A stretch of DNA of 64,000 nucleotides, from contig NC_092010.1 of assembly GCF_044704955.1 (NCBI RefSeq), positions 36,084,001 to 36,148,000 on the forward strand. The letters are read 5' to 3'. Source of the DNA: Pristiophorus japonicus. Its lineage: Eukaryota. The translations under genes and the position numbers were made by a program. Shown in pieces: positions 1 to 64,000 of the stretch (its first letter is position 1; every line of letters starts with the position of its first letter). The notes beneath the pieces are model-generated. The model was not told where the DNA came from and did no database searches. It saw only the letters and a program-made list of their open reading frames with translations.

Positions 1-19
1 ACATCTGTCCCTGTTCTAC

Positions 20-600
20 CTGCTTGCAGGAGAAGGGTGCACATAACCGGAGCCACTGAATACAGACAGGAGGGGCTCAACTAAGCTGTGAGTCAGTGGC
101 TTCCCTCCAAGTTCATTATTTGCTTTTCATAATTTCTCACATAAACGCACTCATTCACTCCCTCACCCAAAGGCATACACTGCATCCTAAAACAGGACAA
201 CATCTTGCCATGTAAAGCTGTGTTTTACTGCTAGCATTCTAGAGGCACCTTACTGCCAACACGCGGAAATACGCTCTTGTTCTGTTCCTCTCGGTGTCCA
301 AAAGAAGGTAGTGTCAGAACACAATGATCAACCTCAACCAAGCACCTCTGCATCACTTCATAGCGGCAAGCACTGGGATCCCAAAGTAAGGAGGAGCAAC
401 TGCAGGTGGAATTGAAGGCAACATAACCCACTGGCCAGAGGGTCACCTTGAGGGCGCCTGCAGCTGCTGAGCCCAGGGATTTGCACATCACGGGGCCTGC
501 ATACAAATGCAGTTCGGTAGCTCTGCACAGCTGGGGACGTCGATGAAGAATTCCAGCACCCGCATCTGTGAAGTGCTACAGACTGTGTCCCAAGCAAGGC
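20..600 (+). pseudogene. Possible degenerate PIF/Harbinger Myb/SANT-like gene remnant
   Basis: After a cag acceptor, 30-80 reads EKGAHNRSH*IQTGG, resembling the EKxAHNRRExxxTGGG motif of Harbinger accessory proteins; in-frame stop. Confidence 0.25.
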
Positions 601-698
601 TGTCCCAGCGCCCTCTGTAATGGAGCCCCCCACCCCTTGGACGAGGTCCTACGCTCAGGAATAGTTTCCTTCATGAATACATTGGGGATCTCACGATT

Positions 699-1546
699 TA
701 GAAACATAGAAATTTACAGTGCAGAAGGAGGCTATCTCGGCCCATTGTGTCCGCGCCGGCCGACAAAGAGCCACACGGCCCTCGGTCAGCAGCCCTGAAG
801 GTTACATGTAAACCTATGAACAATGGCGGAAAGCCCAACCAGCCCGCCTCACACAACTGCAACACCCCTTACACTGAAACATTCTACATTCCACCCCAAC
901 TGGAGCCATATGATCTCCTGGGAGGCAAAAACCAGATAAAAACCCAGGTCAATTTAGGGAGAAAAAATCTGGGAAAATTCCTCTCTAACCCATCCAGGCG
1001 ATCGAAACTAGTTCAGGAGATCATGCTGGCCGTATTTGATTCCCTGCAGTACCTACCATTATATCTGCGCCGGCCAACAAAAGGTCATCCAGTCTAATCT
1101 CAATTACCAGCTCTAGGTCCGTAACCCTGCAGGTTACTGCACTTTAAGTGCCCATCCAACCATCTCTTAAAAGTGGTGAGGGTTTCTGCATCCACCACTC
1201 TTCCAGGCAGCGAGTTCCAGATCCCCACAACCCTCTGTGTAAAGAAGCCCCCCCTCAAATCCCCTCTAAACCTTCCACCAACCACCTTAAAACTATGCCC
1301 CCTTGTTATAGACCCCTCCACCAATGGAAATAGATCCTTACTATCCACTATGTCCAGGCCCCTCAATATTTTGTACACCTCAATAAGTTCTCCCCTCAAC
1401 CTCCTCTGTTCCAATGAGAAGAAACCCAGCCTATCCAATCTGTCCTCATAACTAAGATTCTGCATTCCAGGCAGCATCCTAGTAAATCTCCTCTGCACCC
1501 TCTCTAGTGCAATCACGTCCTTCCTATAATACGGCGACCAGAACTG
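699..1546 (-). mobile_element. CR1 LINE 3' fragment with long 3' UTR
   Basis: ORF 1100..1555 is the CR1 ORF2 C-terminus (QFWSP, VQRRFTR, FFTQRVV); 8-bp tail repeat. Confidence 0.9.
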
Positions 1547-1764
1547 CCAATCCACAGCAGCCTGTGTTGCTTGAACTTACCATGTTGGGGAATCAGATTG
1601 AAACCGCTGTACCACATGGGTTTCAATAACTCACTGCTGCCCAAAACCTGCTCCCATATAGATCTCTGGGAATGCTGGCGGAATGGCAGGACAATGAAGA
1701 TGTCTCTCCAGCCATCCTGCTCAAACGAGTACAAATGTGTCATGCAGCATACAACTATTTGAGT

Positions 1765-2335
1765 AGAAACTTTAAATCAAGTGCCTGGAACAGTTCCACA
1801 ATTATTTTTGTGAACCTATAAATCAAGTGCCCCCTTGTTAACGGGGGGGGCACTAAAACCGGCAAATTAAACAAATTAACTTTTAAACTTTAACAATCAA
1901 ATTAAAATTTGGTTGCTGGGCGTGATGATACACTCCAGTCCCTCCGGCGCCCACCTCTCACGGAAGGCCGCGAGCGTACCGGTGGACACCGCGTGCTCCA
2001 TCTCCAGGGACACCCTGGCTTGGATGTAGCCACGGAAGAGAGGCAGGCAGTCGGGCTGAGCGACCCCCTCGACCGCCCACTGCCTGGACCGGTTGATGGC
2101 CCCCATGCCCAGGAGCAGTCCTACAAGGAGGCCGCTCCCCTCCACACAGGGTGCCCAAAGATCAGGAGCGTGGGACTGAAGTGCAACCAAAATTTGAGGA
2201 GCAGCTCCTTCAAATAATGGAAGAGGAGCTGCAACCTCGCACTGAACATAAACATGGAACACGGACTCCTCCAGACTCATGCAGCGTAGAAGCCAGGCAG
2301 TCACGACATCAATACCCATGGCACTTGTCATTGTA
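1765..2335 (-). mobile_element. L1/Tx1-clade LINE 3' fragment
   Basis: ORF 1897..2331 has a degenerate C-terminal zinc knuckle (EESVFHVY..C) and FRGYIQARV...FRERW typical of Tx1-type ORF2 ends. Confidence 0.65.
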
Positions 2336-2458
2336 GGGCCAATAATAGACCAAGCACAAGGAATTCTGGCCCACCTCGAACCCTAGACACAGTAGACACA
2401 GACACACACAGCAGCTATCCACCACCCCTCCTCCTCCCACTGGTGAAACACTTAGTTC

Positions 2459-2850
2459 CATCATCATCATAGGCAGTCCCTCAGAATCGAGGAAGACTTG
2501 CTTCTACTCTTAACATGAGTTCTTAGGTGGCTGTAAAGTCCAATACAAGAACCACACTCTCTGTCACAGGTGGGCTATGTTCCCGGGCAACTATGGCAGT
2601 GCGGCGTTCCAGCTTGTCGCTGTTGGAGTTGTCCATGAGGGCCCTGACGTTCCAGGTCCCGAACTTCATGTTAAAGGAGTGGAAGATGCCTGTGCGTGAG
2701 TCCTTTTAACGTGGGGTGGCCGTTGTACACCGGCTACCACACGGGCTTAGCTGAGCAAGGTCTTGGTCCAGTGGCAAGGGGGTCCAAGACGACTGGAGAC
2801 CAGGCACTGCTATATGGGGCCTAGTTGCCTACGGCGAGATGGTGGCCGCA
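2459..2850 (-). mobile_element. Internally deleted (bipartite) RTE element
   Basis: 5' UTR plus endonuclease start MKFGTWNVRALMD (ATG 2669) fused to the RTE 3' end with (ATG)n tail. Confidence 0.75.
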
Positions 2851-3453
2851 GACAGCACTGTGATAATGACCACATATTGTTATGTTAGCAAGTAAAAGAC
2901 ACACAGTTAGGAAGACACACACCATACACTGTCACAAAAGGAAAGCACTGAGGCAAAAGCTCTAACCACACTTGCCCCGGACAGTTATGCTGAATACAAT
3001 TTGGGATTACTCATACTTTATTGTATCCAGAAAGTACTGTTGCTATGAGGCAGAGTAAGGTAGTTTGAGACATGCTACTGTATTAACTGCCTCAGCCCTT
3101 CCCCTTACTCACCAAGCCAACCTCCCCTCAAGTTCCCCCTTGCCCGAGCCCGATACCCCTGTATCTCTCTAGTTTCTCTCCCATCTCCACCCATTCTCTC
3201 TCCAAGCTCATCTCATCCATGAGACCCAGCTCCTGCTCCCTTGACCCCAATTCCACTAAATCGCTGACCACTCAAATTCCTTTTCTGGCCCCTATGCTGG
3301 CTGACATTGTCTCCTCAGATACTGTCCCCCTTCCTTTCAAAACCATCATCATCAGCCCCCGCCCCTCAAAAAGCTCACTCTCGACCCATCTGTCCTTACA
3401 AATTACTGCCCCATCTCCAACCTCTGTTTCCTCTCCAAAATCCTTGAATGAGT

Positions 3454-4380
3454 TGTTGGAAATCAGGGTTGTACAAAATATATGTGGTTATGCGACTAAA
3501 ACTGTGACGCGAAGAATACTGTGTTTACATCGTTATGATAGAATTGGAGCCAAAGTGTCTCCTCAGACTGGTATTAGATGCTGAGAAATTTTAATGTTTT
3601 GGTACCCTGCTGAAATGTTACAGCATTCTGCACTATGACAACTATTTTCTGTTGTTTTCAAGTTAAGACTTCAACTTTGTTTATGTATCTTTAAGACAAT
3701 TTCTTATAGAAAGACATAGAATAGATGGAAGTTGTGAGAGTTAACGTAAACATTCGCTACGTCATAAAGGAGGTAGCACTCTGAAGCAAACAGGTGTCTG
3801 GCTTGGGCCTCATGAGATCAAAGAAGAATAGGGACGAAAGCGGTAAGACATGAATTTCAAAGGGAGAAATCTTCAGGAAAGTATAAACAACAAGACATGT
3901 AACCAAAATCTTTAGGGCGGGCTTTGACACAAGAATCGAGACAAAGAACTAGAAGCCTCATTGGGTGTTAAGGTTTATGGGGAACCTCTACAGGTCAAAA
4001 TGTCTTGTCAATATCCCATGTCAGTGCCACTGCTAAAAAGAGAATAAATGTAGCCTCCTCAAGGTTGTCCTCACAAATGCTGTGAGGGGAGAGTGAAACA
4101 GAAGTTGAGCTGGTCGAACACTTTTTGAGCGATCCCATGCTTTACTAAAGGAAGCTCTAGACGAAGAGAAGGAGGCTGCAAGCCAGAGAACTGCTCACAT
4201 GCGCCAGCCATTTGTCCAATTGGATCGGTATCAGCTACTTGTCACGGTCAAATATTTTTGCTGTATAACTAATGTGTTATATTCCATCTTAAACTCTGAT
4301 TAAACACTATCGGATTGGTTTACAGTTGATCCTGATTACTAAAGTGACCAGAGATAGCCTTAACTTGGCTATTTCTAACA
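3454..4380 (+). mobile_element. Putative solo LTR, about 927 bp
   Basis: Interrupts the L2 copy; ends TGTTGGAAAT...ATTTCTAACA form a 9/10 inverted repeat; internal TATAAA and AATAAA; TSD unclear. Confidence 0.55.
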
Positions 4381-4975
4381 TGTTGTCTCCCAAATCCATA
4401 CCCATCTCTCGCAACTCCTTGTCTGAATCTCTCCAATCAGGTTTCCCCCCTTCCCCCGCCCCAGCACTGAAACAGCCCTAATCACAGTTACAAACAAGTC
4501 TCTGTGACTGTGATGCACTATCCCTCCTTGTCCTCCTCAACCTCTCTGCAGCCTTTGACATGGTTAACCTCACCATCCTCCTCCAAACACATCTCCTCCA
4601 TTGTCCAGTTTCATAGGACTACCGTTGCTTGGTTCCACTTAGACTTACCCGATCGTAGTCACAGCATCCCAAGCAATAGCTTCCCTTCCATCCCTCATAC
4701 TATTGCATCCAGACTTCCCCAAGGATCTATCCTTGGCCCGCTCTTCTTCCTCATCTACATGTGCCCTTGGTAACACTGTCTGCAGTCATGGGGTTAGCTT
4801 CCACACATAGGCAAACCACACCCAGTTCTACCTCTCCACCACCTCTTTCGACCCCTCCAGTACCCCTGTGCTGTCACAGTACTTCTCTGAGATGCAGTCA
4901 GGTGAGCTGCAATTTCCTTCAGCTAAACATTGGGAAGAACAAAGCTATCGTCTTTGGCTAGCACCACATGCTTAC

Positions 4976-5484
4976 AATCATAGAATCATAGAAGTTTACA
5001 GCACAGGAGGCGGCCATTTGGCCCATCGTGTCCGTGCTGGCCGACAAAGAGCTATCCAGCTTAACCTCACTTTCCAGCTCTTGGTCCGTAGCCCTGTAGG
5101 TTAAGGCATTTCAAGTGCATATCCAAGTACTTTTTAAATGTGGTGAGGGTTTCTGCCTCTACCACCCTTTCAGGCAGTGAGTTCCAGACCCCCACCACCC
5201 TCTGGGTGAAGAAATTTCTCCTCAACTCCCCTCTAATCCTACTACCAATTACTTTAAATCTCTGCCCCCTGATTATTGACCTCTCTGTTACGGGAAATAG
5301 GTCCTTCCTATCCACTCTATCTCGGCCCCTCATAATTTTATACACCTCAATTAAGTCTCCCCTCAACACCATCTGTTCCAAAGAAAACAACCCCAGCCTA
5401 TCCAATCTTTCCCCATAGCTAAAATTCTCCAGTCCAGGCAACATCCTCGTCAATCTCCTCTGTACCCTCTCTGGTGCAATCACA
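4976..5484 (-). mobile_element. CR1 3' fragment
   Basis: ORF 5067..5483; (ATTCTATG)n tail. Confidence 0.9.
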
Positions 5485-5916
5485 TCACAGCATCCTATGC
5501 GACCCCAAGCCAGGCTTCCGACCCCACACCGTCTACATCACAAAGACACCTACTTCCACCTCCACAATGTCACAAACTCTATTGCCTGTATTCTATCCCG
5601 TACCTTGGCCTGCTCACCCATCACCCTTGTCCTTCCTAACCTACATTGGCTCCTGGTCCCCCAATGCCTCAAATTTAAAATTCTCCTTCTCGTGTTTAAA
5701 TTAATTTATGGCCTTGCCCTTCCCTATCTCTGTAACGTCCCACAGCCCTACAAACCCCAATCCCCCCACGAAACTCTCCCCAGCTCTGACATTGGCCTCC
5801 TACGCAAATCCTCTTCATCTTAAGTGTGTTACACATAGATACCACCCAGACCAGCCTGTGTCACACAGAGGATAGCACACAGGCTAGAGTGTAACACACA
5901 CACACACTCACTCACT

Positions 5917-6487
5917 ATCATCATCATCATCATAGGCAGTCCCTCGAAGCGAGGATGACTTGCTTCCACGTCAAAAAGGGATGAGTTCACAGGTGTTTCA
6001 ATGAAACACCTAATATTCCAGATCCAGAACTACATGTTGAAGGGTGGAAGATGCCTGTGGGTGGATTTTTTTAACGTGGGGTGACCGTTGCACACCAGCC
6101 ACCACACGGGCTTGACAGAGCGAGGTCTTGGTCCAGTGGCAAGGATTAACCGAGATGACTGGAGACCAGCTCTGCTGCACGGACCCAGTGCGCACACATA
6201 TCGCAGTGTGGGCTGGCCCGTGCTGCCCCTGGGCCCTCGGCTCTTCAGGGCCCCGAACTCACGCCTCTCCTGGGCCCCATCACTTCCTTCTACAAACTCT
6301 TGCCGCCCCTCCTGCTGTGCCTGCCCGCACTGCAATCAGCGACCTGACTTCGCAGCCGTCGCCCTCCTGCAGTGGTATGCCACCGCACGCTGCTCCCTCT
6401 GATGGCCCCGGCCTGCTGATGGTCTTCCAGGCCGGGACCGCGCCGATTTCCGGGCCAGGCTGCCGCAAGCTGCTCCCTCTAATGCTG
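5917..6487 (-). mobile_element. Non-autonomous RTE-derived bipartite element (SINE-like)
   Basis: Same RTE 3' end and same 5' UTR block as 2459-2850, with a GC-rich 5' part and no intact ORF; sits in a CA/CACT microsatellite. Confidence 0.7.
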
Positions 6488-7139
6488 CCTACACACTCAC
6501 TCACACACTCACTCACTCACACTCTCACTCACTCACACACACAGGCTAGAGTGTATTACACACACAGGATAGCACAGGCTGGGGTGTATTACACAGTGCC
6601 CTGGGCTAATGAGGCAGAAACACAGCCAGGATTCCTATTCTTGATTGCTATCCAATGACCACAGCCAGAACGTGCACAGGCATGGGCATCAGACGATCAG
6701 GATTAGCCTCGCCAATGATGCTCCCAGTCAGATACTGTGGTGAAGTTCACTGGGATCACTATGAAAAATAGACACTTTGGTGGGTTAATGGAGAGCAATC
6801 TGCCGCGGAAGTGTACCCCTGGAAAAGATAGCACTTGCAGCAGAGCAAGGGACAAAAGAGGTGGAAAAACGACAAATTTAAAATGTCGTTAAAATAAGTA
6901 CACTGGCTCCACCTAGTGCCCATTTTGCAGAGTGCTTTCACTTTCCTGTGTTGAGGTGCTGCAGTTGATGATTATTTTTCAAGGTTCGTACAACCTGTGC
7001 CCCCTAATCCAATGATCCATTATTATTATGGAAATAAAATTGGAGTGCAGCCCTTTGTCCTTATTCTAGACAGCAAATAAACTCTGTCTGTGGAAGTTCA
7101 AGACATTTCAAAGAAGCACCATCACATTTCAAGGGGTTT

Positions 7140-7993
7140 GAAACATAGAAACATAGAAAATAGGTGCAGGAGTAGGCCATTCGGTCCTTCGAGCCTGCAC
7201 CGCCATTCAATGAGTTCATGGCTGAACATGCAACTTCAGTACCCCATTCCTGCTTTCTCACCATACCCCTTGATCCCCCTAGTAGTAAGGACTACATCTA
7301 ACTCCTTTTTGAATATATTTCGTGAATTGGCCTCAACAACTTTCTGTGGTAGAGAATTCCACACGTTCACCACTCTCTGGGTGAAGAAGTTTCTCCTCAT
7401 CTCGGTCCTAAATGGCTTACCCCTTATCCTTAGACTGTGACCCCTGGTTCTGGACGTCCCCAACATTGGGAACATTCTTCCTGCATCTAACCTGTCTAAA
7501 CCCATCAGAATTTTAAACGTTTCTATGAGATCCCCTCATTCTTCTGAACTCCAGTGAATACAAGCCCAGTTGATCCAGTCTTTCTTGATATGTCAATCCC
7601 GCCATCCCGGGAATCAGTCTGGTGAACCTTCGCTGCACTCCCTCAATAGCAAGAATGTCCTTCCTCAAGTTAGGAGACCAAAACTGTACACAATACTCCA
7701 GGTGTGGCCTCACCAAGGCCCTGTACAACTGTAGTAACACCTCCCTGCTCCTGTATTCAAATCCCCTCGCTATGAAGGCCAACATGCCATTTGCTTTCTT
7801 AACCGCCTGCTGTACCTGCATGCCAACCTTCAATGACTGATGTACCATGACACCCAGGTCTCGTTGCACCTCCCCTTTTCCTAATCTGTCACCATTCAGA
7901 TAATAGTCTGTCTCTCTGTTTTTGCCACCAAAGTGGATAACCTCACATTTATCCACATTATACTTCATCTGTCATGCATTTGCCCACTCACCT
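7140..7993 (-). mobile_element. CR1 3' fragment (young subfamily)
   Basis: ORFs 7236..7505 and 7513..7968; near-identical to 46937-47732. Confidence 0.92.
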
Positions 7994-8469
7994 GAGGGCA
8001 GGCGAAGGTCATGCAACAGCCAATCTGTCCTGAAAACCCAGTTTCAAAGTCGTCATCAGTTAGATCTGCGCAGTAACAAGGTTGTTTTGTGAATTTTTGG
8101 CATGGGTTAGATACTGAGTGACGCTCCCTCGACACTGTCCCAACAATGGAGTCTGCCTCCACCAGCCTTTCAGGCAGTTGGATAAGTAACTGAAGGAAAA
8201 AAAATTGCAGGGCTACGGGGAAAGGGCAGGGGAGTGGGACCAGCTGAGAGTCGGCACGGGCTCAAAGGGGCAAATGGCCTCCTTCCGCGCTGTGACCGTT
8301 CTATAATGTGCCTCAGCCTCAAACACAAAACAGGGCCTCCTGCTCAACCAGAAAAACATGTTTCCATTTCCACACCAGCTATCCTGTGGCCTCTTGGGGT
8401 GAGATTGCCCACCTAGCATCAATTATAACTGAATTAGGGCCGATGTTGTTTCCACACACGTTGGCAGGA

Positions 8470-8978
8470 TTAGTGTACCAACATCAGTGTTCTCGCTCAG
8501 GCCAACATCCCCAGTATCGAAGCATTGACCACGCTCAATCAGCTCCGATGGACGGGCCTCATTGTCCGTATGCCCGATACTAGACTCCCAAAACAAGCAC
8601 TCTACTCAGAGCTCTGACACGGCAGGCGAGTCCCAGGTGGGCAGAGAAAACGCTTCAAGGACACCCTCAAAACCTCCTTGAAAAAATGTAACATCCCCAC
8701 CGATTCTTGGGAATCCCTGGCCCAAGTCCGTTCAAAGTGGAGGAGAAGCATTCGAGAAGGTGTTGAACACTTTGAGTCTCTTCGTCTGGATTTCGCAGAA
8801 GTCAAGTACAAACAACGGAAGGAGCGCACAATAAATCAAGCAGCCCACCCACCCGTCCCTTCAACCACCACCTGCCCCACCTGTGGCAGAGTCTCATCCC
8901 GTATAGGTCTCATCAGTCACCTTAGAACTCATATTAGTGTGGGAACAAGTCATCCTCGACTCTGGGGGACTGCCCATG
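8470..8978 (+). mobile_element. RTE LINE 3' fragment
   Basis: Peptides WESLAQVRSKWR and CPTCGR..SRIGLISH; ends gggactgcccatg. Confidence 0.85.
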
Positions 8979-9181
8979 GGAAGAGAGGCTAGATCAGGTG
9001 GGGGTAGCAAGTGCTCTTCCCTGAAGGACATTAGGTTTTTAATGATAAGCTGGCAGCTTTCATGGTCATTTCAGTTCTGGTGCCTGCCCACAAAATTAGA
9101 AGAATTATTGAATTCAGTTTCACAGCTCACCATGAGAGATTTGAACTCAGAACCGCTAAGTTGCTAGTTCAAGACCACAAC

Positions 9182-9415
9182 TGTCATGTATTCAACCAGC
9201 ATTGTAACCCATGTATAAACTGATCTAAGTTGTACACCGTGAGAACACTGACCACTAGGTGGGAGACACTCCTAACCTGGACCTTCAGGTTTAAAAGGGG
9301 AAGCTCCACCCACCTTCATCACTTGAGTGCTAAGGAATAAAGGACAGGTCACAGACTGACCTTCTCTCAAGCATGGGCCTCGTGTGCATTTATACTGTGT
9401 AGTAAGGACGTATCA
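9182..9415 (+). repeat. 5' LTR
   Basis: Direct repeat of 13073-13306; contains TTTAAAA and AATAAA. Confidence 0.95.
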
Positions 9416-9451
9416 ATGGCGACAAGAAACTGGGATTTAAACCACACGAGC

Positions 9452-9884
9452 ATGGCCACTAGCAGAACAGACTAGAGGTACTGTGTTAAGGAATGGTTGG
9501 GACAGAGATTCAACATTGTTAAAGCAGCACACAGTTCTCCAGGCAGACAAGGGCAGTCAGGCATGCCCCAACATGTAGTCGAACCCAGAGGGGGAGTTCG
9601 ACAGAGACAATGGCAAGCTGAACAGCGAGATTCACGCCATTGCAAGGGACAATGCGGCCAGTAATGGGGCCATCAACACCTGTTAATGGTGCACTCAAGG
9701 ACAATAACAGGGGCAGTCAGGGACATCGACTGGCAAGGGACCATTTGTTTCAAACCGCAACTCATGCTGGAGGCGTGGAGGCATACATTCAGCCTGAGTT
9801 TGCAGAGATGAGCAAAATACCTGCAGAAATTGCAGAAATGGACACTGGGGGAAATCACTGGAAGCTAAAGTTCAGCGAGTTCAT
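9452..9884 (+). pseudogene. gag: Decayed gag remnant
   Basis: ATG at 9452 is followed by TAG at codon 8; only about 430 bp long; broken zinc knuckle CWRRGGIHSA*VC (TGA 9795-9797) in the pol frame. Confidence 0.7.
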
Positions 9885-12800
9885 GTGGAGCACGTATACA
9901 GTTCATACACCAGGACGCCACCGATAATGATGAAAATGCTCCTCAATGGCATCCCAGTATCAATGGAGTTAGACACGGGTGCCAGCCAGTCCCTGATGGG
10001 TATCAAACAGTTCGAAAAGTTGTGGGCATCCAAGGCCAGGAGGCCAAAATTATCGCCGATTGACGCACAGCTACGGACTTACACAAAGCAGATCATTCCG
10101 GTGCTAGGCAGCGCCACGGTAGTCGTGACCCACAAAGATTCGGAGAACAGGTTGCCACTCTGGATTGTCCCAGGGGACGATCCCACACTACTGGGGAGGA
10201 GTTGGCTTGCTGTCATGAACTGGAAATGGGGCGATGTCAATGCAATTTCCTCTGTGGAGCGAGTATCATGCTCACAGGTCCTGGACAAATTTGACTCATT
10301 ATTTCAACCCGGCATTGGCACTTTCATGGGGGCCAAGGTAGTGATTCACATAAACCCGGACGCCAGACCAGTACACCACAAGGCCAGAGCGGTGCCGTAC
10401 GTGATGCAGGAAAAGATAGAAGGCGAATTGGACCGCCTGTTGAGGGAAGGCATCATCTCGCCAGTCGAATTCAGTGACTGGGCGAGCCCGATTGTGCCAA
10501 TGCTCAAGGTGGATGGGTCAGTCAGGATATGTGGCGATTACAAGGCCACCATCAATCGGGTGTCACTCCAAGACCAGTACCCGCTACCGAGAGCGGAGGA
10601 CCTCTTTGCGACGCTATCCGGTGGTAAACCTTTTTCAAAATTGGACCTGACCTCAGCTTACATGACCCAGAAGCTGGCGAGTGAGTCGAAGAAGCTGACC
10701 ACCATAACGACACACAAGGGGCTGTTTGAGTACAACAGATGTCCGTTCGGGATTCGCTCGGCCGCCGCGATCTTCCAACGAAATATGGAAAGCCTCCTCA
10801 AGTCGATTCCAGGGACGGTGGTTTTTCAGGACGACATCCTCATTACGGGTTACGATACTGAAGAACACCTCCACAACCTGGAGGAGGTGCTACGCAGACT
10901 GGACCGGGTAGGTCTGCGACTGAAAAAGGCGAAGTGCGTCTTCCTAGCTCCAGAGGTAGAATTCCTGGGGATGAGGGTAGCAGCAGACGGGATCAGCCCT
11001 ACTGCATCCAAGACGGAAGCGATCCAGAGAGCACCCAGACCCCGTAACACGATGGAGCTGCGTTCGTTCCTGGGGCTCCTGAACTATTTTGGTAACTTTC
11101 TTCCCAAATTGAGCACGCTGCTAGAGCCGCTACATGTGCTCCTACGCAAAGGTCGCGAATGGGTCTGGGGGGACAGCCAGGAAAGGGCTTTTAATAGAGT
11201 ACGCAATTTGTTATGTTCCAACAATCTGTTAACGCTATATGACCCATGTAAGAAACTTGTGTTAACGTGCGATGCGTCGTCCTATGGTGTCGGGTGTGTG
11301 TTGCAGCATGTCAATGCCAAGGGTCAGTTACAGCTGGTAGCTTATGCCTCCAGAAGTCTGTCCCAGGCAGAAAGGGGCTACGGGATGGTAGAAAAGGAGG
11401 CGCTCGCATGTGTATATGCGGTAAAGAAAATGCACCAGTACCTGTTTGGCAGGAAATTTGAGCTGGAAACAGATCACAAACCCCTAACGTCCCTTTTGGC
11501 CGACAACAAGGCCATAAATGCAAACGCATCGGCCCGCATACAGAGGTGGGCACTCACATTAGCTGCCTATGACTACACAATTCGGCACAGACCGGGCACT
11601 GAAAACTGCGCCGATGCACTCAGCAGGCTCCCACTAGCCACCACTGAGGGGGCTACCGAGCATGGTGCTGAGATGGTCATGGCTGTTGAAGCTTTCGGAA
11701 GCGAAGGCTCACCCGTGACAGCCCGTCAGATTAAAGTCTGGACAAATAGAGACCCGCTATTGTCTCTATTCAAGAAATGTGTCCTGAATGGGGACTGGGC
11801 AGCCACGTACAGGGCATGCCCTGAGAAATTTAAACCATTTCACAGGCGCAAGGATGAACTCTCGATTCAGGCCGATTGCCTACTGTGGGGAAACCGCGTA
11901 GTCATGCCCCAGATGGACAGAGAGGTGTTCATCAGAGAACTCCACAATGGGCACCCGGGCATTGTCACGATGAAGGCAATTGCCAGGTCACACGTTTGGT
12001 GGCCAGGGATAGACGCAGATCTGGAACTTTGTGTTCGCAGGTGCAACACGTGTGCCCAGCTGGGCCATGCGCCCAGGGAAGCCCCCCTTAGCCCCTGGCC
12101 ATGGCCCGCCAAGCCTTGGTCACGCATCCATGTGGACTACGCAGGTCCTTTCATGGGGAAAATGTTTTTGGTTGTAGTAGACGCCTACTCCAAATGGATC
12201 GAGTGTGACATTTTAAATTCAAGCACATCCTCTGCCACGGTAGAAAGTCTACGGGCAATGTTCGCCGCCCACGGTCTACCGGACATCTTGGTCAGCGACA
12301 ATGGCCCGTGCTTCACAAGCACTGAATTCCAGGACTTCATGGCAGGCAATGGAATTAACCATGTTAGAACGGCACCGTTCAAGCCGGCCTCAAACGGCCA
12401 GGCAGAACGAGCAGTGCAGATAATCAAACAGGGGATGCTCAGAATCCAAGGGGGTTCCCTACAAACCCGCTTATCACGCCTCCTGTTGGCCTATAGATCC
12501 CGACCACACTCGCTCACAGGGGTTCCACCCGCAGAGCTACTAATGAAAAGGACGCTCAAAACCCGATTATCCCTTATACACCCCACCATGAAAGAAATTG
12601 TCGAGAGCAGGCGCCAGTCACAATATCACTACCATGACAGGAATGCGAGGGCGCGATGTATTGATGTAAATGATCCTGTTTTTGTCCTCAACTACGCTGC
12701 AGGGCCCAAATGGCTCGCAGGCACTGTGGTTGTCAAAGAGGGAAATAGGATTCTGGTAGTTAAACTTACCAATGGACAAATCTGCCGCAAACATGTGGAT

Positions 12801-13043
12801 CAAACAAAAAGGAGGTTCAGCAACCCCATAGAAGAAGCAGAGGATGAACACGATATAGAGTTCACTCCACCACAGGTGACCGAACACCGGAACCAAAGGG
12901 AGGAGAGCCCAGTCACTGTGGGCAGTCCGGACAGGCCTGAGGCACTGCAAACAGCAGACACTCAGGCCAGCGCCCAACAACCGGAGCCCCAACTCAGGCG
13001 CTCTACAAGGGAGCGTAAACCACCAGAGAGACTCAACCTGTGA
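9885..13043 (+). CDS. pol: Gypsy Pol polyprotein (protease-RT-RNase H-integrase), 1052 codons open; first in-frame ATG at 9927
   Basis: Protease LDTGAS, RT FQDD, RNase H TCDAS/EKEALA/TDHKPL, integrase HHCC and D,D-35-E (HVDYAGP, VSDNGP, QAERAV), in Gypsy domain order. Confidence 0.95.
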   Translation: MEHVYSSYTRTPPIMMKMLLNGIPVSMELDTGASQSLMGIKQFEKLWASKARRPKLSPIDAQLRTYTKQIIPVLGSATVVVTHKDSENRLPLWIVPGDDPTLLGRSWLAVMNWKWGDVNAISSVERVSCSQVLDKFDSLFQPGIGTFMGAKVVIHINPDARPVHHKARAVPYVMQEKIEGELDRLLREGIISPVEFSDWASPIVPMLKVDGSVRICGDYKATINRVSLQDQYPLPRAEDLFATLSGGKPFSKLDLTSAYMTQKLASESKKLTTITTHKGLFEYNRCPFGIRSAAAIFQRNMESLLKSIPGTVVFQDDILITGYDTEEHLHNLEEVLRRLDRVGLRLKKAKCVFLAPEVEFLGMRVAADGISPTASKTEAIQRAPRPRNTMELRSFLGLLNYFGNFLPKLSTLLEPLHVLLRKGREWVWGDSQERAFNRVRNLLCSNNLLTLYDPCKKLVLTCDASSYGVGCVLQHVNAKGQLQLVAYASRSLSQAERGYGMVEKEALACVYAVKKMHQYLFGRKFELETDHKPLTSLLADNKAINANASARIQRWALTLAAYDYTIRHRPGTENCADALSRLPLATTEGATEHGAEMVMAVEAFGSEGSPVTARQIKVWTNRDPLLSLFKKCVLNGDWAATYRACPEKFKPFHRRKDELSIQADCLLWGNRVVMPQMDREVFIRELHNGHPGIVTMKAIARSHVWWPGIDADLELCVRRCNTCAQLGHAPREAPLSPWPWPAKPWSRIHVDYAGPFMGKMFLVVVDAYSKWIECDILNSSTSSATVESLRAMFAAHGLPDILVSDNGPCFTSTEFQDFMAGNGINHVRTAPFKPASNGQAERAVQIIKQGMLRIQGGSLQTRLSRLLLAYRSRPHSLTGVPPAELLMKRTLKTRLSLIHPTMKEIVESRRQSQYHYHDRNARARCIDVNDPVFVLNYAAGPKWLAGTVVVKEGNRILVVKLTNGQICRKHVDQTKRRFSNPIEEAEDEHDIEFTPPQVTEHRNQREESPVTVGSPDRPEALQTADTQASAQQPEPQLRRSTRERKPPERLNL

Positions 13044-13072
13044 TCCCAATAAGACTTTGGGGGGTGAGGTGA

Positions 13073-13306
13073 TGTCATGTATTCAACCAGCATTGTAACC
13101 CATGTATAAACTGATCTAAGTTGTACACCGTGAGAACACTGACCACTAGGTGGGAGACACTCCTAACCTGGACCTTCAGGTTTAAAAGGGGAAGCTCCAC
13201 CCACCTTCATCACTTGAGTGCTAAGGAATAAAGGACAGGTCACAGACTGACCTTCTCTCAAGCATGGGCCTCGTGTGCATTTATACTGTGTAGTAAGGAC
13301 GTATCA
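13073..13306 (+). repeat. 3' LTR
   Basis: Direct repeat of 9182-9415. Confidence 0.95.
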
Positions 13307-13444
13307 ACAACCACCACATTACTATACCCCATAGGATTACCACTCTTTGCTATACTGTTATAGAGAAACACCATACAGAGAGAGAAACACCATCCCACAA
13401 GGGGGAAGAAAGATCAGCGGGAGAGCCATCCTGATCTTGACTCA

Positions 13445-14875
13445 CACACTTTTTAAAAAAGGAGGGAGAGAGAAAATGGGGAATTATAGACCGGTTAGCC
13501 TGACTTCGGTAGTGGGGAAAGTGTTGGAATCAATCATTAAGGATGAAATAGCAGCGCATTTGGAAAGCAGTGACAGGATCAGACCAAGTCAGCATGGATT
13601 TATGAAGGGGAAATCATGCTTGACGAATCTTCTAGAATTTTTTGAGGATGTAACTAGCAGAGTGGACAAGGGAGAACCAGTGGATGTGGTGTATTTGGAC
13701 TTTCAAAAGGCTTTTGACAAGGTCCCGCACAAGAGATTGGTGTGCAAAATCAAAGCGCATGGTATTGGGGGTAATGTACTGACGTGGATAGAGAACTGGT
13801 TGGCAGACAGGAAGCAGAGAGTCGGGATAAACGGGTCCTTTTCAGAATGGCAGGCAGTGATTAGTGGAGTACCGCAGGGCTCAGTGCTGGGACCCCAGCT
13901 CTTTACAATATACATTAACGATTTAGATGAAGGAATTGAATGTAATATCTCCAAGTTTGCGGATGACACTAAACTGGGTGGCGGTGTGAGCTGTGAGGAG
14001 GACGCTAAGAGGCTGCAGGGTGACTTGGACAGGTTAGGTGAGTGGGGCAAATGCATGGCAGATGCAGTATAATGTGGATAAATGTGAGGTTATCCACTTT
14101 GGGGGCAAAACACGAAGGCCGAATATTATCTGGATGGCGGCAGATTAGGAAAAGGGGAGGTGCAACGAGACCTGGGTGTCATGGTTCATCAGCCGCTGAA
14201 AGTGGGCATGCAGGTGCAGCAGGTGGTGAAGAAGGCAAATGGTATGTTGGCCTTCATAGCTAGAGGATTTGAGTATAGGAGCAGGGAGGTCTTACTGCAG
14301 TTGTACAGGGCCTTGGTGAGGCCTCACCTGGAATATTGTGTTCAGTTTTGGTCTCCTAATCTGAGGAAGGACATTCTTGCTATTGAGGGTGTGCAGCGAA
14401 GGTTCACCAGACTGATTCCAGGGATGGCTGGACTGTCATATGAGGAGAGACTGGATCAACTGGAGTTTAGAAGGATGAGAGGGGATCTCATAGAAACGTA
14501 TAAGATTCTGACGGGACTGGACAGGTTAGATGCGGGAAGAATGTTCCCGATGTTGGGGAAGTCCAGAACCAGGGGACATAGTCTTAGGATAAGGGGTCGG
14601 CCAAGAAGGACTGAGATGAGGAGAAACTTCTTCACTCAGAGAGTTGTTAACCTGTGGAATTCCCTGCTGCAGAGAGTTGTTGATGCCAGTTCATTGGATA
14701 TATTCAAGAGGGAGTTAGATATGGCCCTTACGGCTAAGGGGATCAAGGGGTATGGAGAGAAAGCAGGAAAGGGGTACTGAGGTGAATGATCAGCCATGAT
14801 CTTATTGAATGGTGGTGCAGGCTCGAAGGGCCGAATGGCCTACTCCTGCACCTATTTTCTATGTTTCTATGTTTC
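13445..14875 (+). mobile_element. CR1 5'-truncated copy (RT region)
   Basis: ORFs 13347..14072 and 14160..14780 with KFADDTKL; one frameshift and a 15-nt in-frame deletion; (TTCTATGT)n tail. Confidence 0.93.
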
Positions 14876-15066
14876 CTACCGACGGGTTAGAGGATCATTG
14901 GCATAGGACTGTGAGCAGGTCCTCTTGGTCAAGGACGGCACATGGGAAGACCAAGAAATGGGTAGGAAAGATAAACAATATCTGCATTCTTAAAATGGTG
15001 TAACGTTTGCAGTTTACCCGACCACGGCACATTTACGCATATATTGTTTGTAAAGGAGACTGAGGT

Positions 15067-15085
15067 TACCTGTGGATTTTCTCAC
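15067..15085 (+). promoter_or_regulatory. PTF1-like bipartite site (variant E-box TACCTG plus RBPJ/RBPJL TC-box TTTCTCAC)
   Basis: TACCTGTGGATTTTCTCAC about 160 nt upstream of the TATA box, resembling the CACCTG-n-TTTCCC A-element of acinar enzyme genes. Confidence 0.55.
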
Positions 15086-15230
15086 ATTTATCAGATACTT
15101 TCAGCCATTAATCATGTGCAATGCTTGTTCAGTTGCTATTAATCAGAACATTTCAACATCGCTGACTTTATCAGTTACTAAATGAGTTGGAAGTTGATCC
15201 AGTTTCTGCAGGGTCTCTGATATACCTGGC

Positions 15231-15236
15231 TATAAA
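15231..15236 (+). promoter_or_regulatory. TATA box of the CELA1-like gene
   Basis: TATAAA 50 nt upstream of the ATG. Confidence 0.8.
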
Positions 15237-15280
15237 TGCCAGGCAGTGCAGTTAAGACATCCCACAGCACAACCGCCGTG

Positions 15281-15320
15281 ATGTTGCGACTGGTGATTTT
15301 AGCAAGCCTTGCCCTGCTCG
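15281..15320 (+). CDS. CELA1: CELA1-like exon 1 (signal peptide [14 protein letters not shown])
   Basis: ATG 50 nt after TATAAA; 40-nt coding exon ending in a GTAAGT donor; hydrophobic signal peptide. Confidence 0.9.
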
Positions 15321-18300
15321 GTAAGTACTACTTCACTTATTTCACCTGCTATTATTATTGACAGGTTGTAGTGTCAGCTGTATCTCAGTGGGCAACACTC
15401 TCACCTCTGAGTCAGAAGGTTGTGGGTTTAAGCCCCACTCCAGGGACTTGAGGCACAAAAATCTAGGCTGACACTCCAGTGCAGTGCTGAAGGAAGTGCC
15501 GTCTTTTGGATGAGACGTTAAACCGAGGCCCTGTCTGCTCTCTCAGATGGACGTAAAAGATCCTATGGTACTATCTCGAAGAAGAGCAGGGGAGTTATCC
15601 CCGGTGTTCTGCCCAATATTTATCCCTCAATCAACATAACAGATTATCTGGTCATTATCACATTGTTGTTTGTGGGAGCTTGCTGTGGGCAAGTTGTCTG
15701 CTGCGTTTCCCACATTACAACAGTGACTGCACTTCAAAAGTACTTCATTGGCTGTAAAGCGCTTTCAGATGTCCGGTGGTCGTGAAAGGTGCTATATAAA
15801 TCCAAGTCTTTCTTTCTCTACCACCACATTTCTGCTATAGCAGCTATAGTTGTAACTGACCTGAAAGTTAGTGCATGTTAATCTGTATGTATGGTGCATG
15901 GATAGGCAATAGCATTTCAAAGGAGTCCGATGACACAACAAACCATAAAGTACGTATGAGGTTTGTATTCAGTTTGGAGCCATCTAGTTTGATTTGGATC
16001 CTCTCCTATTAGTAACTGGAGAAACAAAGTTGAGAGTCTGGGTGCTGCAGAGGTTACAACACTGACTTTTCTCCTCTGGGGCCTGAGGTTACCTGTTCTT
16101 TCACCTCAGTTAGCGGGGGCACACGCCAGTATTGACACAGGTTGGACGCCCGCTATGTGTGAAAGGGTGGGACAAGAAAAGCCAGCAATAGCCAGCCGCT
16201 TGGAGGCAGAGCTGGCTGAAAATTGTTAGCAAGTAATAAAAATTGCCCCTTTTGCAGGAAGGCTGCCTACTCCTTGCCATCAGTTCCTTTGATTGACTCT
16301 CCCAGGCCTTGAAACAATCCTGTGGGCCCCACTCCTGCTGTTGTGAAGTATTGGCTGCCTGTGATGCAGGAGGGGTTGAAGCGAATAGCAGAGATGCATT
16401 TAAGGGGAAGCTGGATAAACACATGAGGGAGAAGGGAATAGAGGGTTATGCTGATAGGGTGAGATGAAGTAGGGGTAGGAGGAGGCTCGTGTGGAGCATA
16501 AACACTGGCATGGATGAGTTGGGCCGAATGGCCTGTTTCTGTGCTGCAGACGCGATGTAATTCGATGTAATCAGTGGCACCAGCAAGAATTCCAGCCCGA
16601 CCTCCACTTTGGACATCAGGCTACAAAGGGGTAAATGCAAGAACCGCTTGCCCCCCACTCCCAACAGGTAACCCCAGTGCATCACAGAACAGGGTGTATT
16701 ACACACAGGATCGGACACAGGCCCACTGGTACCTGGACACCCTGAATCTGCCAAAAACATCGCAGATTTTCGGGGCCATGAACTGCAGTTTTCAGCCGCC
16801 AGCCAGTAACTGAAGTGCAAGTGCGCCCTCTGCTGGCTGCAAGGCTTGAATGTGCGAAATGTGTTTGGGGCAGTTTCAATTCAGTTCCCAAAGGGAAACA
16901 AGTTCACAGCACAAGACTACCCATAATTAGTATAAATTGGCATTTTCACTCAAATAGGCCATAAAGGTGGGTATTATGGGAGATGGAAATGTTGCATTAG
17001 GCTTTTCTGAGGCTGGGTGGAGTACGGTATGGGTGTTTAACCTGTGGCCTTAGGGCTTAGGGTCACACAGAGCCCCCGAAGCCTGGCTAGCAGGTCTCAA
17101 AGCCCAGTAACCTCCATCCTATTTGTGCTGATTTTTCTTATTTGCTAGTTTGGTTCAGTTGAATTTCTTAGGACTAGAGGTTTTCAAAGAGGCTGTTCTT
17201 AGCGCTGAAGCCTCATTATAGTTGCTTGCTTTGGAGGCAGTTCAGAGAAGATTCACTCGGTTGATTCCGGGGATGAGGGGGTTGACTTATGAGGAAAGGT
17301 TGAGTAGGTTGTGCCTCTACTCATTGGAATTTAGGAGAGTGAGAGGTGATCTTATCAAAATAAGATTATGAGGGGGCTTGACAAGGTGGATGCAGAGAGC
17401 TTGTTTCCACTGATGGGGGAAGACTAGAATTAGGGGGCATGGTCTTAGAATAAGGGGCCGCCCATTTAAAACTGAGATGAGAAATTTCTTCTCTTAGATG
17501 GTTGTAAATCTGTGGAATTCGCTGCCTCAGAGAGCTGTGGAAGCTGGGTCATTGAATAAATTTAAGGCGGAGATAGACAGTTTCTTAACCAATAAGGGGA
17601 TAAGGGGTTATGGGGAGCGGGCAGGGAAGTGGACCCGAGTCCATGATCAGATCAGCCATGATCTTATTAAATGGCGGAGCAGGCTTGAGGGGCCGTATGG
17701 CCTACTCCTGCTCCTATTTCTTATGTTCTTATGTTTATTATTGGATATTAAATTGCAGGAGTAGGACAAGAAGATGCAGGTTCAAACTAGTAAAAGGCAA
17801 ACTTAGGACTGATAACCAGGGAATGCTTATTCATACAGAGAGTGATCAATACATGGAATGGACTCTTTTTTAATTTGTTCCTGGGATGTGGGCGTCGCTG
17901 CCTAGGCCGGCATTTATTGCCCATCCCCAATTGCCCCTTGAGAAGGTGGTGGTGAGCCGCCTTCTTGAACCACTGCAGTCCGTGTGGTGAAGGTACTCCC
18001 ACAGTGCTGTTAGGGAGGGAGTTCCAGGATTGTGACCCAGCGACGATGAAGGAACAGCCGATATATTTCCAAATCAGGATGATGTGTGACTCGGAGGGGA
18101 ACGTGGAGGTGGTGGTGTTCCCATGCGCCTGCTGCCCTTGTCCTGCTAGGTGGTAGAGGTCGCGGGTTTGGGAGGTGCTACCAAAGAAGCCTTGGCGAGT
18201 TGCTGCGGTGCATCTTGTAGACGGTGCACACTGCAGCCACGGTGCGCCGGTGGTGGAGGGAGTGAATGCTGAAGGTGGTGGGTAGCGTGCCGATCAAGCG

Positions 18301-21300
18301 GGCTGCTTTGTCCTGGATAGTGCTGAACTTCTTGAGTGTTGTTGGAGCTGCACTCATCCAGGCAAGTGGAGAGTGTTCCATCACACTCCTGACTTGTGCC
18401 TTGGATAGAGCAGAGGAGGCAACAACCCTGGAATCATTTCGGAACAAATTGCATGCTACAATCGAGAGACTTTAGGATCCTTCGACACGATGGGTCGAAA
18501 TGGCCTCTTTCTATGATTCTATGATTCTATGATTCTATGATTCTATGATTCTCAATGGATGATCCAAGATCGGCCAAATGGTCTTCCTCATCCACAATTA
18601 TCTTGTGATCTTGTGACCCATGAAGAAAAAACGTTGGCCAATCCTGCAGTACAGAGGTTTTACCAAACCTGACCTGGCCCGGGAGTCCTTGAAGTTTGAT
18701 TTGCCACGTTGCGAGTGGGATACAGTGCCTTTTACAGACTTCCTGATTACATCGATTAAAGCTTAAGTCAGTAAAAGGCTGCCAGTAGATATTGTACTGA
18801 AAACATTTGATCCCCTCAACAGGGCTATGTGCTGTAGACGAACGTGTCATTGGAGGGACCGAGGCAAATCGCAATGCGTGGCCATGGCAGGTATGAAACG
18901 TACAACTATTCCTCGACACTATCAGCTCTCTGTAAACTCACAGTGAAGGAAAGAATTTGAGTTAATGAGCCCCTTCACCAACTTCCCTTGCTTCTGAAAG
19001 GCTCCCACGACAATCTTACACTAAGGCCTAACGTCCTTTGAAATTAATTTCAAACAAAAAACAATATTTGACCAAATTCTTTTCATATAATTTTCAGTGA
19101 CCTCTTATCTCTGTCCATCTGCAGGACATGAAACGTAAATAGATAGCAATGTTTTTTTTTTAATTGTAAGCAATAATATTTCCTGCATTACAATGGTAAC
19201 TACACTTCAAAAGTACTTCATTGGCTGTGAAGCGCTTTGGGACGTCCGGTGGTTGTGAAAGGCGCTATATAAATCCAAGTCTTTCTTTATTTCTTTTTAT
19301 GAAAACATCCTCCCTCCCCCTCCCCGAAAGGCATTGATCCCATGCTCACCTGACATGCACATGCTATTGGCCATTACTGGAGTGCTATCAGGAGCAGGAG
19401 CCCTGGCTGGGTAACCCCGCCCCCCTTCCTAACCCAGCCATGATCGTATTGAATGGCGGAGCAGGCTCGAGGGGCCAAATGGCCTACTCCTGCTCCTATT
19501 TCTTATGTAACCCAAGGGCGCTGAGGCAAATTGCAGCTCCCTCATCACTGTCTCAGCTGAAAGCAGCTCACTCAGTACAGATCAGAACAAAACTGGGGCC
19601 TTCTTCGTCTGCACGGCTCCGTATCTTTCTATGTCCCCTTTTTTCCCCCTCTGTTCTCTTGGGTCCATAGTATCCCCTTGGACAATATGAGAGTTCCTGG
19701 ATATCTACATGGACAGTATCAATATCGCTGCTTGGTGAAGCTGCAAGTTCTACAGGATATAAAGTTGCGCCCCCCCCTCCCCCCCTCCCCCTCCCCCTCC
19801 CCACCCCAATACAACCCCCCTCCTATCAACATTCCAGGAAGAATGGCAATGTCAGCCCCAGAGAAAGCCCAAGCAAAAAATAAAAATTGCGATTACATTG
19901 CATCTTACCAAGTTTCAGAAACGTCATAAATGCGATTTGCATACAATGAATTATTTTACAGAGTTGTTATGTAGTAAAATGTAAAGACTAGGGGCTAGAA
20001 ATTTGTTTTGGGTGGAAGCGCATCTTCCACCTGTTATGTGCCCGCTTGATATTCAGATATGAAGTCGATGGAACTAAATATCGGGCGGGGAGTATAACGG
20101 CCCATTCGATACCGCGCACTTTGAGCTACTGCCCAAAATGAATCTCTACCCCTTTAATTCAAACCTGGGTCTTTATTTGAAGATCCAACACAACTCAATC
20201 ATTTTCCACGCTAGTATTTTTCACACAGCTCTGTTAGCAATATTTTCTGCATAAATGTGAAGCACTGTGTGTTTTGAAAACATAAAGTAGTGTATAATCC
20301 TTTTTTTTTACAGGTTTCTCTTCAAGGTTATGCTCATTACTGGTACCACACCTGTGGTGGCACTCTGATTCGCAATCGATGGGTGCTTACAGCCGCACAC
20401 TGTGTTGACAGGTGAATGATTTTGATTGACACTCTTTGACAGATTACATAAGGACATCAGAATTAGGAGCAGGAGTAGGCCATTCGGTCCCTTGATCCTG
20501 CTCCTCCATTCAATAAGATCATGGCTGATCTTCGACCTCAACAAAGGTTTGGCAGATGGAATACAATGTCGGAAAGTGTGAGGTCATCCACCTTGGGGAA
20601 AAAAACAGTAAAAGGGAATATTATTTGAATGGGGAGAAATTACAACATGCTGAGGTGCAGAGGGACCTGGGGGTCCTTGTGCATGAATCCCAAAAAGTTA
20701 GTTTGCAGGTGCAGCAGGTAATCAGGAAGGCGAATGGAATGTTGGCCTTCATTGCGAGAGGGATGGAGTACAAAAGCAGGGAGGTCCTGCTGCAACTGTA
20801 TAGGGTATTGGTGAGGCCGCACCTGGAGTACTGCGTGCAGTTTGGGATATAGCTTTGGAGGGGGTACAGAGACGATTCACGAGGCTGATTCCGGAGATGA
20901 GGGAGTTACCTTATGATGATAGATTGAGTAGACTGGGTCTTTACTCGTTGGAGTTCAGAAGGATGAGGGGTGATCTTATAGAAACATTTAAAATAATGAA
21001 AGGGATAGACAAGATAGAGGCAGAGAGGTTGTTTCCACTGGTCAGGGAGACTAGAACTAGGGGGCACAGCCTCAAAATACGGGGGAGCCAATTTAAAACC
21101 GAGTTGAGAAGGAATTTCTTTTCCAAGAGGGTTGTGAATCTGTGGAATTCTCTGCCCAAGGAAGCAGTTGAGGCTAGCTCATTGAATGTTTTCAAGTCAC
21201 AGATAGATAGATTTTTAATCAATAATGGAATTAAGGGTTATGGGGAGCGGGCGGGAAAGTGGAGCTGAGTCCACGGCCAGATCAGCCATGATCTTGTTGA

Positions 21301-24300
21301 ATGGTGGAGCAGGCTCGAGGGGCTAGATGGCCTACTCCTGTTCCTAATTCTTATGTTCTCATGTTCTTATGTAACTCCACTTTCCTGCACTATCCCCATA
21401 TCCCTTGATTCCCTTAATATCCAAAAATCTATCGATCTCAGTCTTGAATATACTCAAAGACTGAGCCTCCACAGCCCTCTGGGGTTGAGAATTCCAAAGA
21501 TTCACCCGAGTGAAGAAGTTTCTCCTAATCACAATCCTAAATGGACGACCCCTTATCCTGAGACTGTGACCCCTGGTTCTAGACTCCCCAGCCACAGGAA
21601 ACATCCTCCCGGCATCTACCCCGTCAAGCCCTGTAAGAATTTTGTATGTTTTAATGAGATCATCTCTCATTCTTCTAAACTCTAGAGAATATAGGCCTAG
21701 TCTACTCAATCTCTCCTCATAGGACAATCCCCCCCCATCCCAGGAATCAGTCTGGTGATACTCCAGGTGCGGTCTCACCACGGCCCTATATAATTGCAGT
21801 AAAACGTCTTTACTCTTATACTCAAATCCTCTTGTAATAAAGGCCAACATACCATTTGCTTTCTTAATCGCTTGCTTAATTAACAGCAGGATTACTATGA
21901 ATGTTCAACCAATCTCACTGTATGGAAATGGAAACATTCTCAATCTTTTCTCTCTGTGCGGTTTTGAAATCTGTGTGCTTTCTCCTTTTTCTGAAGGTTT
22001 TGTCTTTTTCTCTTCCCACTTCCCTCCCTCTCTCCAGTTCACTTTCTTTCCAACCTGTCTATAGTGTGTACTTTTGTAAGAAAATACAGCACCAGACAAG
22101 GCTATTTGGCCCATCAAGTCCATTCCTTCCACAGACGTTGGCAGCCTCACTAAAAGTCTTATGAGTTTCCAGTAAAAGTCCTGAAGGATTTCCAGCAGAT
22201 CCTTATAAGGACTGTGCATGATTTTCAATAGTTCACCGTATAAAACAACAAGCCTTATTTGCAATCACTGGCAACGTTTTAACAACAGTTTATCCCACTT
22301 GCCAATAAAAATGACTGCAAAACCTTTGTAATTGAGGACCGGATAAAATGAGTTACTTAAAATCCCAAAGAAAACTGAAACTGAGCACAGCTCACCATTA
22401 CAAATGGGAGCTGTGTACCAGTAGAGTAACAGAAGTAGCAGTATTGCCCTAGCTATTTTTTTATTAATTCATGGGATGTGGGCATCGCTGGTTAGGCAAG
22501 CATTTATTGCCCATCCCTAATTGCCCTTGAGGAGGTGGTGGCCTTATACAACAGAATGGCTTGCTAGGCCATTTCAGAGTCAACCACATTGCTGTGGGTC
22601 TGGAGTCACAGACCGGGTAAGGGCGGAAGATTCCCTTCCCTAAAGGACATTAGTGAACCAGATGGGTTTTTACGACAATATAGCAGGTAGTTTCATGGTC
22701 ACCATTACTGATACTAGCTTTTTATTCCAAATTTATTTAATCAACTGGATTTAAATTCCCCAGCTGCCATGGTGGGATTTTAACCCGCATCTACCCCGTT
22801 AGTCCAAGCTTCTGGATAACATAACTGCTATGCTACCGTAACCCTAACAGCCAATGGTGCTCCTTTAATGATCTTGTCCCTCTTTTTGACCAACAAGAAA
22901 GGTCCAATTAAGATACTTTGGCACTTGAAGCTATCTACTCCACCCCTTTTGTTTGGAATGACTTATCATTTCCTTCAATCAACAGATCGGGTACATACCG
23001 TGTAGTCTTGGGTGATCACAACATTTATGAGACTGATGGAACCGAACAGTACATTTTTGTTCAAGATATCATTCTCCATGAAGGCTGGAATGGCGACCTT
23101 TCAGTTGGGTATGTAACTATATTGCTACTTCGGTTAAATGAGAAATCTGTTGATACCATAGTCACTTTAAAATCGAGTCCATCGTGGCTGCCACCGTGCT
23201 TCCTGCTCCAGTCTTTAAAAAAGGTTACAACCTCATAGAGGAGGTGTAACTCATGGCTGGCATAGTTTTGTGTGGGCTAATAAGAAATATATGTGCCCCT
23301 GCATTGACTGTATAACGTTCATTAGCTGCACTGGCGCTACAATTAGCCTCAGTGTCGCTCGTGACCCCAGGAAAGTGTGTGAGTGTGCGCGTGTGTTGGG
23401 GGAAGGACAACATAGCAGACATGAGACGTTAAACTGAGGCCCATCTGCTCTCTCAGGTGGATGTAAAAGATCCCACGGCAGTATTTCAAAGATGAGCAGG
23501 GGAGTTATCCCCAGTGTCCTGGCCAATATTTATCCCTCAATCAACATAACAAAACAGATTATCTCATTGCTGTTTGTGGGAGCTTGCTGTGCGCAAATTG
23601 GCTGCTGCGTTTCCCACATTACAACAGTGACTACACTCCAAAAAGTACTTCATTGGCTGAGAAACACTTTGAGACATCCGGTGGTCGTGAAAGGCACTTT
23701 CTGACAGGGCCTCGGTTTAACGTCTCATCCGAAAGATGGCACCTCTGACAGTGCTGCACTCCCTTAGTACAGCCTAGATTTTTGTGCTCAAGTCCCTGGA
23801 GTGGGACTCGAACCCACAACCTTCTGACTCCGAGAAAAGGGTGCTATGCTAACCCACTCAGCCACAGCAAGAGGTAGCAGAGGGTGACTGCCGCTTGTGA
23901 AACAGCACTCCAGCAGAACTGAGTGCCTTCAGGAAAGGAGGAGAGCGAAATGAGAAAAGAATATAAAACTGTACATGATCAATAACTCAGCTTAATTGTA
24001 GGCACTCGCAAACCACTGTCTGGACGGGACTGTAATGGGTAAAGTCTTAAGATGTGCCTGCAGCATACTGATTTAAAAAACGCAGAAAAAGAGATTTTTA
24101 CAGAAAAACAATTTTTTTTGAAGGAATGACATTGCTGTGCTTTACCTGGAAAAAGATGCTGTTCTGAACCAATATGTTCAACTTGGAACATTGGCCGAGG
24201 CAGGTGCCACCTTACCAAACAACTTTGTGTGTTACGTCACCGGCTGGGGCTACACTCGAAGTAGGTAATTTGGGATTCCTGTGCATTCGTGTATTTTTCT

Positions 24301-27300
24301 CCTATTTGTCAGAAAACAAATGAACCCTTCACGTGCAAATGATGGCCAGGATTTTCTACCCGCCGCACCTACGGCACAATAGGAATTCCGCTCGCTGCAA
24401 GGATCTCGGGGTCCTCCGCATTGTTCAGTTGGGCTCCCCGGCATCCCCTAGGGAGTTGGACTGGAGGGCTCGCAGAGACTGGCCGTGACAGGCCTTGGGG
24501 GTTACTGCAACATTGAGTGGCCAGCATCTTCCATACTGCTATTTATACAATGGGCTGGATTTCCCGCTCCTGTCTGCCTCGGAGGGGTTTTCGGGGTCGG
24601 TTTTGCGGGGGCGCGAAGCAGTACCGCCCGGAAGAGGCGAGCCGGTGTGTAACACCGCTAGTTGCGACACCAGCTTGCTTTTTGACTCCCGCCCAATCCG
24701 TACGTCCCGCAGCGCCCCCTGCTGGGACCATCTGTGAAAACGGGTAGTCCAAGCTGTAGCGGCTGCAGTGAGCTCAGGTAAGTATGTGATTGTTTTGTCT
24801 TTTATTTCTTTTTGCGATTATGTTGTGGTGGCGTGAGTTATTCATTGAGAATGTTTTTGATGGGTTTTTTCTCCCCAGGCCTCTCTTAGAATACTCCGAG
24901 GCCGGCTGTTTAGCACAGGATTTTCCCATGTTCAGCCGGCCTAGCGCCTTCAGAGAGGTGTGTAACGCCTCCCTTAGCGCTCCGCCCCACACTCAGGGCC
25001 CAGCTGCCCAATTTTACTGACTCAGGCGCAAACTGTTCCCGGGCGCAAACTTTACCGTCCCGGAATCAGCAAAGCCGAAAAGCCAGCTCAATGAGCGTTA
25101 TCATGTAGACTTTGTGGCTATTTAACCCTTACTTTTCGCATAGAGACACGGAAATAGTTGTCGTGTGCCCGGCATTGCTATGGCACAAATTACGGAAAGG
25201 GCGTCCGATGATGCATTTCCTTCATTTGCAAATCATTACAATATACCCACACATATATAGGCGGATGTATGTTATATCCCCGTAACTCCTGGCAGGAAAT
25301 CCCAGAAGTGGTAGGGATGAGGAGGTAGTCACTTTCATCTGACCAATTTAAGCAAAGTGGCCAGTGTAATTAAGCAGAAAATCTAGGCCTTTGAGTTTAC
25401 TTGTCTATGCGCTGTTAGCCCTCCCACCAGTATACTCCTCATCAGCCCTCGTCCAAGTTATTATTTAAATGGAGAAAGATTGCAAAGTGCCGCAGTACAG
25501 TGGGACCTGGGGGTACTTGTGCATGAAACACAAAAGGATAGTATGCAGGTACAGCAAGTGATCAGGAAGGTCAATGAATCTTGGCCTTTATTGCAAAGGG
25601 GATGGAGTATAAAAGCAGGAAAGTCTTGCTACAGTTATACAGGGTATTGGTGAGGCCACACCTGGAATACTGCGTGCAGTTTTGGTTTCCATATTTACGA
25701 AAGGATATACTTGCTTTGGAGGCTGTTCAGAGAAGGTTCACTCGGTTGATTCCGGGGATGAGGGGGTTGACTTATGAGGAAAGGTTGAGTAGGTTGGGCC
25801 TCGACTCATTGGAATTCAGAAGAATGAGAGGTGATCTTATCGAAACGTATAAGATTATGAGGGGTATGACCAGGTGGATGCAGAGAGGATGTTTCCACTG
25901 ATAGGGGAGACTAGAGCTAGGGGGCATAATCTTAGAATAAGGGGCCGCCCATTTAAAACAGAGATAAGGAGGAATTTCTTTTCTTAGAGGGTTGTGGATC
26001 TGTGGAATTCGATGCCTCAGAGAGTTGTGGAAGCTGGGACATTGAATAAATTTAAGACAGAGATAGACAGTTTCTTAACTGATAAGGGAATAAGGGGTTA
26101 TGGGGAGCGGGCAGGGAAGTGGAGCTGAATCCATGATCGGATCACCCATGATCTTATTGAATGGCGGAGCAGGCTCGAGGGGCCGTATGGCCTACTCCTA
26201 CTCCTATTTCTTATGTTCTTATGTTCTTACGTCCTCACTTTTACTCTTATTTTAACCTGTAATGACTCAAGAGTCTGGTTATTGTAAACTCACTCAGATG
26301 CAACCTGATCCATCTTTATTCCAGTCCAAGTGTGCCAGCGTGACAAAGACACCCAGTTTATATACAGGTGACCAAGCACACATGCCACATGCGTACAGCC
26401 CGATGACCTCCGACCACAGCGTCCTCTGGTGTCTGGTGACCCCCAAGCATTAATACATAACAACCCTCGCTCGTGTCCTATTCTCTGGACCTTGTCCCTT
26501 CATTGTGGTTTCTCAATTTAACAAAATAATATTGCTTGTTTTAACATTAGCCAAAAACAAAACAGACTGATCAGCACAGGGAGGCTGGAGTTTCCTTGAA
26601 GTTGCTGGCACTTTAAGGGTTAGAAAGATGGCAGGTTGTGACCTAAAATAGTATTGACATCATCCAGTGACATAGGATAGAAAAAATTCCCAAAGATATC
26701 GTCCATCTTTCCCAGTTTGGACCACAACCTCTATCACTGGAATGACACTGGCGCCGCCAGTTATAGAGGAGTTGGCGATCTGCTCTCTTGCCATTCTGAG
26801 CAGAGATGGAGGCAGAAGGACACAGAGACATCACAAAGCACCTTCAGCTGTTTCCTGGATTGCTAAAACTACAGAAATGCTCATTAAAAATCCCATTATT
26901 TTAATTGCAACCACCCTATAGGTATTATAAACGGAAACCAAAGCCCACAAACTCTCACTCATGAATAATCTACTCCCCCCCCACTTATTTATCCTGTCAC
27001 ACTGTGGGTGTTAACACATACTGTAGATGCATAAGGCAATGATCAGTGCTGCCTTTTGCCCTGAGTGTGCTATTTTTCTCTGGGTCCCTTTGTTTCATTT
27101 TAATGTTTTCTTCTTAATTTCTTTCCTTTCTTGGTCCTTCATTGTTTGCTTCCTCAAATCCTCACAGTTTTGAAATGTAGGAGCATATAAAGCAATGCAT
27201 CGGGATATAGCATTTTGCTGCAACTCATAGAATCATAGAAATTTACAGCACAGAAGGAGGCCGTTCAGCCCATCGTGTCCGCGCCGGCTGACAAAGAGCT

Positions 27301-30300
27301 ATCCAGCCTAATCCCACTTTCCAACTCTTGGTCCGTAGCCCTATAGGTTTCGGCACTCCAAGTGCACATCCAAGTACTTTTTAAATATGGTGAGGGTTTC
27401 TGCCTCTACCACCCTTACAGGCCGTGAGTTCCAGACCCCCACCACCCTCTGGGTGAAAACATTTCTCCTCAACCCCCCTCTAATCCTTCTACCAATTACT
27501 TCCAATTTAAATCTATGCCCCCTGGCTATGGACATCGCTGCTAAGTGAAATAGGTCCTTCCTATCCACTCTATCCAGGCCCCTCATAATTTTATACACCT
27601 CAATTAAGTTTCCCCTCAGCCTCCTCTGTTCCAAAGAAAACAACCCCAGCCTATCCAATCTGAAAGTTATTTGTCAATAAATCTGCATAGTGAAACCACA
27701 GACACCTTTAAGGATCTTCCACGGATGTACAGTGTATTAATTCAGGAAAAGGTTGGCTTCATCCGCCATAAATTCTTAACCTGGAAAGCAAATAGTTAGA
27801 AGCCATCAAATGGTCTTCAATCTGATTGTCGATGTTCCCATAGACGGACAGACAATATGGTGCTATATTATTATCCAGAATAAAATGTGGACTATAATAA
27901 CAGTGATTGACAAAAATTCAACATTAACAGTGGATCTTTTTTCTTGATGCAGATGGTGGGACAGTTAATCCTACTCTTCAACAAGCTCCCATCAAGGTTG
28001 TTGCCTATAACGTCTGCTCCCAGCCCGAATGGTGGGGTTATTATGTCACATCAAACATGGTGTGTGCTGGAGGTGATGGTATCATTGCTGGTTGTCAGGT
28101 AATAATCTTGGATACTCTCTTTCAATGGACATATTGAAGAAGATATTGACAATCCTGAGTACTATCAGTGCAATGGGAAGCCTCTTGTCATGAGGCCACA
28201 CTTACCCTTACTTTCAATTTTCTTTTCTCTTCATCTCTCAGCACAGGAACATAGGGATGTGCAGGACTGGAAAAGGCCATTATGGTCCAGCCAGCAGCTC
28301 CCAAAGTCTGGAATATATCATACACCACTCTATCTCTCATTACCCTCAATCGCTTCCCTCATCAAACATTCAACCAGCTACCTCTTGTTTTTACTGACAC
28401 CGTCTGCCTCATTCTTTCCTCATCGTGTCAGCTGTGGCTCATTGGTAGCACTATCACCTCAGAGGGTTGTGGGTTCAAGTCCCACTCCAGAGATTTGAGC
28501 ACATAATCTCGGCTGACATTCCAGAGTAGTGCTGAGGGAGCGCCGCACTGTCGGAGGGGCAGTACTGAGTGGGCACTGCACTGTCGGAGGGGCAGTACTG
28601 AGTAAGCACTGCACTGTCGGAGGGGCCAGTACTGAGTGAGCACTGCACTGTCGGAGGGGCAGTGCTGAGGGAGCGCTGCACTGTTGGAGGGGCAGTACTG
28701 AGGGAGTGCTGCACTGTCGGAGGGGCAGTACTGAGGGAGCGCTGCACTGTCGGAGAGGCAGTACTGAGGGAACGCTGCACTGTTGGAGGGGCAGTACTGA
28801 GGGAGCACCGCATTGTCGGAGGGGCGGTACTGAGGGAGCGCCGCACTGTCGGAGGGGCAGTGCTGAAGGAGCACCTCACTGTCGGAGGGGCAGTACTAAG
28901 GGAGTGCTGCACTGTCGGAGGGGCAGTACTGAGGGAGCGCCGCACTGGCAAAGGGGCAGTACTGAGGGAGTGCTGCACTGTCGGAGGGGCAGTGTTGAGG
29001 GAGTGCTGCACTGTCGGCGGTGCTGCCTTTTAGTTGAGACATTAAACCGAGACCGCGTCTACTCTCTCAAGTGGCATAAAAGATCCCACGGCACTATTTC
29101 GAAGAAGAGTAGGAGAGTTCTGAGCCAATAATTATCCACCAATCAACGTCACTAAAACAGACAATCTGGTCATTATTACATTGCTGTTTGCGGGAGTTTG
29201 CTGTGTACAAATTGACTGTAAAGCGCTTTGGGACCTCTTGAGGTGGTGAAAGGGACTATATAAATACGAGTCGTTCTGTTTTTCTTTCTCTGTCCTTTCC
29301 TCCATTTCTTGCTCACTTATCACTCCTGTTCTTTCTTTCACTCCCATTTTCTTTTCAATATTTCTCTTATTTCTCCATCACCGTTTTTTCTCTTTATGTT
29401 TCTCTACCTTCCTGTTACTCTTTCTTTCTATGTCTCCTTGATTTCTGTGCCCATTTTGATTTGACTTTTTTGATAGATTTTTAAAAAATTAAATAAATCT
29501 TACGTACTCCAGCATGAGGGACTGAATATAACTGGGTTTTTCCTCACAGGGAGATTCTGGTGGGCCTCTAAATTGTCAGCATAATGGGATATTCTACGTC
29601 CACGGAGCCACCAGCTTTGTCGCTGCAGCAGGATGTGACACCTACATGAAGCCAACGGTCTGGACCCGTGTCTCATCTTACATCAACTGGATCAATGATG
29701 TATGTTAGCGCTTGATTTTTGTTATCATTTTATATACTGTATAAGATGCTACAGGATAAATGTTCTGATTTAACACTCCTTGCACAGAGCTTCGTGTGAT
29801 GGGATATATATTGGTAATGGCACCCTGCATGATTATCCGTCCATTTAAATCTGGAGCCATCAGGCCCATGAAGTAGGAGATGGATGGGCGGGGGGGGGGG
29901 GGGTGGGGGGGCAGGCCGATCCAGAATGAGGTCGCTGACAGACACGATATATAGGTGGGCGTCTTGAAACAAGATACAAGCGAGGGAAATATGTCCTCTG
30001 ACATAATTCCCACCATTTGCAACACTGGGCGCCAGAAGTGTTGCCATGGCGATGGAGGAGAGGCCTAAGATTTTTTTTGCTGCCAGGGCCTGTCCAATCA
30101 CTCGCAGAGTGCTGGAGTGCACAGGCCAAAGAGGAAAGCGGAATATTTTTCAACAGATTTGGCTTCCTTAATGGCATTTGTCATTAATTGCAGTGTTTTA
30201 AAATGTGAAAGCACCTTAGTGTAATGTGACCAACAGACTTGATTTCCACCATCAGCCCCATGTCACGCTCTGACCCAGAAACTCTACGCATACTTGCACG

Positions 30301-32476
30301 GGACAGCGTGCCACCTATTAACGTGAGCAAGATTAAAAAGAAAGTTTAAAAAGTTGGCTGGGCATTTGTTGTAGCTACACTGTAACTACCTCCTACTAGA
30401 CTAGTATTGTGCTGGTTCCACAGGCTCTCGAGCAGCAGGTCTTATAGAAACATAGAAACATATAAAATAGGAGCAGCAGTAGGCCATTCGGCCCTTCGAG
30501 TCTGCACCGCCATTCAATATGATCATGGCTGATCCTCCATCTCAACACCATATTCCCACTTTTTCTTCATACCCCTTGATGCCTTTTGTGTCGAGAAATC
30601 TATCTGTCTCTCTCTTAAATATATTCAGTGACTTGGCCTCCACAGCCTTCTGTGGTAGAGAATTCCACAGGTTCACCACCCTCTGAGTGAAAAGATTTCT
30701 CCTCATCTCGGTCCTAAATTTCCTACCCCGTATCCTGTGACCCCCTTGTTCTAGGCTTCCCAGCCTGGGGAAACATCCTCCCTGCATCCAGTCTACCCAG
30801 TTAAAGATCAACTTGGCAGATTCGCTAACTGACAGCTAAGAAACCTCAGATTTCCTTGACCCTGCTGGTACTACCGGCTGCATGAGACCAACAACTAAAG
30901 AAGCAGCTACACAGGCACATTCTAAAAATGGCTTCAAACCGCTTGCATGAATTCAATTCAGCTAACCGTACACCCGAGTTACTTGAAAGCAGTATAATTA
31001 GCATGTCTGATATAGAAACATAGAAATTTACAGCGCAGGAGGAGGCCATTTCGGCCCATCGTGTCTGCGCCGGCCGACAAAGAACCACACGGCCCTCGGT
31101 CAGCGGCCCTGAAGGTTACAATATAAACCTATGAACAATGGCAGAAAGGTAAAGAGTACCCAGCCCAGCCAGTCTGCCCACACAACTGTGACACCCCTTA
31201 TACTGAAACATTCTACACTCCACCCCAACCAGAGCCATGCGATCTCCTGGGAGAGGCAAAAACCGGATAAAAACCCAGGCCAATTTAGGAGAAATAAATC
31301 TGGGAAAATTCCTCTCCGACCCATCCAGGTGATCGAAACTAGTCCCAATCACCCTGGCCGTGTTCGATTCCTTGCTGTACTTACCATCGTATCTGCGCCG
31401 ATATAGCACACACTAGCTTATAGTACCCTCTCTAATAAAGAACTATGGGGTAGAAATGCCACCCAAGATGGGCGATATCGTATCATCCGCCCGTTATATA
31501 CCACGCCGATATTCAGTTACATTGACTCCAATGGAATTGAATATCAGGCGGGGCATATAACGGGACGCCGATGCAGAATTGCCTGTTTGCATTCCCCCCA
31601 AGACAAATTTCTACCCCTAAACACCCTGAGGTAGAATTTCGGTGGTGGTTTTCCCAATCACCTGCCGAAACTTTGGCGAAAATTCTGGAGAAACAGTGTA
31701 AACAAGGGCCTGGATTTTGCAGCGGGTAATGGCGGTGAAGCGCATGCACATCGAAACGCGGAAGTCCTGAAGTTGCGGTCAGTCATTCACTGCTCCGACA
31801 CTGGCTGTGCTGTGGCCCGCCCCCCGCCCCCCATTGCCGGCAATCCGTGTAATCGGTGAAATCAGCAGAGCTGACGAAAACATGAGCTTTTCTGCGCTAT
31901 CGCTGTTAAACACCCCATTAAATGTTGAGCCTTGTTGGAATAGGCATAACTGGGGTTTTAACAGCATATTGACTGCTAAACAACTGTTTTGGCCCTGATA
32001 AACTACATTTTATATTTGTGGAGTGTCAAATTGCTCCATTATGATAAAAATAACAATTAAAAAAAATGTTTTTTTTTTCAAAATTTGTTCATGATTCTAC
32101 CTTCTACCTTATCCCCATGTGTATGTCCCAATCTTCATTTCACTCTCTGTAACATTTTTTAAAAATGCAGATTAAAAACTGCTTTTCATTTCCTGGTTTG
32201 CTGTCTGTGAGTATTCTTCAATGTGATTGGCTGCTTAGACAGCTTGTTGACGTCAATGCAGCTCTTCGCTGGGGATTCCCGTTACACAGCGCTACAATCA
32301 ATTGCATGTCGAGAAGGGCAAACTTCTCGCCATTAAGATCGCGAAATTCGGCCCCCCACCCTCACATCTGTAATTAGAGTGATAGTCTAGTCAAGTATCT
32401 GTTCATACCCCAGACTAACCAGTTTCAGAAAAAAATAATAATCATGTTTGTTTTTCAGAAAATCGCTTTTCATTAA
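15281..32476 (+). CDS. CELA1: Pancreatic elastase-1-like serine protease, 8 coding exons: join(15281..15320,18823..18890,20314..20411,22986..23108,24124..24260,27953..28098,29550..29699,32459..32476), 780 nt, 259 aa
   Basis: Spliced by hand. All introns are GT-AG and phases are consistent. Product has signal peptide [16 protein letters not shown], activation site R|VIGG, TAAHC (His57), NDIAV (Asp102), GCQGDSGGP (Ser195), SFV (Val216) and KPTV (Thr226), typical of elastase-1. Eight mature cysteines and no Cys122. Confidence 0.93.
15371..15817 (+). mobile_element. tRNA-derived DeuSINE (SacSINE1-like), near full length, in CELA1 intron 1
   Basis: tRNA-like head, Deu-domain GGATGAGACGTTAAACCGAGG...AAAGATCC, L2-type tail TGTAAAGCGCTTT...GCTATATAAAT. 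Confidence 0.8.
16370..16572 (+). mobile_element. CR1-like 3' end fragment
   Basis: FKGKLDKHM-type terminus, GGGCCGAATGGCCT motif and short tandem tail. Confidence 0.65.
17215..17735 (+). mobile_element. CR1 3' fragment
   Basis: CR1 ORF2 C-terminus; (TTCTTATG)n tail. Confidence 0.88.
17866..18403 (-). mobile_element. Non-LTR retrotransposon 3' fragment (RTEX- or CR1-Zenon-like; clade uncertain)
   Basis: ORF 18178..18447 [13 protein letters not shown]...[10 protein letters not shown]...SLHHRR; A-rich tail. Confidence 0.7.
18510..18552 (+). repeat. (ATTCTATG)5 microsatellite from a CR1 tail
   Basis: Direct 8-bp repeats following the CR1 terminal motif. Confidence 0.85.
18823..18890 (+). CDS. 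CELA1: CELA1-like exon 2 (LCAVDER|[15 protein letters not shown])
   Basis: cag acceptor, gtatga donor, serine protease N-terminal motif. Confidence 0.93.
19991..20152. mobile_element. Palindromic MITE (Harbinger-like), same family as 31447-31617
   Basis: TIRs GGGGCTAGAAATT / AATCTCTACCCC and an internal inverted repeat. Confidence 0.55.
20314..20411 (+). CDS. CELA1: CELA1-like exon 3 ([32 protein letters not shown])
   Basis: Poly-T tract plus cag acceptor, gtgaat donor, His57 motif. Confidence 0.95.
20445..21875. mobile_element. Nested CR1s: a + copy (about 20543-21371) inserted into a - copy (20445-20542 and 21372-21875)
   Basis: The minus-strand 3' UTR continues across the insert (…cctcaac | aactccactttcc…); ORFs 20556..20852, 20855..21268 and 21359..21850. 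Confidence 0.88.
22456..22845 (-). mobile_element. tRNA-derived SINE sharing its 3' tail with the LINE at 17866-18403
   Basis: tRNA-like head; both have gggatgtgggc.tcgctg...gcatttattgcccatccc.aattgccc.ttgag on the + strand. Confidence 0.75.
22986..23108 (+). CDS. CELA1: CELA1-like exon 4 ([40 protein letters not shown])
   Basis: Lies inside ORF 22918..23238; calcium-binding loop region; AG/GT bounded. Confidence 0.93.
23420..23868. mobile_element. Rearranged DeuSINE: 3' half on +, 5' half on -
   Basis: Body and tail at 23420-23700, followed by the reverse complement of the head at 23701-23868. Confidence 0.75.
24124..24260 (+). CDS. CELA1: CELA1-like exon 5 ([45 protein letters not shown])
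   Basis: Asp102 motif and CYVTGWG; 137 nt; AG/GT bounded. Confidence 0.95.
24344..25389. mobile_element. Nested non-autonomous DNA transposons (Harbinger-like): outer 24344-25389, inner 24552-25089
   Basis: Outer TIR GGCCAGGATTTTCT / AGAAAATCTAGGCC; inner TIR GGGCTGGATTT / AAAGCCAGCTC flanked by an AAT duplication. Confidence 0.6.
25458..26230 (+). mobile_element. CR1 3' fragment
   Basis: ORF 25581..25901; (TTCTTATG)n tail. Confidence 0.9.
26258..26462 (-). mobile_element. Short solo LTR (about 205 bp, Gypsy-like)
   Basis: Ends TGTAATG...CATAACA; TATATAAA then AATAAA in order on the - strand; imperfect TSD. Confidence 0.6.
27226..27661 (-). mobile_element. CR1 3' fragment
   Basis: ORF 27341..27658; same subfamily as 4976-5484. 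Confidence 0.9.
27953..28098 (+). CDS. CELA1: CELA1-like exon 6 ([48 protein letters not shown])
   Basis: Elastase motifs WWG and MVCAGGDG; 146 nt; AG/GT bounded. Confidence 0.95.
28425..29280 (+). mobile_element. DeuSINE containing an internal minisatellite
   Basis: tRNA head at 28425-28525; Deu domain and tail at 29025-29280. Confidence 0.8.
28527..29022 (+). repeat. 33-bp minisatellite, 15 units (CAGTACTGAGGGAGCGCTGCACTGTCGGAGGGG)
   Basis: Unit starts at 28527, 28560, 28593, 28627 ... 28990; produces spurious repetitive ORFs. Confidence 0.95.
29550..29699 (+). CDS. CELA1: CELA1-like exon 7 ([50 protein letters not shown])
   Basis: Ser195 motif; 150 nt; AG/GT bounded. Confidence 0.95.
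30443..30800 (-). mobile_element. CR1 3' fragment
   Basis: ORF 30542..30811 plus tail. Confidence 0.88.
31013..31400 (-). mobile_element. CR1 3' UTR-only insertion
   Basis: Homologous to 699-1070; GATATAG duplicated at 31009-31015 and 31400-31406. Confidence 0.8.
31447..31617. mobile_element. Palindromic Harbinger-like MITE
   Basis: Perfect 11-bp TIR GGGGTAGAAAT / ATTTCTACCCC, TAT/TAA flanks, long internal inverted repeat. Confidence 0.7.
31706..32355. mobile_element. Non-autonomous DNA transposon (Harbinger-like)
   Basis: Imperfect TIR GGGCCTGGATTTT / GAAATTCGGCCCC; CpG-rich ends. Confidence 0.45.
32459..32476 (+). CDS. CELA1: CELA1-like exon 8 coding part (KIAFH-stop)
   Basis: ttgtttttcag acceptor; 5 codons plus TAA, matching the short last exon of elastases; AATAAA 74 nt downstream. 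Confidence 0.75.
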   Translation, partial: KIAFH

Positions 32477-32549
32477 AACTGGATTACGATGGACAAACTG
32501 CAACTCACAACAAAAACATGTAACTTCACTAATTGTATTGGGATACAGC

Positions 32550-32555
32550 AATAAA
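32550..32555 (+). terminator. Polyadenylation signal of the CELA1-like gene
   Basis: AATAAA after the stop codon, followed by T-rich sequence. Confidence 0.7.
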
Positions 32556-32689
32556 AATGAAATGTATCATTTTTCCTGTTCATTGCCTCTTGATATTAAT
32601 ACATCTTTTGTAAAAAGAAAGCAGCTGGTGGTTGGGTTTTCAACATTTACGTTACATCGTGACCTATTGCTTGTTAATTCTTTGCTATA

Positions 32690-35600
32690 TGTCTGAGGAA
32701 TACTCAGGCAGATAGGGAATGTGTGACCATCAGGCAGAGCGGTGGAAGGAAGGTAGTGCAGGGGTCCCCTGCGGTCATCTCCCTCCAAAACAGATACACC
32801 GTTTTGGGTACTGTTGGGGGAGATGACTCATCAGGGGAAGGCAGCAGCAGCCAAGTTCATGGCACCATGGGTGGCTCTGCTGCACAGGAGGGCAGGAAAA
32901 AGAGTGGGAGAGCTATAGTGGTAGGGGATTCTATTGTAAGGGGAATAGATAGGCGATTCTGCGGCCGCAATCGAGACTCCAGGATGGTATGTTGCCTCCC
33001 TGGTGCAAGGGTCAAGGGTGTCTCGGAGCGGCTGCAGCGCATTATGGAGGGGGAGGGGGAACAGCTAGCTGTCGTGGTGCATATAGGTACCAACAATATA
33101 GGTAAAAAAACGGGATGAGGTCCTACAAGCTGAATTTAGGGAGCTAGGAGCTAAATTAAAAAGTAGGACCTCAAAGGTAGTAATCTCAGGATTGCTACCA
33201 GTGCCACGTGCTAGTCAGAGTAGAAATAGCTCAGATGAATACATGGCTTGAGGAGTGGTGCAGTAGGGAGGGATTCAAATTCCTGGGACATTGGAACCGG
33301 TTCTGGGGGGAGGTGGGACCAGTACAAACCGGACGGTCTGCACCTGGGCAGGACCGGAACCTATGTCCTAGGGGGAGTGTTTGGTAGTGTTGTTGGGGAG
33401 GGGTTAAACTAATATGGCAGGGGGATGGGAACCTATGCAGGGAGGCAGAGGGAAATAAAAAGGGGGCAGAAGCAAAAGGTAGGAAGGAGAAAAACAAGAG
33501 TGGAGGGCAGAGAAATCAAGGGCAAAAATCAAAAAGGGCCACATTACAACATAATTCTAAAAGGACAAAGAGTGTTAAAAAAACAAGGCTCTGAGTCTCA
33601 ATGCGAGGAGCATTCGTAATAAGGTGGATGAATTAACTGCGCAGCTGGCTGTTAACGGATATGATGTAATTGGGATTACGGAGACATGGCTCCAGGGTAA
33701 CCAAGGCTGGGAACTCAACATCCAGGGGTATTCAATATTCAGGAAGGATAGACAGGAAGGAAAAGGAGGTGGGGTAGTGTTAATGATTAAAGAGGAGATT
33801 AACGCAATAGTAAGGAAGGACATTAGCGTGGATGATGTGGAATCTATATGGGTAGAGCTGCGAAACACCAAAGGGCAGAAAACGTTAGTGGGAGTTGTGT
33901 ACAGACCACAAACAGTAGTAGGGAGGTTGGGGATGGTATCAAACAGGAACGCGTGCAATAAGGGTACAGCAGATATCATGGTTGACTTTAACCTACATAT
34001 AGATTGGACTAACCAAACTGGTAGCAATACTGTGGAGGAGGATTTCCTGGAGTGTATAAGGGATGGTTTTCTGGACCAATATGTCGAGGAACCAACTAGA
34101 GAGCAGGCCATCCTAGACTGGGTCTTGTGTAACGAGAGAGGATTAATTCGCAATCTGGCCCTTTGGGGAAGAGTGACCACAATATGGTAGAATTCTTCAT
34201 TAAGATGGAGAGCGACACAGTTAATTGAGACTAGGGTCCTGAACTTAAAGAAAGGAAAATTCGATGGTATGAGACGTGAATTGGCTGGGATAGACTGGAG
34301 AATGATACTTAAAGGGTTGACGGTGGATAGGCAATGGCAGACATTTAAAGATCACATGGATGAATTACAACTATTGTACATCCCTGTCTGGTGTAAAAAT
34401 AAAACAGGAAAGGTGGCTCAACCGTGGCTAACAAGGGAAATTAGGGATAGTGTTAAATCCAAGGAAGAGGCATATAAATTGGGCAGAAAAAGCAGCAAAC
34501 CTGAGGACTGGGAGAAATTTAGAATTCAGCAGAGGAGGACTAAGGGTTTAGTTTGGAGGGGGAAAATAGAGTATGAGAGTAAGCTTGCAGGGAACATAAA
34601 AACTGACTGCAAAAGCTTCTATAGATATGTGAAGAGAAAAAGATTAGTGAAGACTAATGTAGGTCCCTTGCAGTCAGAATCAGGTGAATTAATAATGGGG
34701 AACAAGGAAATGGCAGAACAATTGAACAAAAACATTGGTTCTGTCTTCACTAAGGAAGACACGAATAACCTCCCGAAAATACTAGGGGACCGAGGGTCTA
34801 GCGAGAAGGGGGAACTGAGGGAAATCCTTATTAGTCAGGAAATGGTGTTAGGGAAATTGATGGGACTGAAGGCCGATAAATCTCCAGGGCCTGATAGTCT
34901 GCATCCCAGAGTACTTAAGGAAGTGGCCCTAGAAATAGTAGATGCATTGGTGATCATTTTCCAAAATTCCATGGACTCTGGATCAGTTCCTATGGATTGG
35001 AGGGTAGCTAATGTAACCCCACTGTTTAAAAAAGGAGGGAGAGAGAAAAGAAGGAATTATAGACCGGTTAGCCTGACATCAGTGGTGGGGAAAATACTGG
35101 AATCAATTATTAAAGATGTAATAGCAGCGCATTTGGAAAGCAGTTATAGGACCGGTCCAAGTCAGCATGGATTTATGAAAGGGAAATCATGCTTGACAGA
35201 TCTTTTTGAGTTTTTTGAGGATGTAACTAGTAGAGTGGATAAGGGAGAACCAGTGGATGTGGTGTATTTGGACTTTCAAAAGGCTTTTGACAAGGTCCCA
35301 CACAAGAGATTAGTGTGCAAAATTAAGGCACATGGTATTGGGGGTAATGTATTGACGTGGATAGAGAACTGGTTGGCAGACAGGAAGCAAAGAGTGGGAA
35401 TAAACGGGTCCTTTTCAGAATGGCAGGCAGTGATTAGTGGGGTGCCGCAAGGTTCAGTGCTGGGACCCCAGCTATTTACAATATACATTAATGATTTAGA
35501 TGAAGAAATTGAATGTAATATCTCCAAGTTTGCAGATGACACTAAGCTGGGTGGCAGTGTGAGCTGTGAGGAGGATGCTAAGAGGCTGCAGGGTGACTTG

Positions 35601-36462
35601 GACAGGTTAGGTGAATGGGCAAATGCATGGCAGATGCAGTATAATGTGGATAAATGTGAGGTTATCCACTTTGGTGGCAAAAACAGGAAGGCAGATTATT
35701 ATCTGAATAGTGACAGATTAGTAAAAGGGGAGGTGCAACGAGACCTGGATGTCATGGTACATCAGTCACTGAAGGTTGGCATACAGGTACAGCAGGCAGT
35801 AAGGAAAGCAAATGGCATGCTGGCCTTCATAGCGAGAGGATTTGAGTATAGGAGCAGGGAGGTCTTACTGCAGTTGTACAGGGCCTTGGTGAGGCCTCAC
35901 CTGGAATATTGTGTTCAGTTTTGGTCTCCTAATCTGAGGAAGGACGTTCTTGCTATTGAGGGAGTGCAGCGAAGGGTCACCAGACTGATTCCTGGGATGG
36001 CTCGACTGACATATGAAGAAAGACTGGATCGGCTAAGCTTATACTCACTGGAATTTAGAAGAATGAGAGGGGATCTCGTAGAAACATATAAAATTATGAC
36101 GGGACTGGACAGGTTAGATGCAGGAAGAATGTTCCCGATGTTGGGGAAGTCCAGAACCAGGGGTCACAGTCTAAGGATAAGGGGCAAGCCATTTAGGACT
36201 GAGATGAGGTGAAACTTTTTCACCCAGAGAGTGGTTAGCCTGTGGAATTCTCTACCACAGAAAGTTGTTGAGCCCAGTTCGTTGGATATATTCAAGAGGG
36301 AGTTAGATGCGGCCCTTACGGCTAAGGGGATCAGCGGGTATGGAGAGAAAGCAGGAAAGGGGTACTGAAGTTGCATGATCAGCCATGATCATATTGAATG
36401 GTGGTGTGCAGGCTCGAAGGGCCGAATGGCCTGCTCCTGCACCTATTTTCTATGTTTCTATG
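32690..36462 (+). mobile_element. Long CR1 LINE: ORF1 SGNH/GDSL esterase region plus ORF2 endonuclease-RT, disrupted
   Basis: GDSIVRG, VHIGTNN and DGLHL in ORF1; ITETWL and LDWVL in the endonuclease; 647-aa RT ORF 34269..36212 with KFADD; frameshifts and a premature TGA; (TTCTATGT)n tail. Confidence 0.95.
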
Positions 36463-37201
36463 ATTGATAATATTATTAATAACTGCCTCTGACTCAACGA
36501 CCAACTCAAATAGCTGAATGGTTAAGGCGTGAAAGGAAAAGAAATAGTAGCTTCTACATAAATTTGAAGAAAAATATAAGCATCGTTAGATTCTGCACTT
36601 ATACTGAGCTGAGACTGTTAGCTGCAGAGTGGAATGCACAATTGGCAACACTCGAGTTATGCTGCAGGCTGAAACTCACACCCTGGGTACTAGATGAGAG
36701 TGCTGTGTGTGTGTACGTTCATGCCAGTAAATGTTGAATTTTTTAAGAGCGCTGGCGGAAGCATCCAATTTCTCAAGACATCAAAAAAGACTTTCCTTAA
36801 GTATTAAGTAACATTGCTGTTTGTGGACCTTACTGTGCGCAAATTGGCTACCGTGTTTCCTACATCAATACAGTGACTGCACTTCAAAAGTACTTCATTG
36901 GCTGTAAAGCGCTTTGGGACCTCTAAAAGTCATGAAAGGCGCTATACAAATGAAAGTTCTTTCTTTTCTTTTATATAAAGTACTCAAGAGATCCAACATA
37001 GGAATTGCTAGGCCCAGGTCCATCATCACCTTCGAGCATCCTGGTAGTTGCGTGATACGATAAAAGTGTTGTTGACTAACCACGACAATCAATCTCTATC
37101 ACTGAGTCTACAACAGACCCAGACATGATGTCAGGAAAACCCCCAATGGTGGAGGGCTTTGGGTCAAACCCCTCCCTGAGCACTTTCTGAACCCAACTTG
37201 A

Positions 37202-38050
37202 CATCATCATCATGGAAGACTTGCTTCCACTCCCAAAATGAGTCCTTAACTGGCTGAACTGTCCAATACGAGAACCACAGTCCCCGTCACAGGAGGGACA
37301 GATAGTCGTTGTGGGAAAGGGTGGGTGGGACAGGTTTGCCGCACGCTCCTTCCGCTGCCTCCACTTGATTTCTGCATGTTCTTAGCAATGAGACTCGAGG
37401 TGCTCAGCGCCCTCCCGGATGCACTTTCTCCACTTAGGGCGGACTGGTCTTTGGCCAGGGACTCCCAGGTGTCGGTGGGGATGTTGCACTTTATTTGAGA
37501 AGCTTGTAACATTTCCTCTGCCCACCTTTGGCTCGTTTGCCGTGAAGGAGTTCTGAGTAGAGCGCTTGCTTTGGGAGTCTCGTGTCTGGCATGTGGACAA
37601 TGTGGCCTGCCCAGCGGAGCTGATCAAGTGTGGTCAGTGCTTCAATGCTGGGGATGTTGGCCTGGTCGAGGACACTAATGTTGGTGCGTCTATCCTCCCA
37701 GGGGATTTGTAGGATCTTGCGGAGACATCGTTGGTGGTATTTCTCCAGCGACTTGAGGTGTCTACTGTACATGGTCCATGTCTCTGAGCCATACAGGAGG
37801 GCGGGTATTACTACAGCCCTGTAGACCATGAACTTGGTGGCAGATTTGAGGGCCTGGTCTTCAATCACTCATTTTCTCAGGCGGCCGAAGGCTGCACTGG
37901 CACACTGGAGGCAGTGTTGAATCTCGTCATCAATGTCTGCTCTTGTTGATAAGAGGCTCCCGAGGTAAGGGAAATGGTCCACGTTGTCCAGGGCCGCGCC
38001 GTGGATCTTGATGGCTGGGGGGCAGTGCTGTGCGGCGAGGACAGGCTGGT
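37202..38050 (-). mobile_element. RTE LINE 3' fragment
   Basis: ORF 37491..37868 LLYGSETWT...LRWAGH...RLPKQALY; (ATG)n tail. Confidence 0.9.
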
Positions 38051-39461
38051 GTAAAAAGATATGTGAACAAACCGCATAATATCAGTACTTCTGGAATTAC
38101 TCAATATCTGGTCCGTTCACAAGGTCAGATTTTGTGCTTTGTCCCACAGTTAGTTTTTTTAAGGTACTTTTTCCCCTCCAATTTCTCCTCTGTTGATGCA
38201 CGGACTGTTGCTGGAATACAGTGCCACAGGAGCCAACCGCACTGGCTTTCTTGCCCAAATGGCCATTCTTCATGTGCTCGCTCAGATAGTGAGTGTCAAT
38301 AGGATGTTCAACCATAGAGGGCATTGCAGGCCAGCGCAATCCTTTCCTCACTGGATCTCCATGTGCGCACTTTCCAAGCTGGAGTCATAAGATAGCAATC
38401 AGGAGGAGGAACTCTTGCTGGTTTATTTCCCCTGCCTCGCTCAGGAGTGCTGAGGCCAACTGCACCATCCCCCACTACCATCTTGGTTGAGATTGGCTAA
38501 CATGCCAAACTGAGGACTAAACTTGATCTGTATGGTTGTTTCATAATGGGCATTGCATTTAGTGACTGAACCATCGGGAGAGCTCATCCATGCATTGCAA
38601 GCACAAGCAGCCACTTTCTGCCAGCAATTTCTGAAGACTGTTATCGACTGCTTTTCAGACTTTGTCAACGAATTCCCTCGTCTTGACTAAATAGCGAAAA
38701 AGCCACCATCTGCCAACGCATCACTGAATCAGATGAAATGGTTCTTAAAATACCAAAAGCAGTTGACAAACTAGTCAACAGCAAGATTGATATCATGTAA
38801 AAAGGGGCCTTCAGTGTCAGTCAGCCAGAGTACTTACGTTTCTGGCTTTCCGATTGGCAATCATTGAACCATTTGAGCTGACAGCTTACTGCAGAAAAGA
38901 TAATACATAAAGAAAGGAATTTTATTCCAGCAGTTAACAATTAAAAGGAGTCATTTCACTATTTGGCACAGTGACTAACCAACCTTTAAATATGGCGTAC
39001 TTTTGTAAATCGTCCAAGGTTAATTTGTCAGCAGGTCAGGCATTAATAAGTTGGTAAAGATACCTGATATTTCTGCCGGATCCATTTAACTCATTCACTA
39101 CCTGAGGCACTGTTTATTGTTTTTCCCATCCTGATCACTAAACAGCGACGACTCCTGCAAAATGTGCGTGTGTGGATATGGAAGTGATGACAGGTTGAGT
39201 TCAGCTGTGCTGCCCCTGCCTTCAGTGTTGAATATTGACTGTCTAAATTTACATTTGGAGAACAGCGATTGGGGTTGCCAGTCCGAGTGGGGATTCCTCC
39301 CAGATGTTAGTGGAAAGCCCATTCCTTGTGTTGGAATTAAATCTCTGTTGGCCGTGAGAGGCAGCCTTTCAACGGATGAGTTCTGGGCAAAGAAAGGCGC
39401 CCGTGACAAAATGATGTGGGACCCACAAAAGGGTGAAATACTTTGAAGATAATCCGACACA

Positions 39462-39818
39462 GGGGAGCTGGGCGGTGCGGTGGATTAGACACAGGCTTTT
39501 CACTGCTTGGGCTCGGTTCAAATTCAAACTGGACTGATGGGATAAACGTCTACCTCTCTCTTCTGGCTATAAGGGTCCCATTTGAAATGAGTTGGGTAGT
39601 TTCAATACAGTTCCGTGTGGACGTGGTGCCTGCAGCACAAAGTTGCCCCTAATTTAGCAATTTCACTCAGCGAGGCCACGGGACGGTGGTGTGGGAATTG
39701 TGAAAAAAATGTCCCACTGATGCAGTAGGGGGTCCTCCCTGAGGTTGAGGTATGACATTGGGGAAGGGTAGAGGGTGCTCAACTCTGTCGCTGGTCGTGC
39801 TTTGCCTGAGCTGGGAGA
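39462..39818 (+). mobile_element. LF-SINE-like ancient SINE
   Basis: tRNA-like head GGGGAGCTGG...TTCAAAT followed by TGAAATGAGTTGGGTAGTTTCAATACAGTTCCGTGTGGAC, similar to the LF-SINE core as recalled. Confidence 0.6.
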
Positions 39819-40123
39819 ATCTTTGGAATCCTCTATCCCAGAGAGCTGTGGCAGCTGAGTCATTGAATGTCTTCAAGGCTGAGATAGACAGAGTTTTGAA
39901 CGATAAGGGAGTCAAGGGTCATGGGGAACAGGCTGGAATGTGGAGTTGAGACCAAGATCAGATCAGCCATCTTATTGAATGGCGGAGCAGGTTCAAAGGG
40001 CCGTATGGCCGACTCCTGCTCCTATTTCTTATGATCTTATGTTCTTATGATCTTATTGAATGGCGGAGCAGGCTCAAGGGGCCGTATGGCTGACTCCTGC
40101 TCCTATTTCTTATGTTCTTATGC
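39819..40123 (+). mobile_element. CR1 3' end with tandemly duplicated terminus
   Basis: Terminal motif plus tail present twice (39969-40047 and 40048-40123). Confidence 0.85.
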
Positions 40124-40780
40124 TCTTGATGCTGGGTGTCTTCGATGGGAAGGATACCACTCCTTGGCACTGATAGCCTTCACCTTGATGAGAGCAAAAC
40201 TTTAAAAAAGAAAGTACCCCTTTAACGATAGCTTGCTTTTTTATCTTTACATTGATTCACCCCACTCTGTTTTCTTTCACTGACTTGTTCCATTCGCCTC
40301 CTAATACTAGCACCAAAAATGAAAACTCCTTCTGAAAGTATGAGGCATAAAATATAAATTGCTGCCCATTCTAAAGTTAATAGAGTCCTTGATCAACACT
40401 GTCACAAGGTTACTTTGAAACACAAGCATGACAAAACAGGTTGATTTTCCACCTTCCCCCCTCAAAAAATAAATATTACCTGAGTTTTTCCCTATTTAAT
40501 AACATTTTCACTGGCTGTCAAGATTGGTGTAGTAGCAGATGATAGGGCTTAGATGGAAATGACCTCATTATAGCTGCCAAATCCATTCAAATATTCATAG
40601 CACCATCAAAAAAACATAGAGACACAGACAAGTCATTATTTCAGATGTTAATAATACCTTAGTGATGGAAAAAAACATTCCATTCCTTATCCAAGGCTGC
40701 TATTTTCTTACTTTCTGAGCCTGGCAGAGTGACAAATTAAATGATTTAAATTTCCACCCGTCTTGCACTTGAAACATAGA

Positions 40781-41135
40781 ATACTGAGGGAGTACTGCAC
40801 TGTCGGAGGTGCCGTCTTTCAGATGAGACGTTAAACTGAGGCCCCTCTGCTCTCTCGGGTGGATGTAAAAGATCCCATGGCACTATTTTGAAGAAGAGCA
40901 GGAGAGTTATCCCCGGTACCCTGGCCGATATTTATCCCTCAATCAACATCTCTAAAACAGATTATCGGGTCATTATCACACTGCTGTCTGTGGGAGCTTG
41001 CTGTGTGCAAATTGGCCGCTGCATTTCCCACATTACAACAGGGACAACACTTCAAAAGTACTTCATTAGCTGTAAAGCGCTTTGGGACTTCCTGAGGATG
41101 TGAAAGGCGCTATATAAATACAAATTTGTTCTTTC
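40781..41135 (+). mobile_element. DeuSINE, 5'-truncated
   Basis: Deu domain plus L2-type tail. Confidence 0.8.
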
Positions 41136-41140
41136 TTTAC

Positions 41141-41750
41141 TGTTAGCGGAAAAAGATTGGAGGGTGAAGTGGGACAATAGGTCACACTGGACATATCAGA
41201 CATGGAATAGAGGGTTAAAGTGTGTACGTGCAGCCCTTACAAACTAAACACGTAGAAATAAGAATTAGGTTGAGAACTGTACATCTGTACTTTGTCTCAA
41301 GGTCGCATCGTGTACCTCCTGTCCTAACACAAGAGAGAACATGGGGATGGTATGTCTTAGACCGGCACTTCAGCAAAAACCATACCCAGTATGAGCAAAG
41401 GTCAAATTGGAGCCAGGCACAGGAGTGATAAGACAACACTCCAAGTTGGATAAACACCCTGAGCCACAGTAGGGGAAAAGTACCAGAAATAGGTGGGATA
41501 GAAATCATCTTCACCCTATGACAAGGGGCTGTGTCCATTCAAATCAATGTATGTCTCATGTATTGAATGTCCGGCCATTATAGGCCGAGTAACTGTATAA
41601 AAACCCTGTGTGTTCTTTGTTCAGGGAGAGCGGGTGCGGAGAGTTCAGTAGGGGCTGGCTTGCAGGCTCGTTTCTCCCTTGCAAGTAAAATAAACTGAGT
41701 TGTGTTTGATTCCTAACAGACTATGTCGAGGTTAATTATTTTAATCTCCA
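41141..41750 (+). mobile_element. Putative solo LTR
   Basis: Starts TGTTAG; TATAAAA near 41596 and AATAAA near 41689; 3' end uncertain (CTAACA at 41718 or CA at 41750). Confidence 0.45.
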
Positions 41751-42694
41751 CTTCAGAGGGCAGCATGAATCATATTTTTTTAATTTGTTGTTTGATGCGG
41801 CCTGAGCTGCTTCTACACTGAGAGTAAAACTCCAGCAATTTATAGTATTGAAAGTGCTGTGTATGTCCGAATGCAATACTGTACTCTCTACAGTCAATCA
41901 GAATGCAGAACTTCAACCAATCATATCGCAGCAAGCTCAGTCCCTGCAACTTGTCTCTTCAACCAATCCGATTCCAGAACCTGGGATCATTCGGAGCACA
42001 GAACCATTTCTGTAATGTCATTTCTGATTGGCTGTTTTGAGTGACTGAATCGAACATACTCCACCCAAAGAAAGTTCTGTGGCATCTAGCTGCCATGACA
42101 ACTGCTCATCCACCCCACTACATAACCCTAAAAATTACAAACATACTCAGAAATCAACCCATCCCATCTTCTAGTTGCTCCGGCAACTTACTCCTACAGG
42201 CTTCGTGCAGATGCCTGGCTTCAAATACACCCTCAACCCTGCCGCTTGTCACTTCCCACCCATTCTGAATACCCTCAGCCGTCCCTTTCTCTCCCTGACC
42301 CAAACTCCAATATGTTTGCAGTCCTTACCACTTAGTAGCTGTACACTGTTGGGTTGGTGGTCGAATTCTGCTATAATGGTCGCAATAGAGATTTAAAGGA
42401 TCCTAGATCCAGATTTTAGCTTCACACCATCCATGTGATTTAGTGCATCTGTTTCCATGTGGTATCTGGAAGATAGAGAGTAAATATTGATAAATGAATC
42501 AAGTTATTAGGTGAATAGGACACCTAACATGAAAAGTTGGCTTATAATAAGCAGTTGTATAAAAAGTGCCTCACAATCAGAACTGGCACATCTTTCATAA
42601 CGTTGAGCTTCGTTATCCTGATGAGTCTTGTCCTTCTAGGTAGGTACAACAAATACTCATGACCAGGGGTCAGAGCGTGAATGTGTGCAATCAG

Positions 42695-43128
42695 AAAAGA
42701 AAAAGACTTGCATTTCTATAGCGCCTTTCATGACCTCAGGACATCCAAAAGCGCTTTACAGTCAATGAAGTACTTTTGAAGTGCAGTCACTGTTGTAACG
42801 TAGGAAACGCAGCAGCCAATTTGCGCTCAGCAAACTCCCACAAACAGCAATGTGATAATGACCAGATAATCTGTTTTAGTGATGTTGATTGAGGGATTAA
42901 TATTGGCCAGGACACCGGGGAGAACTCCCTTGCTCTTCTTCAAAATAGTGCCAAAGGATCGTTTACGTCCACCTGAGAGAGCAGACGGGGCCTCAGTTTA
43001 ACGTCTCATGCACTGCACTGGAGTGTCAGCCTGGATTTCTGTGCTCAAGTCTCTGGAGTGGGACTTGAACCCACAACAACCTTCTGACTCAGAGACAAGG
43101 GTGCTACCCACTGAGCCACAGCTGACAC
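42695..43128 (-). mobile_element. DeuSINE, near full length
   Basis: Reverse complement of the 15371-15817 family. Confidence 0.82.
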
Positions 43129-46124
43129 CCCTTTGTCAGAGGGGCAGCCTTGGCATTAACCTCGCGGCCCACTGGCACATTCAATGCGAACAACACTTTT
43201 CTACTCTGTGTGCTGAATCAGAGTGAACTTAACTGATGGCTCAGTGGGTAAATGCACCGTCTGATGTGGTACTGAGCCATGCAGACCAGGAAGATGCCAT
43301 GTTTGATCCTCCAGAAAGCTGAGTTAAGTGAGCTCAGCCAGGGCAGTTGCAGCAGTGAAAATTCTGCAGCCCATACTCAATGTAATCAATTCAAAATGCC
43401 GTTGGCTTGAAGGTAGAAACAAACAGGCTCACCGCCTCCCCAGTGGTATATGCTCAAGAACAGGAGTGGCAAGGGTAGGCAACCACCCTATTTACCGACA
43501 CTTTCATGGACAAGGAGGTAGTACTCCCTCTGGTTGGGGGTGGTTTGTCTAAGGACATACTTCCTCATTCATATTTTGATAACTAGATTTTTTTTTAAAT
43601 GGAGTACCTGCCAATAGTGATTGTTATTTCAACATTCTGTTTTCTTCTCTGCCCCCCGCCCCAATATTTCCTCTCCTGAAGGTCCAGTTCCATGGCACTA
43701 GCAGCCCATGTGACAATTCTTAATGTATGAGCCTAGACAGTGAGTGCCAGGAAGGTTTGATTTGCTTCACCACTGAGGCCAATCCTGTACTGAGTCTACC
43801 ACACACACACACCGATACTAAATTGTCAATCTCACTCAGAGGGGCCATAAAGATGGCCAGTGTGGGAAACAGTTGTCACAATGCTGCAATACTGGATTAA
43901 GATAAATTATTGAGTACAGGCAATATATGACCCGGGGGTCCTGTACTGTCACACTACCCATCCCTTACCATTGACTTTACTCAGCTTGATGAATTAAAAA
44001 AACAAGTGCTAATAACAAAAACATTGGAAAATAATTCAACCAAGCACATTCCTCTAACCGTGGGCTGCCTCATATTTCAATGATGGCTGCTGCCTTGAAG
44101 ATGACAAGTGGGTAATCGGTGGCGCATAAGCAAAGTCCAACTCATGACCATGGCCAATAAGGAGACAGTCACCTTATTTTCTTTCTGCAATAACTGGCAG
44201 CCAGTGCAACTCGACAACAGGCCTGGTCCTTGCAGCAGGATCTAAAGGGTGCACGTCGACTGCAACTTTAGTGTGTGTCACAGCAACGCTATAGTTACAG
44301 TATGACCGCTGACCTGACTCGGGAGGGGAGCAGTGTGAGATCCTCCAGCGTGCAGTCAAATCAGGTTAGACCATTTGGACACTTCATTGCCTTACACTGG
44401 GCTGATTTAAATGTACTGGGAGTGCGGACGCTCCCCGCCCTGCACGTTTAATACATTTAACTACCAAGAGTGGAACATATGTAAAGCTCACTGCTGCATC
44501 TGATAGCACCATTCACAGTCAAAAGTACTGCCAGCTGCAAATCAATACTATAGCAACCAATCTGAGATCAACTTGTTGTGGAAAAATATTTCCGAGACTG
44601 TATAATATATATAAAGAGAGGTTTATTAAATCGGAGACAAAACTTTGGGAGAAGTGTTAAAGACCCCTGTCTTTGAACCACTTCTCAAATTGGTATCTGC
44701 AGTGAAGTTCTTTTATCTTACAAATTACGTCACTTTACAACACATGCTTTAGCACTACAAAGCTTTGACTATCGAAGGCTAAGCTTTTGATATAACCCAT
44801 CCTGCATTGTGACAGGGCAGTATAAACAAGTGCAGGCTTTTGACACCGGTATAAACAAACATACCCAGTACTTAACTCTCCAGTGTTCATTATCTCACTT
44901 TCCTATCTCCATTAACTCAAGGCCAGCATGCCTTAAAGTCTAACTGTTTAAAGCATAATGCATCAGTATTGTCCCTTACAAATTTCATTTAAAGGGGAAA
45001 ATAAAACAAATGTTTGGTCCTGTATACAATCAAGTATATGTCCAAAAATCCGCTCCAACAAACTGCACCCAAAGAAATCAAATGAAAAATCCACTTGAGG
45101 GGGAAGGAGTAAAAAAAGGTAATCAATCAAGTAGGACTGTCACATTTTTTGATTACACCAATGTGGCAATGTTTTAAAAATTGTTCATCTTTATTTTGTA
45201 ACATAAATTGCAGTAAAAAGATGGAATGATAGAATAAATGTTATTCAATAAACATGTTAAGTATGATAAATGCATTCAGCATGCCTTTATTGAAACATCT
45301 GTAAACTCATGTGGCAGCAAGTCATCCTCGTTCGAGGGACCACCTTTGATGATGATGATTTTATTTCAGTATAATTCGATATTTTTTCACATACAAGGAA
45401 GCATATGAAGGTTATACACAAGGATATTTTTTCATGATATTCCATAGCGTATAAATTCTTTGTTGTAGTTTTTATCATTTGAATTATCGACCTCTCGCTC
45501 CTCCTTTTAAGACGATCCTGAAAACCTACCTATTTGTCCAAGCTTTTGGTCACCTGTCCTAATATCTCCTTCTGTGGCTCAGTGTCAAATTTAGTCTGAC
45601 AACGATCCTGTGAAGCGCCTAGGAACGTTTTATTACGCTAAAGGTGCTGTATAAATGCAAGTTGTTGTTGTTTATTTTTCCAGTCTCCTCCCTTCGGTCC
45701 TGACTCTGTTGGGGAGCAGTTCCACAGGCAGCCCTGCAATATCTCACCCAAAATGGCATGGCAGCTGAGTAAAGTCCTGTCCTCACTGACAACCACACAA
45801 TGGGGTCACTGGAGCAGGATCGCTTTTGCTTTATCGAAACCTCTCAGAATTTTGAACACCTCTATCAGATCTCCTCTTAATCATGTTTGTACTAAGGAAA
45901 AGAGCTCCAGTTTCTCTGGGCTCTCTTCATAAATAAAGCCTCTCATCCCTGCTGCCATCTGCGTGGCTCTCTTCTGCCCTGTCTCCATGGCATCCAAGAA
46001 GTCCATCAAACCACTGTAATAATAAAGAGGAAAACAAGACAAAAAGAGATGAGAAGCCCCACCTTTGTTGTTTTTTTTGCTGCACTTTTTTCTAAACTAC
46101 CTTGACATATTTTTCTGAGGAGAT

Positions 46125-46190
46125 AGATGACATCGCGAGACTCGATGACCTTTGCACCCGCCCATCCTCTTGTTTTCCAAGATGGCGCTG
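46125..46190 (+). promoter_or_regulatory. LETMD1 core promoter region with BANP-like CATCGCGAGA and YY1-like CAAGATGGCG motifs
   Basis: Motifs at 46131-46140 and 46178-46187; local CpG enrichment; no obvious TATA box. Confidence 0.5.
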
Positions 46191-46273
46191 GCCAGAGGGT
46201 GCTTCAGGCTTCAGGGGCTGAGAGGATGTCGCCTCTCCGCGTTCTTGCATTATCCGACCGTCTATGTCGCCCA
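46182..46273 (+). CDS. LETMD1: LETMD1 exon 1 (MALARGCFRLQGLRGCRLSAFLHYPTVYVA; mitochondrial presequence-like)
   Basis: aagATGG Kozak context in a CpG-richer region; Arg-rich with no acidic residues; phase-2 gtaaga donor fits exon 2. Confidence 0.75.
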
Positions 46274-49200
46274 GTAAGAGAAGCTTCAATCCAGCTCCTC
46301 CGTGCGATGTATTATTAGCCACCAGCTCCGTGTCTGCTTTCGCGCTTTTCTTTCTAGACGGCCCGGCAGAGACACATCCAACCAGGGCACAGGGTTTATT
46401 ACAATGCCTGGATTCTGGAGAAGCACTTTAAAACAAAGTAAAACTGTAGTCACGTGTAAATTATCAGTGTATTTAAAGAATATTTGCTCATACGTATTGG
46501 TGTTCTAATTTCTATATTACTTTCCACGAGATATTAAAGGAATTCAAATGTCAGGTTTAGTAGCTGTCTCAAGAACTGGCAGGCAATCTGATCTAAATTT
46601 ACTTTCAATAATTGTTTTAGAATTGTATATAGTGATGGCTGCAGCTATTCTTCAGTTCCCATACTTGTTTCTGGGGTGTTGTGACCTCAAGGGTATAGAA
46701 CCCCGCAGCTTAAGAGTGTGTAGGCAGAGAGGGAGTGGGTGACCGCCAGACAGAAGAGGAGGACTAGGCAGGTAGTGCAGCAGTCCCCTGAGTCCATCTC
46801 ACTCTCCAACTGGTATTCTCTTCTGAGTACCGGTGGGGGCGACAGTGTCTCTGAGGAGTGCAGCCAGAGCCAAGTCCACGGCACCATGGGTGGCTCAGCT
46901 GCACAGCGGGGGAGGTGGGTGAATGGAAGAGCTATTAGAAACATAGAAACATAGAAAATAGGTGCAGGAGCAGGCCATTCAGCCCTTCTAGCCTGCACCG
47001 CCATTCAACGAGTTCATGGCTGAACATGAAACTTCAGTACCCACTTCCTGCTTTCACGCCATACCCCTTGATCCCCCGAGTAGTAAGGACTTCATCTAAC
47101 TCTCTTTTGAATATATTTAGTGAATTGGCCTCAACTACTTCCTGTGGTAGAGAATTCCACAGGTTCACCACTCTCTGGGTGAAGAAGTTTCTCCTTATCT
47201 CGGTCCTAAATGGCTTACCCCTTATCCTTAGACTGTGACCCCTGGTTCTGGACTTCCCCAACATTGGGAACATTCTTCCTGCATCCAACCTGTCCAAACC
47301 CGTCAGAATTTTAAACGTTTCTATGAGGTCCCCTCTCACTCTTCTGAACTCCAGTGAATACAAGCCCAGTTGATCCAGTCTTTCTTGATGGGTCAGTCCC
47401 ACCATCCCGGGAATCAGTCTGGTGAATCTTCGCTGCACTCCCTCAACAGCAAGTATGTCCTTCCTCAAGTTAGGAGACCAAAACTGTACACAATACTCCA
47501 GGTGTGGCCTCACCAAGGCCCTGTACAACTGTAGCAACACCTCCCTGCCCCTGTACTCAAATCCCCTCGCTATGAAGGCCAACATGCCATTTGCTTTCTT
47601 AACCGCCTGCTGTACCTGCATGCCAACCTTCAATGACTGATGTACCATGACACCCAGGTCTCGTTGCACCTTCCCTTTTCCTAATCTGTCACCATTCAGA
47701 TAATAGTCTGTCTCTCTGTTTTTACCACCAAAGTAGGGGATTCAATAGTCAGGGGAGCATACAGGCGTTTCTGTGGCCGCAGACGTGACTTCAGGTGTCG
47801 GGTGTTAAGGATGTCACCAACCGGCGGCAGTTCACTCTGGGGGAAGAGGGTGAACAGCCAGAGGTCGTGGTCCATATTGGGATCAATGACATAGGTAGAA
47901 AGTGGGATAAGGTCCTGCAGACAGAGTTTAGGGACCTCAAAGGTAGTAATCTCCGGATTACTCCCGGTGCCACCATCTAGTGAGTATAGAAATAGGAGGA
48001 TAGAGCAGATGAATGCGTGGCTGGAGAGATGGTGCAGGAGGGAGGGCTTTAGATTCCTGAGGCATTGGGACCGCTTCTGGGGAGATGGGACATGTACAAG
48101 CCGGACGGGTTGCACCTCAACAGAGCCGGGACCAATATCCTCGCGGGGGGGGGGGGGGGGGGCGGTTGCTAGTGCTGTTGGAAAGGGTTTAAACTAGCCT
48201 GGCAGGGGGATGGGAACCTGAGAATAGATTCAGTAGGGAGGGGAGTAAAACTGGAATTAGAAAGCAAAAATGTAGAAAGTGAGTTTGAAGGACAGAGGAA
48301 ACAAGCAGGAAAAAAATGGCAAAAAAACAAATTTAAAAGCTCTTTGTCTAAATGCACGTAGCATTCGTAACAAAATAGATGAGTTCACAGCACAAATAGA
48401 TACAAATGGGTATGATCTGATCGCCATTACAGAGACGTGGTTGCAAGGTGACCAGGACTGGGAACTAAATATTCAGGGGTATTTGACAATTCGGAAGGAC
48501 AGACAGAAAGGAAAAGGAGGTGGGGTAGCACTGTTAATAAAGGATGGGATCAGTGCGTTAATGAGAAACGATATTGGCTCACAGGATCAAGATGTTTAAT
48601 CAGTTTGGGTGGAGATAAGGAATAATAAAGGGAAAAAGTCACTGGTGGGTGTAGTCTATAGGCCCCCTAACAGTAGCTACAGTGTTGGACAGAGTATAAA
48701 TCAAGAAATAATGGAGGCTTGTATTAAAGGAACGGCAATAATCATGGGTGATTTTAACCTTCATATTGATTGGACAAAGCAAATTGGCCAAGGTAGTCTT
48801 GAGGAGGAGTTCATAGAGTGTATCCGGGATAGTTTCCTTGAACAGTACGTTGCAGAACCAACCAGGGAGCAGGCTATCTTAGATCTAGTACTGTGTAATG
48901 AGGCAGGATTAATAAACGATCTTGTCGTGATCCTCTAGGAATGAGTGACCATAACATGGTTGAATTTCAAATTCAGTTGGAGGATGAGAAAGTTGGTTCT
49001 TAAATCAGGGTCCTAAACTTAAATAAAGGAGACTGCAAAGGTATGAGGGCAGAGTTGGCTAAAGTGGACTGGGAAAATAGACTAATGAATGGGATGGTTG
49101 ATGAGCAGTGGCAGACATTTAAGAAGATATTTCATAACTCGCAACAAAAATATATCCCAATGAGAAGGAAAGACTAAGAGAAGGGATAACCCGTGGCTAA

Positions 49201-52200
49201 CTAAGGAATTACGGGAGGGTATCCAAATTGAAAACAAAGGCATACAATGTGGCCAAGACTAGTGGAAGGACAGAGGATTGGGACCTTTTTAAAAGCCAGC
49301 AAAGAGCGACTGTAAAAAATGATTGAGAGGGAAGATAGATTATGAAAGTAAACCATCACGAAATATAAAAACAGTTAGTAAGAGTTTCTACAGGTACATA
49401 AAAAGGAAAAGAGTGGCTAAAGTAAATGTTGGAACCCCTGGAGGATGAGACTGGGGAATTAATAATGGAGAACAGGGAAATGGCAGAGACGTTGAACAAA
49501 TATTTTGTATTGGTCTTCACAGTAGAAGACACTAAAAACATCCCAATAGTGGATAATCAAGGGACTATAAGGTAGGGAGGAACTTAATACAATCACTATC
49601 ACTAATGAAATAGTACTAGGTAAAATAATGGGACTAAAGGCGGACAAGTCCCCTGGACCTGATGCCTTACATCCTAGGGTCTTAAGAGAAGTGGCTGCAG
49701 AGATAGTGGATGCATTGGTTGTAATCTACCAAAATTCCCTGGATTCTGGGGTGGTCCCAGCAGATTGGAAAACCGCAAATGTAACGCCCGATTTAAAAAA
49801 AGGAGGCAGACAAAAAGCAGGAAACTATAAACGGGTTAGTCTAACATCTGTCGCTGGGAAAATGCTGGAGTCCATTATTAAGGAAGCAGTAGCGGAACAT
49901 TTGGGAAAGCATGATTCATTCAATCAAGCAGAGTCAGCATGGTTTTATGAAAGGGAAATCATGTTTGACAAATTTGCTCGAGTTCTTTGAGGATGTAACG
50001 AGCAGGGTGGATAAGAGCAGGGAACCAGTGAATGTGGTGTATTTGGATTTCCAGAAGGTATTCAATAAGGTGCCACATAAGAGGTTACTGCGCAAGATAA
50101 AAGCTCACGGGGTTGGGGGTAATATATTAGCATGGATAGAGGATTGGCTAACTAGCAGAAAAAAAGAGAGTCGGGATGAATGGGTCAATTTCCGGTTGGC
50201 AAACAGTGACTCGTGAGGTGCCGCAGGGATCGGTGCTGGGTCCTCAACTATTTACAATCTATATTAATGACTTGGATGAAGGGACCGAGTGTAATGTAGC
50301 CAAATTTGCTGATGATACAAAGATGGGTGGGAAAGAAAATTGTGAGGAGGACACAAAAAATCTGCAAAGTGATTTAGACAGGCTAAGTGAGTGGGCAAAA
50401 ATTTTGCAGATGGAGTATAATGTGGGAAAATGTGAGGTTATCCACTTTGGCAGAAATAATAGAAAAGCAAATTATAATTTAAATGGAAAAAAATTGCAAA
50501 GTGCTGCAGTACAGAGAGACCTGGGGCCTTGTGCATGAAACACAAAAAGTTAGTATGCAGGTACAGCAAGTAATCAGGAAGGCAAATGGAATGTTGGCCT
50601 TTATTGCAAGGGGGGTAGAGTACAAAGGCAGAGAAGTCCTGTTACAAGTGTACAGGATATTGGTGAGGCCACACCTGGAGTACTGTGTACAGTTTTGGTC
50701 TCCGTATTTAAGGAAGGATATACTTGCATTGGAGGCTATTCAGAGAAGGTTCACTAGGTTGATTCTGGAGATGAGGGGGTTGACTTATGAGGATAGGTTG
50801 AGTAGGTTGGGCCGATATTCATTGGAGTTCAGAAGAATGAGAGGTGATCTTGTCGAAACATAAGATAATGAGGGGCTCGACAAGGTGGATGCAGAGAGGA
50901 TATTTCCACTCATGGGAGAAACTAAAACTAGGGGATATAGTCCTAGAATAAGGGATCGCCCATTTAAAACTGAGATGAGGAGAAATTTCTTCTCTCGGAT
51001 GGTTGTAAATCTATGGAATTTTCTGCCCCAGAGAGCTGTGGAGGCTGGGTCATTGAATATATTTAAGGCGGAGATGGACAGATATTTGAGCGATAAGGGA
51101 GTAAAGGGTTATGGGGAACGGGCAGGGAAGTGGAGCTGAGTCCATGATCAGATCAGCCATGATCTTCTTGAATGGCAGAGCAGGCTCGAGGGGCCAAATG
51201 GCCTACTCCTGCTATTTCTTATGTTCTTATGAGGCCATTCGGCCCACCATGCCTGTGTCAGCTCTTTGGTAGAGCGATCCATTTAGTCCCACTCCTCTGC
51301 CTTTTCCCCATAGCACTGTCATTTTTTCCCTTCAAGTATTTATCCAATTCTTGTTTGAATCTGCTTCCACCACCCTTTCAGGCAGTGCATTCCAGATAAC
51401 AAAACTCGCTGGGTAAAAGAATGTTTTCTCATGTCCCTTCTGTTTCTTAAGTGTAGTGTTGGAAGAGTGTTTGATGCCAAGTTCAAAGTCAACTCCCAAT
51501 AAAATGTTATTCCCGCAGTATGCTGCCTTCCTTGGGGCAGTATTTCTTCACTTAGCTCACGATTGTGATTTTTATGCATTTTGCCTTGAAAATTCATCTA
51601 AAGTGAAAGTGCATTTGCAACGGTAGTGCAGTATATTGGGGTTTTAAAGGGCTGTGCCATGCAGTGGCAGCACATAGACTTGTCCTTTGATTCCTCACAA
51701 TGGGTTTGCATTCTCAGCCATATGGACGCATCAGGCAGAGACTAGGGGTTGCTCAATCGGGACGAGAGCTGCCTACTCTCGGCTGGGGTATGGTATATGA
51801 TGTGATGCAGGAAGAACACCTTGTGCCAATTGTTTTTAAGTGTGTGCGCGCAATTTGAAAGTTACAGGGAGAAATTTTGTACTAAATTATTAATAGACAA
51901 ACAGACAAGTACAGTAAAAGTACGAAATATAAACAGTGTCGGAAATACTCAGCAGGTCAGGCAGCATCTATGGAGAGAGAAAGAGTTGACATTTCAGGTT
52001 GGTGAGTTTTCATCAGAACTGCTCATCAACCTGGAACGTTAACTCTCTTTCTCTCTCTACTGATGCTGCCTAGCCTGCTGAGTATTTCCAGCACTTTCTC
52101 TTTATATTTCAGACTTCCAGCATCTGCAATATTGGTAAAAGTAAGTGTGCTTGCCTGCGTGGGCACATTAAAGTCTTACATGGGCGGCTTTACTCACATT

Positions 52201-55200
52201 CATGTACAGTACTGTAATAGCTGAATTTCTCTGCTCTGTTTACCATTCAAAGACCAGTGTCTGATGGCCAGTATGGGGTCACCAGAAAGCCAGCTGAAAT
52301 GTATAGTGCACAATTCCCTGACGTGTTTTACAAAACCTTCTGTGCGCAAAGCAAATACACCAGATATCCAGCTGAAATATATAATGTGTGATTCCCTGCA
52401 GTGCTTTCCAAAACCTGAGCGCAAAGCAAATACACCAGAAAGCCAGCTGAAATATATAATGTATGATTCCCTGCAGTGCTTTCCAAAACCTGGGCGCAAA
52501 GCAAATACACCAGAAAGCCAGCTGAAATATATAATGTATGATTCCCTGCAGTGCTTTCCAAAACCTGGGCGCAAAGCAAATATACCAGAAAGCCAGCTGA
52601 AATGTATAGTGCATAATTTCCTGCCGTGTTTTACAAAACCTGAGCACAAAGCAAATATTTTGCTGCAGTATGCAACCCAAACATTTGTCCACTAATCTCA
52701 AATGTTGACCGTGCCCCCTTTATTAACAGTGTAATGATGGTCCCCAGTGAGTTGGCTAGTAAACTGTGTACCTGAATCATAGACTCGAAGGTCGCAGCTT
52801 TATTTCCTGGTCTGTGCTGAGTGACCTGATCTCAGCCAGGCTACAGGTACAACGTCTCAAATCCAGCAACCTCAGGACCGAGACCGTGCTGGTTTTCGCA
52901 TTTTTCCAGATTTTGGACAAGGAAATCAATAAAATCAGTCGCCTGTCTTTAACAGACAAAGTACTATGGTAGCATGGGTCAGGTCAGGCTGGGTCGAGGG
53001 TCATTCACCAAGGCTCGGACCAATCGCACGCCACTTAAAACATAGCGGCAAAGCCGATAGCTAGTCTGGCCCGCTGTTTTTTGGACAATAATTCCGGATT
53101 TTATTTTACTGAATATCAAATGGGATCTTCTCAAAAATGTCTGGTTTTTGGACACTTTCAATTTTCAGACAGCCGGATTTGAGACATTGTACCTGAAATA
53201 CAGTTGGTCTCGGTGCTCATAGACCAGTGAGAAAAAAATTGGCCAAAGTTCCAGCTTTTGATTGCTGTCCAGTGATCCTTGCTGAAGTCTGCATGTGTGT
53301 GGACAGGATCTGGTTCACTAGTGATGCATTTTTCCTTTCCCTCTCCTCCCCCAGTACAGTTGGAAAACAGCAGCATACCCTCATTGTGATAAAACTGCTT
53401 ACAGATTAATTGCTGACTTTCTTATTTTATTTTCCCCCCCGCTTCCTCCTCCCCCCCCTTCCTCTCCCCTACCCCAGGCTTACTGGTCACCCGTTGTCAC
53501 CATTTTTTACAACTGCGAAGAGGAGTTCTTTAAGTTCAGCCATCATCTCAAAGGTCAAACGTTTGAATGCAAACTATGAACGATTTCTGGAAAGAAACTT
53601 TCCACGTTTTTATGTGATCTATTCAACCTTTTTCAAAGGTGAGTTAATGGTCAGAAGATACTGATCATTCATTTTTCAGCAGTAACCATGACAAAAGCTA
53701 TGGGGGCGGGTGGTGAGGGTGTGGGAGAGAGCACACAACTTGTGATATACCAATACAATATAGGGAAAAAGTCAAAATTGCATTTACTGTCCATTGCTAC
53801 AGTTTCGGAGTTGCCCATTACATTTGGTGGCGTTCACTACATTAACAGAAAGTGTCTTTAGTCCCTCCTCAGTAAGTAAGCATTGCCCAGTGTAATATTG
53901 GACCGTACAGACCAAAAGATTTAATTTGTGGTCTGGTGCATTGCCGATGTTGGACAGGGCTAGAGTTGGGAGTGCTACAATTCACTTAAGAGAAGGAGAA
54001 CACAATCAGCCAGGGTTCCCACTCCCAATTGCTATTCAGTGACCACATTCAACAACAACCGCTTGCATTTATATTGCACCTTAACTTACAAAAGTGTCCC
54101 AGGATATTTCACAAAGGACGAAAGGAATGGATGCTGAGCCGTTGCAGGAGCAACAGAAGTGATCAAAAGCTTGGTCGAAGAGATAAGCTTTGAGGAGCCT
54201 TTTAAAGCTGGAGAGGGGGAGTGGGGAAGGAATTTCAGAGAGTAGGGTTGAGATGGCTGAATGTGCCACTAATTATAGAGTGGAAGGGGAGAGGATTCAC
54301 AGGACCGTAGTCAAGAGGGTCAGAGGGCATGGGAGGCGACGTAGACTGGAAGGGGTTGCTTAGGTAGGGTGGGGGTGATGTACACAAGACTGTAGTCAGA
54401 GGTCATGGGAGGGGAGATAGGCCGGAGGGCGTTGTAGAGGAAGGGTGGGGTGAGGCTGTAGAGGGATTTGTGGATGAAATGAGAATTTTAAATGCTATGC
54501 TTTTATCGGACAGGGAGCCAGCGCAGGTCAGTCGTGGATCTATGCCCCAGTAGAGTCGGTGTCTCCAGGAGGAGGATAGAGTACAAAAGCAGAGAAGTCC
54601 TGCTCTACAACTGTACAAGGGTATTGGTGAGGTCACACCTGGAGTACTGCGTGCAGTATTGGTCTCTGTATTTAAGGAAGGATATACTCGCATTCAGAGA
54701 AGGTTCACTCGGTTGATTCCGGAGATGAGGGGGTTGACTTATGAAGATGGGTTGAGTAGGTTGGGCCGATACTCATTGGAGTTCAGAAGAATGAGAGGTG
54801 ATCTTATCGAAACATAGAAGATAATGAGGGGGCTCGACAAATTGGATGCAGAGAGGATATTTCCACTCATAGGGGAAACTAAAACTAGGGGGCAGAGTCT
54901 CAAAATAAGGGGCCGCCCATTTAAAACTGAGATGAGGAGGAATTTCTTCTCTGAGGATTGCAAATCTGTGGAATTCTCTGCCCCAGAGAGCTGTGGAGGC
55001 TGGGTCATTGAATATATTTAAGGCGGAGATAGACAGATTTTTGAGCGATAAGGGAGTAAAGGGTTATGAGGAGCGGGCAGGGAAGTGGAACTGAGTCCAT
55101 GATCAGATCAGCCGTGATCTTATTAATCAGCTCAATTAATAGCAGGCTCGAGGGGCCAAATGGCCTACTCCTGCTATTTCTTATGAAGTTGGGGGTGGTG

Positions 55201-58200
55201 GTGAGGGGGAATATTATGAGCGGGTCTGTTTGAGGTCCACAACCTTTTCATGGTGTTACACTGGTATTTCTTGAAATAAAATGCAGTGCCCAGTCCATTG
55301 TTGAAAGTTCTGAATCGGGAGTTTCCTGACTGTCAAGGCTGTGACTAGTTAACAAAAATTGCAAGTAAAAGTGGGAAATCAAATCCATTAAATATATTTG
55401 TACATATACAAATATTTAAGATACGATGAAGTACTAGTTTTTACTCTGCTGCATTTTTGCTAAAATTACTGAAAACAGGAATTTTGACCGTACAAAAACT
55501 ATTGGCTCAGGAGAATATTGGAACATTGTGTTTTAAACAGTTTAATCAGCATGAATGTAACATTTAATCTAAAGAACTTTTGCCAGTTCTCTTTTCAGTT
55601 TCTTAGTATTTGACAAATTTTGAAGACATCTAATTTCTTATATAATTTATTGCTTTCTCCCCTGTCCGTAGTCTCCCTTGCAGCAGGCACAATCGTGTAC
55701 CTATGCCTCTACTATATAACCGGTCATTAGGAGACTCCTGAGAGAGGCTCTTCTCAGTGGTTTAGTTGAGATCAGGGACTCAGCATTGTGAGAATGTGTA
55801 TTCGTGGTGACGCTTCTTTGTCTAAAAGTTATTTTTTACATTGTCAAATCTACTCACGCAAACAAGCTGTGAGCATTATTCCACTTCCATTTCCCTGGCC
55901 TGTCTTCCTCTTTCAAAATTCGCTTGTCGTGCTTTCTTTCTGATTCTCTGCACATTCACAGATCGGCCTCAGTGAATGGTGGAGAGCATTTGTGCGTGTT
56001 TCTTCATCTCCTTTATCTACATTCTTACGAAATCCTGTGTTGTTGCTGTTAGAAGCACACCATCACTGAAACAGATTATCTGGTCATTATCTCATTGCTG
56101 TTTGCGGGAGCTTGCTGTGCGCAAATTGGTTGCTGCGTTTCACACATTGCAACAGTAATCATCATCATAGGCAGTCCCTCGGAATCGAGGAAGACTTGCT
56201 TCCACTTCCAAAGTGAGTTCTTTGGTGGCTGAACAGTCCAATACGAGAGCCACAGACCCTGTTACAGGTGGGACAGACATTGGTCGAGGGAAGGGGTGGG
56301 TGGGGCTGGTTTGCCGTGCACTCCTTCCGCTGCCTGCGCTTGATGTCTTCACGCTTCAACGTACTTTATTGGTGCAAAGCTCTTTGGGACATCCTGAGGT
56401 TGTGAAAGGCACTGTAAATGCAAGCCGCTCTTTCTTTCATAGAATCTTATGGCACAGAAGGAGGCCGTTCAGCCGCTCATGCCTCTACCAGTTCTTTGAA
56501 ATAGCTATCCAATTAGACCCACTCCCCTGCACATTCCCCATAGCCCTGTCATTCTTTTCATTTTCAAATATATATCCAGCTTCCTTTTGAATGTTACTGT
56601 TGAATCAGCTTCCACCATCCTTCGATGCAGTGCATCCCTGATCATAACTCACTGCGTAAAAAAATCTCCTCTCCCTCTAGTTCTTTTGTTAATTATCTTA
56701 AACAGTAATTGGATTTTCGTTATTGATAACTTCTCACTTTGTGTATATTGCAGGTTTCCATTTATTGTTTCTTGACTTCAAGGAAGTCAGTGTAATAAAG
56801 CATAAGATGGCTGACCAGGGGCTAAAGTACAGCCAACTGCCTTACAGAGAAATGGAGAAATTAAGACAGGTGAGACTCTCTTTTTCCACATAGTAAGTGA
56901 CGGTCACTATGCTGCACAATGCCACATTCCTTTGTTGTTCCCATTCCAAGCAATGACATATGAAGACACCGTTGTCTTCACAGGATAATAATTGTTCACC
57001 TTTTTCTCCATTTGTGTATGCGTTATCCTTGTTCTTCTGGGTCTCACACCCTGGACTCTGGCTGAGAAAGTGGACACATTCAGATATCTCCAAAGCTTCT
57101 ACCAGTGCCACTTAAAGGTCTGCTGATGGTTTTGGGATGCAGGGTGGGTCTTAGGCCACAGGGTACCTGATGTTGGAAATGGAAATTGCCACTTTGATGT
57201 AGATCTGTCTGGTCCTCTGAGATTGGAGCAGAATGGAAGGAGCTTTACTCTGCATCTAATTGTGCTATAACTGATCTCGGAGTCCTCATTGTTGGCACTA
57301 AATGCCTGAAATGGAAAGTGTCCCATTTCACAACACTAAGTCCCTCACCTTGATGAACTCACAAAACAAAGAACTGAAGTAGAAATTGAAGCAACAAGAA
57401 TTATATTTCATTTTGTAGTGAGCAGTAATTAATTCAGTGACATATTCAAGCTTTGTACGTCTGTGTTTATGGAACTACATACTGTGCAACGATTTCAAGT
57501 CAACTGTCAGTGTTGGCTGCTGGTGACATCTGACGTTTTAGCAGTAACATGTAAAAAGCTTTTCTCTTCCAGTTTCGCAGGGATGTTATAAAGGTGTTAC
57601 CTGTGGTGCTTCTCTCAATTCCACCATTTGCAAACTATATCGTGTTTATGTTGATGTGAGTATTTTAAGAATTAATTTTCAATGGTGCTCTAAAGTTTGA
57701 CAGTGACAGGTCATGTCAATCCGGCCTTATTTCTAAATACCTTGTGAGCAAAGCTTTGAACTTGTGTACCATAAAATACTATGTATTGACCATAGTAGTA
57801 TAAAAAGCACTTCGCCAGCTGGCAAATAATGCTTTTGAGATGGTTGGAAAGTATAGCTTGTGCTCGCAACTCATTCACAACCTGTATAAAGCTGTAACCT
57901 ATAAGCCAGATTGTAAGGTAAATGGAACAAAGCACATTTCTGGAAGTTTTAGCAATTATTTTGTACACGTCCCTCTTGTACTCTTTGGTTTTAGTAACAT
58001 CATCATGCCCCCTAGTGGAAAATGATAATTCTGAAAATGGATTCATTTTCTCTGAATCGTAGAATTTTACAGCACAGAAGGAGGCCATTCGGCCCATCGT
58101 GCCTGTGCCAGCTCTGAAAGAGCGATCCAGTTAGTCCCGCTCCTGCTCTCTTTCCCCATAGCCTGCTAATCCTTCCTTTTTAAGTATATATCCAAATCCC

Positions 58201-61200
58201 TTTTGAAAGTTACTGTTCAATCTGCTTCCTCTACCCTTTCAGGCACTGCTTTCCAGATCATCATAACTCGCTGCATAAAAAAATTCTCCTCATCTCTCTC
58301 TCTTGTTCTTTTGCCAATTATCTTAAATCATGTCCTCTGGTTACCGACCCTCCTGCCACAGTTTCTCCTTATTTACTTAATCAAAACCCATCATAATTTT
58401 GAACACCTCTATTAAATCTCCACTTAACTCCACTATATTCACTGGAATTTAGAAGAATGAGAGGGGATCTCATAGAAACATATAAAATTCTGACGGGACT
58501 GGACAGGTTAGATGCAGGAAGAATGTTCCCGATGCTGGGGAAGTCCAGAACCAGGGGTCACAGTCCAAGGATAAAGGGTAAGCCATTTAGGACCGAGATG
58601 AGGAAAAACTTCTTCACTCAGAGAATTGTGAACCTGTGTAATTCTCTACCACAGAAAGTTGTTGAGGCCAGTTTGTTAGATATATTCAAAAGGGAGTTAG
58701 ATGTGGCCCTTACAGCTAAATAGATCAAGGGGTATGGAGAGAAAGCAGGAATGGGGTACTGAAGTTGCATGATCAGCCATGATCATATTGAATGGTGGTG
58801 CAGGCTCGAAGGGCCGAATGGCCTATTCCTGCACCTATTTTCTATGTTTCTATGTAACCTTCTCTGCCCTAAGGAGAACACAATTGCATAGACTGTACAG
58901 CATAGAAGCTGGCCATTCGGCCCAACTGATCTATGCCAGTGTTTATGTTCCATACACATCTCCTCCCACCCTACTTCATGTAACCCTATCAGCATCATTT
59001 ATTCCCAGTTTCTCCACATAACCGAAGTCTTCATCCCTGGTACCATTCTAGTAAATCTCCGAGTGCACCCTCTGTAAGGCCTTGATCTCCTTCCTAAAGT
59101 GTGGTGCCCAGAATTGGGCACTACTCCGGCTGAGAGCTAACCAGTGACTTATAATGGTTTAGCATAACGTCCTTGCTTTTTTGTACTCTATGCCTCTATT
59201 TCTAAAGCCCAATATCCTGTGTACTTTTTAAACAGCCGTATTAATTTGTCCTGCCACCTTCAAAGATTTTTGTATGTGAACCCCCAGATTTCTCTGTTCC
59301 TACACCCACTTTAAAATTGTTTATCTTGAGTTGATGTTGCCTCGCCTCAGTTCAGTGCCTGCACCTTGGCACATGTCAGTGCAAGATGTACCCTCTAACT
59401 GAGAGGTGTGCAAGAGTGATCTAGGATGACTCTTCCTCCTTCCCTGTCGGAAAGTATCTGGCCTCCTGCTTCCTCGCACAGGCATAATTGAGGTCGGGAG
59501 GTGTGTGTGGGGGGACCTTTGTGTACCTATCATTCTATGGAGCACCACGCTATTGTCAGCGGCATTATTCTTAATTACTATGTGCGTATATAACAGTGAC
59601 TTTGTGAATAGACTTTCACAGCAGCTGAACATGAATCTTTTGAGTTGGGGCCCTTTGTCAGAGCTGGCCTCCGATTTTGAGTTCTGACCATAACCACCGC
59701 TCCCAATTTCTGTCGGACAGCACGTGCTGGTAATGGAGGCTGGCTGCATCTGAGCCACTGGGAGTGGAGGGTGTGGGTTCTTGCTTGGGCTGGGGATTCC
59801 CCATCGGCGGTAGTGCATACCCTTGGGGTCTACCTACCTTTCTTCCGCCACATTCCTGGGCCACGGGAGGCGACTTCTCTGTGCCGGATTTTCCATGCTA
59901 CCCTCCCCTATTCTGTGGTAGCCATTTACACCTCCTCTGGACCAATGTTCCCTCGAAGCTGCACAAATGCACAGCCGCTCAGTAATCTTCCAGGCCCTGC
60001 GCATGTGCAGAAATGTAAAGTGACCGTGCATTGAAAGAAACGGGGCGTGCAAAACAAACGCAGCTCACAGGGAATATTGTTCCGGACCTATCTTTTGTTT
60101 CTATACTAGTCTTATTATCACTCCCTTTTGCTTCACGCCATAATCGCTTTTGTCATTTAATCGTTCCTGCCATCCTCACCCTTTTGTTCTTTCCCTACCC
60201 CCTTTTCCCTGGCTCTAGAAACATAGAAACATGGAAAATAGGAGCAGTAGAAGGCCATTCGGCCCTTCGAGTCTGCATCCGCCATTCAATATGATCATGG
60301 CTGACCCTCCATCTCAACACCATATTCCCGCTTTTTCCCCATACCCTTTTGATGCCTTTTGTGTCTAGAAATGTATCTGTCTCCCTCTTAAATATATTCC
60401 CCAGCCCCGGGGAAACATCCTCCCCGCATCCAGTCTATCCAACCCAGTCAGAATTTTATACGTTTCATTATTCTAAACTCTATTGAATACAGGCCTAGTT
60501 GACCCTGTACTTGCTTAAATGTTGTTTATCTCTAGCATCTTCCAGTTCTGATGAAAGATTATCGACCTGAAAACTCCGTTTCTCTCTCCACAGATTGTGC
60601 CTGACCTGCTGAGTATTTCCAGCAGTTTCGTGTTTTTAATTCAGAATTTCAGTATTCAGTTTCTTTTATCTCTAATGGCCTGCCTTAAGCTACACTAAAG
60701 CTGGCTGGTGAAAGTGGGGTTGCTGAGAGTCCTGTAAGGAAAGAAAGACTTGCATTTATGTAGCAACTTTCACGACCCCAGGACGTCCCAAAGTGCTTTA
60801 CAGCACAGAAGGAGGCCATTCAGCCTATTGTTACCTGTGTTTTGAAGTGTAGTCACTGTTGTAAACTGTAATTCCCTAAAGTGTTTATGTGCACTGCCAG
60901 TAGTGCTGCAGAATGGATTGGATGCAGTAAATGCCTTTACAAGCAGTAGTTATGGAGCTTTATGTGGACTTTTAGGGTAGTAAAGAAACATGAGTGTCAG
61001 AATTAGTGAGTATCTGTCAGCACTGAACTGTTGAACTCGTATTTCCTAAATCTGTACGTAACATTTTATTGTTGGTAGGTATTTCTATCCACGCCAGTTG
61101 TTAATAAGACACTTCTGGGCCAAGGAACAGCAACAGGAGTTCATGGAGATCTACCACTCAGTGCGGGCTCAGGTTTACCCAGATGCTGTGAAGGGTTTGA

Positions 61201-63377
61201 TCAAAGCAGCGTCAAGAGTTCCAGACAAGCAACTGAAAGGCCAACTGTTGCACCTCAGCAGCAAAGTATGTACTCAAACATGTTACACGAGGGGCAAGTA
61301 TCATTTGTAAGCTTATTACTTTGAAACGGGCACTTAAGAACATAAGAAATAGGAGCAGAAGTAGGCCATCCGGCCCCTCGAGCTTGCTCCGCCATTCAAT
61401 AAGATCATGGCTGATCAGATCATGGACTCAGCTCCACTTCCCTGCCTGCTCCCCAGAACTCCTTATTCCCATAGCAGTTAAGAAACAATCTATTTCTGTC
61501 TTAAATTTATTCAATGACCCAGCTTCCACAGCTCTCTGAGGCAGCAAATTCCAGAGATTTACAACCCTCAGAGAAGAAATTTCTCCCCATTTCAATTTTA
61601 AATGGGCGGCCCCTTATTCTCAGATTATGCCCTCTAGTTCTAGTCTCCCCCATCAGTGAAAACATCCTCTCCGCATCCACCTTGTCGAGCCCCCTCATAA
61701 TCTTATATATTTCGATAAGATCACCTCTCATTCTTCTGAATTCCAATGAGTAGAGGCCCAACCGACTCAACCTTTCCTCATAAGTCAACCCCCTCATCCC
61801 CGGATGGAGATGTTGTGTCAGACCCCATTGGTGTACCGTGGAGTGGCAAGACTCAGGTTTGTGCCTGAGTCCCTGCATGTTGTATTCCCAATCTTGGCCA
61901 TGTTATTGGGAAGGTACCAAGCTGATACTTGGCACTCTCGAAGAAGGTGGGGGGGAAAACAAGTGAGCACATATCCCCGGGTTTTTACATAACTTCCGGC
62001 AGCTGGTTGCCAGGTGGAAGCCCCAAGGCAGATCACCTACCTACCATCTTGGCTCGCGAATAGTACAATAAGACCTAAAGTAAGAGGGGGAAAAAAGAGA
62101 GCATGTGCACGGATGTGTCAGGAACTGTCATGGTGACCAGCTCGAAGGCTCTTTTGTAATTGGGAGAATGGTTTTGAATAACATTATTAGTGAATAACAA
62201 AAGTAGAAAATAACCACTTAAGGGGAAAGCACAAAAATGTAATCAATAAGGCACTCAACCAATGAAGAGGAAGAAAGTTGAAAGACTAGATAGTCACGTA
62301 AAGGACAAACTGGATGCATGTGACAGATACAACACATTGAAGTGTAGATTTGCAGGCTGTCTCACACACAGGCCACAAGGATGGCTGCTATGGGAAATAG
62401 AAATGTCACACCTATGAGTGGTCTCAGTTTAGGGCTTCGGGCATATACAGCAAGAGAGAACTTCAACCTATATCTAATCCATATTCTATTTGATCCTTGG
62501 GTGTAGGGGCAATATTTTCATTCCCCAGTAATGGCATCCTTTGCCTTATTGAAGAGAAAAAAAATCCCCCGCCCTCCAAAAAAGAACTTTATTTCATTTT
62601 TTACCAGATCTGCTCAGTTGGATTTACCAGGCTGTTGGGCGCTGTCAGTGAGTCTATCGAATCAATTATCCTCTCAATATTTGATTTGATTTTTTGACCT
62701 ACACGACAGCTATCCTGAAGCAGTAAATCTGGCTTTGGACATTAGATGCATTATTTACCCAGTTTCTGATTGTAGGAAGCATTTGTACTGACACATTGTT
62801 CTGTATTTAAATGAAGGTTAAGGAAGGCTTCCACCCAGAAATCTCCCAGTTGCACATGGTGGTAAAGCTGTTCTCGGGGACTCCTTTAGGAATGCGACGC
62901 CTTGACACACGCCAGATGGTAAGGAAGTGGCTGAAACCTTGAGAAGTTTGTTTCTGTCGACCAGTTATCCTTCAAAGTAAGGGGGTTTAAATGACGATAC
63001 AGGTCATTGGAACTCCAGCATGCTGCATTTTAAATGGATTAACTCCTTTGCTAAGATAGCAGGCAAAGTAATTTCACGTGTGTGTTGGGCATTTTGCAAA
63101 GTGAAATTTCTAGGCTACTGTTTTTTTAAACTATATGTAACTATCTTTTGAAATGGAAAGTATGAAGGAAATGTTACACCCATTTATCTGTGCTCCTATG
63201 TCTCAACTGCTGTTATGTTCGTAGAAAATCTTGAGTCAAGTGATGTTCCTTACTCCGCACATGCCCACCTCCATCCTGCGCCATCGCCTCTGGAACCACA
63301 TAATGGAGATTCGTCATTTGGACCAAGCTCTAAATATCTTGGGAGTACATGACCTGTCCGAGGATGAACTGAGGAAC
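46182..63377 (+). CDS. LETMD1: LETM1 domain-containing protein 1, exons 1-7, 3'-incomplete: join(46182..46273,53478..53638,56754..56869,57573..57655,61079..61265,62817..62918,63225..63377)
   Basis: Spliced by hand, GT-AG introns, consistent phases. Peptides [58 protein letters not shown] and LRHRL...LDQAL match LETMD1 as recalled from the human protein. Confidence 0.92.
46690..51232 (+). mobile_element. Long degenerate CR1 (ORF1 esterase plus ORF2) in LETMD1 intron 1, interrupted by a - strand CR1
   Basis: Fragmented ORFs 46739..46954 and 47795..51139 with VVHIGIND, ITETWL and KFADD; many frameshifts. Confidence 0.92.
46937..47732 (-). mobile_element. Young CR1 3' fragment nested in the older CR1 ORF1
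   Basis: Open ORF 47034..47669; near-identical to 7140-7930. Confidence 0.92.
51931..52130. mobile_element. Penelope-like inverted terminal repeat pair (palindrome)
   Basis: Arms at about 51931-52000 and 52028-52098 are reverse complements; degenerate hammerhead core on the - strand. Confidence 0.65.
52280..52657 (+). repeat. 75-bp minisatellite, 5 units
   Basis: Unit starts at 52280, 52358, 52433, 52508 and 52583. Confidence 0.93.
52844..53195. mobile_element. Tc1/mariner (Tigger/pogo-like) MITE, 352 bp
   Basis: 21-bp TIR CAGGTACAACGTCTCAAATCC / GGATTTGAGACATTGTACCTG (1 mismatch); TA on the left flank; interrupts an old SINE-like repeat. Confidence 0.75.
53478..53638 (+). CDS. LETMD1: LETMD1 exon 2
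   Basis: Long pyrimidine tract plus cag; [25 protein letters not shown]; gtgagt donor. Confidence 0.9.
54050..54560 (-). mobile_element. L2 LINE 3' fragment
   Basis: FKRLLKAYLFDQAF terminus and (TTG)n tail on the - strand. Confidence 0.7.
54575..55186 (+). mobile_element. CR1 3' fragment
   Basis: HLEYCVQYW and RRNFFS peptides; tail present. Confidence 0.88.
56068..56436. mobile_element. DeuSINE 3' part (+) interrupted by an RTE 3' fragment (-, 56158-56355)
   Basis: SINE sequence resumes after the insert; RTE CPTC..CGSRIGLFSH and (ATG)n tail. Confidence 0.75.
56754..56869 (+). CDS. LETMD1: LETMD1 exon 3
   Basis: [38 protein letters not shown]; 116 nt. Confidence 0.92.
57573..57655 (+). CDS. 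LETMD1: LETMD1 exon 4 (transmembrane segment)
   Basis: [27 protein letters not shown]; 83 nt. Confidence 0.93.
58055..59320. mobile_element. Older - strand CR1 interrupted by a young + strand CR1 (58430-58854) and another CR1-like tail
   Basis: ORF 58457..58723; flanking - strand CR1 sequence continues across the inserts. Confidence 0.8.
60085..60665 (+). mobile_element. Penelope-like terminal fragment interrupted by a - strand CR1 piece (60216-60505)
   Basis: 60570-60630 matches the right arm of the 51931-52130 palindrome; CTGATGA...GAAA core at 60548-60572. Confidence 0.6.
61079..61265 (+). CDS. LETMD1: LETMD1 exon 5
   Basis: [26 protein letters not shown]...LSSK; 187 nt. Confidence 0.93.
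61335..61803 (-). mobile_element. CR1 3' fragment, 70 nt after LETMD1 exon 5
   Basis: ORF 61507..61878 plus tail. Confidence 0.9.
62817..62918 (+). CDS. LETMD1: LETMD1 exon 6
   Basis: VKEGFHPEISQLHMVVKLFSGTPLGMRRLDTRQM; 102 nt. Confidence 0.9.
63225..63377 (+). CDS. LETMD1: LETMD1 exon 7
   Basis: KILSQVMFLTPHMPTSILRHRLWNHIMEIRHLDQALNILGVHDLSEDELRN; 153 nt. Confidence 0.92.
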
Positions 63378-63413
63378 GTGAGTAAAGGGGTTGACTGTGT
63401 GCAGCTGGCATAC

Positions 63414-63655
63414 CAACAACAACTTACATTTATATTGCGCCTGTAACGTAGAAAAACTTCCCATGGTGTTTTGCCAAAGTGCAATCAGATGGAAATGGAG
63501 GCCAAGCCAAAGAAGGGGATTTTAGGAGGGATGACCCAAAGCTTGGTCAAGGTGGGGGGGGGGGGGTCTTAAACGTGGAGAGGAAGAGGGGTTTCGGGAG
63601 GGAATTCCAGAGCTTACGGCCTGGACAGCTGAAGGCACGGCTGCCGGTGGTGGGA
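63414..63655 (-). mobile_element. L2 LINE 3' end
   Basis: Similar to 54050-54260; (TTG)n tail. Confidence 0.7.
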
Positions 63656-64000
63656 TTACAGAGATAGGGAGGGGTTGTGGGGCTGGAGGAGGTTACAGAG
63701 ATAGGGAGCGGTGTAGGGGCTGGAGGAGGTTACAGAGATAGGGAGGGGTGTAGGGGCTGGAGGGGGTTACAGAGATAGGGAGGGGTGTAGGGGCTGGAGG
63801 AGGTTACAGAGATAGGGAGGGGTGTAGGGGCTGGAGGAGGTTAGAGATGGGGGGGGGGTATAGGGGCTGGAGGAGGTTAGAGATAGGGAGGGGTATAGGG
63901 GCTGGAGGAGGTTAGAGATGGGGGGTGGGGTATAGGGGCTGGAGGAGGTTAGAGATAGGGAGGGGTATAGGGGCTGGAGGAGGTTAGAGATGGGGGTGGG
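63655..64000 (+). repeat. G-rich minisatellite of about 35-38 bp (GTTACAGAGATAGGGAGGGGTGTAGGGGCTGGAGGAG), running off the window
   Basis: About 9 tandem units contiguous with the L2 sequence. Confidence 0.92.

Follow-up and report, generated by a model that had tools for sequence, protein, structure and literature searches.

The 64,000-nucleotide stretch of DNA analyzed here (the window) carries, on its forward strand, one member of a high-copy Gypsy retrotransposon family that has lost its capsid-coding sequence while its pol gene stayed under constraint. We think it likely that the family copies itself with its own Pol, packaged in capsids supplied by a capsid-bearing relative.

An ordinary damaged copy in the window

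The element is bounded by perfect ACAAC target-site duplications at 9177 to 9181 and 13307 to 13311. Its 234-nt LTRs (9182 to 9415 and 13073 to 13306) are of the young-subfamily type, have TG...CA ends, and match without a single mismatch, as the original prediction had reported; both carry rare variants at 9224 and 9291, the second of which falls within a putative TATA-like box. Where the LTR ends, the stretch from 9416 to 9427 holds an in-frame ATG upstream of gag together with a putative primer-binding site (PBS), whose start, TGGCGAC, is common to the capsid-less, parent, and sister families. A gag remnant, here called the leader, runs from the native gag ATG at 9452 to 9926, and a single-sequence model predicts it to be unstructured (pLDDT 41). 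Its zinc knuckles (9765 to 9833) are degenerate, with Arg replacing the second Cys in knuckle 1 and only CRNC left of knuckle 2.

The pol frame is open for 1,081 codons (9798 to 13043), without stop or frameshift, and encodes protease (LDTG at 9969), reverse transcriptase (RT; FQDD at 10824), RNase H (CDAS at 11268), and integrase (HHCC from 11943 and SDNG at 12294) in the Gypsy order, with the catalytic motifs present. A polypurine tract (PPT) follows at 13057 to 13072. The order of pol, the LTR ends, the short target-site duplication, the PBS, and the PPT are those of a Ty3/Gypsy element. Two components that an autonomous Ty3/Gypsy element requires, a capsid domain and a working nucleocapsid, are missing throughout the family, the capsid being absent and the knuckles degenerate.

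All of the individual gag features described previously are present: the ATG at 9452, TAG at its codon 8, TGA at 9795 to 9797, the knuckle 1 Arg, the cut knuckle 2, and MMKM at 9927. Their interpretation as a "long-dead" gag must be divided. Private to this copy are the lesions between 9473 and 9797 that interrupt the frame: the TAG (9473 to 9475), the TGA, and two frameshifts that had been overlooked (2 nt inserted at 9627 to 9628 and 1 nt deleted at 9724). None of 34 other copies has these stops and frameshifts, which rules out the stops as old shared lesions and, for the stops, is an outcome that the original prediction had itself named as refuting; the TAG also occurs in nine other copies genome-wide, none with the remaining lesions. 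The capsid loss, the knuckle 2 deletion, and the Cys-to-Arg change are family-wide, and for these the description stands. Knuckle 2, read earlier as CRNC..GH, is indeed cut, but its GH comes from beyond a 90-nt deletion. In four low-coverage sequencing runs searched for exact matches, positions 9734 to 9742 were uncovered, which is compatible with both a real lesion and an assembly error. Taken alone, the window copy is an ordinary damaged family member, and the identity of its LTRs is most likely explained by late remobilization after the damage had occurred or by gene conversion between the LTRs.

The suggestion that Pol starts at 9927 is likewise unsupported. Met-Met occupies this position in 46 of 47 readable parent copies and was therefore inherited, which rules it out as an adaptation; the family moreover retains a leader open from the gag ATG (15/28 copies in one sample and 13/35 in another).

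A single origin by three in-frame gag deletions

The capsid-less family arose once, from a full-length parent with a single Gag-Pol open reading frame (ORF), through three in-frame deletions in gag. We counted 3,523 exact LTR-end/PBS junctions of the family in the genome, and all 40 sampled LTR-PBS loci run into the short leader. The full-length parent, with 4,453 pattern matches, encodes a capsid and two intact knuckles and has the same leader and PBS; its LTRs are 83 to 87% and its pol 90 to 93% alike to those of the capsid-less family, and the LTR start and PPT are also common to both. Relative to the parent, the family lacks 51 nt (near 9487), 462 nt encoding the capsid (near 9503), and 90 nt of knuckle 2 (near 9834), leaving the short leader fused in one ORF to a complete Pol. 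Against 13 aged parent copies the middle deletion measures 451 to 464 nt, and exactly 462 in 4. The three deletions always occur together (0 mixed states among 225 loci), and the capsid-less copies form a single pol clade nested within the parent, with modest support in two trees (0.53 and 0.87). In some capsid-bearing copies (L354, L362, and L364) we observed tracts of capsid-less-like alleles, so exchange or shared ancestry between the groups is real.

The same three junctions recur across different target-site duplications, a pattern of the BARE-2/Tos17 type, and this comparison of sequences indicates that the capsid was lost before amplification. The original proposal that the lineage lost Gag function before multiplying while keeping pol is thus upheld by the family-wide deletions. 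Our searches scored the best 40 to 150 candidates of the 5.9-Gb genome, and unbiased samples were taken from the start of contig C1. A tandem run on this contig with 4.6-kb spacing, considered as a possible longer element, consists of capsid-less copies in a satellite.

The deleted segment itself has a confident predicted fold (pLDDT 92.8), and the best structural matches of this model are the PNMA2, Arc, MLV, and Ty3 capsids (best E value, 0.013; probability, 1.00). By sequence, the parent capsid reaches an E value of only about 1 against the PDB and of 0.013, below the cutoff, against Pfam Retrotrans_gag.

Constraint on pol and the source of Gag

Codon comparisons point to purifying selection on pol after the capsid was lost, across successive subfamilies. 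Between old and young capsid-less subfamilies, the net pol dN/dS, an estimate based on about 20 net changes, is 0.26 (confidence interval [CI], 0.13 to 0.52), against a within-group baseline of 0.67 to 0.72. It is 0.02 for the RT part alone and 0.33 (0.14 to 0.83) for non-CpG codons; for integrase alone it is 0.42 and not significant (CI, 0.09 to 2.74). Near-fixed changes are 12 synonymous to 7 nonsynonymous, compared with 577 to 994 at the level of copies (Fisher P = 0.029). Selection among gag-less copies, which had been put forward as a check, is thus purifying between subfamilies, though the window copy's own branch is neutral-like (0.63). Domains, motifs, and this constraint together suggest that pol is complete and functional. 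The leader, with a dN/dS of about 1.0 to 1.2 from the parent to the capsid-less family, drifted neutrally yet remained in frame.

Most deleted LTR elements are parasites that use both Gag and Pol in trans. Could this family be another, with CpG effects, a short life of its masters, or recombination with autonomous copies behind the low dN/dS? The neutral-like changes of individual copies, the window copy included, and the capsid-less-like tracts in L354, L362, and L364 fit such a history. However, the low dN/dS persists without CpG codons and equals that of the parent subfamilies (0.19), and 18 of 19 young-subfamily states are rare or absent among 36 parents and therefore were not imported from them. 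Furthermore, none of the three gag deletions shifts the frame (a 1-in-27 chance if independent) while the leader residues drift, and in the 40 sampled copies no recurrent subfamily with deleted pol became dominant. We therefore regard full parasitism as very improbable.

The original prediction had also raised a Gag-only partner with the same LTRs, and more generally a split system in which a mobile Gag-only or Gag-protease-only family gives capsids and takes RT and integrase. Such a system would account for the constraint on pol and also for the absence of young full-length helpers, and Gag-Pro-only families do exist in wheat (Sabrina and WHAM; PMC9744471). But no Gag-only element was found among 40 LTR-PBS loci (95% upper bound, 7%) or 30 PPT-LTR loci (95% upper bound, 10%) with these LTRs. 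Among 89 parent-targeted loci, 68 run on into protease and RT, the 13 without the RT start have no common breakpoint, and no recurrent pol deletion was seen; the one capsid-plus-integrase-end deletion (L280/L294) is a single old locus. On these sampled loci a split system seems improbable, though a partner with unrelated LTRs may exist.

Amplification of the capsid-less family continued when that of the sampled parent copies had ended. Its LTR divergence has a median of 2.6% (33/40 copies datable), compared with parent medians of 6.2% and 7.0% (26/40 datable; P = 1e-7). All 46 dated capsid-bearing relatives, at 3.2 to 12%, are older than the capsid-less median, and 22 of 33 capsid-less copies fall below 3.2%. 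No helper of matching age was seen among 33 dated parent copies (3.2 to 11.2%) or 13 dated copies (4.8 to 12.2%) of sister Gypsy families with 65 to 70% nucleotide identity. The sister families, for which 30 loci of 150 matches were examined and all proved to be gag-pol, were rejected as helpers on the age of those 13; they came from 20 extended loci, of which 6 had no LTR pair and 1 was dropped as a mispaired repeat. The best-scoring parent capsids, drawn from two genome searches (best 150 matches each), likewise yielded no young helper: 23 of 27 nonduplicate extended copies were dated, none below 3.2%, and the longest open frames from these searches were 941 and 855 amino acids, versus up to 1,240 in the capsid-less family. 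A search for capsid-bearing copies that share the leader allele of the family gave two matches, an old parent copy and a capsid-less variant, and no young-family alleles were seen in the capsid-bearing copies examined. Thirteen duplicates of one old parent-type insertion, on C7, retain an open gag, however, so helper loci need be neither young nor numerous.

A family that outlasted every dated capsid-bearing relative, in a helper search without a match, might replicate with no capsid at all, the leader-Pol protein and RNA carrying out reverse transcription and integration outside a Gag shell. We consider this extremely unlikely: published work treats Gag as indispensable for LTR retrotransposition (PMC3977881), the leader has neither a predicted fold nor constraint, and old loci such as the gag-open duplicates could serve.

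A probable Gag borrower compared with known systems

Since the family lost its capsid yet multiplied with constrained enzymes, it likely borrows shells from a relative. Our best reading is a Gag-borrowing element of the BARE-2/Tos17 kind in a vertebrate Gypsy lineage, likely with its own Pol acting in cis. The leader-Pol fusion would be translated from the old gag start and, because it has no capsid domain by which to coassemble, would enter the helper particle together with its own RNA, favoring each element's own Pol in cis. The Gag donors would be a small number of long-lived parent-type loci, themselves the source of few new copies. A more specific version, possible though unlikely, is that Pol is carried and evolves in thousands of mobile capsid-less elements, whereas old, immobile, pol-broken parent-type loci, still expressed by the host, provide the capsid, so that the last burst proceeded without any autonomous element. 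If the helper is such a stationary locus, the system would show capsid domestication, as in Arc, PNMA, and PEG10, at an early stage and coupled to ongoing transposition.

LTR elements that lack gag but have an intact pol are known from a few Copia cases in plants, in which helper use is presumed, and we found no such Gypsy family in fishes or sharks in the openly accessible literature. In the present vertebrate Gypsy family the parent can be traced, the subfamilies are dated, and a signal that Pol matters in cis after capsid loss has been measured. Two questions become testable with it: by what means Pol gets into a particle when it has no capsid domain, and for what reason an element that borrows Gag retains its enzymes.

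The closest proteins are those of single-ORF Gypsy elements of the K02A2.6-like type from fish and invertebrates (36 to 49% identity over the knuckle-protease-RT stretch); by this protein similarity the family is a putative member of the Mag clade. The K02A2.6-like elements encode one Gag-Pol ORF with two CCHC knuckles, and their protease motif lies near residue 300 (221 to 375 in 57 full-length proteins), versus 184 here.

Among deleted elements, mouse IAP 1-delta-1 also has an in-frame internal deletion that creates one fusion ORF; its protein acts in cis, and the deleted form out-transposes a helper that may be just one master locus (PMC6466679 and PMC7411935). As described there, the IAP form is missing part of pol and depends on a supply of both Gag and Pol in trans, whereas protease, RT, RNase H, and integrase are complete here. 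The "semi-autonomous" Wilma, Sabrina, and WHAM families of wheat and Athila of Arabidopsis are likewise nonautonomous with ORFs under purifying selection; it is pol that they lose and gag (or env) that they retain (PMC9744471 and PMC2410132), the reverse of our family. In barley, the Copia element BARE-2 has gag disrupted family-wide and its other genes intact and presumably uses the Gag of its close relative BARE-1 (PMC9744471). Our family resembles it in each of these respects but is a vertebrate Gypsy lineage whose capsid was removed in frame with the start codon kept and for which no age-matched helper was found. Rice Tos17, another Copia element, shares the clean loss of gag, the long pol ORF, the intact LTRs, PBS, and PPT, and a PBS common to its helper, which is presumed, not proven (PMC3977881). 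Tos17 is present in two copies and retains no trace of gag, whereas the family described here has about 3,500 copies, a gag remnant, a traceable parent, and measured selection on pol.

Family-wide loss of the capsid

The Gypsy element at 9182-13306 is flanked on both sides by the target-site duplication ACAAC and has two 234-nt LTRs with no mismatch between them. Its open pol frame (9798-13043; 1081 codons) follows the Gypsy order, with protease, RT, RNase H and integrase, and the catalytic motifs of these enzymes are retained. Upstream, the gag remnant fused to Pol (the leader, 9452-9926) contains two stop codons (9473 and 9795) and two frameshifts, one from 2 nt inserted at 9627-9628 and the other from 1 nt deleted at 9724, together with a first zinc knuckle bearing Arg and a cut second knuckle; the residues MMKM lie at 9927. 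We verified in the sequence the identical LTRs, duplication, open pol, both stops, knuckle remnants and MMKM reported in the original prediction. A LINE-like reverse-transcriptase frame (13335-14072) directly follows the element. The window has many repeats throughout and is rich in dispersed LINE copies, with tandem arrays at 28557-29084, 52340-52714 and 63615-64000 (periods of 33, 75 and about 37 nt, respectively).

The LTR-end/primer-binding site (PBS) junction has 3,523 exact genomic matches, and the same short leader lies downstream of it in 40/40 sampled loci. Full-length relatives in other species (n = 57) have the protease motif near residue 300, versus residue 184 in this family, and a gag profile built from those relatives aligns to the knuckle region alone. 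We identified a parent family (4,453 matches to a loosened linker pattern) that has the capsid and two intact CCHC knuckles and shares the leader; the two families are 83-87% similar in their LTRs and 90-93% in pol. Relative to this parent, gag segments of 51, 462 and 90 nt are missing. Of 225 loci, 108 could be called in full as having every junction deleted and 69 as having every junction parental; no mixed locus was seen, and the remainder were partly unreadable. The missing segment is predicted to form a helical two-lobed domain (pLDDT 92.8) whose closest structural matches are the PNMA2, Arc, MLV and Ty3 capsids, none under E 0.001, while a single-sequence model predicts no fold for the remaining leader. 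Capsid loss is common to the whole family, unlike the window copy's stops. In run X9, labelled as another organism, contigs over window 9284-9873 cross all three deletion junctions at a depth of ≤10; these derive from a related species or from carry-over.

Phylogenetic analysis places the capsid-less copies in a single pol clade nested in the parent (74/74, support 0.53; second tree, 36/36, support 0.87). Terminal pol branches are 2.9-5.3% in parents, 1.8-3.6% in old capsid-less subfamilies, 1.0-2.3% in the young subfamily and 0.75% in the window copy. Median LTR divergence is 2.6% for capsid-less copies (33 of 40 datable) and 6.2% (10/20 datable) and 7.0% (16/20 datable) for parents, with seven additional parent copies at 4.0-11.2%.

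Private lesions and the origin of the window copy

A leader search of the 5.9-Gb host genome returned 2,301 candidates, the best 40 of which (96-100% identity) were scored. Among 28 readable copies, the leader is open into pol in 15, has an in-frame stop in 11 and is frameshifted in 2; in an unbiased sample it is open in 13/35. When we aligned 34 near-full copies (39 fetched, minus 4 short or without an LTR and 1 duplicate), both stops, the insertion and the deletion were found in the window copy only. The stops had been predicted to be old and shared, a view that 0/34 carriers does not bear out; what does recur is the capsid loss and the knuckle-1 Arg, present in 25 of 35 capsid-less copies (His in 6, Cys in 2) versus Cys in 45/50 parents. 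This spread is a CpG-decay pattern that starts from an Arg codon. The window copy's TAG also occurs at 9 other genomic places. The other three lesions are absent from these places and from another 49 copies in which the leader could be measured, and neither set contains a source copy with the window copy's lesions.

Both LTRs of the window copy carry a pair of rare variants located before the poly(A) signal, and one of the pair lies within a TATA-like box, where 70/73 sampled LTRs have a different base. That the LTRs became identical through gene conversion is unlikely. Changes in the window copy's pol are neutral-like (dN/dS 0.63), and the chance of a clean pol at its age is about 0.24. A copy combining four lesions in the leader with a clean pol is expected about 4 times among 3,523 copies, or 0.03-0.12 times if identical LTRs are also required; the window copy is therefore mildly unusual. 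Chance or a local assembly error is a doubtful explanation of its state, if slightly less so than gene conversion. We tentatively favor late re-mobilization of a damaged source copy, at a little under an even chance.

Selection on pol

We grouped natural copies and estimated dN/dS from the net divergence separating the groups, with within-group values (0.63-0.76) as the baseline. Net pol dN/dS was 0.19 when parent subfamilies were compared with each other and 0.22-0.31 for the same comparison among capsid-less subfamilies. The pooled comparison of old versus young capsid-less copies, a check proposed with the original prediction, gave 0.26 (CI 0.13-0.52), below baseline, so pol is not neutral between subfamilies. 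The corresponding values were 0.02 for the RT portion, 0.42 (0.09-2.74; not significant) for the integrase portion and 0.33 (0.14-0.83) with CpG codons removed. Near-fixed changes were 12 synonymous to 7 nonsynonymous, versus 577 to 994 at the copy level (Fisher p 0.029), and 18/19 young-subfamily states were absent or rare among 36 parents. For the leader, dN/dS from parent to capsid-less family was about 1.0-1.2, with wide intervals. Because pol is constrained between subfamilies and the leader is not, Pol was of use to the capsid-less masters themselves, and the sole demand on the leader was keeping frame. The suggested Pol start at 9927 is not supported, as the MM there is ancestral and already in the parent.

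Constraint on pol implies that the family would use its own Pol in cis. Since Gag is described as mandatory (PMC3977881), capsids would be supplied in trans.

The source of Gag and known systems

We found no Gag-only element, and hence not the predicted partner with these LTRs, among 40 LTR-PBS loci, 28 non-self best LTR matches (26 family, 2 solo) or 30 sampled of 8,261 PPT-LTR loci. Of 89 parent-targeted loci, 68 continue into protease and RT, 13 are without an RT start (no common breakpoint was found among them), 1 is without a protease match alone and 7 are unclear. Sister families have the PBS in common with the capsid-less family and show LTR divergence of 4.8-12.2% (13/20 datable). About five capsid-bearing Gypsy families other than the parent (L174-L203, L406-L425) have the PBS start in common, with unrelated LTRs, and are older. 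Three capsid-bearing copies (L354, L362, L364) contain pol tracts of capsid-less-like alleles, with young alleles absent; these tracts may reflect exchange (recombinants) or a stem-lineage origin.

A search for intact capsids yielded 13 copies, made by segmental duplication, of a single old insertion of parent type (L456-L468; 12 at G000:C7:226-238 Mb, 1 on C4142), in which gag is open with both knuckles in 13/13, pol is broken and the 5' LTR is truncated. This insertion is sister to the capsid-less clade, and its branch dN/dS (0.50 versus 0.64) indicates no clear constraint. It is a candidate for a stationary source of Gag. Overall, the sampled loci yielded no clear Gag donor for the last burst.

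Elsewhere, one old copy (L280/L294) has kept its capsid and lost the knuckles to mid-integrase; a second such copy was not seen. Five capsid-less copies lie in tandem at G000:C1:104.40-104.43 Mb (L170-L172), 99.9% alike at ~4.64-kb spacing in a satellite array, with which they multiplied.

In the openly accessible literature, we found no gag-less, pol-intact Gypsy family of fishes or sharks. Foamy viruses are known to package Pol via an RNA bridge, without Gag fusion (PMC3196705), and the IAP 1-delta-1 fusion protein acts in cis (PMC6466679, PMC7411935). The nearest layouts to the capsid-less family are BARE-2 (PMC9744471) and Tos17 (PMC3977881). The kind is thus already known; with its helper missing, this family is new in being Gypsy, vertebrate and high-copy, with measured selection.
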